Positions 1 through 64,000 of a stretch of 64,000 nucleotides of DNA are shown in pieces; position 1 is the stretch's first letter, and the number at the start of each line of letters is the position of its first letter. The position numbers and the translations under genes are program-made. The notes below the pieces were generated by a model. The model was not told the origin of the DNA. It did not search any database and saw nothing but the letters and a program-made list of their open reading frames with translations. Source of the stretch: Octopus vulgaris (Eukaryota); contig OX597819.1 in the NCBI GenBank assembly GCA_951406725.2, forward strand, positions 75,764,001 to 75,828,000, written 5' to 3'.

Positions 1-59
1 ACTTAGACTCGTAAGCCCTACATATCTTTATCAATGTCCTTCCTCGTCATTGATCTTCT

Positions 60-285
60 TCATCATTAATTGGTAGTGTTTTCGCTTTCATAATATACAT
101 CCAATTTATTTCAATTTTAGCGTCCTTATCCTTGGACAACTTCTTGGTGTCTTTCCGGACGATGTTTTGGTCAGAAGGGATCGAGGTGCGCATCAAAGTA
201 TGGAGACTACCGTTCCTATGTTTGATAAGTATATCTCGATGGTTCTACCCAGCTATCCTTGTCAGTCTAGATAGACATATCTCAA
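60..285 (-). pseudogene. Degraded restriction-like endonuclease (REL) domain of an R4/Dong-type non-LTR retrotransposon
   Basis: Manual minus-strand translation gives *DMSI*TDK..NHRDILIK...SIPSDQNIVRKDTKKLSKDKDAKIEINWMY. This fits the REL pattern WD..I.TD...NRPDI.I...D.SIP.D.N...K..EK.SKY.DL.IEI..MW, with stops and frameshifts. Confidence 0.55.
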
Positions 286-374
286 ATTATAATAGCTTAA
301 TCGTTAGGTCAAAATATCGGCATATTGTTCCATTAATATAACTGCCAACCCATATCAGTCTGTATACGCATACG

Positions 375-871
<497 letters not shown>

Positions 872-1894
872 CTTACTTTGATAGGTTTCGGCCATTATTG
901 GCCCAGGCCATGTCTAACTTAATAGCACCACCTGGTGAAGTCTTTCAAGTCAGAATTTGGGCACTATGGCCCACTCAAGTAGAGAGTTATTGTTTACAGA
1001 GACATATCCGGGTGTAGGGGGTTTATCCGGGATTTCTTGAAGGAATCTGTCCAAAGACTTCTTGAACCCTATAGGGTCAGTTTCTGTTTTAATGTGTTTT
1101 GGTGTAATGTTAAAGAGAGCGGGGCCAATTGAGGTGAAATAATTGTGCCGTATTGTTGTTATGAGATGAGAGTGCGATTTTTGTTTTGGGCGGATGGCAC
1201 GGGGCCCAAGCCTTGGATGTACCTTAAAGGTGATGCCAACATCATTTGGGCAATGCTGATGGAATATTTTCCACATCATGCAGATGATGTAGCGCTCACG
1301 ACGACGTTGGAGAGAATAGAGTTTTAGCTTTTCTAGTCGACCCCAATAGTCGAGGCCTGTCATGCCATCTATCTTTTTTGTGATTGCCCTTTGAGGTGCT
1401 TCGACTTTTTTGATACCTTGTATTGTGTGGGGAGACCACAGTGGACAACAGTATTCAAGGTGGGGTCGGGCAAAAGTGGAGAAGAGAAGGATAATGGTGT
1501 GGATATCTCTCGACTGGAAAGTTCTGAGAATCCAGGAACACATTCTGCGGGCCATGTCAACTTTGGTGTTTATATGAGTGGCCCAGCTTACGTTGTTGTC
1601 CACAATTACTCCCAAGTCTCTGATGTTGTTGGACGCCGCGAGAATTTCACCTGAAGGAAGGGAGTATGGGAGTTTCAGGGCATCCTCTTTTCCAAAGTGG
1701 ATTAGCTCAAATTTATCCTCGTTCAGCAGCATATTGTTTTTTTCTGCCCATTGGATAACAGCCAGTAGATCTGACTGAAGGCATGTCCGGTCACTCGCCT
1801 CATTTATGACCTTCTGTATCTTGGAGTCATCTGCAAAGATTTTTATGTTGCTGTGCTTGATGATGTCATTAATGTCATTAATGTAAATGATGAA
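872..1894 (-). mobile_element. 5'-truncated CR1-group LINE (RT C-terminal part and 3' UTR), related to the element at 2693-6000
   Basis: ORF 950..1732 (260 aa) differs at about 34 of 260 positions from the C-terminus of ORF 2894..5911. Homology extends upstream through the FADD motif to about 1894. The 3' UTR is shared and both ends abut (TA)n. Confidence 0.93.
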
Positions 1895-1913
1895 AATATA
1901 TATATATTATATA

Positions 1914-2105
<192 letters not shown>

Positions 2106-2151
2106 TATATATAATATATATATAATATATATATATAATATATATATATAT

Positions 2152-2182
<31 letters not shown>

Positions 2183-2187
2183 ATATA

Positions 2188-2395
2188 ATAATAAATATTA
2201 GGGAATAAATCCAAATTTACAGGGAAAAAAAATGAGATTTAGGATTAAATCCAATTTTATAGTAAAATATTATAAAATATTATTAGAGACAAAAAAAGGA
2301 AAGACTTAATCAATACATAAAATTTTATGTATTGATTAAGTCTTTCCTTGTTTGTTTTGCAAAATAGTGGTTTTGTCTCTAATAATATTTTATAT
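2188..2395 (-). mobile_element. PLE-type inverted-repeat element, family 1 (short copy, no ribozyme retained)
   Basis: Same sequence as 39020-39190 and 39996-40160. Hairpin is centred at 2322/2323 with an unpaired tail of about 90 bp. Flanked by (TA)n on both sides. Confidence 0.8.
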
Positions 2396-2430
2396 ATAAT
2401 ATATATATATATATAATATATATATAATAT

Positions 2431-2893
<463 letters not shown>

Positions 2894-2903
<10 letters not shown>

Positions 2904-5900
2904 AAAGCAATCAAATAAACAAATCACCAAAACAATTAAAACCATCCACTCTCGCCTCAACATTTCTGCTTAATGCCCAAGGCATCAGCCCTTCCACCAA
3001 TACACAAAAATGGAAGATAAGATTCCTGGAGGACTGGGTCGAGGCCCATCCAAACCACATCCCTTTCTTCGTCCTCACTGAAACCCATCTTAGTGACCTC
3101 CACTTGGAAGCCGAGGTGAAAGTTAAAAATTTCAAAACCATTCGTGCTGATCGTGTTGGCAGAAGAAAGGGTGGGACTGCCATTTATGTCCATGATTCAT
3201 TCTCAACAGAAGCCATGAACATATTTTCGAATGGATACTGCGAAGCAGTCGCTGTATTCAGTCAAACCAACAACTTAACAGTAGTTGGGCTCTACAGACC
3301 ACCCCAAACGCCCCTACCATGCTTCAAGGAATGCCTCAACAGCATAAAGTGTTTCATTCAGCAGTGTCAACCTGACAACATTTTAATGATGGGAGATTTC
3401 AACCTTCCCGGGGTTGACTGGTCTATAAACAGTCTGCCGCCAGGTTCTTCTCTCTCAACCCCTGACAGGGAGGCAGTGGAATCGCTTCTTGACTTCATGG
3501 ATGACTTCTTCTTGTCCCAACTGGTACTCGAACCAACGAGATGTCACAAAAACGTCTTAGACTTAATTTTCAGCAATCACACTGATACTATCCACAATAT
3601 TGCAGTGGAGAAAACCCTACTCTCCGACCATGACATGGTTCTCTGTGATCTGAGATTTCACTGGCCAAAATGCAAAACAAATGTCATCCCTCCTGTTCAT
3701 CCATTTGACACTATGGATTTCCACAATGCAAACTGGGAAGCGATCAATAATGATCTTGCACAAGTCGATTGGTCCTTCACGCACACATACACACCCACTA
3801 ACATCAAAAAGTCCTGGCAGTCACTTGTAGACACCATCACGAACATATGTGCAAGACACACCCCATTAAGATCTGCAAACAAATCTAAGTGTCGAATCCC
3901 TAGAAATAGAAAATCTCTCATAAGGAAAATTAAAAGAATCAACAAAAAGATCAACATGCTGAAATACTGTCAACAGCAACACACCAACCTGACTGCCATC
4001 TCGTCGCTAGAGATTAAAAAACATAAACTCCAAAACAACATGATGTCTATCATCAATAGTCAGCGAAGAGCTGAAGAGGCCTGGGCCATTGAGAAGATCA
4101 AACTCAATCCCAAAGTGTTCTTTTCATTTGCAAAAAAACACAGAGTCACTGGTTCTACTGTTGGCCCTCTGATTGATGAAAATGGTATTCTTCAAGACAA
4201 TGCCAAAACCATGGGAGAAATATTGCAGAAACAATATTGCTCTGTTTTCAGCAATCCTGATATGACTGATCTGGGCTGTATCAGTGATGTTACTCCCCAA
4301 TACACTTTATCGGACATAACATTTGGCGCTCCTGATGTCTTAGCAGCAATAAAGGAAATGAAGCATAATTCAGCAGTAGGTCCCGATAGGTTCCCTGCTT
4401 GTGTCTTGAAGATGTGTCAAAACCAACTTGCACCCCCTCTAGCCAATCTGTGGCGGAACTCATTGGATGCTGGATATATACCAGAAGACCTTCTATCCCA
4501 GTCTGTTGTCCCAGTTTTCAAAAAAGGAAACAAATCGCTTGCCGTGAATTACCGTCCAATCTCACTCACCTCTCATATCATCAAGGTATTTGAGAGGGTG
4601 CTGAGATCGCGTATGACTCACTTCCTTGAGAGTCATAATATGCTGAACCCCAACCAGCATGGATTCCGTAATGGGAGAGATTGCCTGACGCAGCTACTGC
4701 ATCATTTTGATGACATTTTGAGAGCCTTGGGAGAGGGTTCCAACACTGATGTCATCTACCTTGATTTCAGCAAGGCCTTTGACAGGGTTGATCATAAGAT
4801 CCTTCTGAGAAAGCTGTCCAATATTGGTGTCACTGGAAAGCTGCTGCAATGGATCAAGTGCTTCCTCTCTAACAGAACCCAACATGTTGTAGTCGAAGGA
4901 GTCAAATCCAGCCCAGCCAAAGTCAGCAGTGGTGTCCCACAAGGCACTGTGTTGGGCCCACTTCTCTTCATCATCTACATAAATGATATTACTGACACCA
5001 TCAAACACAGCAACATCAGAACCTTCGCTGATGATTCCAAGCTCCAGAAGGTCATCAATGGCGTGGATGACCGAATAAACCTTCAGTCAGACCTACTAGC
5101 TGTTGTCCAATGGGCGGAAAAGAATAACATGTTGCTAAATGAAGACAAATTCGAACTGATCCACTTTGGAAGGGAGGACGCTCTGAAACTCCCATACTCT
5201 CTTCCTTCTGGAGAAATTCTCATGGCATCCAACAACATCAGAGACCTGGGAGTAACAGTGGACAACAACATAAGCTGGGCTACACATATAAGCAGCAAAG
5301 TTGACATGGCCCGCAGAATGTGTTCCTGGATTCTCAGAACCTTCCAGTCGAGAGATTCCCACGCTATTATCCTTCTCTTCTCCACTTTTGCCCGACCCCA
5401 CCTTGAATACTGCTGTCCACTGTGGTCTCCCTACACAAAACAAAATATTATGAGAATTGAAGCTCCCCAAAGGTCAATCACAAAAAAGATAGATGGCATG
5501 TCAGACCTTGACTACTGGGGTAGACTAGAGAAGCTGAAATTGTATTCACTCCAACGACGCCGTGAACGCTACATTATCTGTATGATGTGGAAAATATTCC
5601 ATCAGCACTGTCCGAATGATGTTGGCATCACCTTCAAAATGCATCCAAGGCTTGGACCACGTGCCATCCGTCCACAACAAAAATCTAAATCGCATCACAT
5701 AACGACAATACGGCACAACTATTTCACCTCAATTGGACCCGCTCTCTTCAACATTACACCAGGACACGTCAAAAAAGAAACTGACCACACAAAATTCAAG
5801 AAGTCTTTGGACAAATTCCTTCAAACAGTACCGGACAAACCATCCACACCCGGATATGTCTCCGCAAACAATAACTCTCTGCTCGAATGGGCCTTGGTGC

Positions 5901-5911
5901 CCAAATCCTGA
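2894..5911 (+). CDS. LINE ORF2: apurinic-like endonuclease plus reverse transcriptase (1005 aa)
   Basis: APE motifs LLNAQG, LTETHL, GLYRPP, GDFNLP, LDLIF, SDHDMV. RT motifs NYRPISLTS, QHGFR, YLDFSKAFD, GVPQGTVLGPLLF, FADD, DLGV. No stops. Confidence 0.96.
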
Positions 5912-6000
5912 ACTGAAAGACTTCGCCAGGTGGTGCTATTAAGTTAGACATGGCCTGGGCCAATACTGGCCAAAAACCTTTCTAAGTTATTCTAAGTTAT

Positions 6001-6534
<534 letters not shown>

Positions 6535-6908
6535 CCAATTAAGGACTGAACACGAAAAGGTGGACAGTCAACATGCTAGATATAGACGTCAAATCGCCAT
6601 TCTCCACAAAGATTTTGTTCTCAAATAAAAATAAAATTCAGCACGACCTAAAGCAATGTATGAGACAAAAGAAATATACTTCTTTTGTCTCATACATTGC
6701 TTTAGGTCGTGCTGAATTTTATTTTTATTTGAGAACAAAATCTTTGTGGAGAATGGCGATTTGACGTCTATATCTAGCATGTTGACTGTCCACCTTTTCG
6801 TGTTCAGTCCTTAATTGGTATATATAAATATTTTAATCTTCGGATTCTTTTAATGTGCTAGACCACTGGTTTTAATTGACTAATATCAATTTCTACCCTT
6901 AATTTTTA
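6535..6908 (+). mobile_element. PLE-type inverted-repeat element, family 2 (139-bp arms plus tail)
   Basis: 6535-6673 is the reverse complement of 6680-6818 around a 6-nt loop. An unpaired tail of about 85 bp follows. (TA)n on both sides. Confidence 0.75.
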
Positions 6909-6914
6909 ATATAT

Positions 6915-7105
<191 letters not shown>

Positions 7106-7211
7106 AATCATCGAAGTACTGCTACATGCTTTCTATATTGAGCATCACTATATTGAGCTCAACTTTCTTTCTCTCCCCCTGTCTATTTCTCAACATATAG
7201 ACATAGTGTGT

Positions 7212-7248
<37 letters not shown>

Positions 7249-8309
7249 TGATAGAGAGAGGAGGAGGAGGAGGAGGAGAGAGAGAGAGAGAAATCCAGTG
7301 ATCTTAGTATAGAAAACACGTAATAGTTCTTAAATGATTTGAACTTAAACTCTGAAATCTATAAGACGAATCCAGGTGGGCTATCGGACGTGAAATGCCA
7401 TGTACCCTCTGCTTAGTTTCCTGCATTTGCTCCATGTTAGTCTGTTCTGTAAATATATAACTATCTGTATGATTATACACGAATGTTCATCTGATGAATA
7501 TTTTCGTGTCTTGTTTCTCTTTGTCTGTCTGTCTGTCTGTCTGTATATATATATATATATATATATATTTACATGTATATATATATATTTATGAACGTAT
7601 ATTTTATATATAAAGCCCAGGTGTGTTTATTTGCGTCATTATCTCCCTGTACCTGTCTTCACCTCTCTACTTAGCTATCTCTCTCTCTTTCTCCCTCTCT
7701 CTATAAGTATGTATGTATTCCGACTTTTGAAGGATAATTATTTCGTTGTGTTAATTGTGTACTCTGCACTTTACTATCTATATTTTTAATTATTAAAATT
7801 TTTTTTTTGAAGTTAGCCATCAATCAAATCAAACCTCTTTCCGCTCCTATTCCAGAACTTTCGCGCCTTTTTTCATTTTCCCCCCTTACTTCCTCTCTGT
7901 CGAGTCTTACAGAAAGAGGAATAACTATGAACTTGTTTTTCTTTTAGTTTGCTTCTTTACTATAATTTGCTTTCTATTATATTTGGATTTTATCGTTTTT
8001 TACTATTTTATCCCATATCTCTAAATATGATTATTTTCATGTCTCTTTATTACACTAATCAAATTTTATTTGTTTTTAAGTATTTCTGGTCCCACTTTTG
8101 TTACTCTGAAGTCGTTGCCTATTTCTTTCAGATTTCATTCACTTTGAGCGCTGGGCAGATATATCGTATCTATACCATGATAAAGTGATGGCTTCGTAAA
8201 ACGTTAGTAATTCTCTAATTTTCGTGCTCAACCATTTCAAATCATTTAACTTCTAATTCATTTTGTTAATTTGGATAGCATGTGTGTTCATTCATTCATG
8301 TCTTATTTA

Positions 8310-8960
8310 GTAGTTCAGCAGATTTCCTAATAGAGTAAGAGGCAGGCAGAAGAGTAGAGACGATAAGGAGTTACCCGAAATATTTATCATATGGCTGTAG
8401 GGCTAGTTTGATAATCTCTTTTTCCATGCAGTGATATTAATATTTTTCCATCCTGACAGGGAATAATTAATGTAACATGTTTGTAGTGGAGCTACTTAAA
8501 TTATATGGAGCATCCTCAATATCCAAGTGTGTTGTTTGCTATCAGATAATTTTCATTAATTACTCCATACCATGCAAAGAGTCTTCCTATTTTGCCAACT
8601 TGGTAATTACTCGATTCATGAGTAGCTATTCTTTCCGTCACCTTTCTGCTTATCTGGTAAAGTGTTATTGTTTTCAAGATGCGCGACTGGGCTTATATAA
8701 AGTATTTACATATATAAGCCATTTGTATTTTGATAAGAAACAAAATATAGACTATATTTCAAGGGTCTCAAATGTGTTTCCTTTCGGAAATCAATAGTGT
8801 ATTCCCATGTTGTAGCTGTTTGGATGTTGACTATATCTTTTTACTAATTCCTTGAATGCAGCTACTACAAATTCTGACATACTGGTTTGGTGTTCGGCCA
8901 GACATTGGAACTTTCTCAATCGCAGGAGATTTCCTGTGGCTTGCAGTTCTGAAAATAAAA
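8310..8960 (-). pseudogene. Degraded RT of an R4/Dong-type non-LTR retrotransposon
   Basis: Minus-strand fragments in correct RT order: KSPAIEKVP, HLENNNTLPDKQKG, LCMVW...SDSKQHTWIL, IF..SLSSLLFCLPL..L..LLN. Confidence 0.6.
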
Positions 8961-9512
8961 ACGAATTCTATGCTGACTATAGCGAGTCATGCGTCTGGAA
9001 CCATTGCTTGTTTTATCTATTTCCTTTCTGGTCTATTGCACTTTTTGTTTATCTTGAACGCTTTTGTTTTGTATTCTGTCCCAGTATGCTTGGATTTCCG
9101 TTTTGTTTTTAAAACTCGTAGAACTTTTATAACTTGACTCAGCTACCTTGTTTTCGTGGAAGAAGCGCTCACACATTAAGACACTTCTTATACTGCATGT
9201 CATTGCCCCAGCATGGCAGAAATCTAATGACTGAAACAAGTACAAGAATAAAAGAATATATACATACATATACATACGTATATATGAACAAAGGCACGCA
9301 TTTATACGATGTATTTCTAGGGTGTTGTGTCTAACAAATTCACTCACAAGTCATTTGTCAGCCCAGGGCTATAATAGAAGACACTTGTCTACGGAGTGGG
9401 GCAGTGTGACTGAACTCGAAATCAAGTGTTTCTTAATAACACAGTTATGCCTATACATATTTCTATAATTTTCTAAGGTAACTCCTTAATGCTAGTTTTA
9501 GTCGAACCGTTA

Positions 9513-9727
9513 CAGCGATGAGCTGGTAGAATCATTAGCACGTCAAGCGAAATGCCTAGCGACCTTTTGTCTGTATTCACGTTCTGAATTCGAATTCCGC
9601 AGGGGTCGACTTTGCCTATTATCCTTTCAGGGTCGATAAAATAAGTATCAGTTGAACATTGGGATCGGTTTAATCGGCTTAGACTTTCTCCCAAACCTGC
9701 TGGCCTTGTGAAAAAATTTGAAACAAA
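9513..9727 (+). mobile_element. tRNA-derived SINE, family A
   Basis: Head gagctggcagaa..gttagca and core gtcgactttgcctttcatcctttcggggtcgataaaataagtaccag recur more than 15 times in the window. Confidence 0.8.
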
Positions 9728-10089
9728 TATCAGTTGAACCTTTGTGACGCTTATTTTTATTTTGCTCATTATTAAACGCGCTATGGCGGCGAGCTGGCAG
9801 ATTCGTTAGCGTGTCAGCAAATGCGGTGCATTACTTTTTCTACTTCATTATGTTCAGTGTTCAAATCCGATAGAGGGCAACCATTCTTTTCCGTCCTCTG
9901 TGGTTGCATCATTTGTTGAATGGTTTCTATGGAGACTTGTGTGTAATTTTCATTATCATTTGCGTGCTTTATCCCTTTTTTTCTCACTGCCCGTATTTCT
10001 TTTAACGCAACACCTTTTGTTTCGCGCGTGGCGGCTTTTGATAGTGCTTTGAGGGCTCAGTTATTTAAGTCGTTACCTTTTCTTTCTTT

Positions 10090-10212
10090 CTTCTTCTTCC
10101 TTTCTTCTTCCTTTCTTCTTCTTCTTCTTCTTCTTCTTCTTCTTCTTCTTCTTCTTCTTCTTCTTCTTCTTCTTCTTCTTCTTCTTCTTCTTCTTCTTCT
10201 TCTTCTTCTTCT
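10090..10212. repeat. (CTT)n microsatellite
   Basis: Direct reading. Confidence 0.97.
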
Positions 10213-10789
10213 ATCGCAGTTGCTTCTTTCTATAGTTTCATGCAAACAAAGTTTTCACAGCGTCACCAGTTATACCTTTGTATTCCTGTGGTGTGTGCTT
10301 TAATTATCTTTCGCTGTTCCGAGAAGTTATTTGTGCTACATATAATGCACAGTGTTTGAAGTTGATTATATATCATTGTGATGTTTCTATCTTTTCTCTA
10401 GGAAGCCTTTATAATATGCAGAAGTAATTGTATAGAAAATGTTCCGTTAGAGTTATATTTCCGTATTGGGATTGTATTGAATGTATGCTACGTGATTTGG
10501 GCAACTGAATCAAATCCGTCTTTCTTAGTATTTAGACTGTAAAAGAAGTAAGGTTATATTTTGATGTTCTTGTCAGGCAAGTGATTTGATCTGAGGCCAT
10601 GTGTTGAAACAAAAGCAATTAGCAAGGACGATACATATTAGCCATTCGAAAGCACACATGGTCGGTCTGTTAACTTTACTAAAGCATTTTAGGTAAGTGA
10701 CCAGGTTGTAGTTGGTGCGACGAAAAGTTTGGTACCAGGTAATGTATAGTTAAATGAATTTAACAATATTTGCGTAGTTTTGAATAGAT

Positions 10790-11060
10790 TATATGTCTTA
10801 CACGCACTAAGTGCTATATTTTGTATTATGCGCAAAGTTATTAACTGTGTCATGGCCTTCATGTCTTCCATCAAATTTAATTTTCATCAAACCAAGTATT
10901 GACCTGTTCTGCTTTTGCTTTTAGGTACCATGTGTTGATTATTTCTATTTCAAGATCCTTCTGCTTTGATAGCGTTTAGAATTCCTGCCCGTAATTGTTT
11001 TAGGTCGCAAGAGATCAAAATGGCTTCCATATATCATAGACTATGCAGTTATACTTGTTA
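10790..11060 (-). pseudogene. Degraded REL C-terminus of an R4/Dong-type element
   Basis: Minus-strand KDLEIEIINTWYLK...IQNIAL resembles KYKDL.IEI..MW.LK...IQKIALLG. Confidence 0.45.
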
Positions 11061-12310
11061 ATCGTTGATTCATTCATTACTGTTCTGGTATAATACGGTA
11101 TACCCAATCGTGAACCGCGTTACGCTTATTACGATTTGATTTGTGATAACACGGATCGGCGATCAATCAGAAATTCTTCTTGGGCTGTAAAAGTGTCCAG
11201 TGACCATCCGCATTGCTCAGCGAGTCACAATGTACTGCTTATCGTTCGTGTTTCCATCACCGTGAACAGATACTGCGTATTCTTTATATGGATTTACATA
11301 CACGAGCTCTTATTATTCATATATCAGTAATTCATTTAATAAGGTATTTTTTGGAACCAAGCATACATAACCGAGGACAGATATACTCACTTTTGTCATT
11401 CATTGATATATATTTGATTCCTTGTCAATGTGCACAACCATACCCTAAACATTTAATCGCCCTATCATTGTCACCCAGCTACTTTTACCATTTACATCCC
11501 TTTAAAAATGTGTCTGTGTATAACCTAGTGGATATAGTACTAATACAGCCATTTCAAGGGACATATTCAACGCTTGCACGAGCTGGACAGCGTCCAAGAA
11601 TAGTCTTGGTTAATTGTTTATTTTGATTGGTTAGTTTTCTGTTCATGTCAGCCACTTGTTTAATTTTTCGATTTTCTTATTTTTTTTCATGCTCTGCAGG
11701 CATTACTAAATTGAAATCTAGCGTTACTACCTTTAGTACAAAGCATTTACGCCTTTGTGGTTTTTCATGGCGGTCAACTATTTCTCTGTCCAGTCTTGCA
11801 GGTTATTGACTATGGGCTACCGTTTTTGTCTTGTTTGTTCTTTGGTATTTTTTGTGTTCTGCTTTGAGTTTATCTTTTGTGCGTCAAGCGGATGAGAAAA
11901 TGTGTGTCTGTCTGTGTTGTGTATGCGTGTATGTGTGTGCATGTGTGTGTGTGAGAGAGCGAGAGAGCGTGAAAGGGAGAGCGTGAGAGCGAGAACGCGA
12001 GAGAGAAAGGGAGAGACAGAAAGAAAAATAGAGAAAGAGAGAGAAAATGAAGGAGAGAAAAGAGAGAGAGAGTGCGTGAATGACTATGTTCATGCACATA
12101 TATCTATGTGTATGAATGTCTGTATGTATGTGTGAATGTATATGTGTCTGATGTGTATATCTAAGTTAATTTGTGCTCGTGCGTGTATATGAAAATGTGT
12201 GAGTTTATACAGCAGTGCACGTTTCTGCACATGTGTGTAGAGAGTAAGATAGAGAGGAGAGAGATAGAAAGAAATTGAAAGACAAGGGGTTTATATATGT
12301 TCCTGAGAGA

Positions 12311-12389
<79 letters not shown>

Positions 12390-12398
12390 CCTGCGTGA

Positions 12399-12431
<33 letters not shown>

Positions 12432-12764
12432 TGTATGTGTATGTGTGTGATTTAATGAATGTGTATGCCCCTGTGCGTTTGTGTGTGTACGTGTACGTGT
12501 GAGCATGCGCGTGTAAAGAGAAAGAGAGAGAAGATGAGGGGTGTGAGTGCGTGAGTATATCTGTATGCGTGGATATATGAGTATGTGCGAGTATATAAAT
12601 AAAGCAAGGATCATTGAATTTCCCAAGTTGCACTGATGCTATTTCCTCACCTTTATTAATAAATCTTCATCAACGTCTACAACGGTAACAACAACAGGAT
12701 CAACAACAGTAGTCCTCTCCCATCACCATCACCAACAACAACATGAATAACGATTTCATAATAA

Positions 12765-12789
12765 TGATGATGATGATGATGATGATGAT

Positions 12790-12875
<86 letters not shown>

Positions 12876-12888
12876 TAATAATAATAAT
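12765..12888. repeat. (GAT)n/(TAA)n microsatellite
   Basis: Direct reading. Confidence 0.95.
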
Positions 12889-13907
12889 ACAAAGGCCACA
12901 GTACTATTAAGAAGCAAGGCACTAGATCAAAGCAGAAAAGACACAAGGCCGAAAAGAACTAACATTCGAAATGATAATATGATCATAGAAGTCGTTCTTG
13001 GAACTATTCAAAACAGAAACATAAAAGCATGCTCTCAGCCTCACACTTAATGACAAATGGAATATGAGATCAACCAGAGTTAATAAAGTTGAGAACCTTG
13101 TAGAAACAATAAAGAAAATAGAAGAAAACGTAACAACATAGTGGAATATGAATAAAGGCAATCCCTTTACCAAGTTACACGCAAGCAGCGCTATGAGAAA
13201 ATAAACAAACATTAGCGCGAACTAAAGCATATTATGTTCCTGGAAATAAACTGTCCAAATATGAATACGTTGACTGATCTTATTCTATTAAGTAACTGTG
13301 ATTCTACTGGGGGGAATCAGGGCTAGGTTCTAATAAAGGTACATATAAAAATGTGAAGCAAATTTACTATTACATACAGCTATACGATAAAGGTCCTCTT
13401 TTTACTCAGTAGAATGAGGCACGAGGGGATCCAAAATGAAAAATAAATTTAAAAATCGAGAAAGAATAAAAGTAATAAGTATAATTTCAATTATAGATGC
13501 AAAAGAAAAGTTTAAGTAAATTGTATCATTAAAAGTATGCCAAATAAGACTTTTCGTAAAACACTTGCATTTCGCCTAAGAAACAGTGATTTTGAATGAA
13601 ATATAGCCCTTTCTAAGTATCATCGGTTGCCAACGTGAAAAACATTTGACTGAAAACTAGTATGGCAGTGATGATGACGTCAGAAAGGGGCGTATGGATG
13701 TAAAGAGAAACTACTGTTAAAATAGGCTGTTAAAGGGGACGGCAAAGAAAGAAAAAATAAACCTTGGGATGGTGTGAATTGACTATTGAAAAACCTTTGT
13801 TTGGACACCGTACTCTTGCTTACTGGAGACTCTATACACACAGGTACAACAGCACCAATTCTAGCATGGTATGTGATGCATGACTTGTCAAAATGGAAAA
13901 AAAAACT

Positions 13908-14224
13908 AAAATGGCACTCCGTCGGTTACAACGACATACGTTCCCGCTGATCCAATCAACGGAACAGCCTGCTCGTAAAATTAACATGCAAGTGGATGAG
14001 CTCTCCACAGTTATGCATACCCTGAACGTAGTTTTCAGGGAGATTCAGCTTGACACAAGAATGTGACATGGTTGGCACTCTGAATTACATATACAAGTCA
14101 TTTTTACCGGCCGAGTGTACTGGAGCAACGTGAAATACAGTGTCTTGCTCAAGGATACAACGCGTCGCTGGGAATCGAACTCACGACCTTACGATGGTGA
14201 GCCTAATCATTGTCACGCGCCTTC
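13908..14224 (-). mobile_element. tRNA-derived SINE, family C
   Basis: Shares ggagcaacgtgaaat..agtgtcttgctcaag and a tRNA-like head (B-box gttcgattccc on minus) with 25537-25865, 38095-38250, 45590-45810 and 62040-62287. Confidence 0.75.
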
Positions 14225-15126
14225 GCTATGTCAAGATGGAAAGCAACCATATTATGAACAAACAACGAGTACTTGATTAAATTCAGACCTATGCTCATCA
14301 TAAAAGAGCAATCTTTCAAGGAGACTTCTTATAAATTCATTGGTTTTCGCATTTATAAATCGCAGCTTTACATAATATTGGAAATTGAGTGAATTGAAGA
14401 GCTTCAAACAGAAAACACTTGGAAACTAATAATAGCGTTCCCGAAATCTTTTCTCTCTTTATAAACACACACTAAAGTGCAAGTTAGGAGCTAACTATAC
14501 TGACAAAAAGGATTTAGATACGAACAATATAATAGAAACAGATAATAATCAGAAGACTAAATCAAAATTGAATTCCAAAATATTATGAAGCAAAAATAGA
14601 GAGAAAGCTACTCCGTGCCTAATCCCCTCTGGGATTCGGTAGGGTGGAAGTAAACAAATGTGAAATCCAAGAACGGAATGCGTAATTTTAGTTATTTAAG
14701 ATTCTAAAGCCATAAATAATAAGAAAATAAGGAAACAGAGTAACCATCAATCGTTGAATATGCAATCAGTACAACGAGACAATAGACTATATCTAACTGG
14801 AAGTTTATCCACGGAGATATGATCGACTCAGTGGATGTATTTACTGGACAGCGTGATATCACAGTGACGTGAAAACGTATAAGTATATATTAAACCCGTG
14901 TCAACAACTAGTCACAGTCATTTGGGATATACCTGTCCAGAAGAGACATGAATAGTTTTTGTTTCTGACTAAGGAACAAAGCCAATAATTTTAAAGGAGG
15001 GGAAGTTAATACCATCGACCCTAGTTCTTGAGTTGTATTGTATTTTATCGAACCTCAGTGGGTTTTGTAAGCAGAATTTAAAGTGTTAGAACAAAAGCTT
15101 CAAAGAATTTTTACTGACGCGTTAAT

Positions 15127-15674
15127 CATTTACATTTGACGGATATTTGTCCTCATCTTGTTTGTTGTTAACACAACGTTTCGGATGGTATACCCTCCAA
15201 CCTGGGTTCTCATTCCAATGTTATTTCTATTTTTCCTGTCACTTCACTGCCTAGAATCGAACTCGCTCTTAACCACTACGCCGCATGCCCAAGTGAATTT
15301 TAGGGCTTATAAATCTAATATTTTCCTATCCTTCCTTAATACCGGTTCCTATATGCTATTCATATCTGCACTCGGTCAGCTTAGCAAGTTATTGTGTCCT
15401 AGCATATGTGCTGATTCTTTTAGTTTTCATATTTTCCAGTGGTGTTCTCTGTCTATTATTTTAACTTCATCCCACAGGGGGAGGTGGTCTCCATTTTCCC
15501 ATACATGATCATTTTTAACTTCATCCCACCGGGAGAGGTGGTCTCCATTTTTCCATACATGATGAAAGCTGGAGGGTATATCAGCCGAAACGTTGTGTTA
15601 ACAACAAACAAGAGGAGGAGAAATATCCGTCAAATGTAAATAATGTACATAATTCCTCATCTCTTAAATATAGA
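15127..15674 (+). mobile_element. PLE-type inverted-repeat element, family 3, with degenerate hammerhead and target-site duplication
   Basis: 15128-15199 is inverted relative to 15570-15641, followed by a tail. Direct repeat ACTGACGCGTTAAT lies at 15113-15126 and 15675-15688. Hammerhead-like ATAC-ATGATGA-AAGCTG..CAGCC-GAAA-CG-TT-GTGT at 15555-15598. Confidence 0.75.
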
Positions 15675-15934
15675 ACTGACGCGTTAATGTTTCTGACCAC
15701 AGCTTTAATAGGAAACGAGATTATAAAGGCAATCCTTCCAGCTATACTTATTCTTAGAGAATTCGATTACTTACGACCAAAATATCACTAACCCTATTTA
15801 CTGAAATTCCTTCAACGATATATTAGGAGGTAAAGTAGAAGAATCCTAAAACTGAAATAAGCGTGAGGTGGGTTATGAAAGCAGTAACCAGAAGCTACTT
15901 GGGCTCTGGGTATGGTAAATAAATTCTTTTATTG

Positions 15935-16380
15935 TTTTATTCTTTTATTTGTTTGACTCATTTGACTGCGGCTATGCTGGAGCACCGCCTCGAAGGGTCT
16001 TAGTCGAACAGATTGTCTCCAGGAGTTATTTTTTTAAAGCCTGGTTCTTATTCTATCGTTATCTTTTGCCGAACCGCTAATTTACGGGACGTAAACACAC
16101 GAACACGGGTCGTCAAGTGTTGGTGGGGAGACAAGAACAGACACAAAGACACACACATCAGTGAAAGAAATCGACCCCAGGATTTATTCTTTGTAAGCCT
16201 AGTACTTATCCTATCGAGTCTTTTGCCGAACCGCTAAGCTTCGTGTACATAAACACACCAACATCGGTTGTTAAGCGATGGTGGGGGAACAAACACATAC
16301 ACGAAGACACGCATAAATATATATACATATATATACACAACGGGCTTCTTTCAGTTTTTGCCTGCCAAATCCACTCATAA
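15935..16380 (-). mobile_element. SINE family B (two partial bodies)
   Basis: Reverse complement of the body at 26640-26815 and 29250-29450 (cttagcggttcggcaaaag...aaggcggtgctccagcatggccgcagtcaaatgactgaaac). Confidence 0.75.
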
Positions 16381-16594
16381 GAGTACATTACATGCAATAA
16401 GAGTACAATACATGCAATAAAAGTACATTACATGCAATAAGAGTACAATACATACAATAAAAGTACATTACATGCAATAAGAGTACAATACATGCAATAG
16501 AAGTACAATACATGCAATAAGTGTACAATACATGCAATAGAAGTACAATACATACAATAAGAGTACAATACATGCAATAAGAGTACAATACATG
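16378..16594. repeat. 20-bp minisatellite (TAAGAGTACAATACATGCAA), about 11 copies
   Basis: Direct reading; contiguous units without spacers. Confidence 0.92.
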
Positions 16595-16664
16595 ACGGCG
16601 ATGAGTTAGAGGTGCTTCAGAAACATCAATTGAAAATATGATAATGAGGATGATAATAACAATA

Positions 16665-17362
16665 AAGGCTTTAAATTTTGGACAAGGCCAGCAGTTTTAA
16701 GGGTGGGACATCCATCCCAGTACTCAACTACCACATTATTTCATCGGCACCGAAAGGCTGAAAGGTAAAGCCTGCGGCTTCAGCAGCATTTGAATTGAAA
16801 ACGTAAGGCCAGAAGAAATGCAACTAAGCATTTTATTGGCCTGTTTAAGGATGCTGCCAACTCACCGCCATAGTAATGATGATAATAATGATGATGATGA
16901 TGATAATGCATTCTAATATAGGCACCAGACCTGAAATTTCGCTTGGAGAGGGGTAGTCGATTACTTCGACACGAAAGGGAAAAAGGCAAAGCTGACCTTC
17001 GCGGAATTTGAACTCAGAACGTAAGAAAGGACGAAATGCTGCTAAATATTTTGCCTGACGAGCTAACAATTCAGCAAGCTCCCTGTCTTGATGATAATGA
17101 TGAAGATGACGACGACGACGACGACGGTGATGGTTTCAAATTTTGGCACAAGGCCAGCAATTTCGGGGAGTGGTTGAGTTGATTTCATCGACCCCAGTGC
17201 TCAACTAGTACTTATTTTATGGGAACATTGCTGATGTGTGAACATTGCCACTGGGAAAACTGCCTAGTTGGGAGTATTGCCACCGGGAAATATTCAGTAA
17301 AATTTTACTTTCACACTCGCCTACAATTATAAATGGAATATGCGTGTGGGTGTGTGCATATG

Positions 17363-17394
<32 letters not shown>

Positions 17395-17453
17395 TGTATG
17401 TATGTATGTATGTATGTATGTATGTATGTATGTATGTATGTATGTATGTATGC

Positions 17454-17492
<39 letters not shown>

Positions 17493-17855
17493 CACGTATG
17501 TACACACATAAATATTTACACACATTTACACACACACACAAATATATTCCATTTACAAATTATACGCAGTTGTGAAAGTCAAATTTTATTGTATATTTCC
17601 CACTGGCAATGCTCCCACGTGGGCAGTTTTCCTAGTAAAATGTTCACACATGGGCAGTGTTCCGAGTGGCAGTGCTCCCAGTGGCAATATTCTCACATGG
17701 GCAATGTTCCTTGTGGCAATCGTACGCGCACGTATTTTATCGACCGTGAAGTGATGAAGGGCAAAGTCGACTTCGGCGTAATTTGAACTCAGAACGGATG
17801 AAATGCCACTAAATATTGTGTCCGGCGTGCTAGCAATTCATCAAGCTCACTGACT
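16665..17855 (-). mobile_element. Cluster of three family A SINEs, the third split by a foldback element
   Basis: Reverse-complement matches to the family A head and core at about 16665-16870, 16910-17090 and 17133-17220 continuing at 17741-17855. Confidence 0.75.
17221..17732. mobile_element. Non-autonomous foldback DNA element (MULE/foldback-like) with sub-repeated inverted arms and 8-bp TSD
   Basis: 17221-17341 is an imperfect inverse of 17542-17661. Arms are built from gggcaatgttcc/cagtggcaat-like units. TATTTTAT is duplicated at 17213-17220 and 17733-17740. Confidence 0.65.
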
Positions 17856-18454
17856 TGATGATGATGTTGATGATGACGATGACGACGACGGTGATGATAA
17901 TGATAATTAATATTATTGTTTTTTATCACCGGTCAATCTCATTTGTTTAATCATGGTTAATTAAAATGATTAATTATACAAATTCGCATAAGGCTAAATA
18001 CTAATACCGGATATTGCGTTTGAGGTCGTGGTGAATAGTTTAATAGTAGAGATTCAATATCTAAGAGTAGAATTATATAAAGCTTATTCATATTGGAAAC
18101 GTTGAAGAAAAACAAAAATCTTGGCAATCTTATATACCCGATTACATCGACCAACAGAATTTGGCAATATTCCTACTTCAGCATTGTACCGCTTAGAAGG
18201 AACAAATCAAATAGGAAACCTCTATGTAGTCGCTTGACAAAAAAGCACCAAGAGACCTTTATGTCGTCTGAAAGAAAGGAAAGGAATATTGGGTAATATG
18301 AATCTAAATACACTATCTGAAAAAAAAAAAAGACAAACGGAATGAACTGGACTAGAAGGCAATCGCTCGGAAGTCTGCTAAATCCAGGCTGAGCAATTGT
18401 TAAATAACCAGTAGAACAGGAACAACCAAGTTGTTCGGATAGAAATATTGAATT

Positions 18455-20980
18455 CAGATTTTGGTACATGGTCAATAATTGTGTGGGATAGGGGTGGATA
18501 AATCGGTCGATTACATCGTCCCCAATGATTTACTGGCTTTTATTTTATCAACTCCTAAAGGTTGAAAGGTAAAGTCGACCTCGGCAGAATTTGAAATCAG
18601 AACGTGAAAACGGACGAAATACCGTTAAGCATTCTACCTGGCGTGCTAACGATTGTGCCTGGTCGCAACCTATATGCTCAGACAGAAATATTCATTTCTG
18701 ATTTTGGGACAATGCTAGAAATTTTGAGGATAGGAGGCTAATCTGTTATATCAACCCCAGTATTTGAGTAGTCCTTATTTTATTTTATAGATTATTGAAA
18801 GGTAAGGTACCCTCGGCTGGAAAACATAAAGAAGTGGATCAAGTGCCGTAAAGTTTTTTCCGACATCAAAGTCTCTGTCTTCTCATCATATAGAAGTAAT
18901 TGTTCGCAACTTAAGGACACGGCCAGTTTTTTAAGGGAAGAAAGGGTCTGTCCATTCCACTCACCCCAATATTTAACAGGTACTTTATCTTATTGGTGGA
19001 GGTAAGTTGACCCTGATGTGCGTATAGAAATAATGGGGTATCTGAATAGATAGTAAACGTTATTTACATTCGAATGAAGGTGGTGAGCTGATAGAATCGC
19101 TATCACACCGGAAAAAATGATTAGCGGCGTTTCTTCCGGCTTTACATTCTGAATTCAAATTCCTGCGAGGTCGATTTTGCCTTTCAGCACTTCGAGATTG
19201 ATGTCACTATAATCGACTAAGATTCTCAAGAATTTCGAGCCTTGTATCAATGGTAGAAAGAATTATTTATACATAAGTAAGACGAACATTAGGTCAACTT
19301 CCGTCTCTACATTATGCTTTAAGTATGTTTCAGTAGATTGCACTAAACATCACCTACGTTATACACGGAACTCCACGAACCAATGAAGGAACTTCTATTT
19401 CCCTCAAATCCCATACCACTGTTTTCTCCGCATATAGAAAAATAACGAAAAAACAAAACAGAATCAACAGGATTCCTACGGCTGGAATGTATTTGATTAT
19501 ATGTTTTCTCGATCAAGATTAACAACAGCAAAACGTGCATTACTTGAGCTAATGTTCAGCCCTTCATAAATCGCACGACATGTAAGAAATACTAACAAAA
19601 TCTCACCATAAATCAGACTGGGTGTGTTGGACAGTGTAGTTCTAGATACATTATAATTGAAAATAAGTTGGGATGATAGTGTTTGGCCATAGATTTACTT
19701 GATTTCATATTTCCGACTGGAGGTAAGTAACATCACTAGCAGCAACAACAGCTAGGTTAAATATTATTTCCTGGTGTTTAAGGCACTTAACTATGGGTCT
19801 TCACATCAAATAATCTAAAGTTTTCTTGCTATTGCTATTTAATAATTTGCCAGTCAGCCCTCTATGAAATTTCAGCTGTGATAATCGCATCTCTTTCTAA
19901 TATCTTTTCCTTTTCCACGAGTAAGATTTAAGGGAGATTTGTCTTATATTTCTTGTAATGTCGAACTATCATTAAGAGACCTCTCTTAGATTCAACGAAT
20001 ATATACTGTTATCTGCTTAGCATGGTGTATTTTGTTAGATGTCTGGAATCTTATGAATATACAACTACCATTATGTTGTTGAAACTTCAATCTACTGGCG
20101 ACAATTTGTAAGAGACATTTGCTTAAGATAATTATTGAATATTTGATTTTACAAGTAGGATACCATTATTCTCATTCACCCTTTTCGTATCAAACCCGCC
20201 TGAGATCGTCCCTTGTTCCTATGACACAAACTGTTTGTTTTAAAGCTATCTAAATAAAAATCTATCAAACGTTTATGTTAACATTTGTTTCAAGCATCAC
20301 CTTAATAATGATTTCAAATTTTGGCCCAAAGCCAGCAACTTCGAGTTGGGTGGGGGGGAAGTTGATTACACCGACAACCAGTATTCAACTGGTACTTATT
20401 TTATCGACCCCGAAAGGATGAAAGGTAAAGTAGACTTCAGCAGGATTTGAACTCAGAAAGTAAAGATGGACGAAATGCCGTAAACATTTTGCCCGGCGCG
20501 CTAACGATTCTGCCAGCCCGCCGCCTTAACAAACACCTCCTTAATATTGACTGGTGTGTTACAAATTTCTTCATCGTCTTAAAACTTTAATGAAACATAG
20601 ACAGTGTATTTCAATAGAAATATGGTAACAAACGGGTTAGCGCAATCCTTAATGTCAAACATTATCGTAATGCCATACGCACAGGCACACTTTTCAATGT
20701 ATCGACAGTAAGACTGAAGATCTCAAGCGAGACAATTTAAAGAAAACCTTGTTTTCAATATTTAATGTCTATTTAAGAGTGACGGACTGGCAGAATCATT
20801 AGCATGTCGGGTAGAATGCTTAGCGGCATTTCATCCACCTTTATTTTCTGAGTTCTAATTCTGCCGAGGTCGACTTTGCCTTTCGGGGTCGATAAAATAA
20901 GTACCAGTTGAGCACTGGGTCGTTGTCATCGATTTCTTCTCCCCTCAGAAGTTGCTAACCCTGTGCCAAAATTCGAAGCT
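18455..20980. mobile_element. Dispersed family A SINEs (18455-18670 -, 19078-19265 +, 20312-20527 -, 20780-20980 +)
   Basis: Family A head and core motifs in both orientations. Confidence 0.75.
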
Positions 20981-21642
20981 ATTCAAGATTACTCGATAAT
21001 TTAACACAAGTACAATGTTGATGTGTAGACCAAACTAAGTATTATAGAAGCATTATTGAATTGCCGCCTTAATAGCGTCAAGAAACCATGGAATGCCATT
21101 CGTAGACAATTGATATAATAGAAATAAGAAAATGTTATATGTCTTTTTCAGGACATTTCTCTCAATTTTTTTTTCTGTTAATCGCATATCTTAACACTTA
21201 TTCCAGCCTAACCTTGCTTTTTCTACGCCATGAAGATTCCATCTCTTGTTTTACCTAATCATGTGACTTGTTTCGACTTTATTAATTGCCTGAAAATTTG
21301 ACTCAATAGCTAGTTGATTCACTAAGGTAGTAATACTTCCTCAATACTTCGAAACTACCAAAATTTTTAGGAACATAGTACACACAACCTAATTATTGAT
21401 TTGCGATGTCTCTGTTATGTGTTTGCATAATTTTCTTACATACATGCATACATATATACATACATACATAAATACATCCATTCACATGCAGAGAGAGAAA
21501 GAAAGAGAGAGAGAGAGAAAGAGAGAGGGAAGAGTTCAGGTGTACTCTGTTAGATTTATATGAATTTTAGAGCTATATATATATATATATGTGTGTGTGT
21601 GTATACATATACATGTATGTATAATGCACACATACATACATA

Positions 21643-21702
<60 letters not shown>

Positions 21703-21861
21703 CTTCATACACTTAAACACACACACACACATCTTTATGCCGTATAATATAAAATATTAAAAATTTTTTGTCATAAAGAAAATATAGTGGTCCTATTTAC
21801 TCATATTGGAATCTCTATCGTTGCTACATCATATATGCTTCAAGTATGCTTCGTCCATACA

Positions 21862-21917
<56 letters not shown>

Positions 21918-21940
21918 CATACATACATACATACATACAT

Positions 21941-22000
<60 letters not shown>

Positions 22001-22529
22001 GTATATATATGTAATGGGAGAGGAGAGCGAGAAGGGATTGAGGGAGCGGGAAAGAGAGCCATGATTACACGTCTTCTAATTGGATGTCATTGTTTCTTGC
22101 AATATGTATTATTTCCTGCATATTTTTGAAAAATGTGTCAACAATGGCTTTCTTAGATTCTCCCATTCTGTATTTAGAATCTTTTCACATCTCTTCCACT
22201 TCCTTCTCTCTGTCATTTTTTTAATATATCTAATGTGACATTATATATATATATTTTTTTCATGTATTTGCAAAACATAATTTTCCTTTTTGATTTTGCG
22301 ATTCTTTCTTCTCTTCACTATTACATTTTTTTTACTCATCCGTATTTTCCAAAATTCGCTGTATATTCCACCCCGACAACTTTCCGTATTCTATTATTTC
22401 TAATTATACATTTCAATCCACGTACGTGTCGATTTTAGCACAGATACACATAAATATATTCAGGTGTATATGCGCATATATATGTATATATATGTGTGTG
22501 TGTGTGTCTCTCTCACTCTTTCTCTCTCT

Positions 22530-22613
22530 CTTTCGATATAAAAACACCAACATCGGTTGTCAAGCGATGGTGGGGGGACAAACACAGGCACATACATACA
22601 TACATATATATAT

Positions 22614-22666
<53 letters not shown>

Positions 22667-22790
22667 CACACATATATATACGACGGGCTTCTTTTAGTTT
22701 CCATCTGCGAAATCCACTCACACGGCTTTGGTCGACCCGAGGCTATAATAGAAGTCACTTGCCCAAGGAACCACGCTGCTTCTTACCACG
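22530..22790 (-). mobile_element. SINE family B
   Basis: Reverse complement of the family B head (gtggatt..cagatggaaact..aagaagcccgtcg) and body, with internal microsatellite. Confidence 0.7.
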
Positions 22791-23015
22791 CGGCCACTGT
22801 ATATATCTACTTGACCAAGTACACTGAAATATGTCCATAGTTTTCTCTTACCTACTAGCAAAGATAAGACTATCCAACCCCTTAGACATGTAAATTGTCT
22901 TTCAGGGATTAAGTCTGAAAGTTTGAAAGCAATCCTGGTGTCCATAGTAGAAGACACTTGGCCAAGGTACCACGCAGCGGAGCCACTCCTGCACCTGTAT
23001 ATATGCCTGCAGATA

Positions 23016-23051
<36 letters not shown>

Positions 23052-23263
23052 TGTATGTATGTATGTATGTATGTATGTATGTATGTATGTATGTATGTAT
23101 GTATGTATCTATCTGTCTTTCTCCAAAAACATATTTCTATTCACAATCTTTTCTTATTTTATTCATCTCATACTGCCACACATTCTCCATTTTAAAATTT
23201 ATCCTTTGTTGTTCAGAGATATTTTATTGCAAAAACAAGTGAACGAAAAGGTATATCGAAATT

Positions 23264-23306
<43 letters not shown>

Positions 23307-23883
23307 AACATAAAAACAAAGAACGGGTAGAGGAAGAGGAACACAAAGAGGCATAAAGAGTGTATAGAAATATATATGGAATGTATATGGATATATACAA
23401 AAGGACAGGCAGCCAGTTATATGTATTAACAGAAGTAGAAAGCGGAATAAAAAAAAAGAGCGGAGGAATCGTAATTCAAGAAATATAAAAATCTTTCGAT
23501 AAAAACATTTTTTGACATTTTCAATCAATGGTACGTTTTATTTTGACATATTCCTCATATTCTAAGAGCGAATAATTCCGCCATTACATTACTCCAAGGA
23601 AAAATATTGGAATAAAAGATAGAAATCCTGTTAAGAATTGATAGTGTTCTACTTCAATAAATCGATTGCCATCGATTAAGAAACATTTAATGGGATAGTT
23701 CGAATCCAGATAGATTCTCTTTTACGAGCGTGAGCATGCGTGCGTGCGTGTGTGTGTGCGTGTGTGTAAGTATGTATGTATGTTTATGTATGTATAATAT
23801 ATATATTTTTATATACATACGTAAACCTATCTATATGTATGTCAGGATATGTATGCATACATGATATACATACATACATACAT

Positions 23884-23929
<46 letters not shown>

Positions 23930-24159
23930 ATTACATGTGTGTGTAGATATATATGCATAGACACACGCATAGACACGCATATATACATATATGTATATAT
24001 TTATGTTTTATATATATATATATATATTTATGTTTTATATATATACATATATATATATATATTCATACATACATATGTACATATGTATATACATGTATAT
24101 ATATATATGTATATATATATACATATATATATTCATACATACATATATACGTATGTATA

Positions 24160-24275
<116 letters not shown>

Positions 24276-24994
24276 TATAGATGTGTGTGTGTGTGTGGGG
24301 GGTGTATGTATAGATGTATTTGCACACACACACACATATAAAGAGTTTTTATTGAAAAATATATTTTTGTCGTCAAAACTATGTAATCGATATGGTACGA
24401 TGAAGAGACTAGTATAATGACTGGAGGTGGTGGGTATTAGTAATATTCCTGATCAATTTCCGATGCACCCTTTGTACTACTCACTATTACTGGCTTTTAT
24501 GATGTAATACTTTTTAACTGTTAATGCATTTGTTATTTTTGTTGTATAACTGTTTAGCCCTAGGTCAGCAGACCGATAAGGCAGACCTGCGATTGAAAGC
24601 TTTTAACTGCACTAACTATTAAATATGGTTGAGTAGTTGAGAAAATCGCAGCAATGATGTTTCAACTTCAATTCCTCTGTGCAGCAAATTGTACGAGTAT
24701 CGTCTACTATAAACTGAGGTTGGTTGGGTCTACCTTGGGAATGGAGTTTGCTGCAGTATCGGTGCAGTACAGTGATTGGAATCAGTTAAAGAATAAATGG
24801 TATCACTCTAATTTCCTGACGTAATCTATGTAGGGTTACATCCTTTAATGTGACCCTCATTTTTAAAGGCTGTGTTTTTTAAGTGATTATCAAGAGTATC
24901 GAATACAGTATTAGAATGTGTCTCAAAATTTTAAATTCAACTCGCACAGTTAACAAAAATACGTAACGTAAGAATAAGGTGATGGAATAATCCT

Positions 24995-25490
24995 TTCTAT
25001 GATAGACAAAGGCCTGAAATCTAAGGACGCGTGGGGGCTAGTCGACTACATCGATTCCAGTATACGCACGGTATTATTTAAAAAAAATATCCGGTAACAT
25101 TGGATGATTTTGTCCTTAATAGTTTAATTAAGCCCTCTGCTCCCCATGGTGCATGATCCATCGATGAATAATCTCGACTCTGGGTTCCAGGTCTTATTCT
25201 ATCGGCCCCGAAGGATGAAAGGCAGAATCGACCGCAGCGGCATTTGTACTCAGAATCGTGCTAACGATTCTGTCAGCTCACCACCCTAAGGAGATAGAAT
25301 AAGTTTATCTACTAAAGGAGCAAGGCCTGAAATTTTGGGAGAGGGGAGTAATCAATTACATCGATCCCAGTGTTTCACAGATACTTATTTTATCGACACC
25401 GAAAGAATGACAGGCAAAGTCGTACACAGTGGAATTTGAACTCAGAACGTCACAACGGATGAAATGCCGCTAAGCATTTTGCCCGGAGTA
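24995..25490 (-). mobile_element. Two family A SINEs
   Basis: caaggcctgaaattttgg...aaagtcg...atttgaactcagaacg motifs. Confidence 0.7.
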
Positions 25491-25536
25491 CAAGTGACTC
25501 TATAGGAAATAAGGGTAAAGACATATATGAAGGAGT

Positions 25537-25865
25537 TAGCCCCCTTCGGTCATGAGTGACCATGGGATTGCACCTAGAAAGTTACCCTCCTAGACACAAG
25601 TCCGGGCAAGGTTGTTTATGGAAGACCAGCAGTCGCCCATGCATACCAGCCTCCCTCTCCACGCCACCAGTGTTATCCAAGGGAAAGACAAAGGTCGATA
25701 CAGCTTGGCACCAGTGACGTCGCAACTCATTTCTACAGCTGAGTGAACTGGAGCAACGTGAAGTAAAGTGCCTTGCTCAAGAACACAACACGCAGCCCGG
25801 TCCGGGATTCGAGCTCACAACCTCACGATCGTAAGCTCGACGCGCTAACCACTGAGCCATGCGCC
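25537..25865 (-). mobile_element. tRNA-derived SINE, family C (well preserved)
   Basis: Minus head ggcgcatggctcagtggttagcgcgtcgagcttacgatcgtgaggttgtgagctcgaatcccggacc has A and B boxes, followed by the conserved tgtgttcttgagcaaggcacttt core. Confidence 0.85.
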
Positions 25866-26429
25866 GAAATCGCATAGAGGCTGGAAACGACTGCTACGTG
25901 GCTGGCATTTTACGGAGATTTTAGCAGGCCAGTATTCAGACCAGCTCTTTGGCTTGAGAATATCTTCATCTCTCTCACCAGACCTAGAGGCCTTGTGAAG
26001 GATTACGGCCATAAGAAATGTCTTTCCCCATGACGAAATGATAAAATAAAACATTCTAGTCATGGCCATCCTGTATGTTTAGATATTTTTAGGACTAAAT
26101 TCCATCTTGAGGTGGTGTGGTAGCTGATGTCCGGCAATGACTGAGGAGTTTGCCAGTAGAGCACAAGTTTCTGTCGGCTCTCCCATACTGGATAGCTCAA
26201 AGGATAGAGGCCAAACTAATATGGACCACTTCTGACCTGCGGTAACAATGGGTTTGCGTAGGGCCACCATCTCTACATAGAAAAAAGAGGTAAAGTTACA
26301 GAAGCACCGATGACAATTCAAAACCAACAGGATCTATGTGGCCTGAGCTACATATGGAGCAAAGGGTTTAACTAAACTCCCAATGATTAAATCATCAAAT
26401 GCCCTCGCTCTCTTTTAAACGATGTTTAG

Positions 26430-26815
26430 GTGCAGGCGTGGCTATGAGGTAAGAAGCTTGCTTTCCGACGACATGGTACTTGGTTCAGTCCCACTGCGTG
26501 GCACTTTGGGCAATATTGTACTTTAGCCTCGGGCCGACCAAATATTTGTACGTAGAACTGGCAGACGGAAACTCAAAGAAGCCTGCTGTATATATATATA
26601 TATATGTGTATCTGTATATATCTATGTGTGTGTGTCTCTCTGTCTCTGTATACGTCCCCGTAACTTAGCAGTTCGGCAAAAGAGACCGATAGAATAAATA
26701 CTAGACTTTAAAAAAATAAGTCCATGGATGGTCGATTTGTTCGACTAAAACTCTTCAAGGCGGTGCCCCATCATGACCGCAGTAAAATCACTGAAACAAG
26801 TAAAAGATAAAAGAT
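26430..26815 (+). mobile_element. tRNA-derived SINE, family B
   Basis: Head ggcgtggct.tg.ggtaagaag.ttgctt..ggttcagtcccactgcgtggcac.ttgggcaa, then microsatellite, then body ending gaaacaagtaaaaga. Confidence 0.8.
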
Positions 26816-27556
26816 GTGATTTGAAGGAGGTTGGGCTGCTTTTTCTAGCAGATGCAACATTATCATAAAGGTTTCCTTCAAGCATATGTTTTATTACGGT
26901 GAATATCCCTTCTAACATCTAATTCAATTACCAAGCACAACTTTCTCTTTATCTACAATAGATTTGAACGCTTCACTCATCAGTTATACTCCAGCTAATT
27001 ATTTCAGATTTACTAATTACTCTCAGTATCGTACATTCAGACAGGAAACCTCAGAAAGGTAGATGTGGCTCGGCGTAGTAACTCAATGTCTTAACAATTC
27101 AAAGCCACGTGTCCTGGCCGAGTACGTATTGAAGCTTTAAAGATTGGACCTAAAGTGTGAACATCAATGGTCGGCCCGTTTCATCAAATTCTGTGTTAGA
27201 TAATGAATTAGTATTATCAAATACTAGTAAAGCATTAGTATCAATGTCTTCAGCAGCGTTTGTCAACCTCCATCCGCTGCTTTGAGCCATTTAAATTAAA
27301 TCATGAAAGTAAAATTGTAATAGACAAAATATTGATTTCTCATATTGAGATGCAGGCTACAGATTTATAGCACAAGAAGTATGGTCGATTTAATCAACTC
27401 TCAGTGTTTTTATCGGTACATTTTAGGTTTTCGGCACTGGATAGACAGAGATAGGAATTAATCTTGGAGGCTTTTGAGCTGAGAAAGGTAAAGATATTTG
27501 ATAAGTTATTCTACCGTTTCTATTATTCAACACTTTATTAATATTTACACATATTA

Positions 27557-28230
27557 AGGTGGCGAGCTGGCAGAAACGTTAGCACGCCGGGCGAAATGCG
27601 TAGCCATTACGTTCTGAGTTCAAATTCCGCCGAGGTCGATTTTGCCTTTCATCCTTTCGGGGTCGATTAAATAAGTACCAGATACGCACTGGGGTCGGTG
27701 TAATCAACTTAATCCGTGTGTCTGTCTATGTTTGTCTCCTCTGTGTTTAGCCCCCTGTGGGTAGTAAAGAAATAGGTATTTCGTATGCCGCTACGTTCTG
27801 AGTTCAAATTTCGCCGAGGTCGACTTTGCCTTTCATCCTTTTGTGGTCGATTAAATAAGTACTAGTCACGCACTTGGGTCGATATAATCGACTTAATCCG
27901 TTTGACTGTCATTGTTTGTCCTTTCTCTGTTTAGCCCCTTCTGGGTAGTAAAGAAATAAGTATTTCGTCTGCCATTACGTTCTGAGTTCAAATTCCGCCG
28001 AGGTCGACTTTGCCTTTCATCCTTTCGAGGTCGATTAAATAAGTACCAGTTGTGCACTGGGGTCGATATAATCGACTTAATCCGTTTGTCTGTCCTTGTT
28101 TGTCCTTTCCGAGGTCGACTTTGCCTTTGGGGTCGATAAATTAAGTATCAGTTGCGTACTGGGGTTGATCTAATCGACTGCATCCCCACTTTCCCCAAAA
28201 CTCGGGCCTTTTACCTAGAGTAGAAAAGAA
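27557..28230 (+). mobile_element. Family A SINE with internal tandem amplification (about 184-bp unit x3 plus a partial)
   Basis: tacgttctgagttcaaatt recurs at about 27608, 27792 and 27977. Confidence 0.85.
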
Positions 28231-28920
28231 TATTTACACATACTAACTCACTCATTTATGTACATACGTATGTATGTATATATATGTACACACAAATACA
28301 CACACATGGCCTCTTGAAGGGTATTGACTCAATGATTAGACTATCCTGTAAAACGCTGATTTTATCAAATAAAAAAGCGTTTCAAACTTCATACCTTCTG
28401 CATTGAGTACTTTCTGTTCGAAATATATATATGTATATATGTGTGTGTGTGTGTGTGTGCGTGTGCGTGTGTGCGTGTGCGTGTGTGTGTATGTGTGTGT
28501 GTACGTGTGTGTTTGTCTCCATGTGTGTATTTATGAGCTTTGGCTTTCCTGCTTAATTTTTTTCCCGGCTTTGGTTGAGTATTTGGAAATGGAATTTGCT
28601 ATCTGGAATGAAAATTTACTGTAATTGATGCCAAATGCTAGAACTGAACATTTCAGATAGCTCGGGGCGTTTATTTAGAAGTTGTTGAACGATAATAAAG
28701 CTTTTGTTTGTGCACGTTCATCCCTCAACGACCATTAACATGCGAACAGGAATTATCTAGGCTTCAAAATTTGAAGTATTATTTCTTTTGTGCCAAGAGT
28801 GATTAATTGGCACCCATTTGGAAACCAGAATGAACAGTAAAAAAATAAATAAAAAAGAAAAATGAAGTGAAAAAAAGGCAGTTCTCACCCATTTTCAAAA
28901 TGAAAAAAAAGAAATAAATA

Positions 28921-29077
28921 GGCGTGGCTGTGTGGTAAGAAGTTTGCTTCCCAACCACATGGTTCCGGGTTCACTCGCACTGCGTGTCACCTTGGGAAAG
29001 TGTCTTCTACTTTAATCCTCAGGCCGACCAAAGTATTGTGAGTGGATTTGGTAGACGGAAACTGAAAGAAGCCCATC

Positions 29078-29118
<41 letters not shown>

Positions 29119-29450
29119 CCATGGTCGTAACTTCAACCGTGCCCTTTCTGTTGTGATTTTTGCTACCCAGGTATCGGTTATCATTTGAATTATCCGTAAT
29201 AAGATAATTCATTTATCTACTTCAATATATATATATATATATATTTGCTTTTGTGTCTGTGTTTGTCATCCACCATCGTTTCTCAACAGATATTGGTGTG
29301 TATATGTCCCCGAAACTTAGCGGTGCGGCATAAGAAACCGATAGAATAAGCAGTAGGCTTACAAAGAATAAGTCCTTGGGTCGATTTGTTGGTGTAAAGG
29401 CGCTGCTCCAGCATGGCCACAGTCAAATGACTGAAACGTGTAAAAGAGTA
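28921..29450 (+). mobile_element. SINE family B
   Basis: Full head at 28921-29080 and body at 29250-29450, separated by microsatellite and a short insert. Confidence 0.8.
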
Positions 29451-30215
29451 GATGAAAATTGTGTGTTCGAATGGAAAATATATTTAGAGTGCTTAAAGGT
29501 AATTGCATACATCACTTTTATTGGACCATTTTACATGGATTAAGTAATGATATGGATGTGATGTCGATGGTCAATGGTGTTCAAAGAATTATTACAGTCA
29601 GAAGCAGAAAAAGAGGTAGTTTCTGTGCGCATGCGTGCACGTTAGAAGATAAAGCCAAACCCAAAAAGTAAAGCAAATAAAGAAGATAAAATCAAAAAAG
29701 TTAACAAATATGAAAACAGAAGAAAGAAAACCCGAAGCATTGTTAAAAAATTTTAAATGCTGGATTGTGTTCGTGCAATTTGATCTCTCCAATAAAGTTT
29801 TTTATAGGAAATAAAGAGGGGCTTATGCGGTTTGTCAGTTGATATACGGAGTTTTTTTCTGAAGAGCTTCCATATTGAGCATTAGACACAGAAGTGATAA
29901 AACATACATATTTACACCCATAAACACATTCTCTCTCTCTCTTTCTCTCTCTCTCACACACACATACACACATACACTTACACACATGCATTCATACATG
30001 GTTCTTTCATTAGGTTGTTTAATAGCTTTACAGGGAATTAGTAGAATGCTAGAGAATGAGTAGAGTGTTAGTAGTATCGATTAGCAGTGCCGCTTCACTT
30101 ACAAAACCTGCTAATGTTAACTTTATTTTTGTCTTTTACTGGGATAGATTTCACAGACAGCCCTAAAATTTGTGGCCATGGATTATTATTATTATTATTG
30201 CTGTTGTTGTTGTTG

Positions 30216-30256
<41 letters not shown>

Positions 30257-30803
30257 GAGTGAGAGAGCAGCGCATGCCATCAAAGTGACACTGGGGTAAA
30301 ATATACGAAGCCCGGTATACCCATCATGACTACCCGTCTGTTAAGGGTACACCAAGCACATGCATCACAACCATATGTGCGCGACATGGTGATCTCATAT
30401 CAAGATAAACAGCGCATGACCATGCAGGTGGAGCCCAGTTAGAATTTTCTTCTGGTCGAATAACCCATCCCGCTCGAAAGGTCCCTGAATAAGGGTTGTT
30501 TAAGGATGTTGTACGAACCACCCATGTTTCCAGAGGTGAATTATTCAAACCCCAAAGTATCCATCTCAAAACATGGCTATGATGCTCCCCCACTACTTCT
30601 ACTTGTGATCAGAGATGCACATATCGTCAGCTACTAAGGGACATGCTCAACCGGTTAAGGTCAAGCTAATGACAAGTAAATCTGTGGTATTGAGCATAAT
30701 ATTTGCTGTAGCCCATCTTTTATACCAAGATAAAACAATGTACATGATAACACTTCCAATCAGTTAAGATCAGAAGCCATGAGAACCACTGCCTGGTACT
30801 GCA

Positions 30804-30804
<1 letters not shown>
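30257..30804 (-). mobile_element. About 550-bp non-coding element inserted in (TAA)n, possibly non-autonomous R4/Dong-related
   Basis: Sharp GC-richer block between two (TTA)n tracts, with no convincing ORF. Orientation and family are inferred only. Confidence 0.5.
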
Positions 30805-30849
<45 letters not shown>

Positions 30850-30851
30850 GC

Positions 30852-31042
30852 TAGCTGGCAGAAACGTTAGCACGCTGAGCGAAATGCTTAGCAGTATTTC
30901 GTCTGGCTTTACGTTCGCCGAGGTCGAATTTGCCTTTCATCCTTACTGGGTCGATAAATTAAGTACTAGTTGCGTACTGGGGTCGATCTAATCGACTGGA
31001 ATCCTCCTCTAAAATTTCGGGCCTTGTGCCTAGAGTAGAAAA

Positions 31043-31087
<45 letters not shown>

Positions 31088-31278
31088 GGTAGTGAGCTGG
31101 CAAAACTTTTAGCACTCCGGGCAAAACGCTCAGCGGCATTTCGTCCTGAGTTCAAATTCTGTCATTGCATCCTTCCGTGGTCGATAAAATAAGTATCATT
31201 TGAGCTATTGGGTCAATGTAATGGACTCACCCCCTCCCTCGATATTGCTGGCCTTGCGCCAAAAATTTCAAACCAATA
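30852..31278 (+). mobile_element. Two family A SINEs separated by (TTA)n
   Basis: Family A head and core at 30852-31042 and 31086-31278. Confidence 0.75.
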
Positions 31279-33193
31279 CTAATGATAATAGTGATTTTTT
31301 CTAGACTCGCGAACAAAAGTACCAACTTAATATTGAGTCGATTCAATTGTCTGTACTCCGTTTAAAAAGCGGTCCAGTAGCATGAACGGTAAGTATTTCA
31401 TATTTCCTGTACAAAATAATAAAAATACTGAAATATTTGTTTTTCAAGCAGATGACTTCCCTAAGTAATTTATGCTAATGTATGCTAATTTATAATTTGA
31501 ACTAGTCTACCATTTGATTGTCTTCACACCACTTCAGCAATCAAATATCGCAAAGATGTAAAAGATCTTAACATACCTAGAGTTGTCTCCCGTGCAAGGC
31601 TAAATATTTATAATATTTGTCATTAAGCCAATATTTTCTTTTTGTCATCACGTAATTATTTCCGGTAGGATTTTTGATGCTCACGATAATAGGTGCTAAC
31701 TTACATAGGGTTACACTATCGAGGCGAAAGCGTGATATCTGGGATATAAGGCTATTTTCTAGCAAGTTCTCGTTCGGTTGGGGCAAGATATGCAATTGAA
31801 CTCAAAAGTACAAACTAACCCATAACTCTTTGATCGTATAGTGTTACTTGGTATTAAGATTGTTAAATAATACCACTCTAAGTAAAAATGGATGGACAGG
31901 TTATTGAGTTTTAAGTTTGTTGACTTTCAACACAACGCAATACCAGACATAACGCTTGAAGTGCTGACATTTCGGCTGATTAGCTGTTACTATATCAACA
32001 TGGATGACAAGACGATTAATAAATACATTTATAAGTATCTCACATACATTTCACTTATCAAACAGCTATGGTTAATTAATTTTGTGGTCTTTAAACTTCT
32101 AAAAGGCTAGTATCTAGTGCAGATTTGTACTTTAAGGTTTAGCGAATCAGAGTAACAGTTTTCCACTAGCTAGAACAATGCAGAAAGCTTATCTAGAAAT
32201 TAGGAGTTTTATTTCAAGATAATTATAAAATTAAATGGAAAGATGGTGTACAGAAAATATATGTGTTCCCTTGTGAAACATTGAAACACTCCAGCTCTCA
32301 GACTTCAAGTCTATAAGTTAACATATGCTACTCTCGTGGAGAGTATGAATACCATAAACTCCCACCTATCTTTCCTCTAAATTTAAGAGAATTCGAACTT
32401 GGGTGGAAAAGATGAAGTTCATCAATCGAAACAACGAGGACCATCTAGTCATCCTAGGATTTGGGTCCAAGTCTTGAAGTCTGATTAATGACTTTGCTTA
32501 AAGAAGAGTTGCGTACCATCACTCTTTCGACAGTGACAAACTTCAATTCCTTGGCAAGACCAGATCAAGCCGGCTGGAAATGGAGACGGATGCAGTAGAT
32601 TATCAAAGTGTCTTATTTGTCTCACCTTGCTTTCTACACTCCGCAATGCAGTGAATTACAAATTGGTGAGCTTCAACTCGCTAAGTGAGATATACTGTAA
32701 ATATATTGACTATAGGTCACTAAGTCAGATATAATGTAGAGATATGAGATAAGTAGAACTTACTTGTAAAATCAATTCGAATCTTTATTTATACAAAATC
32801 AAGTTTAAATCTTTCTCTTCCATTCTTTGATAATATCTATGTATATATTATTTTAAACTAAAAAAACATACATCAATAATTACACTAGTGTTTGCTTTCT
32901 TTGTAATGCACTTATCAACATCAAAGACAATTATTTATATTTTTTAAAGATAACTATTTATGAAATAGATATAAACGTTCTAAAAAACAGTGCACAGAGA
33001 TTTGAAATCTCACAAATCTTATTGGTTGATGAAAATGACATTTGGGCCGTTAATTTAATTGCGGTTTGATTTTTAAAATTGATGGTATAGTTGTACATGC
33101 TCTATCAGTCACAAATAAAGACAAGCATACATATATGTATACACTGACATATGAATAATACATATATGTAAACACACATATACTCCCGCATAT

Positions 33194-33245
<52 letters not shown>

Positions 33246-34245
33246 GTACAAATGTGTTTATATGCATATAATAATATATGTATACTATTCAATTAGTCAT
33301 CTTTTATAAATTTATTCTTGCTATACATATCACCCTACATTCATACATTAAATTCTACTGTAGTGCATCTTTAGTTTAGAATATCTATATAGCCTCACCG
33401 ATCCTATAGATTCTATAGACATCATAGAATATCGATAATATCAATAGCTGACATGCTGCCTTGTTATTTCGTACTATTTTTGCATCAGTCAATGGCGACA
33501 TTTTAATTAAACATTCTAAGAATCAATACTTTTTCTGTCAAAGTATGTCAGCCAGAAAATATTAATTTCATATAATGCGCGTTAACTTACATCAAATTAC
33601 ACAGTATGGATCGAAAGGTTTTCATGAATCTTGTTTCTTTTCCACTTGTCCTACGACAACTATAAATACAACATTCTTGTCAATCAAAGAATGGAAGGGA
33701 AAGATTTAAACTTGATTTATATAAATAAAAATCAGAATTGGCCTGTGACGTAGGAAGTCAAGGGAGTGTCAGTCGAGTAGACAGTCATTAGATAATCTTG
33801 TCTAACGACCTATACTGCTATACCGGAATGGGCGTTATAACAGTCCGACAGTGGATTATATATATGCATGTATAAAATGATAGGGAGACACAAAGGAAAG
33901 GAAAAATTCAGTGCAATAATAAACTACATTAAGAAGTTCATATATGTGCGAGAATGCAAACACTAACCATGTATTATCACGAAAGTATAATAATACAGAG
34001 CTGAAACGATGTAAACATCTACAACAGCTATAAATGCAGCATTCTTGTCTATCAAAGAATGGAAGAGAAATATTTAAACTTGAGTTATATAAATAAAGAT
34101 TCAGATTGGCCTCATGAGTGTGTTCTACTTATCTCAAATGCCTATGTTATATATGACTTAGTGACCTGAAGCTCATCAATTTGTAATTCACTTAAGCATA
34201 GTGAGTGAAACATATTCTGACCTGATTTATGATCTAGTTTTCTAA

Positions 34246-34327
34246 GCCAGGTGGTGCTATTAAGTTAGACATGACCTGGGCCAATACTGGCTAAAACCTT
34301 TCTAAGTTATTCTAAGTTATTCTAAGT
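34246..34327 (+). mobile_element. Extreme 3' stub of the CR1-group LINE
   Basis: Near-identical to 5925-6000, ending in about 2.8 copies of TTCTAAGTTA. Confidence 0.9.
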
Positions 34328-34635
34328 ATTAATGATTCGAAATCCAAACCCAGATCAGGATCATTATAGGGTCAAACCGTTTTTATAACCGTACCACGTT
34401 TACAAATATTCCTTTCCCATTCTTTGGACTCAAATACTATAGTTCCCTACCAAATATAATGTTAACTAAATCAACGCTGCATAGACGCTTAACCAGATGA
34501 AGGAAACGGGCTGCAAATGCGATTGCAAGATGTGTATGCTACAGAAACGTACGTCGGAAAGATTTAAATTAAATATAATATATAGTTGACTGTAAAAATA
34601 AAAAAAAAAAAAAAAATGTGCAGATGTATTCTTTT

Positions 34636-34727
34636 CTGCATGTAGCTCAGTCCGTAGAGCATCAGACTTTTATGAGTTAACCTTAGAAGTTATTTGAAGG
34701 TCGATAGTTTGAGTCCGTCTACGGGCG
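34636..34727 (+). pseudogene. tRNA-Lys(TTT) pseudogene with a 19-nt intron at the canonical 37/38 position
   Basis: TAGCTCAGTCCGTAGAGCATCAGACTTTTA matches the eukaryotic tRNA-Lys D and anticodon arms. Insert 34673-34691 is followed by ATTTGA-AGGTC-GATAG-TTTGAGT-CCGTC-TACGGGCG. The acceptor stem is disrupted and the T-loop mutated. Confidence 0.7.
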
Positions 34728-34903
34728 CATCCTTATTGAAAGGCGGTACTCCAGCATAGCTCCGGCCTCTAGCTGAAACCAGTACCACATTAAAAGAACA
34801 CACACACATGTATGTAGTTCGAATATTTGCTACTACCACCGAGATCTGCACCCGCGGTCGGCTTCACCCGATACATATATATGTATGAGATTTATTATTG
34901 CTA

Positions 34904-35005
<102 letters not shown>

Positions 35006-35016
35006 CCTATCTATAT

Positions 35017-35250
35017 CAAAGCAGTTTGATTCAAACACCTTGGTACTCTGAGTTTCATGCCTGTGGCTAATCTTCGGCCATTGGGGTCTGACCCCAATGG
35101 CCAAAGACTTGCCACACGCTTGAAACTCAGAGTACCAAGGTGTTTGAATCAAACTGCTTTGCTCTATACATGTAACTACCTATAAATGTGTTATCATATC
35201 ATATGTATATATGATATGATACGGTTTGCGGGTGAGAAGCCACATCCAGA
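35017..35250 (+). mobile_element. PLE-type inverted-repeat element, family 4 (72-bp arms plus tail)
   Basis: Hairpin 35017-35161 is centred at 35089 with a few mismatches and has a tail of about 90 bp. It lies between (TATC)n and (TA)n. Confidence 0.7.
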
Positions 35251-36120
35251 GATATATATATATTTACATATACATATGTATTCACATAGCCACATAATAT
35301 GCTCATATATCCACATATACACTTATAGAAACACTTATAAATATTAGTCAATACATATCTATAGATGTACAAACGATTACAAAATGTACATAAATAAATT
35401 AGCTAACCGGACATGTACACCACTAAAAGAACCCAAACAAATATAAAAGCATCGAGACAAATAAACTAATGGGAGTGGGGAATTGTCAACAGTTTCATGG
35501 CTCCACTAATACATCATCTAAGCAAACTTTGCTATCACACAGTTAGTCTGGCTACCTTCTTCGTTTTCAGCTACGTTGTTCTCATTTCTACTCAAATCAT
35601 ACGGAAAGGAAAAGTAAAGTACATTTCAAAGAAATAAATATATTTATTCGGGATTATCTTTTACATGTGTCTGTTAGTCTATCAGAATCTTAGATACCTA
35701 ATTATGTGTATGTGTGTATTTGAGTTTATGCCGCTTTAAAAATCAATAATTTTATTTATACTTTGTTCCTTCATATGCCGTAATGAAACCGATGATCGAT
35801 AAAAAAAAAGGTCCAGACTGAAAAAAGTACTGGAGCCGATATGAGCGACTGCAATCTTTGAAAAGAGTGGCCCAATATGGCCGCGGCGCAAGCATTAGAA
35901 GCATTAAAAGAGTAAGAGAGTAAAACAGTTAAAATTGATTTTAAAAGCAAATATTCAGGAATTTTAACATTCACAAAAAACAAAAAGAAATATCATAGCT
36001 TCAATATCAGTTATTTCTATATAGAGAAGCAACATCAAATATTGAAATAACTAGAACAATAGAATTACTAAACATTATTGGTTATGTTTTGTTCTTTCCC
36101 CTTGACTCTCTCTCTCTCTT

Positions 36121-36153
<33 letters not shown>

Positions 36154-36384
36154 TTCTCTCTCTCTTCTAAAGATATACGTGCATGCATATGTACAGAAAC
36201 AGACACACACATATATATGTATATACACACATATATATGTACAAAAACATAAACATATACATGTATACATACACATACATATACTATATATACGTATTAT
36301 ACATACACATACACATTCATATTTTACATATAAACTATTACAACTGCACACATAGTCATGTCTGTTTAAGTCCGTGTATGCGCT

Positions 36385-36437
<53 letters not shown>

Positions 36438-36604
36438 ATACACCGACATGTATACATGCGTGTGTATGTATGTAATATATATGTGTATATATGTTTATAT
36501 ATATATTATGCTTATGTATTTTTACGTATATATAAACATGCATTATGCATATAAAATATGCATTGATACACATATGGATATATCAGCTCATATACATACA
36601 TACA

Positions 36605-36638
<34 letters not shown>

Positions 36639-36938
36639 CATACATATATATATATATGTATGTATGTATGTATTTCTCTTTCTCTCTCTCTGCGCGTATG
36701 TATATATATCCATACCTCTGTATAGGGAAACACACAGGCGCACATATATTTTTATCTCTTTCAAAAGTACATAAATTATGTGTGTGTATGAATATTTATA
36801 TATGTATGCGTCTATACATACATACATACATACATATATACACACATATATATACGTACATATACGTACTTATATATGCATACATATATACACGTACATA
36901 TATCTATATATACATATACGCACATATATATGCACAAA

Positions 36939-37321
36939 CTAGCAGTATCGCCCGGCGTTGCTCAGGTTTGTAAGGGAAATAACTATAAAGCATTTTTAGA
37001 GAGTTATAGCCAAAAAATTGCAATAAAACGGAAAAAAATGATGGTAAATATTTTTTGAGATTTAAAAAAGGTGGAGTTGCACCCCTAGATAGTTTGTGGT
37101 TCGTGCTTCTGATTCTCGACCCCATGTCGAATTTATCGATTTTTTTCAGAACTGGGGGAACTTTTCAAAATTTTCGCTGCGTTAGTTTTGAATTATGACA
37201 TTGGGCTATGTGTGTGTCAAGTTTCATCAGAATCGGTTGAAAGCCGTGGTCAGGGTGAGGGTACAAGCAAACAGACACACAGAAACACGCACAGACAAAC
37301 TGCCGTTTATATATAGAGAGA
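36939..37321 (-). mobile_element. Non-autonomous Helitron-type element
   Basis: On minus it begins A|TCTCTCTATATATAAA and ends with a GC-rich hairpin (cctgagcaacgccgggc) followed by CTAG|T. These are canonical Helitron termini at an AT target. Confidence 0.7.
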
Positions 37322-38094
37322 TATATACACGTACATAAATGTGCATATATATATATATATATATATATACTTACATACATGCATACATACACATACAAAC
37401 ACAGACTTATACACACACGCTCACATATATGGCGTAAGTATTTTTTCTAATTCATTTTAATCATATTCCTCTATGAAATACTTCTTTGTAGCTTTCTTTC
37501 CGCCATCTCGTCTGCAAAATTGCTTTTTAACTTTCCCTTACGTTACTTTTATATTATTATTTTTTTGAAAGTTTTCTGAATGTTTATTACACTTTTGTCA
37601 AAAAATTATCTGCCTTTTCTTTGTCTTAATCAGATAATTTTCAAATGCGTTTTTACTTTTTTTGTTGAAGTTTAATCTAGGCTTCAGGTCCTAACGTACA
37701 TAGTTGCTAGAACACATTTTTATCAGATTGAGAGATTGAATGATTGAAACAGACAGACAGATAGACAAATAATGCATATACCAGCAAAGAGACAGAAATA
37801 TAAATAAATGCACCACGCGTACTCACACTTATATATTGATTGATAGTTTAAACAGAGAAGATAGAAAAATGTGTTCCTGTGGATATATTTATGTACGTAT
37901 ATGCATGCGCATGCAAGAACATGTTTGCTTGGAAGCACATGTATGCATGTACGTATACACAAACACGGTCACACACACATACACACAAACACACACGCGT
38001 TAACAGACACACAAACACGCTTGCACACAAATTCACGCAGTTTCCTGCTGAAAGCCATATAGATGATATGTTTACGGTGATCAAACGTTTGTGT

Positions 38095-38250
38095 TCATAG
38101 AAGCTCATTCCTTCCATCAACTCGACATAGCCTGCGCACAAGTGTGTCACGTGTCAGATTTCGAAATGATCGCAGAGCAACGTGAAATGAAACCTGCTTT
38201 GCGGTGCCCCGGCCGAAAATCGAACCCATGATCCAACAATCCGAGTAAAC
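38095..38250 (-). mobile_element. SINE family C fragment
   Basis: gagcaacgtgaaatgaa...ccggccgaaaatcgaacccatgatc. Confidence 0.6.
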
Positions 38251-38348
38251 AATCCTTCCCGATATGGATACACACACACACACGCACACATACACACACA
38301 CACATATATATATGTATATATACATACACACACACGCACGAATGCATG

Positions 38349-38386
<38 letters not shown>

Positions 38387-38388
<2 letters not shown>

Positions 38389-39188
38389 TAAAATATTATT
38401 AGAGACAAAACCACTATTTTGCAAAACAAACAAGGAAAGACTTAATCAATACATAAAATTTTTATAAATAGTCAAAAAAACCGCCACTACAATTGTTAAG
38501 TGATGTCCGTTTTCTAGAGCGTGAATGTGGGTTGTATGTGTGTGTGTGGGAGTATGAATAAGTATTGTGTTGAAGTATTTAGCTATTTTATTTATTTATA
38601 GTTGCCTAGACGTTTTTATGTGTTTGTATAGGCATATATATATAGGTGTGTGATTTAGTGTATGTAGTTAGATATGGTTATATATAATTAGTTATATGTG
38701 TATGGGTGTATATATAGTTTATTATTATATTATTATTATTATTTTTTTGTTTTGTTTTATATTTTATATTTTATATTTTATATTTTATATTTTATATTTA
38801 ATTGTTGATAGGTTTATTTTAGTTTATATATTGTTTATATATTGATTATATATGGATTATATATAGGTTATATATGGATTATATATTTATATTTTTTCAT
38901 TCATACTTTAATTATTTTAAAATTATTATTTTTATATTTTAAAATATTGATATTTTAGATTGGAAGTCCACCTGAAGATTGTCGATCAAGACAAGAAACA
39001 ATTGTAGTGGCGGTTTTTTTGACTATTTATTAAAATTTTATGTATTGATTAAGTCTTTCCTTGTTTGTTTTGCAAAATAGTGGTTTTGTCTCTAATAATA
39101 TTTTATAATATTTTACTATAAAATTGGATATAATCCTAAATCTGATTTTTTCCCTGTAAATTTGGATTTATTCCCTAATATTTATTAT

Positions 39189-39190
<2 letters not shown>
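38387..39190 (+). mobile_element. PLE-type inverted-repeat element, family 1 (long copy with hammerhead)
   Basis: 38387-38496 is the inverse of about 38997-39107. A low-complexity spacer separates the arms, a tail of about 85 bp follows, and both flanks are (TA)n. Confidence 0.85.
38968..39010 (+). ncRNA. Minimal type I hammerhead ribozyme
   Basis: CCAC-CUGAAGA-UUGUC(gaucaa)GACAA-GAAA-C(AAUU)G-UA^-GUGG. Full core; predicted cleavage after A39006. Confidence 0.85.
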
Positions 39191-39236
<46 letters not shown>

Positions 39237-39449
39237 TATACATATATATATACACATACATACTTAATACATATTTATATATGCATACATATATACATAT
39301 ATGTATATATGTATATGTATAAACATAGATGTGTATATATGTCTCTCTGTTTTTATATATACATTAATATATTTCATCAAACATCGCAGCATATTAAAAT
39401 ACCTTTAAAGGTGAAAATTATAAACTATTTGCCCTTGTATACATATATG

Positions 39450-39497
<48 letters not shown>

Positions 39498-39519
39498 CAC
39501 ACATGTATACATACATAAA

Positions 39520-39551
<32 letters not shown>

Positions 39552-39560
39552 CATACATAC

Positions 39561-39595
<35 letters not shown>

Positions 39596-39603
<8 letters not shown>

Positions 39604-39975
39604 TTTTTTGCGTAATGAGATAAAAAACCAAGGCTGTATAGATATTAGAGCATTTATAGATAGAAGGTCTTACAGCTGTTTCTAGGATATCAATTAATAG
39701 TATCCCTTCATCGAAGACGGTGTGAGAGGAAAAATTAAGTCATAGTTAGTTTCGATGTGATACAAATAGAGAGTGAGGTTCTAATATCTATACAGCGTTG
39801 GTTTTTTTTTTTATCTCATTACGCAAAACTTCATATATACACACGCTGACATAGAACCAACGTTGAACCCTTTATTCACAGTACTACCGAATCTGGAACT
39901 TAACTATGGTCTGTCTATAGCACTTATTCAGCATTACCTGACACCTTTGGGTCTCAATGACACCATTATCTCTTA
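39596..39975 (+). mobile_element. PLE-type inverted-repeat element, family 5
   Basis: 39596-39649 is inverse to 39780-39837, with a tail of about 135 bp and (TA)n flanks. Confidence 0.7.
39667..39718 (-). ncRNA. Degenerate type I hammerhead
   Basis: GUCU-UCGAUGA-aGGGAUA..UAUCCUa-GAAA-C(AGCU)G-UA^-AGAC. The core starts UC instead of CU and stem II has an A-A mismatch at its base. Confidence 0.55.
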
Positions 39976-40176
39976 TATATATATATATATATATAGATAA
40001 TAAATATTAGGGAATAAATCCAAATTTACAGGGGAAAAAATCAGATTTAGGATTAAATCCAATTTTATAGTAAAATATTATATAATATTAATTCGAGACA
40101 AAACCACTATTTTGCAAAACAAACAAGGAAAGACTTAATCAATACATAAAAATTTTAATATAAAATAAATAAACCG

Positions 40177-40220
40177 CCACTACAATCGTTTCATGTCTTC
40201 AAATGACATTCGTCAGGTGG
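40177..40220 (-). ncRNA. Minimal type I hammerhead ribozyme
   Basis: Exact reverse complement of 40278-40321. Confidence 0.85.
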
Positions 40221-40277
40221 ATTTCCGATCTTCTAATCAGTTTTAAATAATTTAAAACTGATTAGAAGATCGGAAAT

Positions 40278-40321
40278 CCACCTGACGAATGTCATTTGAA
40301 GACATGAAACGATTGTAGTGG
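40278..40321 (+). ncRNA. Minimal type I hammerhead ribozyme
   Basis: CCAC-CUGACGA-AUGUC(auuugaa)GACAU-GAAA-C(GAUU)G-UA^-GUGG. Predicted cleavage after A40317. Confidence 0.85.
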
Positions 40322-41449
40322 CGGTTTATTTATTTTATATTAAAATTTTTATGTATTGATTAAGTCTTTCCTTGTTTGTTTTGCAAAATAGTGGTTTTGT
40401 CTCGAATTAATATTATATATATATATATATATATGCATGTATAAATTGAAAGAGGAACACAAAACAAAGGAATCATAAACTACATTAAGAAAACTCATAT
40501 TTGTGTGAGAATGCAAAATCTAAACATGTATTATGACGAAATTATACAATAGTTAGTCCAATCAGAGCTAACATGGAGTAAACAACTACATACATTCGTG
40601 TTTGAGTTGTTGAAGCTTATGATCTTGCCGTACTTGTCTAACCCTAAATTTATGCTGAACGAGCAAACCTATAATTGCAGTCTCTCTAGCCATGACCATC
40701 CTGCCTTCTGAGACTACCGTATGCAATGTTGATGATAGGCTGTGATCCAGTGAAAATGTGGCTTCTATTCTTGAAACGAATCAAAGAAATAACGATGACT
40801 ACTTGTGTTTATCTGCCTTTTTACTACCACACACACATACATACACACACACACACACGCATACATACACATACATACATATAAACATACATACATACAT
40901 ACATACATCATTAACTCGAAACAACAAACAGCGTATTTGTCGCGGAGGAGAACTATTTATCGAAATACTTTGAATACAATCTCCAGCTTTGAAGCCATAA
41001 CTATCTGCCCTATTAAACAACTGGTAAATCTTCTGATGAATTAACTGAGCGAATCTTTCATTGAAGATCGAAGTTATTTTCGATTGAAACTTGAGTTTAT
41101 CATAGAGAGAGTCATCACAACAACATGGCTGGACACGATAACTTCAAAATTATCATTGAGGACATTAAAAAAAAAATACTGTGCAACATGTTAGAAGATT
41201 CTTTCTAACTGTAGGTATAGAAGAAACCGTATCTATAAACATATTCGTCTTGGAGTTATTAATTGAATACTGATTTGGAAAACTTTCTAGAAGTTGATCA
41301 TTTAAGTATATACGCGCATATCTAGATATGCAACTATATGCATAAGAATACATACATAAAGCAAAATATACAAACCTGCACATGCACTGACTCCAAATAC
41401 AGCGGCATATATACACATACATGCAAGCATACTCTGTTGATGATGCTGA

Positions 41450-41569
41450 AATTCCAGTGAAGCAGCCTTGGATCTAGGTTAGAAACCGGCTCTTTATTGG
41501 CAAGAAATCTTGATATAAAAGTAAATAATGACAAACACACACAAACACCCAGAGTCATACACACGCACG

Positions 41570-41646
<77 letters not shown>

Positions 41647-42165
41647 TCACTCACACATGCACACGCAAAAGCACGTAATCGAGTTGTGAAAGGTAGGAGT
41701 TTTCATGGAAGGGGCAGACGGTGGTGTGGCACAGCACACTCAATGCAGAATTCGCACCAATCATTGACATATCGGTATATCATTGATATAATATATAAAT
41801 TCGCTTTATATGAGAGACAGCAATTCTCTCCAGGTAAAATGTATCTGAACATCTAACTAGCCACTGTAAGATGTTAATATTTAATTGATATGATAACAAA
41901 GCAGTTTGACTTGCAGCGTTGATTCTTATCGTATCGTTAGAGAAGATTTCGTAAACAGAACTACTTGTGAGCATGTCATGTTGACTTAGAATTTACATAC
42001 GCACGAGCATACATGCATACATACATACATGCATGCATACATACATGCATACACACATACATACATACATACATACATACATGTTGACATTCCAATGAAG
42101 CGGCCTTGGATCTAGGTTAGAAACCGGCACTTTATTGGCAAGAAATCTTGAAATAAAACTGAACA
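41450..42165 (+). repeat. Two copies of a 70-bp element end (41450-41520, 42089-42160) within microsatellites
   Basis: attcca.tgaagc.gccttggatctaggttagaaaccggc.ctttattggcaagaaatcttga is present twice. Confidence 0.75.
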
Positions 42166-42309
42166 ATGACATACACACATATATACATATGCACATATAT
42201 CTACACACACATCACTCACTCACGAACAAATAGGTATGTAAGGCACATAGATACAAACATATGGGTGTGTGTATATATATACGTATATATATAAAATATA
42301 TACATACAT

Positions 42310-42392
<83 letters not shown>

Positions 42393-42763
42393 ATATGTAT
42401 GATATGCATATATAGTCACAAACGTACGCAATATATATTTCTGTACACACCCATATTGCCCTACGTTAATATCCCCCTAAAAATATATATTAATTCACAC
42501 AGACAGACTTATATAAGAAAATACTATATGTATATAATATATATTTATATTTATATATATATACAAAAATATATACATATATATATATACATATATATAC
42601 ATACATACATACATATATACATAAATATATATACATATATATAAATACATACATACATATATACATATATATATGCATACATACATATATATGCATACAT
42701 ACATATATATGCATACATACATATATATGCATACAAACATATATATACACACACACACATATA

Positions 42764-42847
<84 letters not shown>

Positions 42848-43272
42848 TACTTTTTCAACGTATCTTGCAGAGATTTATTTGGCCGGCAGGACACACGTTT
42901 GGCCTAGCATTTTAAGTGTAGCGCTTGTCATTACAGATATAACTGCAATTGAAATGAATGAAAGATAATAAAGGTGGATGAAGGAGTAAGAATGGTAAAC
43001 GGTAACGATAGTGATCATTTCAATCAAGACGATGACGACGATAATAATGATGATGATGATGAACATAATCTTCTCAATGATATTTTTAAATCTGATAACG
43101 ATAGCTAAATCACTGTTGCTGATTTGATACAGTTGTGCATTATGACAGCATTTTCTATCTATCTATGCATCTATCTATGCATCTATCTATCCATCTATCT
43201 ATCTATGCATCTATCTATGCATCTATCTATCCATCTATCTATCTATCTATCTATCTATCCATCTATCTATCC

Positions 43273-43303
<31 letters not shown>

Positions 43304-43322
43304 CATCTATCTATTTATCCAT

Positions 43323-43358
<36 letters not shown>

Positions 43359-43904
43359 CTATCTATTGTATACATACGCACATACATATATAAAACTATT
43401 TGTGTATTTACATATTTATGCACCCATATATATGTATGCATATATTGTATGTGTGTGACTGTATTTATATATGTATGTACGTAAGCAAAAACATGTGTGC
43501 GTTTGTGTGAGTGCTTCAATTTGAATAGTGTTAACCATGGTTAGACTTCAATCGCACATCGCTGAGTAAATTTAAAGGCTGTAAAGTTATACATGAAATT
43601 AAAAATAGTAAATGATTGGTTGCTGAACTATTGGCGAAAATATATACAGGCCACACCTCGTCAGCAGCGCTCTGATATATCAATGCAAAAGACATTTAAC
43701 ACTCACTGTTTATGCATAGGCCCAATGCAAAGGTGCAGTTTCCTGCTGCTTAGAGCGGGAGATCAGCGCTTCTGGATTGATGAATGATTTGTTGGATGTA
43801 TTCAAATGTGGTCGAACTAACCGATGTGGCTATCCCTTCTTTAATTTAGTAAATTTCTAGGACTACATTATCTTGTGTATTTCTCCTGCTTTAAATCGCT
43901 GTCT

Positions 43905-44260
43905 TGCCAGCTTACAAAAAGATAGTAGTATATAGAAGAACAGTGGCGATGATTTTAAATGAAACTACATAGGTCACAGAGAAAGTATCTCCAAGACTAG
44001 AAAAATACAGCACGCGAATTCCTTTAGATATATAAACACAAGTGATTCAATGTTGTTAATTAAAACGTCTAGAATATGAAAAGGGAGTGCTCATGAAAAC
44101 TGAAAACCTGTATTCCAAAAGATCAAGAAAATACATTCTGTAACTGACTCAAAATGTCCATATATTGAAACAAGAATCCACAACGCTTATTAAGAGACCC
44201 GAAACCCCTTTCTACATGCAAATAACAGAATAAAGCTTACTGAAATCATTTGTATATGTT
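43905..44260 (+). pseudogene. Degraded GIY-YIG endonuclease of a Penelope-like element
   Basis: Manual translation gives IVVYRRTV, a frameshift, then NYIGHRESISKTRKIQHANSFR. This fits the PLE pattern VVY...YIG.TE..FK.R..QH..SFR. Confidence 0.55.
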
Positions 44261-44779
44261 GTCATTAACTTCTACTGTATACGAGTATCTCTTAAACAGA
44301 TTCTTGAAAACTACGTTCCTCACGTACTTTCTTGCAAATTGCTAACTTGATACTTATATTGACTGCTTCTATAAAGTTCCTAAACCTGCAGCAGTACAAC
44401 ATGTTTTTAAGGTGGACTTTCGTCAGCACCAACTTCTAACAAGAATCGATCAGGCGGGGAAAGGAGAGAAATATATTGCTAAAGCTTATGACTTCGACGA
44501 GATTATTGCTCTGCACACAAATAGAGGAAAAAATGTCGCCAAACAAAGACAAGTTGACTATACTCAAATTTTTGTCCATAACAGTTCTGGCCGCCTGTGA
44601 AATTTTTCAAGTCACGAATAAGGCGTTTATATCGAAATATCAGCTACAGCCAATTCATTATAGATTGTTAACATAACAAATTATAACACATAAGTGCTTT
44701 GTTTAGCTTTTTTATAACATATAATATGCTTAAACGGCATTTTCCAGATTTGATCAGTAAACTTTTATTTAAGCTACAG

Positions 44780-44834
<55 letters not shown>

Positions 44835-45022
44835 GGTGTGTGTTTATGTAACAAAATACACAATTTTACAAAAGCATAACAAGCAGAAAATTCGTAGCTA
44901 ATTCCTCATCAGCCAACGTCATAAGTTTCCTTACAATTTCGCGCCTTTAACGTCGACATTCTTCACTTTTGGTGGAGCCAGTGGAGAAAAAGCCACTGGG
45001 AATACCTAACAAATATACATAC

Positions 45023-45068
<46 letters not shown>

Positions 45069-45589
45069 GAATACTAATCCAGAAGATGCTCAGATAGGAA
45101 ATTTTGTCTTTTCAATCTCGTACATCTGCTCCTCTATTTCCGCGCAGATCATAAACCCCTTATTAGTTCTTTTCATTATTCTGTCTATTTCATTACCATG
45201 TAAACATAGTTTCGTCTTCCTCGCTGTTGTGTTATGATAAACTTAAGTTCATGCATATTCGTTATCCGTCACCTACTCATTTATTCATGTTTATCACATC
45301 GTCCCTTATTTCTCTAATTTTGTCACAGATTGGCTGAAAATTCTAAGATTTAAAAAATTCTAGTTCAATATTATCAGCATTTGCTGTTTCATTAAAATTA
45401 TGTTACCCAAAATCCCCAAATAATATTTTTCACTCTCGTGTTCTGTCCCTGACCACCCTAAATGTGGCCCCCCTCTCTCTCTGCCTCACTCTGTCTGTCT
45501 CTCTCTCTCTGTGTTTCGATTACCACTTCCTTCGCCAACACTTCCCAATCCACCCCCACCCCACCACCCCCAACTTCAACTGATGCCAC

Positions 45590-45810
45590 CCCGCTGGCTG
45601 GCTAAAGCAGGCAAGCCCCCAGTCCTCCTGAACGGGATGCCAGTCCGTCGTAGGGTTTCGCAGGGTTATCCATTTACAGCTGAGTGGACTGTAACAATGT
45701 GATGTGGAGTGTTTTGCTCAAGAATACCACGCACCGACAGATTAGAAATTGAAAGTACAATTTTGCGAATGCGAGTATAACGCCCTAACCATAAGGTCAC
45801 GTGCCTTCAC
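45590..45810 (-). mobile_element. SINE family C, degraded
   Basis: acgggatgccagtcc...cagctgagtggactg...tgttttgctcaagaa, shared with 62040-62287. Confidence 0.65.
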
Positions 45811-46409
45811 ACACACATTCCTAATTATTTGTACAGGCATACATACACATAGATTCATATATGTTTGTACACACATATATCTATATGTATTGATCAGAAT
45901 TTTGAAAGCGAAGCTGTACAATGCAATTTTAATAAAACATTGTTCCTTTTAGATGATATTGATAGTTCCATTGTTTCTTTTAGATTCTATTGATTGACAT
46001 TATATTTATATGAGAAAAAAAGGTGAAAATCGTATTAACTCAAATAAATACAGCTGAATGTAAAGTGATTTTAAAGTGGTTTTTGGGGTATATTATTTTT
46101 TAAAAACCCATTGTGTATATGAATTTGAACTGAAAGTTGCATAATGCAATTTTAACAAAACTGCTTTATCTTTTTTTCTTATTGATTATATTTCGATCTG
46201 AACGACCCTTTTCAAAGATGATACATTCGGAATGGAAGCAGTGGAAGAAAGAACAGCAACGGCCTGCTGCCATGGCATATCTGAGATTTATCAAGTACAA
46301 AACGTATTCGAATATTTGCCAAATCGTCGCTGGAGCGTTCCATCAATAACTTCCTGGAAAGCAAATTTTAAAAAAAAGCCCACCACCTTAACACATTACT
46401 TTGCAATAC

Positions 46410-46830
46410 GAACCATTATTTTTTTCTTCCAGTCATTGGAATGTAGCCATGCTGCAGCATCGCCCCGAAGTGCTTTAGTCGAACAAATTGACTCCAGTAC
46501 TTATTTATTGTCTTGTACTTATACTATCAGTTTCTTTTGCCGAACTGCCATGTTACAAGAACGTAAACAAAGCAATACCGGTAATCAGGTGGTGCGGCTA
46601 GGTGGGGAAAACACAAGCACTCACACACGTGTATACGGCAGACTTCCACACAGTTTCAGTCTACTACATTCACTCCCAAATCACTGGTCGGTTCGGGGCT
46701 GTGGTAGAAGTCTCTTGCTCAAGGTGCCGCACAGTGGACCTCGGCGGAATTTGAACTCAGAATGTAGCGACAGACGAAATAGCGTTAAACATTTCGCCCG
46801 GCGTGCTAACGTTTCTGCCAGCTCGTCTCC
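46410..46830 (-). mobile_element. Family B SINE joined to a family A head fragment
   Basis: Reverse-complement family B body and head at 46410-46740, then family A head to about 46830. Confidence 0.6.
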
Positions 46831-47049
46831 TTGCTCAATAGACATAGAGTAGAACAGTAATAGGCAACCTGCGGGCCAGCAAGTTACTCTCCTGGCACGC
46901 CTAAAGTAAAATTACCTTGAATTTTTTAAACCTGTGCGGCCGCCTAATGATAAGTCATGTCTCATGCGACTTGTTTTTTTAGAGCATGTCTCATGCGGCC
47001 TGCTTTTCGAGAGCATTTGTTCATATTTGATGTACAGTTTCATACATGT

Positions 47050-47250
47050 AAGAATTTAACCATTTGAAATAAAGAAAAACATCCACTTCTAACTGTATCG
47101 TCTTTCTTTATCATATATTTGGATTTGCTGATATTATTTGGAGTTTTCTGCTTTGCAGGTTGGGTTTAGATTCTATGAATTCCTAGAGTGATCACTTGTC
47201 TACCGATTGCAAGTATAATCTCAGTTGTTAAAAGTTTTTCAGTTCATTAT
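47050..47250 (-). pseudogene. Possible C-terminus of a PLE GIY-YIG domain
   Basis: Minus-strand CKAE, a frameshift, then KLQIISANP resembles the C..EKL.I...P motif at the end of PLE ORFs. Confidence 0.35.
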
Positions 47251-47981
47251 ATTACTACTATACTACTTCTAGGGGCCTAGATGTATTTTGTCCTGAAAAG
47301 TAACAAAACTTCGGCAGGGCTTTTGATTTGAATGCGAGGCCAATGAGTAGGTACTTCCGTATCATATCCACTTAACCACACGGCGTTTACGCATACAAAG
47401 CAATAGGCATCGACAGCAACGAAGGGGACTGTATACGGTCACACGAACTACCAAAATCTTGCTCAGAACACTCTCCAAGTTTTCAGAAATTAAGAGAGAT
47501 ATTGGACAAAGTGGACCGAAGTATATGATGTCTGAAAGCAAAATAGACGTTGACCATGTATGGCATGACTTTGTTGATAGGTTTACTCAATCGAGGTTGA
47601 CCTGGACCTGATCAACAACAACAAACCGACAACAAAAATAGAAGAAACTTTAAAATAAATGTCACTACCACCTCCAAAAAGCAATAACTTAGTACAAGAT
47701 AAAGGTTAACATATATTGCCTATATTTGTTATTATTGGTTTCTTGATGCATTGGTTGTGTAGTTTGACTGAAAATGACAAATGTCTGGGGTGAAACTGGA
47801 GTTTAGCTCTCACATATACAAATGTTATAGTAAAAAAGGATATATGTATATGCATATAAACATACATATATACAATCGTACGTACACACACATATGTATA
47901 TAGATATATCCATATACATACATACTTACATATATATATACATACAAATATATATATATACTTACATATATATATACATAC

Positions 47982-48023
<42 letters not shown>

Positions 48024-50941
48024 CTACATATATAGATATTGATATATATGCATATATATGAATATATAAAATATACTTTTACACATACATGCACACGTAC
48101 TGACAGATATATACGTATATGGTGTTCAAACTTAGATGTGAAAGAATATGCATAAACATATTAGCACTATACCGTACACTTGCACGCTCATAAATACGGA
48201 GCCATATATACATGTTCTCATAATCTTTGCAAGAAAAGGTCTTTTGAGCAAGCATTACCTCAAGAAAAAAAATACACTTTATTCATCTATTTGCTCCATA
48301 AATATTCTTTAGAAATGTTTTCGCTTGAAAGTCTCCTAAAATGTCAAGTATCAAAGGATAACATGAAATATGTTTCATTTTTCCTTCCTGACATTTTTCT
48401 TCTTAACATCTTTCTTGAATACTTACATACATAATGGTCACGCTGCTATTAATTTTCTTGCTTCTCATTTCCACGAATATAAAGAAAGGGTTAGTGTTGT
48501 TGGCAGCCGATCGTATTTAATCTTGTGTCTCTTTTTCAGGCTGTATTTAAATCAATCAACCATCGGCATTGCTCGCCGGTCTTGTAGTAAACGGAGAGAT
48601 GGTTGATAAAATAAATACCTGTAATATATGGAGATTAATGAATTGAAGACACCTTTTCTTAAAAAACAACAACAAAGAGTTAAAGCCTTGTGCCAACAAA
48701 GGAATGGATCTCTCCGTGGCCATTCGATCTGCTAAAACTTGCAAGTAAATATCACACCCTACTTATTATCTATTTCATAAATTGTTAAAATGGTGGACGC
48801 GTTGGATAATGTCTTGCTACGTACTCTATAAGTGAGAACAAAGAGAGTATGATCAAAGTTGGACCTCTGATCAGTACTGATCTTGTGCCGAACAACAACA
48901 ACAAAGATAAAAACATCAACAATAACAAAAGTTAAGCCTTGTGCCTCAATAGGAAACATATTACCATGAAGGTGTGTGCATGCATTTGATTGCTTATTGA
49001 TATAAGCATGTATACTTATGTTATCAACATAACGAAGGCAATAGGGTGAAGGATAACCGATTGAAGACTTTCGTATTCTACATTATCTCACCAACATTCC
49101 ACTCTAAAATGATGCAAATCTACTACGTTGTAATCAGGTATCATAACCCAGCAACAATTCAAATATTTCATTTGCTTTTGATTTTATGTAAATAGCTGAG
49201 AACAAACCCCAGTAATAATTACTTCCCTTACAAATTTACTCTACATTAGAGATTAAGAAACCTTGCGACATAAGGTGTGTTTAGATGTGACACAAAGGGT
49301 ATCTATGAGGGTCGTTCAGTTTTGAGATTATAATTTTTTTCATTTTTCCAAAATCCATATTAAGATTCGAACGACTTAGGTAGAGAGCTGGCAGAATAGT
49401 TAGCACGCCGAAAAAAATGCTTAGTGGCCTTTCGCCCGTCTTCACCTTCTGAAATGAAATTCCGACGAGGTGCACTTTACCTTTAATCTTTTCTGGGATC
49501 GATGTAGTCGATTTGCCCCACAGCCGGAATTGCTGGTCCTGTGACAAAATTTGGAATCAATATTTGAGAAACTTGAAAAACGGCCTCGTTTCTAATTTTA
49601 TTATATATAAGTATGATCAATAAAACTAGAACAGCAATAATTTATATTGTTTTCTGATTTTTAACTCTAAAACATTTTTGTTGAGTTTTCTAAACAAAGA
49701 GCGCCACTAAAGTTTTTAATTTATTCTTCATCTGAACTAGGTATTCTATTTAACCCTAGGTATATCATGAAGTCAAAAAGATATCAAATCACGGCTCAAA
49801 ATGCTTGCAAGAACCATTTCTTTTTCAAATCATGCGATTCTAGTCTCAAAATAAACGCCTATGATCAGAGATGTGCTGGATCAGAGTAGAACTGGGGTTA
49901 AGCGAGAACAACAACAAAACTACTGACATAAGTATTTCACGTGTATAATATAGTAATATAATGAGTTGAAATATTTTGAGTTATTGTTTTAATGCAATTA
50001 GTAAACAAAGACTTCCTTAACAGTATCAACGATGCTGAAAGAAATGGTTCTTGCTATCAAAACCGACAAACGAATACAACGGACATGTGTCAGTCTTAAT
50101 ACAGCGTGATGTTAGGCTTCGAATCATTATCCATGCAGTGAATACACCACAACCTTGGAGTGTTTAAAACAACAAATAACAAGCGGGATAGATAACTGGA
50201 ATATGATTAACCAACTGAACGATTTTTGAAAAATATAGATATTGCAGTTGAGAGTAGACCTTGTCTCTGTCAAGATGTATTTTTCTGGAAACTACCACTG
50301 CAAACTAAAGCAAATAATTGCTTAAAGTAAGACAGGCTGGTAATCAAACACATATCACAAACCCACTGTGAATGTCTAACTATAGTATATCAGTTTTAAC
50401 TATTTAAAAATACACGGGTATGGTTGTGTGATTTAGAAGTTCGCTTTCCAGCTATGTGATTTCTGGTTCAGTCCTACTGCACGGCATCTTGGGTAAGTAC
50501 AGTCTGCTATATCCTGAGACGACTAATACCTTATTAGTAAATTTAGTAGACGGAAACCGCGAGGAAGTCCGCTGCATCTATACATGTATGTATATATCTA
50601 TGTGTATGTGCCTTTGTGTTTGTGTTCGAGTTGCAGCACCACCCATTGTTTGAATACCGCTGTTGGATTGTATATGTTTCTATAATTTAGGAGCTCGGCA
50701 AAAGTAAACGGTATTCTATTCTATTCTTTTACTTGTTTCAGTCATTTTGACTGCAGCCATGCTGAAGCAGCTCCTTAAAGAGGTTTTTAGCCGAAAAAAT
50801 CGACTCCAGGACTTATTCTTTGTAAGCCTAGTATTTATTCTATCGGTCTATTTTGCCGAAACGCTAAGTTACGGGAACAGAAACACACCAGTATCAGGTG
50901 TCAAGCGATGGCGGAGTTAGGTCAAACACACACACACACGA

Positions 50942-51023
<82 letters not shown>

Positions 51024-51316
51024 TAGATAGATATACATATGCAGAGTACAACAGGTAAATTGTCGCCAATTTATTTTTTAATTTCGCGCATGTACATTGT
51101 TTGTTTTTGATTTTGTCGACTACATAATATAATTGGGTTAGGTGGGCACCGTCTATAAGAAAAGCAGCACCATGACGCAATTCAATCTGCTAGAAATTTG
51201 GAAATGGAGACTTACACCAAGTGCCTGGAGGAGGTAGTGCTGCCCTGAGTGAAGAGGGTGGCTGCTAGGAGACCCTATGTCTGAAATACGTCCTTCGTAA
51301 TTTAGTATGATATCTA

Positions 51317-51520
51317 TACGAGTGGTTGCTGAAAAGTTCCTGGCTTTGGGTAAAAGAAAATATAGTAGGAGCAGTTAATTAGAATTTTACTCAATATATT
51401 TGGCTCTCAGTATTATATACTTATTGCAGCGGTAAGCTCTGTAAAAATAGGAAAGTTGGGCCTCGAATTTAACCTTTCGCGATACTCTTAACGCCATAAA
51501 CTTTTCAGCACCCTCTCCTA
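51317..51520. mobile_element. Mariner/Tc1-type MITE
   Basis: TA-CGAGTGGTTGCTGAAAAGTT ... AACTTTTCAGCACCCTCTCC-TA imperfect TIRs with TA ends. Second copy at 59729-60069. Confidence 0.75.
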
Positions 51521-52133
51521 TGGGCCGCTTTACAATTCAGTGAGCTGTTGTATCAACAGTAGAAGCAACAACATTTCAATGAACCAACGATCATATGTGC
51601 TGTTGTTGACTGATTTTAACATTGAAGTAACAGTATCAATTTGTCCTAGGCTGGTGTTGGTATATTAACTCATCGATTAGTATTGATTCTTCAAGGCATA
51701 CAGAGAAAAGGTGTCTAGCTGCGACTGTCTAATTCTAAGCTTATTACAACGGTGCCTTTCATTCGCATCCGGAACGATTTTCATTTCAAATATATGTAAA
51801 CCGTTCACGTTATGAATAGGATCTTGAGACCGATATATATGATTTTGAAAATGCCTTCGTACTGCTTTCTAGAAGCAATCTTCAAACAGCTGCCATAGCC
51901 AGTGCTCACTTATACTAAATTTAGATTTTTTAAAAGTTTTATTTTAAACAACATGTGGCAGTTATCCAAAAAATTTGAATTATTTACTGAAATAAAACGT
52001 TCATTTGAAGAAAAATTTGAATATTCAATAATTTGATTTTTGAAAATATCTAGAACTTTGGTTCCGGGCGAATTTGCATGTGTAATGAGCGGTTTGTACG
52101 TAAATGTGTTAAAAACGTCATTCTGATGGTTAC

Positions 52134-52164
<31 letters not shown>

Positions 52165-52218
52165 TGTATGTATGTATGTATGTATGTATGTATGTACGTA
52201 CGTACGTATGTATGTATG

Positions 52219-52252
<34 letters not shown>

Positions 52253-52555
52253 TGTATGTATGTATGTATGTATGCTTGTATATGGATGAATAGATGGACA
52301 GATGTAACTATATATGACGGAATATATATGTATATGTATATAAATATAAATAAATATTTATATTTATGCGTGCATATACGTTGAATATTTGCAGATTATT
52401 GTCAATTTAGATCAATAAATACATATGTATGTTTCTTTCAAAATATTTATCCATATGTATTTTCATGTCATGCCTATTTATAACTATACATACGTAATAT
52501 ATATAACTATATATAAATATTAGTTACATATATATAATGTATAAACATATATATT

Positions 52556-52590
<35 letters not shown>

Positions 52591-52990
52591 TAGATTTAGT
52601 ATATTATGTGTATATATGTGTGTGCGTATGTGTATGAATACATACATACAAACACACACATGCACACATATTTATATTGGCATGCATTAGATATATGCAT
52701 AATAATGCATAATTATGCATGATTATATATTCTCATGAATAATCATATATGTGATTACCATAGTTAAAATATATGGGCGAAAATATATATGTACGTGTGG
52801 GCGTTTCTATGTGCGTGCGCATGTATGTGTATGTGTGAGTGTACTAGCGTGGGTGTATGTGCTGTACATTTGTGTATAACGTAAGCATTTAACTTAATTA
52901 GATTAAGAATGTTATACATGCATTAATTTCAACTAATCTTGCACAAATATAATATATTCAGTGACTACTGCTATAATATAAAAATCTAGA

Positions 52991-53382
52991 AAGGCGGCGT
53001 GCTGGCAGAAACGTTAGCACGCCGGGCGAAATGTTTAGCGGTATTTCGTCTGCCGTTACGTTCTGAGTTCAAATTCCGCCGAGGTCGACTTTGCCTTTCA
53101 TCTTTTCGGGGTCGATGAATTAAGTACCAGTTTGGCACTGGGGTCGATATAATCGACTTAATCTGTTTGTCTGTCTTTCTTTGTCCTCTCTGTGTTTAGC
53201 CTCTTGTGGGTAGTAAAGAAATAGGCATTTCGTCTACCTATACGTTCTGAGTTCAAATTCCACCAAGGTCGACTTTGCTTTTTATCCTTTCAGGGTCAAT
53301 ACATTAAGTACCAGTTGCCCAATGGAGTCGATCTAATCGACTGGCCCCTCCCCCAAAATTTCGGCTTGAGTAGAAAAGAATA
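52991..53382 (+). mobile_element. Family A SINE with internal tandem duplication
   Basis: Same about-184-bp unit as 27557-28230, present twice. Confidence 0.85.
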
Positions 53383-53594
53383 TTAGAACCCAGAATTAAC
53401 TCCGTTTTAAAATGTTGCTGAATTTATGAGTTACAAGCTTCAAATAGCCGGCTATTTGAAGCTTGAAGCTTGAGAAAGAGAGAGAGAGAGTAACTCACTG
53501 TAAACATTATTATTAAAATAAAAATTCTCTCCCACCCCAAACGCCATCTCTACTCGTATATAATGCTGTACCAACAACTTTCTTTTTATTATTC

Positions 53595-53643
<49 letters not shown>

Positions 53644-53784
53644 GGGAAGTTAAAAATTATCTGCACTTTCACCATAGCATATCTTTATCATTGTCACATT
53701 GTCTTCTGCGCATGCGTGTTTATAGTTGGGTACTATTGTGGTGACGTGGTCGAAGTTTGAGCCTGATTGCGCCATTTTCCTTTC

Positions 53785-54190
53785 TGGTTCTACAGTGTAG
53801 AACGTCATTGACTTCATCCTGTCCCTCTAGTCCACCTTCAGAGACATCAACTGTTGCTTGGTCATTTCCTTTGTGAGTGTACTTGTGCAGGTACTTCACT
53901 GACTTGATTGATGCATAAAATTCAACATTGATGTGACAGTTGTACTTCATTGTCAAATGTGGGCTGTCGGGAACTACCATTCTGTTGTCCATGACGTGCC
54001 TGACATTGTCCACAAACTTGACAAAATGTTTACCACTACTGTCTGGTGATCTGCGGCGACAGGTGGGGTAAGCGTCACCCCACAGAACTGTTTCATTGCA
54101 AAAATCTCTGGGAAGTCGTTTTGTGTGCTTGCTATTTACAACAAAACACAAACCTGGCTTGCAAGGTCCATGCATGTTGAATTTTGCAAC
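53785..54190 (-). pseudogene. Helitron Rep-domain fragment
   Basis: HGPC...KRLPRDF..ET....DAYPTCRRRS...DNRMVVPDSPHLTMKYNCHINVE..ASIKSVKYLHKYTHKGND...DEV matches the Helitron RepHel HUH region. Confidence 0.85.
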
Positions 54191-54550
54191 TTGCTTGTGC
54201 AACTCTAGAAATATTCTTGGCAAAACCTTGGCAGAAATGCATCTGATACCCATATCTTCAGTGATAATTGACTGAAATGAACCGCTGTAACTAATCTCCT
54301 GATAACTCACGGGTGGTAATTCGACGAATTCCTGTCACAGCTGCACGCCCATCTGTGATGTTTTTCTCAGTTCTTCTGTAAGTCTCCCAGAACGTTCGTC
54401 ACTATCGACATTTTTCGGCCATCTTGGAAATGTCTGAACCACACGTACACTTGTGTGCACCTCAAACCCTCCTCTCCATACTCTTTCTGCAACTTTGCGT
54501 TGACCTCTGAACAGGTATCGCCATGACAACTTTCTCTGTCAGGCCTCGTA
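54190..54550 (-). pseudogene. Mariner transposase N-terminal (HTH) fragment, frameshifted
   Basis: GDTCSE..AKLQKEYGEE...TQVYVWFRHFQDGRK, VDSDERSGR and SGSFQSIITEDMGIRCISAKVLPR. Ends at a TACGAGG terminus. Confidence 0.8.
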
Positions 54551-54556
54551 TGAATG

Positions 54557-54602
<46 letters not shown>

Positions 54603-54926
54603 ACATAGAACACGCATGTGCGCACGTGTGTTTGTATGCATTTGAGTAAATGTTATCTGAATATCTTCTACTAGAAAACATTAAAGTGTCGGTGATGTAG
54701 GTCACTTCCAATATACTTCCGTCATTAATGACATTATCATTTTTGACAGAAACACTGTATTATTTCCTTATAAAATATTACGAGTGAACATTCATTTACA
54801 GTTACTGAGATAAATAATTATCTCCATTTTTCTACTCATCCCATGAGTAAAAGCACACATACATATATGCCTGCAAGTATACATGTATGTATGCGTGCAT
54901 CTTCACATGTACATATATATATTTGC

Positions 54927-54965
<39 letters not shown>

Positions 54966-55172
54966 ATATGGACGTGTAAAGAACTTTATAAATATTCAAG
55001 AGAACATGAAATGATTTGGTTTGAAATATTAGCTTTCGATGAACATCATATAAAGCTATAAATAATAGCAGGTAAATAAAAAGTGACACCTTGGGAAAGT
55101 GTCTTCCACTGTAGCCTTGGGTCGACCAAAGTCATGTGAGTGGATATGGTAGATGGAAACTGAAAGAAGCCC

Positions 55173-55535
55173 CTGCTCAGTTGCTCTTCCGAATCTGCTA
55201 CCAGTGCTGTATCATCAACAAACAACAACTGACTCAATTGCCATTTCTCTCAATTTTCTCTCAGCATTTGGGCTCCCATACCAAAAGTTCTAGCATTTAC
55301 ACCGTCCATATATAAATTAAACAGCCACAGAGACATCATACAACCCTATATTAACCTCACATTTAAATTAAACCATTCACTCACTTCACCGCCTACTCTA
55401 ACGCACGCTCTATTTTCTCTATAAAATCTCTGTACAGCTCTCAACAGACTACCATCTACTCCATACAACCGCAACACCGGCGACATTGCATCCCGATCTA
55501 CACAGTCATATGCCTTCTCTAGGTCCCAAAACAAA
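55173..55535 (-). pseudogene. RTE-clade LINE RT fragment
   Basis: DLEKAYDCVDR..LRLYGV..LLRAVQRFY..ACVRVGGEVSEWF and SQLLFVDDTALVADSEEQL. Abuts a family B SINE head at 55084-55172. Confidence 0.8.
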
Positions 55536-55696
55536 CAAAATTCGTGAAATTATTTATAAGTAAATACGAGAGTGACAGAACTATCAAAATACCATCACCT
55601 GTGACAGCGAATACCAGCCGTACATGTAAATTTAAACAAATATATAAGTTGTATACATATATATAAGAACCGACTTATATACGTGTGTGTGTGTGT

Positions 55697-55741
<45 letters not shown>

Positions 55742-55889
55742 TTCGAGTCTCATGGGTGGCCACTGACAAATTTTTCTGCAAAATAATGATAATCTATCCT
55801 ATGCATGTAGTTCAGCATTATTCTGTGTTTAAGAATAAATTATTTCCATATCTGTATATTTCAATAAATCTCAACGCTTCTAAAAAAAG

Positions 55890-55920
<31 letters not shown>

Positions 55921-56397
55921 AGAAAACGTTAAAATGCACCAAATTTTATACACATATATCTGATGGAATAAAGCAAGTTTATTTATTTACATACAAGCTA
56001 TATATTTTTTTATCATATATTTATATGTAAAAAATGAAAAATAAGAAAATCAATATAGCAGTTTTACAGTAAATATATCAGTGTACGTTTCATAAGCTGA
56101 GTTTTACACGGACATCACACAACAAAGGTGAGGGAAAAAAAAAATCACATACTGTTGAAACGTTCTCGTAGAAAAAAAAAACGGTTTAACGGAATAAATT
56201 TTAGTGCCTGCTGTAACTTATAGATATTAGGCAGTAGAAGAAAACACTTATTTACTAAAAAAAAAAATAAAACAGTAATTTTTTACTGAGTGTGAAATAT
56301 TTACGGTGGCGTTTAGCCTTTTTAAAATTCAAAGCGATATTTTTCTTTGTATTTTAAGACCTTATGCAGTTAAGTATGTATGAACTTTTATATGTAT

Positions 56398-56440
<43 letters not shown>

Positions 56441-56444
56441 CACA

Positions 56445-56504
<60 letters not shown>

Positions 56505-56950
56505 TATATACATACACATATGCATATGTATGCATGCATGTATATACAGAAACACATATACATATATAAACACAGTGAAAATCTAAATTCAATTAAGAAC
56601 TCAATATGAATTATAATATTATAATGTAGAGACATTTTATAAATTTTTATATGAGTATTGAACTAACAGTCAAAATGTCAGTTACAGGTTACTCTTAATC
56701 CCTAAGCCTAATGCTCTCGTAATGTGGGCATAAGAGTAACATAAAGCAGGTGAATTACCCCTAAATGTGTGCGCTTTCGTGTATATTTGCATGTGTGAAT
56801 ATATGTATATATGATATATATATGTGTGTATATGTGTGTGAGTGTCTGTGAGTGAGTGGATCAACATACTCGTCTACAATCGACAACTCGTGGAGTATAC
56901 ATAGCTCTTCTTTGCTCTTTTTAAGATTTTTAAATTACCTTCTTTCCGCC

Positions 56951-56982
<32 letters not shown>

Positions 56983-57479
56983 GGAATGAGGTAATCGCAT
57001 GGCAGAATTTTGGAGGGAAAATTTACGTTCCCAGTCGTTACTTAGTTTTAACATCTGCGCACTTCCCCCCACTATCTGATGTCGCTGGGTCAGAAGTGAG
57101 GGCCAGTGGCATTTGGTAAAGCTATCGAATATACCGCCGATGACGGAAATCAAACTACTTTTCTATGTTTGTGATCCAGAAACACGTGTTCGTTATTAAC
57201 GGTAAGTGACTGCTTTCGTCTATTTGCTACTCCGGTTTTGTGTATGTGAGCCCCACGGGCCTTCGTTTTTGGAATCTCCACTTATAGAAAATGGAAAAAA
57301 CGGTCTTTGACAGCCATTTCTAATTCCTACGGTATGAGGCGAAACAGCCTGCTGCTAGCCATCTTATTTACTTTACTATATATATATAGATATAGATATA
57401 TATATACATACGCACACACGTTTATAGTTTATCTTTTACTTGTTTAACTCTGTGGCCATGCAGAGTTCTTTTTCGTTTT

Positions 57480-58010
57480 TTAACCACCTCCTCTGCTACC
57501 ATCATCTCCTCCACACCATCTTGTACCATTCGTCCGGCTTCTCTTGTTCTTCAGACTCTTCCATCTGTTGTTCGTCCTCTCTCTGGGGCACTCCGCCCTC
57601 ATGTGGCCTCCCTCCCTGCATTGATAACATATAGGAGGCCCGCGCTCCACTACCACTCTCAGCCTCAAATCCCCGGGCAAAATTACTTCCTCCACAATTT
57701 CGTTTGTCTCTCAAACCTGCTTGTATGGCGATCTCCATGCCATAACCCCACAATTCAACCCTCTGGTTTCCGTCACCTTCAGCACTCTTGCGTCCTCCTC
57801 CATGTTGAACACCATCGCTGCCACCAACCATATTTCTTATATTTCAGGGGGTACCTTTGCTACTCTCACCCTGGCAACACGCTTGCCACAGTACGTTGGC
57901 CTAAGTACCCATTTTTCCATGCTAAAAAGTTCTACAGTGAGCTTCGAATGTCTCGTCACCACTGACCCTAACCCTAACCTTTAATCCTTGAGTTTGCATA
58001 TAGGCTCCAC
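57480..58010 (-). pseudogene. Non-LTR ORF1 (gag-like) fragment with CCHC zinc knuckle, L1/Tx1-like
   Basis: LRVVVERGPPICYQCREGGHMRAECP (Cx2Cx4Hx4C). The upstream part is frameshifted. Confidence 0.65.
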
Positions 58011-58702
58011 TACAACAGTGTTATAACAATACAAAGACTAAATCAGTAACAAACACATAGCAAATTTATATCTCATCTCAACGACTTCTACGACTGCCTT
58101 CATAAATGCGACTGAACACACCACACTGTATGTCGCTCTGTCAGTACGCATGTGCTTTTATAAGGTTTAAGACAGTTTACCTGCTATCCCACAGGGGTGT
58201 CAGTATTTCAGCACAACACACACACACATACACACACGTATACACACACATACACATACGTATACTTTTGTTATGTATAAATTCTCCACCCCATATTAGC
58301 GTGACTGTACATATTACGTATAAGCATCTGTCTATATAAGCACAGTCCAATAAATGCAAATACATTTGTCATAATCGCTAAATAGGAGAAATACAGAGAA
58401 TATGCCAACGACTTAAGGAAATAGTGAATTTCATCTGTCAAATACTAAGAGTTATCGTTATGATATTATTTCTAGCTTCACCCGACTTCTTGCAGACAAA
58501 AGCTACACAGAAATACATGAGAGTTGTTAAGGAGCTTAGTGTCAAAGATGTACAGTTTGTAGCATCGATCGTTTAATAGTCAAGTTGTGTAATATGACTT
58601 CAAGTGTGAAGAAAATCCTGTTGAGGAGACAAGCACACGTAGATATAGAAAAACTCAGACGCTCACACACAGACATACATACGCACACAAAGAAATGTAC
58701 AA

Positions 58703-58780
<78 letters not shown>

Positions 58781-59315
58781 ACACAAACAAGAATTTTACA
58801 AATGAGCAAAAATAGTATATTACAGAATATACATACATGTGTGTGTATGCGTCTGTGTGTGTCTCTCTCTTTCTCCTCCTTCCCTCCTCTCTCTCTCTCT
58901 CTATATAAATAGTTGCGTTGAAAAGATGTTTCCTTCACGTTGTGGAAGATGCACAGCGTTTTTAAATCTTTTTATCTAATAAAATATTTAAATAGTCAAC
59001 CGGTTTCGCTTGTGATAATCATGACTGAGAAATTAGCGAAAACAATATGATATATATGTGTGTGTATGTGTGTGTGTGTGATGGACCCAATATGTGGTCA
59101 CTAGATCTGCAAGAAAAAGCAGGTAAATTTCCCTCAAATCACATTCTACTGTATTGAAGAGAAGGTCACATTGGACATTTAAGGACACTATCTACAGTGA
59201 AGACGAAGTAATCATAGATTAAACGCTGTTGGCTATAAATATACTGTTTTACCAGAGTGTCTTTACTTTCTCTAATTATATAGCTCTTCTGAAACTTAAT
59301 ATATGACTGAAACAA

Positions 59316-59392
<77 letters not shown>

Positions 59393-59728
59393 AGAATGAA
59401 CACATGTTTACAGGATGGATCCTTCACGCGTTTCTTATAATGGGTGTTTGGGGCCCTAGAATAGGTGTTCCAAATGCTCAGTCACAATGGATAGTTACCA
59501 ACTACTTTATTGTATTATGGCTAGAGATAACTATGTCCCTTTATTATTATTTTTCTACAGGAAACAATACAGCATTATGAATATCTAATTGGAGCACTAA
59601 ACATAACAGTAGCAATCGCACATCTATTTCTACACACAATTCTTATTTTGTGTGTGTGTATGAGCGCGTATGTATGTGTGTGAGCATGCGTGTGTATATG
59701 TGCATATATGCATACATATATATGTACA

Positions 59729-60069
59729 TACGAGGAGGTGCTTAAAAGATCCTGACTTTCGGCAAAAGAAAATATAGGAGAATCACTCAATTATGATTTT
59801 AGTCTCAACATATTACCCTCCCAGATTCATACACTTATTGCAGTGGTCCCTCAGTTTCTCTAACCCTTAAAGCTAGGGGAGTGCTGAAATGGCCCTAGCT
59901 TTGGGTTAAATGATTTTATTCAACATAGTCTCCTCTGATTCACACCTGTTGCAGTTGTCCTTCAGTTTTTCTAGGCCCTGTGAAAGAACTCAGATTGTTG
60001 AGCCTTCAGCCAGGCCTTTCACGATACCCTTAAAACGCCAGGAACTTTTCAGCATCCACCCGCCTCGTA
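59729..60069. mobile_element. Mariner-type MITE with internal partial duplication
   Basis: TACGAGG...CCTCGTA termini; internal sequence related to 51317-51520. Confidence 0.75.
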
Positions 60070-60545
60070 TATACATATCATATCTATTACACACGAATCA
60101 CTTGCTAAACAAAGGCAAGAGAAAATCTAAATAATTTTCCGCCTCATCACATTTAAGTTGGTGAATTAAACGTAGTGATGATGCATGGAAAAATCATAGA
60201 AATTTGCAAAATTTCAATTAGAATTATTTCCCCCAACACTGCCCATCAAATGAAAAAAATCAACCGGTTTAAAAATAACGTCTTTTAATTCCATCTTTTT
60301 TATCCGTAAAGTATTGTATTATAAAAAAAAAAATAAAATTTAAAGAGCAAAACATGCGAGAAAAAAGTTCATTATATATTAATTCGATGTTGTAAAATAA
60401 TCAATCAATATATGAGTTCAAAGAGAAATATTTCATAATAAAAATGTGACGGTGAAATAAATTATTTTGTTATACTCTGGTCAGTAGTTTCCAAGTAATT
60501 CGTATGCAATGGTTATGCCGAAAATAAATACACACACATACACAC

Positions 60546-60588
<43 letters not shown>

Positions 60589-60968
60589 GATAAATATCAA
60601 AGTGAGTTATATACAGTAGCGGTAACACATCGTGACGTATTTTTGCCATTTCAATATGGCTAACCCCTAAGGGTGGATGCTACTGTAGTTTTTAGCCCCA
60701 GGAGGACACACTCCTCCAGCTGGCCATAGACACACTATCTGTGTCCTGTCAGTATTTGCAAAGGGAAGTCATCCTTCCCGTCTTCAACTTATGATACACT
60801 TAGGGGTTAGCCATATTGAAATGGCAAAAATACGTCACGATGTGTTACCGCTACTGTATATAACTCACTTTGATATTTATCATTGTTTGATTTCACTTTT
60901 TCAATATCAGCGACAGTGGGCGCTGGAAAAAGTATAAGTATTTGTGAAGGAAATCTAATTCTCGGCGA

Positions 60969-61038
60969 CAACTATGATTGTCACACGCTGACGAGAGGTC
61001 AATACCTCGAAACTCGAGTCCGTGTGTATCATAAGTTG
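60969..61038 (+). ncRNA. Type I hammerhead ribozyme with extended stem I
   Basis: CACACG-CUGACGA-GAGGU(caau)ACCUC-GAAA-C(UCGA)G-UC^-CGUGUG (60982-61026). Stem I extends by UAUGAU/AUCAUA and CAAC/GUUG. Predicted cleavage after C61020. Confidence 0.92.
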
Positions 61039-61320
61039 AAGACGGGAAGGATGACTTCCTTTGCAAATACTGACAGGACACAGATAGTGTGTCTATGGCC
61101 AGCTGGAGGAGTGTGTCCTCCTGGGGCTAAAAACTACAGTAGCATCCACCCTTAGGGGTTAGCCATATTGAAATGGCAAAAATACGTCACGATGTGTTAC
61201 CGCTACTGTATATAACTCACTTTGATATTTATCATTGTTTGATTTCACTTTTTCAATATCAGCGACAGTGGGCGCTGGAAAAAGTATAAGTATTTGTGAA
61301 GGAAATCTAATTCTCGGCGA

Positions 61321-61390
61321 CAACTATGATTGTCACACGCTGACGAGAGGTCAATACCTCGAAACTCGAGTCCGTGTGTATCATAAGTTG
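61321..61390 (+). ncRNA. Type I hammerhead ribozyme (second tandem copy)
   Basis: Identical to the first copy; core at 61334-61378; predicted cleavage after C61372. Confidence 0.92.
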
Positions 61391-61539
61391 AAGACGGGAA
61401 GGATGACTTCCCTTTGCAAATACTGACAGGACACAGATAGTGTGTCTATGGCCAGCTGGAGGAGTGTGTCCTCCTGGGGCTAAAAACTACAGTAGCATCC
61501 ACCCTTAGGGGTTAGCCATATTGAAATGGCAAAAATACG

Positions 61540-61603
<64 letters not shown>

Positions 61604-61664
61604 GCAAAGCAAGTGTTGTAAATTATATTTAGAAATGCAATTTACATAACACAAACTTATGATA

Positions 61665-62775
61665 ATGGTTTCAAATTTTGGCACAAGGCCAGAAATTTCG
61701 TTATGGTTTGTGGGGGGTAGATTGATTATATCGACCCCAGTTCTCAATAGGTAGTTATTTTATGGACAGGCAAGTTCGACCTTGGTGGAATTTGAACTCA
61801 GAACGTAAAGATGGACGAAATGCGGTTAACCATTTTACCCGCCGTGCTAACAATTCTGCCAACTCGCCACCTTAGGCAAGCTTACATTATTGAAACCAGT
61901 ACATTATATATCAAAAGTTGACAGTTCACTCCAGTTCGAAGATAGCCGAGACTGTATTCTTTTATGTGTTTGCATATGTGTTTGTGTATCTCTGTGTGTG
62001 CATGTGTGCATGCAAGTATGAGTGTAATAGAAAAAATAAATGCGCCCTTTTAAAGCCTAGCCAGGCTCATGGGCCCGGTTTCCCGGTTTCTATGCCGTAT
62101 GTGTTCCCCAGCTGGACGGGACGCCAGTCCATCGCAGCGTTACTCATTTTTGCCAGCTGAGTGGACTGGAGCAACGTGAAATGAAGTGTTTTGCTCAAGA
62201 ACACAATGCGTCGCCCGGTTCAGGAATCGAAACCACAATCTTACGATCATGGTGCTGACACACTATCCACTAAGCCACGCGCCTCCACATAAGTATGTGT
62301 GTGTACGTGACTAAATTTAATATGACTAAATCATCTTTTTAAACGATTAAAACCGGTTGCCTGTTATTTAGATAACGTGAATTCTTCCTTAATTTTTATC
62401 ATGACAAAGTTCTCAAAGTATTTATATTTTATGTTTTTGCTTTCATGTTCTACATATATATACATATGCATGTGTGGTAAGAAGCTTACTTCCCAACCAC
62501 ATGATTCCGAGTTCAGTCCTAGGTGCTTTTTATTATAGTCATGTATGTGATTTGGTAGACGAAAACTGGAAGAAGCCCGTAGTGTGTGTGTCAATCACCA
62601 CAGGACAACCGCTGTTGGTATGTTTACGTTCCTGTACCCTAACGGTTCGACAAAAGATTCCGATAGAATAAGTACTAGGCTCAAAAAAATAAGTCTCGGT
62701 GTCGAATTGTTCAACTAAAACCCTCCAAGGCGGTGCTCCAGCATGGCTGCAGTCAAATGAGTGAAACAAGAAAAA
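61665..62775. mobile_element. SINE cluster: family A (61665-61873 -), family C (62040-62287 -), family B (62470-62775 +)
   Basis: Matches to the other copies of each family in the window. Confidence 0.8.
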
Positions 62776-62813
62776 GATATCAGATGAAGTTAAAAGATAT
62801 ATGTATATATATG

Positions 62814-62875
<62 letters not shown>

Positions 62876-63009
62876 TGTGTGTGTGTATGTGTGTAAGTGT
62901 AAGCATGCATTTATGTATGTATTACAGATTTCATGTGCAAGCGAAAGCTTTCGCTTTAGCTAAATTATAGTCAGCTCTTTGAAACAAAATATTAAGTTTC
63001 AGAGGAGCT

Positions 63010-64000
63010 ATATATATTTAAGTAATGACAGGCTATATTCTGAAGTGACAGATATAACTGCGACCAGGATTGAGGACCGAATTAACACTGCATGAACGGA
63101 CATCTGTAGACGGAGACAAATACATAAATTCAAGGCAACTTCATCACAAATAACAGTAGATTACCGAGATTTTATCACCCCATTAAAACACACAAGAATA
63201 GCAAAACGATCCAGATTAGACCCATCATCTCCAGCGTGGAAGGCCCTCTATATAAAATATCCTGGTTACTTTCTCACCTCCTGAAACTCATACTCTCCAC
63301 CTTTCCTGGACACGTCAAGAACTCCGACGAAATCATCAAAAGACTGCACAAATTGCCCCTAGACCAACTCGGGCAAAACAGATATGCCTTTAGTCTTGAC
63401 GTTGTCTCAATGTACACAACGGTGCCAGCACACTCGGCGGTCAACCTATTGACTGACTGCATAACAGCGTCCGACATCCAATGCTTCGGACTTACCGCAG
63501 ATGGTATTCATCAAATTACGTCCATCATCGTGGACAACGCCTACTTCTCTTTCCAGGACTACATATACAAACAGACAACAAGTCTTTCCATGGGATTCAG
63601 ACTCTCGGGTCTATTAGCCATCACTTATATGAACCATCTGGAACGTCGAGCACTCAACATCTGCCACTCATGCACCTTCTTTACCAGGTACGTAGATGAC
63701 ATCCTCATACTCACATCCTCCCATGAAGAGGCTGACACAATATTCACGACGTTCAATAACATGGACATGAACATACAGTTCACTATAGAACATCCTGTCA
63801 TCACTGGATCGCTATCACTACTTGACTTCAAACTGAATATAACGGAAGGGGAGATCCACACCGAGTTCTACAGGAAAGCAGCCAGTAGAGATGTGTTTGT
63901 CCAATACAATTCAGCACTTCCACTCGGTGCCAAAATAGCCTATGCCAGATATGAACTTATACGCAACCAGGGTAAGTGCAGTAGAGCGGAGGACAAGTGA
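63010..64000 (+). pseudogene. Penelope-like element reverse transcriptase, 5'-truncated and disrupted
   Basis: PRFY..IKTHK....IRPIISS, SLDVVSMYTTVP, YFSFQDYIYKQ..LSMG..LS..LA..YM..LE, RYVDDIL, IQFTIE, LLD, YRK are PLE-type RT motifs. There is a frameshift and stop upstream of 63236 and a TGA at 63998-64000 before any GIY-YIG domain. Confidence 0.88.

Follow-up and report, generated by a model that had tools for sequence, protein, structure and literature searches.

Shortened ends of a Penelope-like retrotransposon in the Octopus vulgaris genome and a drifting base pair in their hammerhead motifs

The three inserts found in the stretch of Octopus vulgaris DNA analysed here (64,000 nucleotides, referred to as the window; positions 75764001-75828000 of contig C6 in the searched genome of 2.8 Gb in 227 contigs) are very probably shortened head-to-head end fragments of a Penelope-like element (PLE), a retrotransposon inserting into TA microsatellites and likely belonging to the Hydra clade. 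With the same high confidence, we regard copy B as likely reverse-transcribed from a spliced, uncut sense mRNA, and the base swap distinguishing stem II of the hammerhead motifs in copies A and B as not compensatory.

All three inserts lie inside (TA)n and each combines one 'long' with one 'short' fixed end (Table 1). Copy A carries the motif CCAC CUGAAGA UUGUC GAUCAA GACAA GAAAC AAUU GUA GUGG. The motif of copy B, CCAC CUGACGA AUGUC AUUUGAA GACAU GAAAC GAUU GUA GUGG, is present twice, once on each strand. Re-reading of the sequences confirmed both motifs as they had been described from the sequence alone, stem II being UUGUC/GACAA in one and AUGUC/GACAU in the other, with all differences lying at core position N7, in the terminal pair of stem II, in loop II and at the first 'loop III' base. 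Copies A and B also differ upstream, where A keeps part of an intron and B is spliced. Positions 38491-39200 of copy A exhibit 97% identity to L065:8829-9530. Copy B consists of two arms arranged head to head, each containing a hammerhead; the arms (40079-40248 and 40250-40419 in an inverted-repeat search) are 100% complementary; in its short arm, the first 70 nt of exon 2 equal exon 2 of the unspliced locus L231. Copy C had been listed as a third, ribozyme-less copy. It is a third copy of the same element, with a slightly larger extent than given before, truncated about 25 nt beyond the cleavage site. Otherwise, the repeat search of the window was dominated by microsatellites.

Table 1. Features of the three inserts in the window (strand relative to the window)
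Feature	Position	Strand	Description
Copy A, inverted short arm	38387..38497	-	From -10 nt (5' of cleavage site) to 'short' 3' end; without full hammerhead; blastn 99% to 38997-39107
Copy A, intron remnant	38491..38958	+	3'-terminal 468 nt of the intron in the element's 5'-UTR/pLTR; acceptor TTTTAG at end
Copy A, type I hammerhead motif, subfamily A	38968..39010	+	Core-adjacent U-A; helix III ACAAUUGU; cut predicted after GUA, at 39006
Copy A, exon 2	38959..39190	+	Hammerhead and 5'-UTR up to 'long' 3' end, then (TA)n
Copy B, long arm, exon 2	39991..40229	-	Hammerhead 40177-40220; predicted minus-strand cut after 40181
Copy B, long arm, exon 1 end	40230..40246	-	17 nt fused directly to exon 2; 17/17 identical with exon 1 in the unspliced parent L231
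Copy B, short arm, exon 1 end	40252..40268	+	17 nt fused directly to exon 2; 1,105-nt intron missing
Copy B, short arm, exon 2	40269..40420	+	Hammerhead 40278-40321; core-adjacent A-U; helix III ACGAUUGU; cut predicted after 40317; reaches (TA)n at the 'short' 3' end
Copy C	2181..2395	.	A-type head-to-head stub in (TA)n; long arm minus, short arm plus; ends ~25 nt 3' of cleavage site

A pattern that combined the core with helix III and the 3' side of stem I had 3,377 matches in the genome, the two arms of one insert being counted separately, compared to 4 for the reversed control, which is far more than chance would give. The family is young and abundant, in accordance with the earlier proposal that it is actively propagating. 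The motifs exhibit the sequence features of type I hammerheads, i.e. the CUGANGA and GAAA core, three helices and an NUH cleavage site, and a lineage with GUU at the cut site retains the NUH rule, too. A search against Rfam gave no match at the gathering score. Neither motif folds better than shuffled sequences (z -0.26 and +0.33), and the minimum-energy fold of copy A differs from a hammerhead. The hammerhead is predicted to cut most likely slowly and as a dimer only. Short stem I, a palindromic helix III implying dimers and high intragenomic variability are shared with metazoan hammerheads. In contrast to those, the octopus motifs lack the typical G10.1-C11.1 pair, and both bases beside the 4-bp stem II vary freely.

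The change from U-A to A-U in stem II had been interpreted as compensatory. However, the pair is mismatched in at least 1,508 of 3,374 genome matches (at least 44.7%; 624 U·U and 884 A with A, C or G, counted with the inner stem fixed). A sample comprising the first 100 pattern matches, all recovered and located along contig C1, contained U-A 43, A-U 13, U·U 17, A·C 11, A·G 8, A·A 7 and U·C 1 times, so that 56 pair and 44 do not; collapsed to 68 insertions, 38 were paired and 30 unpaired. The single U·C case is a deletion artefact. The mean identity of the downstream segment is 0.97-1.00 in the mismatched groups and 0.97-0.99 in the paired ones. Being as homogeneous as the paired groups, the mismatched forms have spread as lineages.

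A FastTree phylogeny with the pair positions masked was calculated from 62 short sequences of 128 records (copies without CCAC or TGTC/GACA dropped, at most two kept per type). With branches read without support values, the U-A subfamily is nested within U·U lineages in this tree, and parsimony required 3 changes for one side, 7 for the opposite side and 9 for both taken jointly. In 28 representatives, drawn from the same filtered set and therefore invariant in their stems partly by construction, the core-adjacent pair was unpaired in 20 and paired in 8, of which 3 showed a two-sided change; it was excluded from the RNAalifold consensus of these sequences. Covariation, which had been expected to become visible in an alignment of genomic copies, did not clearly exceed that of shuffled sequences (whole structure 0.140, shuffled alignments 0.124±0.010, 31 of 500 shuffles as high). 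In a published table of Hydra hammerheads we counted U·U at this position in 14 of 25 families, written there as part of the core and not of the stem (PMC8557442, in the part available to us).

Selection for a 5-bp stem II, of which the swap would be the compensatory trace, could be deduced from the fact that both window variants are Watson-Crick pairs, and it might draw on the paired majority of the sample and on the two-sided changes among the representatives. We consider this very improbable. U·U, A·A, A·G and A·C are each fixed in lineages, which already refutes it, and mismatch is as frequent and as stable as described above, also in the published Hydra families. The two bases that flank stem II on the core side change independently of each other, with the 4-bp UGUC/GACA stem itself invariant. 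As mispairing is fixed in subfamilies and the two sides change on different branches, the swap in the window is not compensatory but consists of two independent changes that happen to pair, i.e. it is drift. Within one constant scaffold, the naturally occurring variants U-A, A-U, U·U, A·A, A·G and A·C represent a ready panel for assessing the importance of the core-adjacent pair.

Purifying selection on the ribozyme structure had been suggested as well. The stems are nearly invariant, since among the sample positions left free by the pattern CCAC was kept in 99 and UGUC/GACA in 94 of 100 matches. Compared to the flanks, this is no more than suggestive of selection on the stems (variable: 1 of 12 unfixed columns in the stems vs 32 of 89 in the flanks; Fisher p=0.097). 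'Loop III' had been listed among the differing positions; it is not free to change but stays self-complementary. Together with its flanks it forms helix III, an 8-nt palindrome without a loop. The forms in the sample were AAUU (44), GAUU (33), GAUC (14), AUUU (8) and AGUU (1), and the outer pair of helix III was kept in all 28 representatives (A-U 16, G-C 7, G-U 5). The non-pairing AAUC form, with helix III ACAAUCGU, had only 18 matches genome-wide. The AAUU/GAUU/GAUC series of 'loop III' is the strongest pairing signal we detected, although it goes back to few events. Its self-complementarity agrees with the dimeric form of helix III reported for metazoan hammerheads (PMC4209133). Against this fit, the G-C outer pair arises in one clade, and the series can also come from CpG decay. 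The AUUU lineage breaks the palindrome (self-duplex -2.9 compared to -5.8 to -10.0 kcal/mol). Distal stem I (AGAUYG/CGGUUU) was paired at 82% in the 28 representatives.

That a parent Penelope-like reading frame should exist was borne out by the 10-kb stretches beside 20 A-type copies. Several of these contain a long frame, and in locus L069 it is uninterrupted over 840 codons. By motif inspection, this single ORF encodes a putative reverse transcriptase (RT; RIKWKA, SDKT in the form SDKTRN, YRDD), a CTCRDKSNC linker and, at its C-terminus, a GIY-YIG endonuclease (EN; VVY..YIG), the latter without CCHH, with one Cys between VVY and YIG and with CYLC..E..N..CRH. Database matches to the ORF (19 of 20) showed 30-42% identity across 43-98% of the query, and a Pfam search of it returned nothing significant. 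Beside non-A hammerheads, tblastn for parent ORFs detected no intact parent and fragments in 4 loci only.

The order of the element is exon 1 (about 23-27 nt, starting from ACTTCA), a GT-AG intron of 1.0-1.9 kb, 9 nt, the hammerhead, 237 nt and the ATG, followed by the 840-codon RT and GIY-YIG frame and a 3' region running into the next exon 1. The distance of 237 nt from the predicted cut to the ATG was read in tandem copies (L079, with the same junction in L064). L064 contains two hammerheads 6,829 nt apart which flank a frame broken near its start. The unit measures about 5.7-6.8 kb, a size due to its long 3' region, which is rich in repeats and contains the intron. The element inserts into (TA)n; its pLTRs are tandem or inverted, carry a tail and contain the hammerhead.

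These features make the element a likely member of the Hydra clade of C-terminal EN+ PLEs, as judged from motifs and a by-eye comparison with the Hydra proteins in the consulted supplement of PMC8557442 rather than from a tree. Section 11 of that paper lists DKT, CxCX5C, CxxC, CxH and the lack of CCHH for the clade. All of them are shared by the octopus element, as are the single RT and GIY-YIG frame and the (TA)n targets known e.g. for Hydra-1_Obim. A type I hammerhead near the 3' end, a near-palindromic helix III and a frequent core-adjacent U·U are also common to both, as far as the same part of PMC8557442 describes them. There, the units are below 3 kb compared to about 5.7-6.8 kb in octopus; furthermore, the octopus element has KWK instead of RWK, an N/K-rich insert separates its RT and EN, and its hammerhead sequence differs from that of Hydra-1_Obim. 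Hammerheads in PLE ends are already known, also from Hydra elements, and inverted ends, tails as well as introns in the 5'-UTR have been described before. The sections available of PMC8557442 mention no Hydra intron or spliced insert. Our literature search, which covered mostly open-access papers, found by title or abstract opening no report on spliced or intronless PLE inserts and none on octopus PLE hammerheads.

Short copies share a common leader of up to about 37 nt, which is missing at that place in long copies. The same leader is found inside the long copies, in most of them 978-1,893 nt upstream of the acceptor (3.1-3.6 kb in three rearranged ones), where it is followed by GTAAGT or GTATGT. 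The intron ends with TTTTAG, 9 nt before stem I; in D. virilis the intron's 3' end adjoins helix I, too. Exon 1 followed by a GT donor was present in 22 long-copy contexts, all of them with TTC preceding exon 1. We had also considered the short copies as ORF-deleted circles or as recombinants with long copies; this was dropped after exon 1 and the GT donor had been found inside long copies. The leader of copy B with a following GT occurred in 2 places. One of them, L231, contains an intron of 1,105 nt (GTATGT..TTTTAG) and a hammerhead identical to that of B, and both arms of copy B are the exact join of exon 1 and exon 2 of L231. Copy A, in contrast, retains 468 nt of the intron. In sequence terms, this exact loss of the parent's GT-AG intron shows the putative processed nature of these retrocopies.

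Splice classes were assigned by purpose-written regular expressions. Among 40 A-type matches, 22 used the first donor, 3 a second donor located 4 nt further on, 12 were unspliced and 3 were other cases; both donors were joined to the same acceptor. The 100-match sample contained 59 spliced, 28 unspliced and 13 unclear copies, and spliced and unspliced copies were both present in each of the six main pair classes. With the junction patterns of copy B we detected 57 spliced and 6 unspliced matches genome-wide. Such an excess of spliced copies is unexpected for a group noted for keeping its introns. The junction of copy B has a 2-nt AG overlap, because of which a DNA deletion may explain copy B if taken alone; the first-donor junction of the A type has no overlap.

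Spliced inserts end at or within exon 1, and 16 of 19 spliced copies reaching ACTTCA have no templated base before it. This loss identifies ACTTCA as a likely start site, located within TCACTTC, which is initiator-like; all 22 parent contexts have TTC at that place. In a passage of PMC3846280, TCACT is termed Inr-like. L132 is spliced yet extends well upstream of exon 1, indicating that downstream introns are sometimes removed. The two-armed inserts nearly always (68 of 69) join one long with one short end, the two being fixed stopping points separated by about 85-90 nt. Of 28 head-to-head pairs, 14 were spliced in both arms, 8 unspliced in both and 6 partly unclear; there was no mixed pair among the 22 classified. 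Copies span the predicted cut site uncut, and the 5' ends of 29 arms without a full hammerhead were scattered, with no pile-up at the cut site. As a side observation on the start site, a G precedes it in 7 of 19 spliced copies, but 5 of these are explicable by the opposite arm, so that a non-templated cap G was not adopted beyond a hint.

The spliced state, the stop at exon 1, the uncut site and the matched arms point to a spliced, uncleaved sense mRNA as a probable main template. In the part of PMC8557442 available, the cause of intron retention in PLEs is stated as unknown, and a passage of PMC3846280 offers an antisense template for it. For an insert that is spliced such a template is impossible. 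We propose that a Pol II transcript would start at exon 1 of the upstream pLTR, and that the element protein would nick (TA)n and prime cDNA internally at two sites in the 5'-UTR, one for each arm. Priming close to the 5' end of spliced mRNA may then yield the short processed inserts without ORF, and priming at the downstream pLTR, usually unspliced, the long copies which keep the intron and would be the sole possible carriers of the ORF. The hammerhead, with its predicted slow, dimer-only cutting, would be dispensable for insertion. Internal priming has been demonstrated in vitro for PAc, with uncleaved RNA as the main substrate (PMC11167929). Should expression require the intron, as PMC2377424 suggests for D. 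virilis Penelope, the spliced copies would be dead ends.

The full model has, in our estimate, an even chance of being right. According to it, most new inserts would be processed dead ends, copied from the 5' end of a capped, spliced, uncleaved sense mRNA by two reverse transcriptions with internal priming (one long, one short) on the same RNA form, the antisense template being ruled out for these inserts. Intron retention would act as a filter, as only cDNA from the downstream unspliced pLTR carries the ORF and founds masters, and the hammerhead would be a dimer-gated brake with a drifting core-adjacent pair. Many genomic inserts preserve traces of exact splicing, of a fixed start, of two sites of priming and of a ribozyme left uncut. 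They thus provide a countable genomic test of the template strand, of the formation of inverted ends and of the role of the ribozyme in transposition.

Two other explanations have to be weighed against this model. The short copies might be a self-propagating non-autonomous family, SINE- or retrozyme-like, descending from few spliced or deleted masters. The predominance of short over long copies (as counted for B) and their common fixed 5' limit agree with this, as does the derivation of retrozymes from PLE pLTRs proposed in the available part of bioRxiv 10.64898/2026.07.22.740005. However, the occurrence of both forms in each of the six main pair classes and the use of two donors argue for repeated splicing, and there were no tandem arrays of the short unit in the loci examined, which makes this origin improbable. 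The other explanation concerns the ribozyme and is compatible with the splicing result. The motif may be kept as a protein-binding or RT-positioning structure, or cut only with the help of a protein, so that self-cleavage is not what selection maintains. Templates uncut at the site throughout and the missing G10.1-C11.1 pair favour such a role, and for PAc the consulted part of PMC11167929 describes that catalytic mutants left insertion in vitro unaffected and that the hammerhead needed protein to cut. The self-complementarity of helix III with its rare AAUC exceptions and the adherence of the GUU lineage to the NUH rule speak against it. On balance, we regard this explanation as doubtful, albeit less so than self-propagation.

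Compared to other PLEs, the octopus element shares with Penelope of D. virilis and with PAc Poseidon an intron in the 5'-UTR and, under the model proposed here, a start site in the pLTR, a tail delimited by two internal starts of the RT and the uncleaved RNA template, as far as these are described in the available parts of PMC2377424 and PMC11167929. According to the same sources, the intron measures 75 bp and the tail 30-40 nt in Penelope/PAc, whereas the values for octopus are 1.0-1.9 kb and about 85-90 nt. Unlike in Penelope/PAc, both RT ends lie before the ATG in octopus, and most of the sampled octopus inserts are spliced, whereas these parts of the two papers describe intron retention. 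Animal non-LTR retrozymes, as presented in the accessible text of bioRxiv 10.64898/2026.07.22.740005, are likewise short units without coding capacity that carry a type I hammerhead and are related to the pLTRs of PLEs. The tandem head-to-tail hammerhead units by which retrozymes are recognized did not occur in the loci examined. Instead, the octopus short copies are solo or inverted (head-to-head), and would be explained as the spliced 5' end of a PLE transcript.

The 840-codon frame of the family 1 parent element (P0001, L069:4037-6556), a Penelope-like element (PLE) encoding reverse transcriptase (RT) and a GIY-YIG endonuclease, contains a low-complexity Asn/Lys-rich insert at about residues 515-610, which separates the RT from the endonuclease. 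It resembles the N-rich inserts reported for Adineta PLEs (PMC3846280). The 3' region together with the intron (L065:7200-8860) contains diverged internal repeats of 160-420 nt with 76-85% identity, and the length of the intron differs among family 1 lineages (about 1.0-1.9 kb).

More distant Hydra-like ORF fragments, exhibiting 30-54% identity to P0001, were detected near family 1 copies in three genomic stretches (L037, L104 and L167), and therefore this genome contains more such families. One family 1 lineage (L201-L228) carries the cleavage triplet GUU instead of GUA, and its core-adjacent bases are U·U. Of the 83 matches listed, 30 are identical (manual count).

Within the window, a second hammerhead family, distinct from family 1, lies in (TA)n at 60586-61546. 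Its motif combines a core-adjacent G-C with helix III ACUCGAGU and a GUC site, and folds more stably than shuffled sequences (z -2.38). This family is retrozyme-like.

Further elements are listed in the table. Copy C of family 1 directly precedes the LINE-type frame. The element of about 230 bp sits between copies A and B and is MITE-like.

Other elements and second-family motifs in the window
Feature	Position	Strand	Characteristics
Inverted copy of the 3' part of the LINE-type frame	886-1894		86% complementary
LINE-type frame	2780-5911	+	1,043 codons without interruption; Pfam Exo_endo_phos and RVT_1
Element of ~230 bp	39600-39833		TA-flanked; imperfect terminal inverted repeats of ~50 bp (sequence inspection)
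Inverted partial copy of second-family repeat	60586-60799		
Second-family hammerhead motifs	60982-61026 and 61334-61378		within a 352-bp direct repeat
Open frame	63128-64000	+	RVT_1 match (Pfam); extends past window end

An additional hammerhead family is dispersed in the genome (180 matches, stretches L171-L200). Its stem II comprises 8 bp (GAUUUACU/AGUAAAUY), combined with stem I GCAUU/AAUGC and helix III ACGAUCGU. The sequence downstream is unrelated, and copies are often terminated by (TA)n.

Follow-up and report, generated by a model that had tools for sequence, protein, structure and literature searches.

The insertion and its hammerheads

Within the window, i.e., the whole 64,000-nt stretch of Octopus vulgaris DNA analyzed here, positions 60586-61543 are occupied by an insertion with a (TA)n target microsatellite on either side (60549-60585 on the left and 61544-61600 on the right). 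It consists of two arms of a single repeat unit, numbered u1-u353 with the second copy in the direct arm (61151-61503) as reference. The direct arm (60799-61543, plus strand) spans 2.1 units: it is 5'-truncated at u1, comprises a first copy of 352 nt (60799-61150, with its u1 at 60799) and a second of 353 nt (61151-61503), both on the plus strand, and ends at the first of two fixed 3' sites of the family (E1). The inverted arm (60586-60799, minus strand; 214 nt, 99.5% identical to the unit) runs through u226-353 and then u1-86, lacks the hammerhead core, terminates at the second such site (E2) and overlaps the direct arm by 1 nt at 60799. The ~45-nt "tail" between the two fixed ends (u41-86) is present on the inverted arm only (60586-60631, minus strand). 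The first-pass annotation, which had delimited the element as 60799-61543, captured the direct arm correctly and missed the inverted arm and the flanking (TA)n. Its statement that the copies differ by a single base stands insofar as there is one difference; this is a 1-nt gap in a C-run, the first copy having one C fewer, hence the lengths of 352 and 353 nt. The longer form is the family norm (C present in 84 loci and the gap in 8). The unit is non-coding, as had been claimed, with no ORF of more than 66 codons (stop-to-stop), and has a GC content of 43%. Tandem Repeats Finder did not report the unit array in the window.

Two identical type I hammerheads lie on the plus strand of the direct arm (60969-61038 and 61321-61390), with GUC triplets at 61018-61020 and 61370-61372 whose C's are 352 nt apart. 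The predicted cuts fall after 61020 and 61372, i.e., between u222 and u223, the very coordinates given in the first pass. All the hallmarks of the type are present: the core CUGANGA / GAAA / NUH, three stems and an open stem I. Read by hand, stem I has ten distal pairs with one bulge, an internal loop and six proximal pairs, and the rest consists of CUGACGA, a stem II of five pairs, GAAA and a stem III of two pairs with a palindromic tetraloop. This layout is described in PMC4209133 as usual for metazoan hammerheads and as working best as a dimer. In the comparison with Rfam Hammerhead_1 that the first-pass annotation had proposed, both hammerheads align over the full length of the model with 32.2 bits (E 7.8e-6), slightly short of the gathering score of 34; a search at that threshold reports no hammerhead in the window. 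An alignment of 22 sequences has 97% of its cells paired and 3 of its 23 pairs changing on both sides, the set being hand-picked from 63 distinct variants, with rows so related that the shuffle control is weak. The two-sided changes are in stems I and II and fall between subfamilies, and the core-proximal pair of stem II is broken in 11 of the 22 sequences, mostly from older subfamilies. Four loci of such older unit subfamilies (L220, L228, L224 and L239) have a CCGAUGA core and a stem II that is mismatched at its base; they nonetheless form arrays of up to ~9 units.

Stem III has only 2 bp, and when the ribozyme is folded on its own, the minimum-energy structures lack the active form. The predicted self-excised monomer RNA (61021-61372, plus strand) folds, in the model, such that stem I holds both ends together. 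Its z-score is -6.9, none of 100 shuffles was equally stable, and the four pairs on which the unit had been called hairpin-rich (GACACA/TGTGTC, GGAGGA/TCCTCC, GCCAT/ATGGC and CAGCG/CGCTG) are all present and form in the predicted fold. The hammerhead is predicted to cut the unit out as a small, possibly circular RNA. A TATA-like hexamer ~28 nt 5' of stem I (60933-60938, with a second copy at 61285-61290, plus strand) is kept as TATA(A/T)(G/A) in 7 of the 8 divergent copies inspected, and might be seen as a putative promoter element.

Other elements are seen alongside. An uninterrupted 1,043-aa LINE ORF with APE and RT domains and long TA-rich tracts on its flanks (2780-5911, plus strand) is unrelated to the retrozyme. 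A further family is represented by three minimal hammerhead cores (38972 and 40282 on the plus strand, 40216 on the minus strand), of which two lie back-to-back; they are probably termini of Penelope-like elements (PLEs). Elsewhere in the genome, three loci (L082, L083 and L086) belong to a different hammerhead family, one in which stem II contains a long insertion and which scores above the Rfam cut-off.

Genomic copies, their ends and the template

A DNA search of the genome (G000; 2.8 Gb in 227 contigs) recovered at least 191 matches among the best 40 of 2,482 candidates scored, with full-length units 94-100% identical. Exact 22-mers matched 479 times at the core and 1,014 times just past the cut, as against none for the reversed controls; the surplus of the latter 22-mer stems mostly from older subfamilies that are 85-93% identical. 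The copies are dispersed over many contigs, and such young dispersed copies bear out the recent origin proposed in the first pass. For the parsing of ends, 85 loci were taken: 27 top matches, 38 from the first 100 core-pattern matches (contigs C1-C3) and 20 from a second pattern (C1), leaving aside repeat fetches of one locus, two fragments within other repeats (L087 and L088), arms shorter than 60 nt and matches below 80%. In the parsed loci, the arrays have no internal region between the repeats, in contrast to an LTR-type architecture. Array lengths in the family are non-integer, the longest reaching ~9 units (L239).

The outer 3' ends of these arms, 127 in the 85 loci, fall at E1 (u38-47) in 67 cases and at E2 (u84-95), ~45 nt away, in 50, so that 117 of the 127 are at one or the other and 10 lie elsewhere; (TA)n adjoins 112 of them. 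In the 42 two-armed loci, an E1 end is matched by an E2 end in 35 cases, both ends are never of the same kind, and the other 7 loci each include one odd end. The probability of this one-each pattern would be 1e-11 if the ends were independent, one pair (L014/L015) in the set being a segmental duplicate, and four of four further two-armed loci also have one end of each kind. The insertion in the window follows the same rule, its right end (u40-43) being the commonest fixed end of the family. By comparison, the 5' ends are variable and evenly spread along the unit, with a raised u1-22 bin that is an artefact of splitting matches at u1. Two near-identical insertion pairs with common flanks, L014/L015 (C9) and, judged by eye, L090/L092 (C1), are segmental duplicates. 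Thus, the claim that arrays begin and end at arbitrary points was wrong for the 3' ends and right only for the 5' ones.

The two fixed 3' ends, variable 5' ends, inverted arm and (TA)n together constitute the footprint of PLE insertion. PLE insertions have been described as partial tandems whose 5' arm is inverted and of which only one end has a tail (PMC8557442, PMC3846280), the tail itself being described in PMC8557442, PMC11167929 and PMC3846280. For the anole PLE, the protein was seen in vitro to cleave AT-rich DNA on both strands and to extend each of them, two internal start sites define the tail and the protein is a predicted dimer (PMC11167929). In light of this, we consider it very likely that a PLE enzyme mobilizes the unit. 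The contrast drawn in the first pass between a retrozyme and a PLE was accordingly a false one, for the retrozyme inserts with a PLE footprint.

What this enzyme copies can be approached through the junctions. In the sample, 168 array passes cross the predicted cut site, with no indels in 1,166 bases there versus 162 in 53,479 elsewhere. A pile-up of 5' ends at the cut, as expected from a linear monomer template, was not seen: 8 of 129 5' ends are within u215-230 against 5.8 expected (P 0.23). Part of the sample was required to have a complete core, so that stops at the cut are under-represented in it; this bias does not affect the C1 set, picked by a downstream motif, which likewise shows no peak there. 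Such scar-free crossing without stops points to a template continuous across the cut, either a ligated circle or an uncleaved multimer. Thus, of the rolling copying of a circle suggested earlier, what survives is that one unit was copied repeatedly across the cut; the argument from arbitrary ends fails, and an uncleaved multimer would also fit.

The arrays are nearly always of one haplotype: at six common polymorphic sites, 6 of 290 site-by-locus multi-copy tests were mixed versus 137 expected if units were drawn independently, and in 6 loci rare variants are fixed across both arms. Long arrays favor a circle, which is also the simplest template, and on balance we lean toward the circular monomer as the main one. 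The chief alternative retains the element and the PLE enzyme and takes an uncleaved linear multimeric transcript as template, with the hammerhead being dispensable and circles at most by-products. Such a multimer would give the same scar-free crossing of the cut, and the mixed haplotypes along the arrays of L009 and L114, in the latter with the same order in both arms, fit it better; moreover, ribozyme mutants did not impair insertion of the anole PLE in vitro (PMC11167929). Also to be set against a self-cut RNA is that, of nine Xenopus retrozyme dimers, only one was cleaved in vitro (10.64898/2026.07.22.740005). Against the linear multimer, copying of a linear template with 5' truncation could shorten arrays but never lengthen them, whereas arrays of 5-9 units exist; the variants within a locus are nearly all singletons, those recurring in three or more loci being a homopolymer gap or CpG-type changes; and stems I and II of the hammerhead show compensatory changes. 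We therefore regard the linear multimer as the less likely template, albeit one to be taken seriously.

With the circle as the favored template, a sequence of events can be envisaged. A locus whose arm contains two hammerheads, such as that in the window, would be transcribed by read-through, probably from the TATA-like site, and the transcript would be cleaved, possibly via a dimeric hammerhead, to a 352/353-nt monomer that a host ligase would close. A PLE protein dimer would then cut both strands of (TA)n, with one cDNA being primed at u40-41 (E1) and the second at u86-89 (E2), and each cDNA would circle the template until it stops, after which the two 5' ends would be joined head-to-head. 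Overall, with good though not complete confidence, the element can be described as a non-coding, hammerhead-bearing, 353-nt animal non-LTR retrozyme that was likely written by the reverse transcriptase-endonuclease of a PLE into a TA microsatellite from a predicted self-cut, probably circular RNA.

The candidate helper, the terminal-repeat reading and the Tx1 LINE

The genome has young Neptune-type PLEs with intact RT and GIY-YIG frames of 781 and 784 aa, the label resting on a CxxxxCxxC linker before the endonuclease rather than on a tree, and the GIY-YIG candidates being the best 150 of 6,136 scored in the PLE search. Insertions of these coding elements, too, have their ends in (TA)n at one or the other of two positions separated by 33-40 nt, and one end of each kind is found in four of four inverted insertions of one set and likewise in L279, L285, L299 and L066, with L285 being the same locus as one of the four and L291 ambiguous. 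The hammerheads of three Neptune-type families (L061-L077, L132-L161 and L276-L313) are minimal, and their core is of the U3-A8 type. In the 781-aa family, there are an upstream ORF, at most 479 aa long, and a long 3' UTR with repeated boxes, which we take to be CCAAT- and CRE-like.

One locus connects the unit with such an element. L127 contains a 5'-truncated arm that belongs to the 784-aa family, from which it differs by ~1%, and that stops at the E2 site of that family; it is joined head-to-head and without a gap to a unit arm that ends at the atypical u143, with both outer ends in (TA)n. This looks like a single insertion made from two different RNAs; the join at this one locus could instead be a later deletion. 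The hybrid makes the 784-aa family (G000 loci L303/L309) the best helper candidate, an identification that we put forward tentatively. Comparison of the unit with loci of four PLE families, none of them of Hydra type, gave no sequence match and no parent terminal repeat. Among the candidates for a parent, the broken old-family PLE at the right end of the window (63128-64000, plus strand, continuing to ~2950 of L232), which is 25% identical to the Neptune RT, has a GIY-YIG domain and includes a minimal hammerhead at the 3' end, was rejected as an old family with matches of 37-85% identity and no ORF above 445 aa. Two hammerhead matches 3.2 kb apart on contig C2, considered as a full-length PLE, proved to be fragments inside other repeats.

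The same footprint might be read as that of ordinary pLTRs left by 5'-truncated coding PLE copies, inasmuch as pLTRs are likewise known for fixed ends, a tail, an inverted arm and a TA target (PMC8557442, PMC3846280), and two loci, L123 and L127, adjoin PLE coding sequence. On inspection, however, each arm continues from one unit into the next, for as many as ~9 units, without ever entering an ORF. At L123, the 3' UTR of an older Neptune family is split by the unit, which is absent from the other 29 fetched copies of that family, and this locus was thus also discarded as the parent element; in L127, the ORF points away from the unit, and none of 24 other copies of that family carries it. At no examined locus is the unit continuous with an RT and GIY-YIG ORF, as the pLTR of an autonomous element would be. 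The first-pass annotation had named as a refuting case that all copies be ends of a coding PLE: none is such a terminal repeat, though the 3' ends are indeed fixed. The pLTR reading is thus largely refuted, and we consider it improbable. No better placed is a local, satellite-like amplification of single insertions by unequal crossing-over, or else an assembly artefact: it would equally yield homogeneous arrays, and has been proposed in the discussion of 10.64898/2026.07.22.740005, but the arrays are scattered over many contigs with non-integer lengths, fixed 3' and evenly spread 5' ends, and their inverted arms carry the same variants as the direct ones, so that we hold it to be quite improbable.

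A Tx1-clade LINE (APE, RT and zf-RVT domains) was first met inside the unit at two loci. Of the 22 exact 3' ends of this Tx1 subfamily found genome-wide, 19 fit the junction pattern and one is a variant of it, placing 20 at u164; in 22 loci examined, unit sequence up to u181-186 stands before 13 full-length copies, resulting in a 20-bp duplication. The lower divergence of the Tx1 copies (2.0%) than of their flanks (8.4%), and the absence of correlation between the two, indicate that the unit is the target of repeated site-specific insertion. That the unit is instead a SINE-like element mobilized by this LINE, as its presence after 20 of the 22 3' ends might suggest, can be dismissed as extremely improbable, given that Tx1 sits between 20-bp duplications of u164-183 even when 5'-truncated or in tandem (as in L206, where a truncated copy with the duplication is followed by a second copy), that the 2.0% mean divergence among Tx1 copies is uncorrelated with that of the flanks (rho 0.03, 19 copies), that hundreds of unit copies have no Tx1, and that no common 3' tail of Tx1 and unit insertions was seen.

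Returning to the unit as the target, the Tx1 site is in stem I and leaves the hammerhead 59 nt downstream of the LINE whole; both such sites in the window (u164-183, at 60962-60981 and 61314-61333, plus strand) are empty. The uncorrelated divergences led us to reject Tx1 and the unit as a single co-evolving composite in general, with a possible exception in L192 (G000:C7:109530700-109540600), a two-armed locus with E2 and E1 ends and a Tx1 in both arms, 0.6% apart, where a Tx1-carrying unit may have been copied by a PLE. In L195 (G000:C20:29654900-29662100), the 5' flank of Tx1 is a unit of the young subfamily, the 3' flank is of the old one and the target duplicates differ, which suggests that unit sequence from upstream was part of the LINE RNA. 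A different fixed target is occupied by a sister Tx1 subfamily (92%) in clustered repeats (L185-L191, L210 and L211, in clusters on C27 and C2); U1/U2 genes were considered as that target and gave no Rfam match at the gathering score in 11 loci. The Tx1 that targets the hammerhead adds a three-level parasitism; on a more speculative reading, its insertion just upstream of the ribozyme would gain it a ribozyme-cut 3' end, the promoter of the repeat and occasional transport by PLEs.

The fullest version of the scenario, with a Neptune dimer making obligately one cDNA per start site on a ribozyme-made circle that Tx1 also parasitizes, is speculative as a whole. Were it true, circle-templated retrotransposition in an animal would for the first time be legible in a genome, and its helper would have a name; the presence of a candidate helper in the same genome makes a direct in vitro test possible.

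Comparison with known systems

By sequence criteria, the unit family corresponds to an animal non-LTR retrozyme, a kind already described (PMC7229834; bioRxiv 10.64898/2026.07.22.740005). A literature search, incomplete for subscription papers and repeat databases, found no published description of this family or of a Tx1 targeting a retrozyme, and the main text of the O. vulgaris repeat annotation (PMC13282606) does not mention ribozymes or retrozymes. Hence, of the first-pass suggestion of an undescribed retrozyme family, the novelty of the family stands and that of its kind does not. The search likewise yielded no paper on strict one-each use of the start sites, while the "tail at one end only" is already in print.

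Among PLEs, the EN+ Neptune-type elements and the anole Poseidon share with the unit two internal start sites, a one-ended tail, an inverted 5' arm, an AT-rich or (TA)n target and a hammerhead upstream of the starts (PMC11167929, PMC8557442, PMC3846280). The unit differs from them in having no ORF, a full-size rather than a minimal hammerhead and a tail of ~45 rather than 30-40 nt; its first end is 174 nt past the cut versus ~70 in the Neptune families of this genome. The non-autonomous PLEs of Chlamys such as MRC1 are, like the unit, non-coding, with multicopy insertions arranged head-to-tail, and of PLE structure; unlike it, they have a 3' sequence in common with an autonomous partner and are, as described in PMC8557442, mostly without canonical hammerheads. 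The Tx1 found here parallels the target-specific Tx1 LINEs (e.g., Tx1 in Tx1D, Keno in U2 and Tx1-Mar in Mariner-N4) in using a fixed site in another repeat and in forming tandem insertions around one target copy, and departs from the systems laid out in PMC4494074 in that its target is stem I of a retrozyme hammerhead. The plant LTR retrozyme has a type III hammerhead in LTRs and a 4-bp target duplication, whereas the unit is of type I and tandem and its duplication is unreadable in (TA)n, and so it falls outside that class.

The closest relatives are the metazoan non-LTR retrozymes of Cervera and de la Pena (2020, PMC7229834), with units of 350-390 bp in coral and mussel and of 330/350 bp in the axolotl, for which PLEs were proposed as helpers. 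Common to these and the unit are tandem non-coding units of 150-450 bp with a GC content below 50%, one canonical type I hammerhead per unit with a 2-bp stem III and a tetraloop, and a highly self-paired monomer. Circles and cleavage were demonstrated for those retrozymes, whereas the unit is known from DNA; conversely, the two fixed ends, inverted arms and (TA)n targeting of the unit are not among the retrozyme features in the portions of PMC7229834 drawn on here. That account leaves open both the agent that copies animal retrozymes and the role of their circular RNAs as templates. The 2026 preprint on vertebrates (Li, Clavereau and Pollet, bioRxiv 10.64898/2026.07.22.740005), in which most families have at most 7 units, concludes from homology that animal retrozymes use PLE machinery. 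Its case is built on co-occurrence and pLTR homology in Xenopus with a mollusc-free sampling, whereas the basis here is the anatomy of insertion, a homologous pLTR not having been found in the four PLE families compared. The octopus element is itself not a new kind; what sets it apart is a mechanistic anatomy that is unusually clear, with a young and numerous family allowing the mechanism to be read from DNA in the form of one-each start sites, scar-free rolling and a candidate intact helper.
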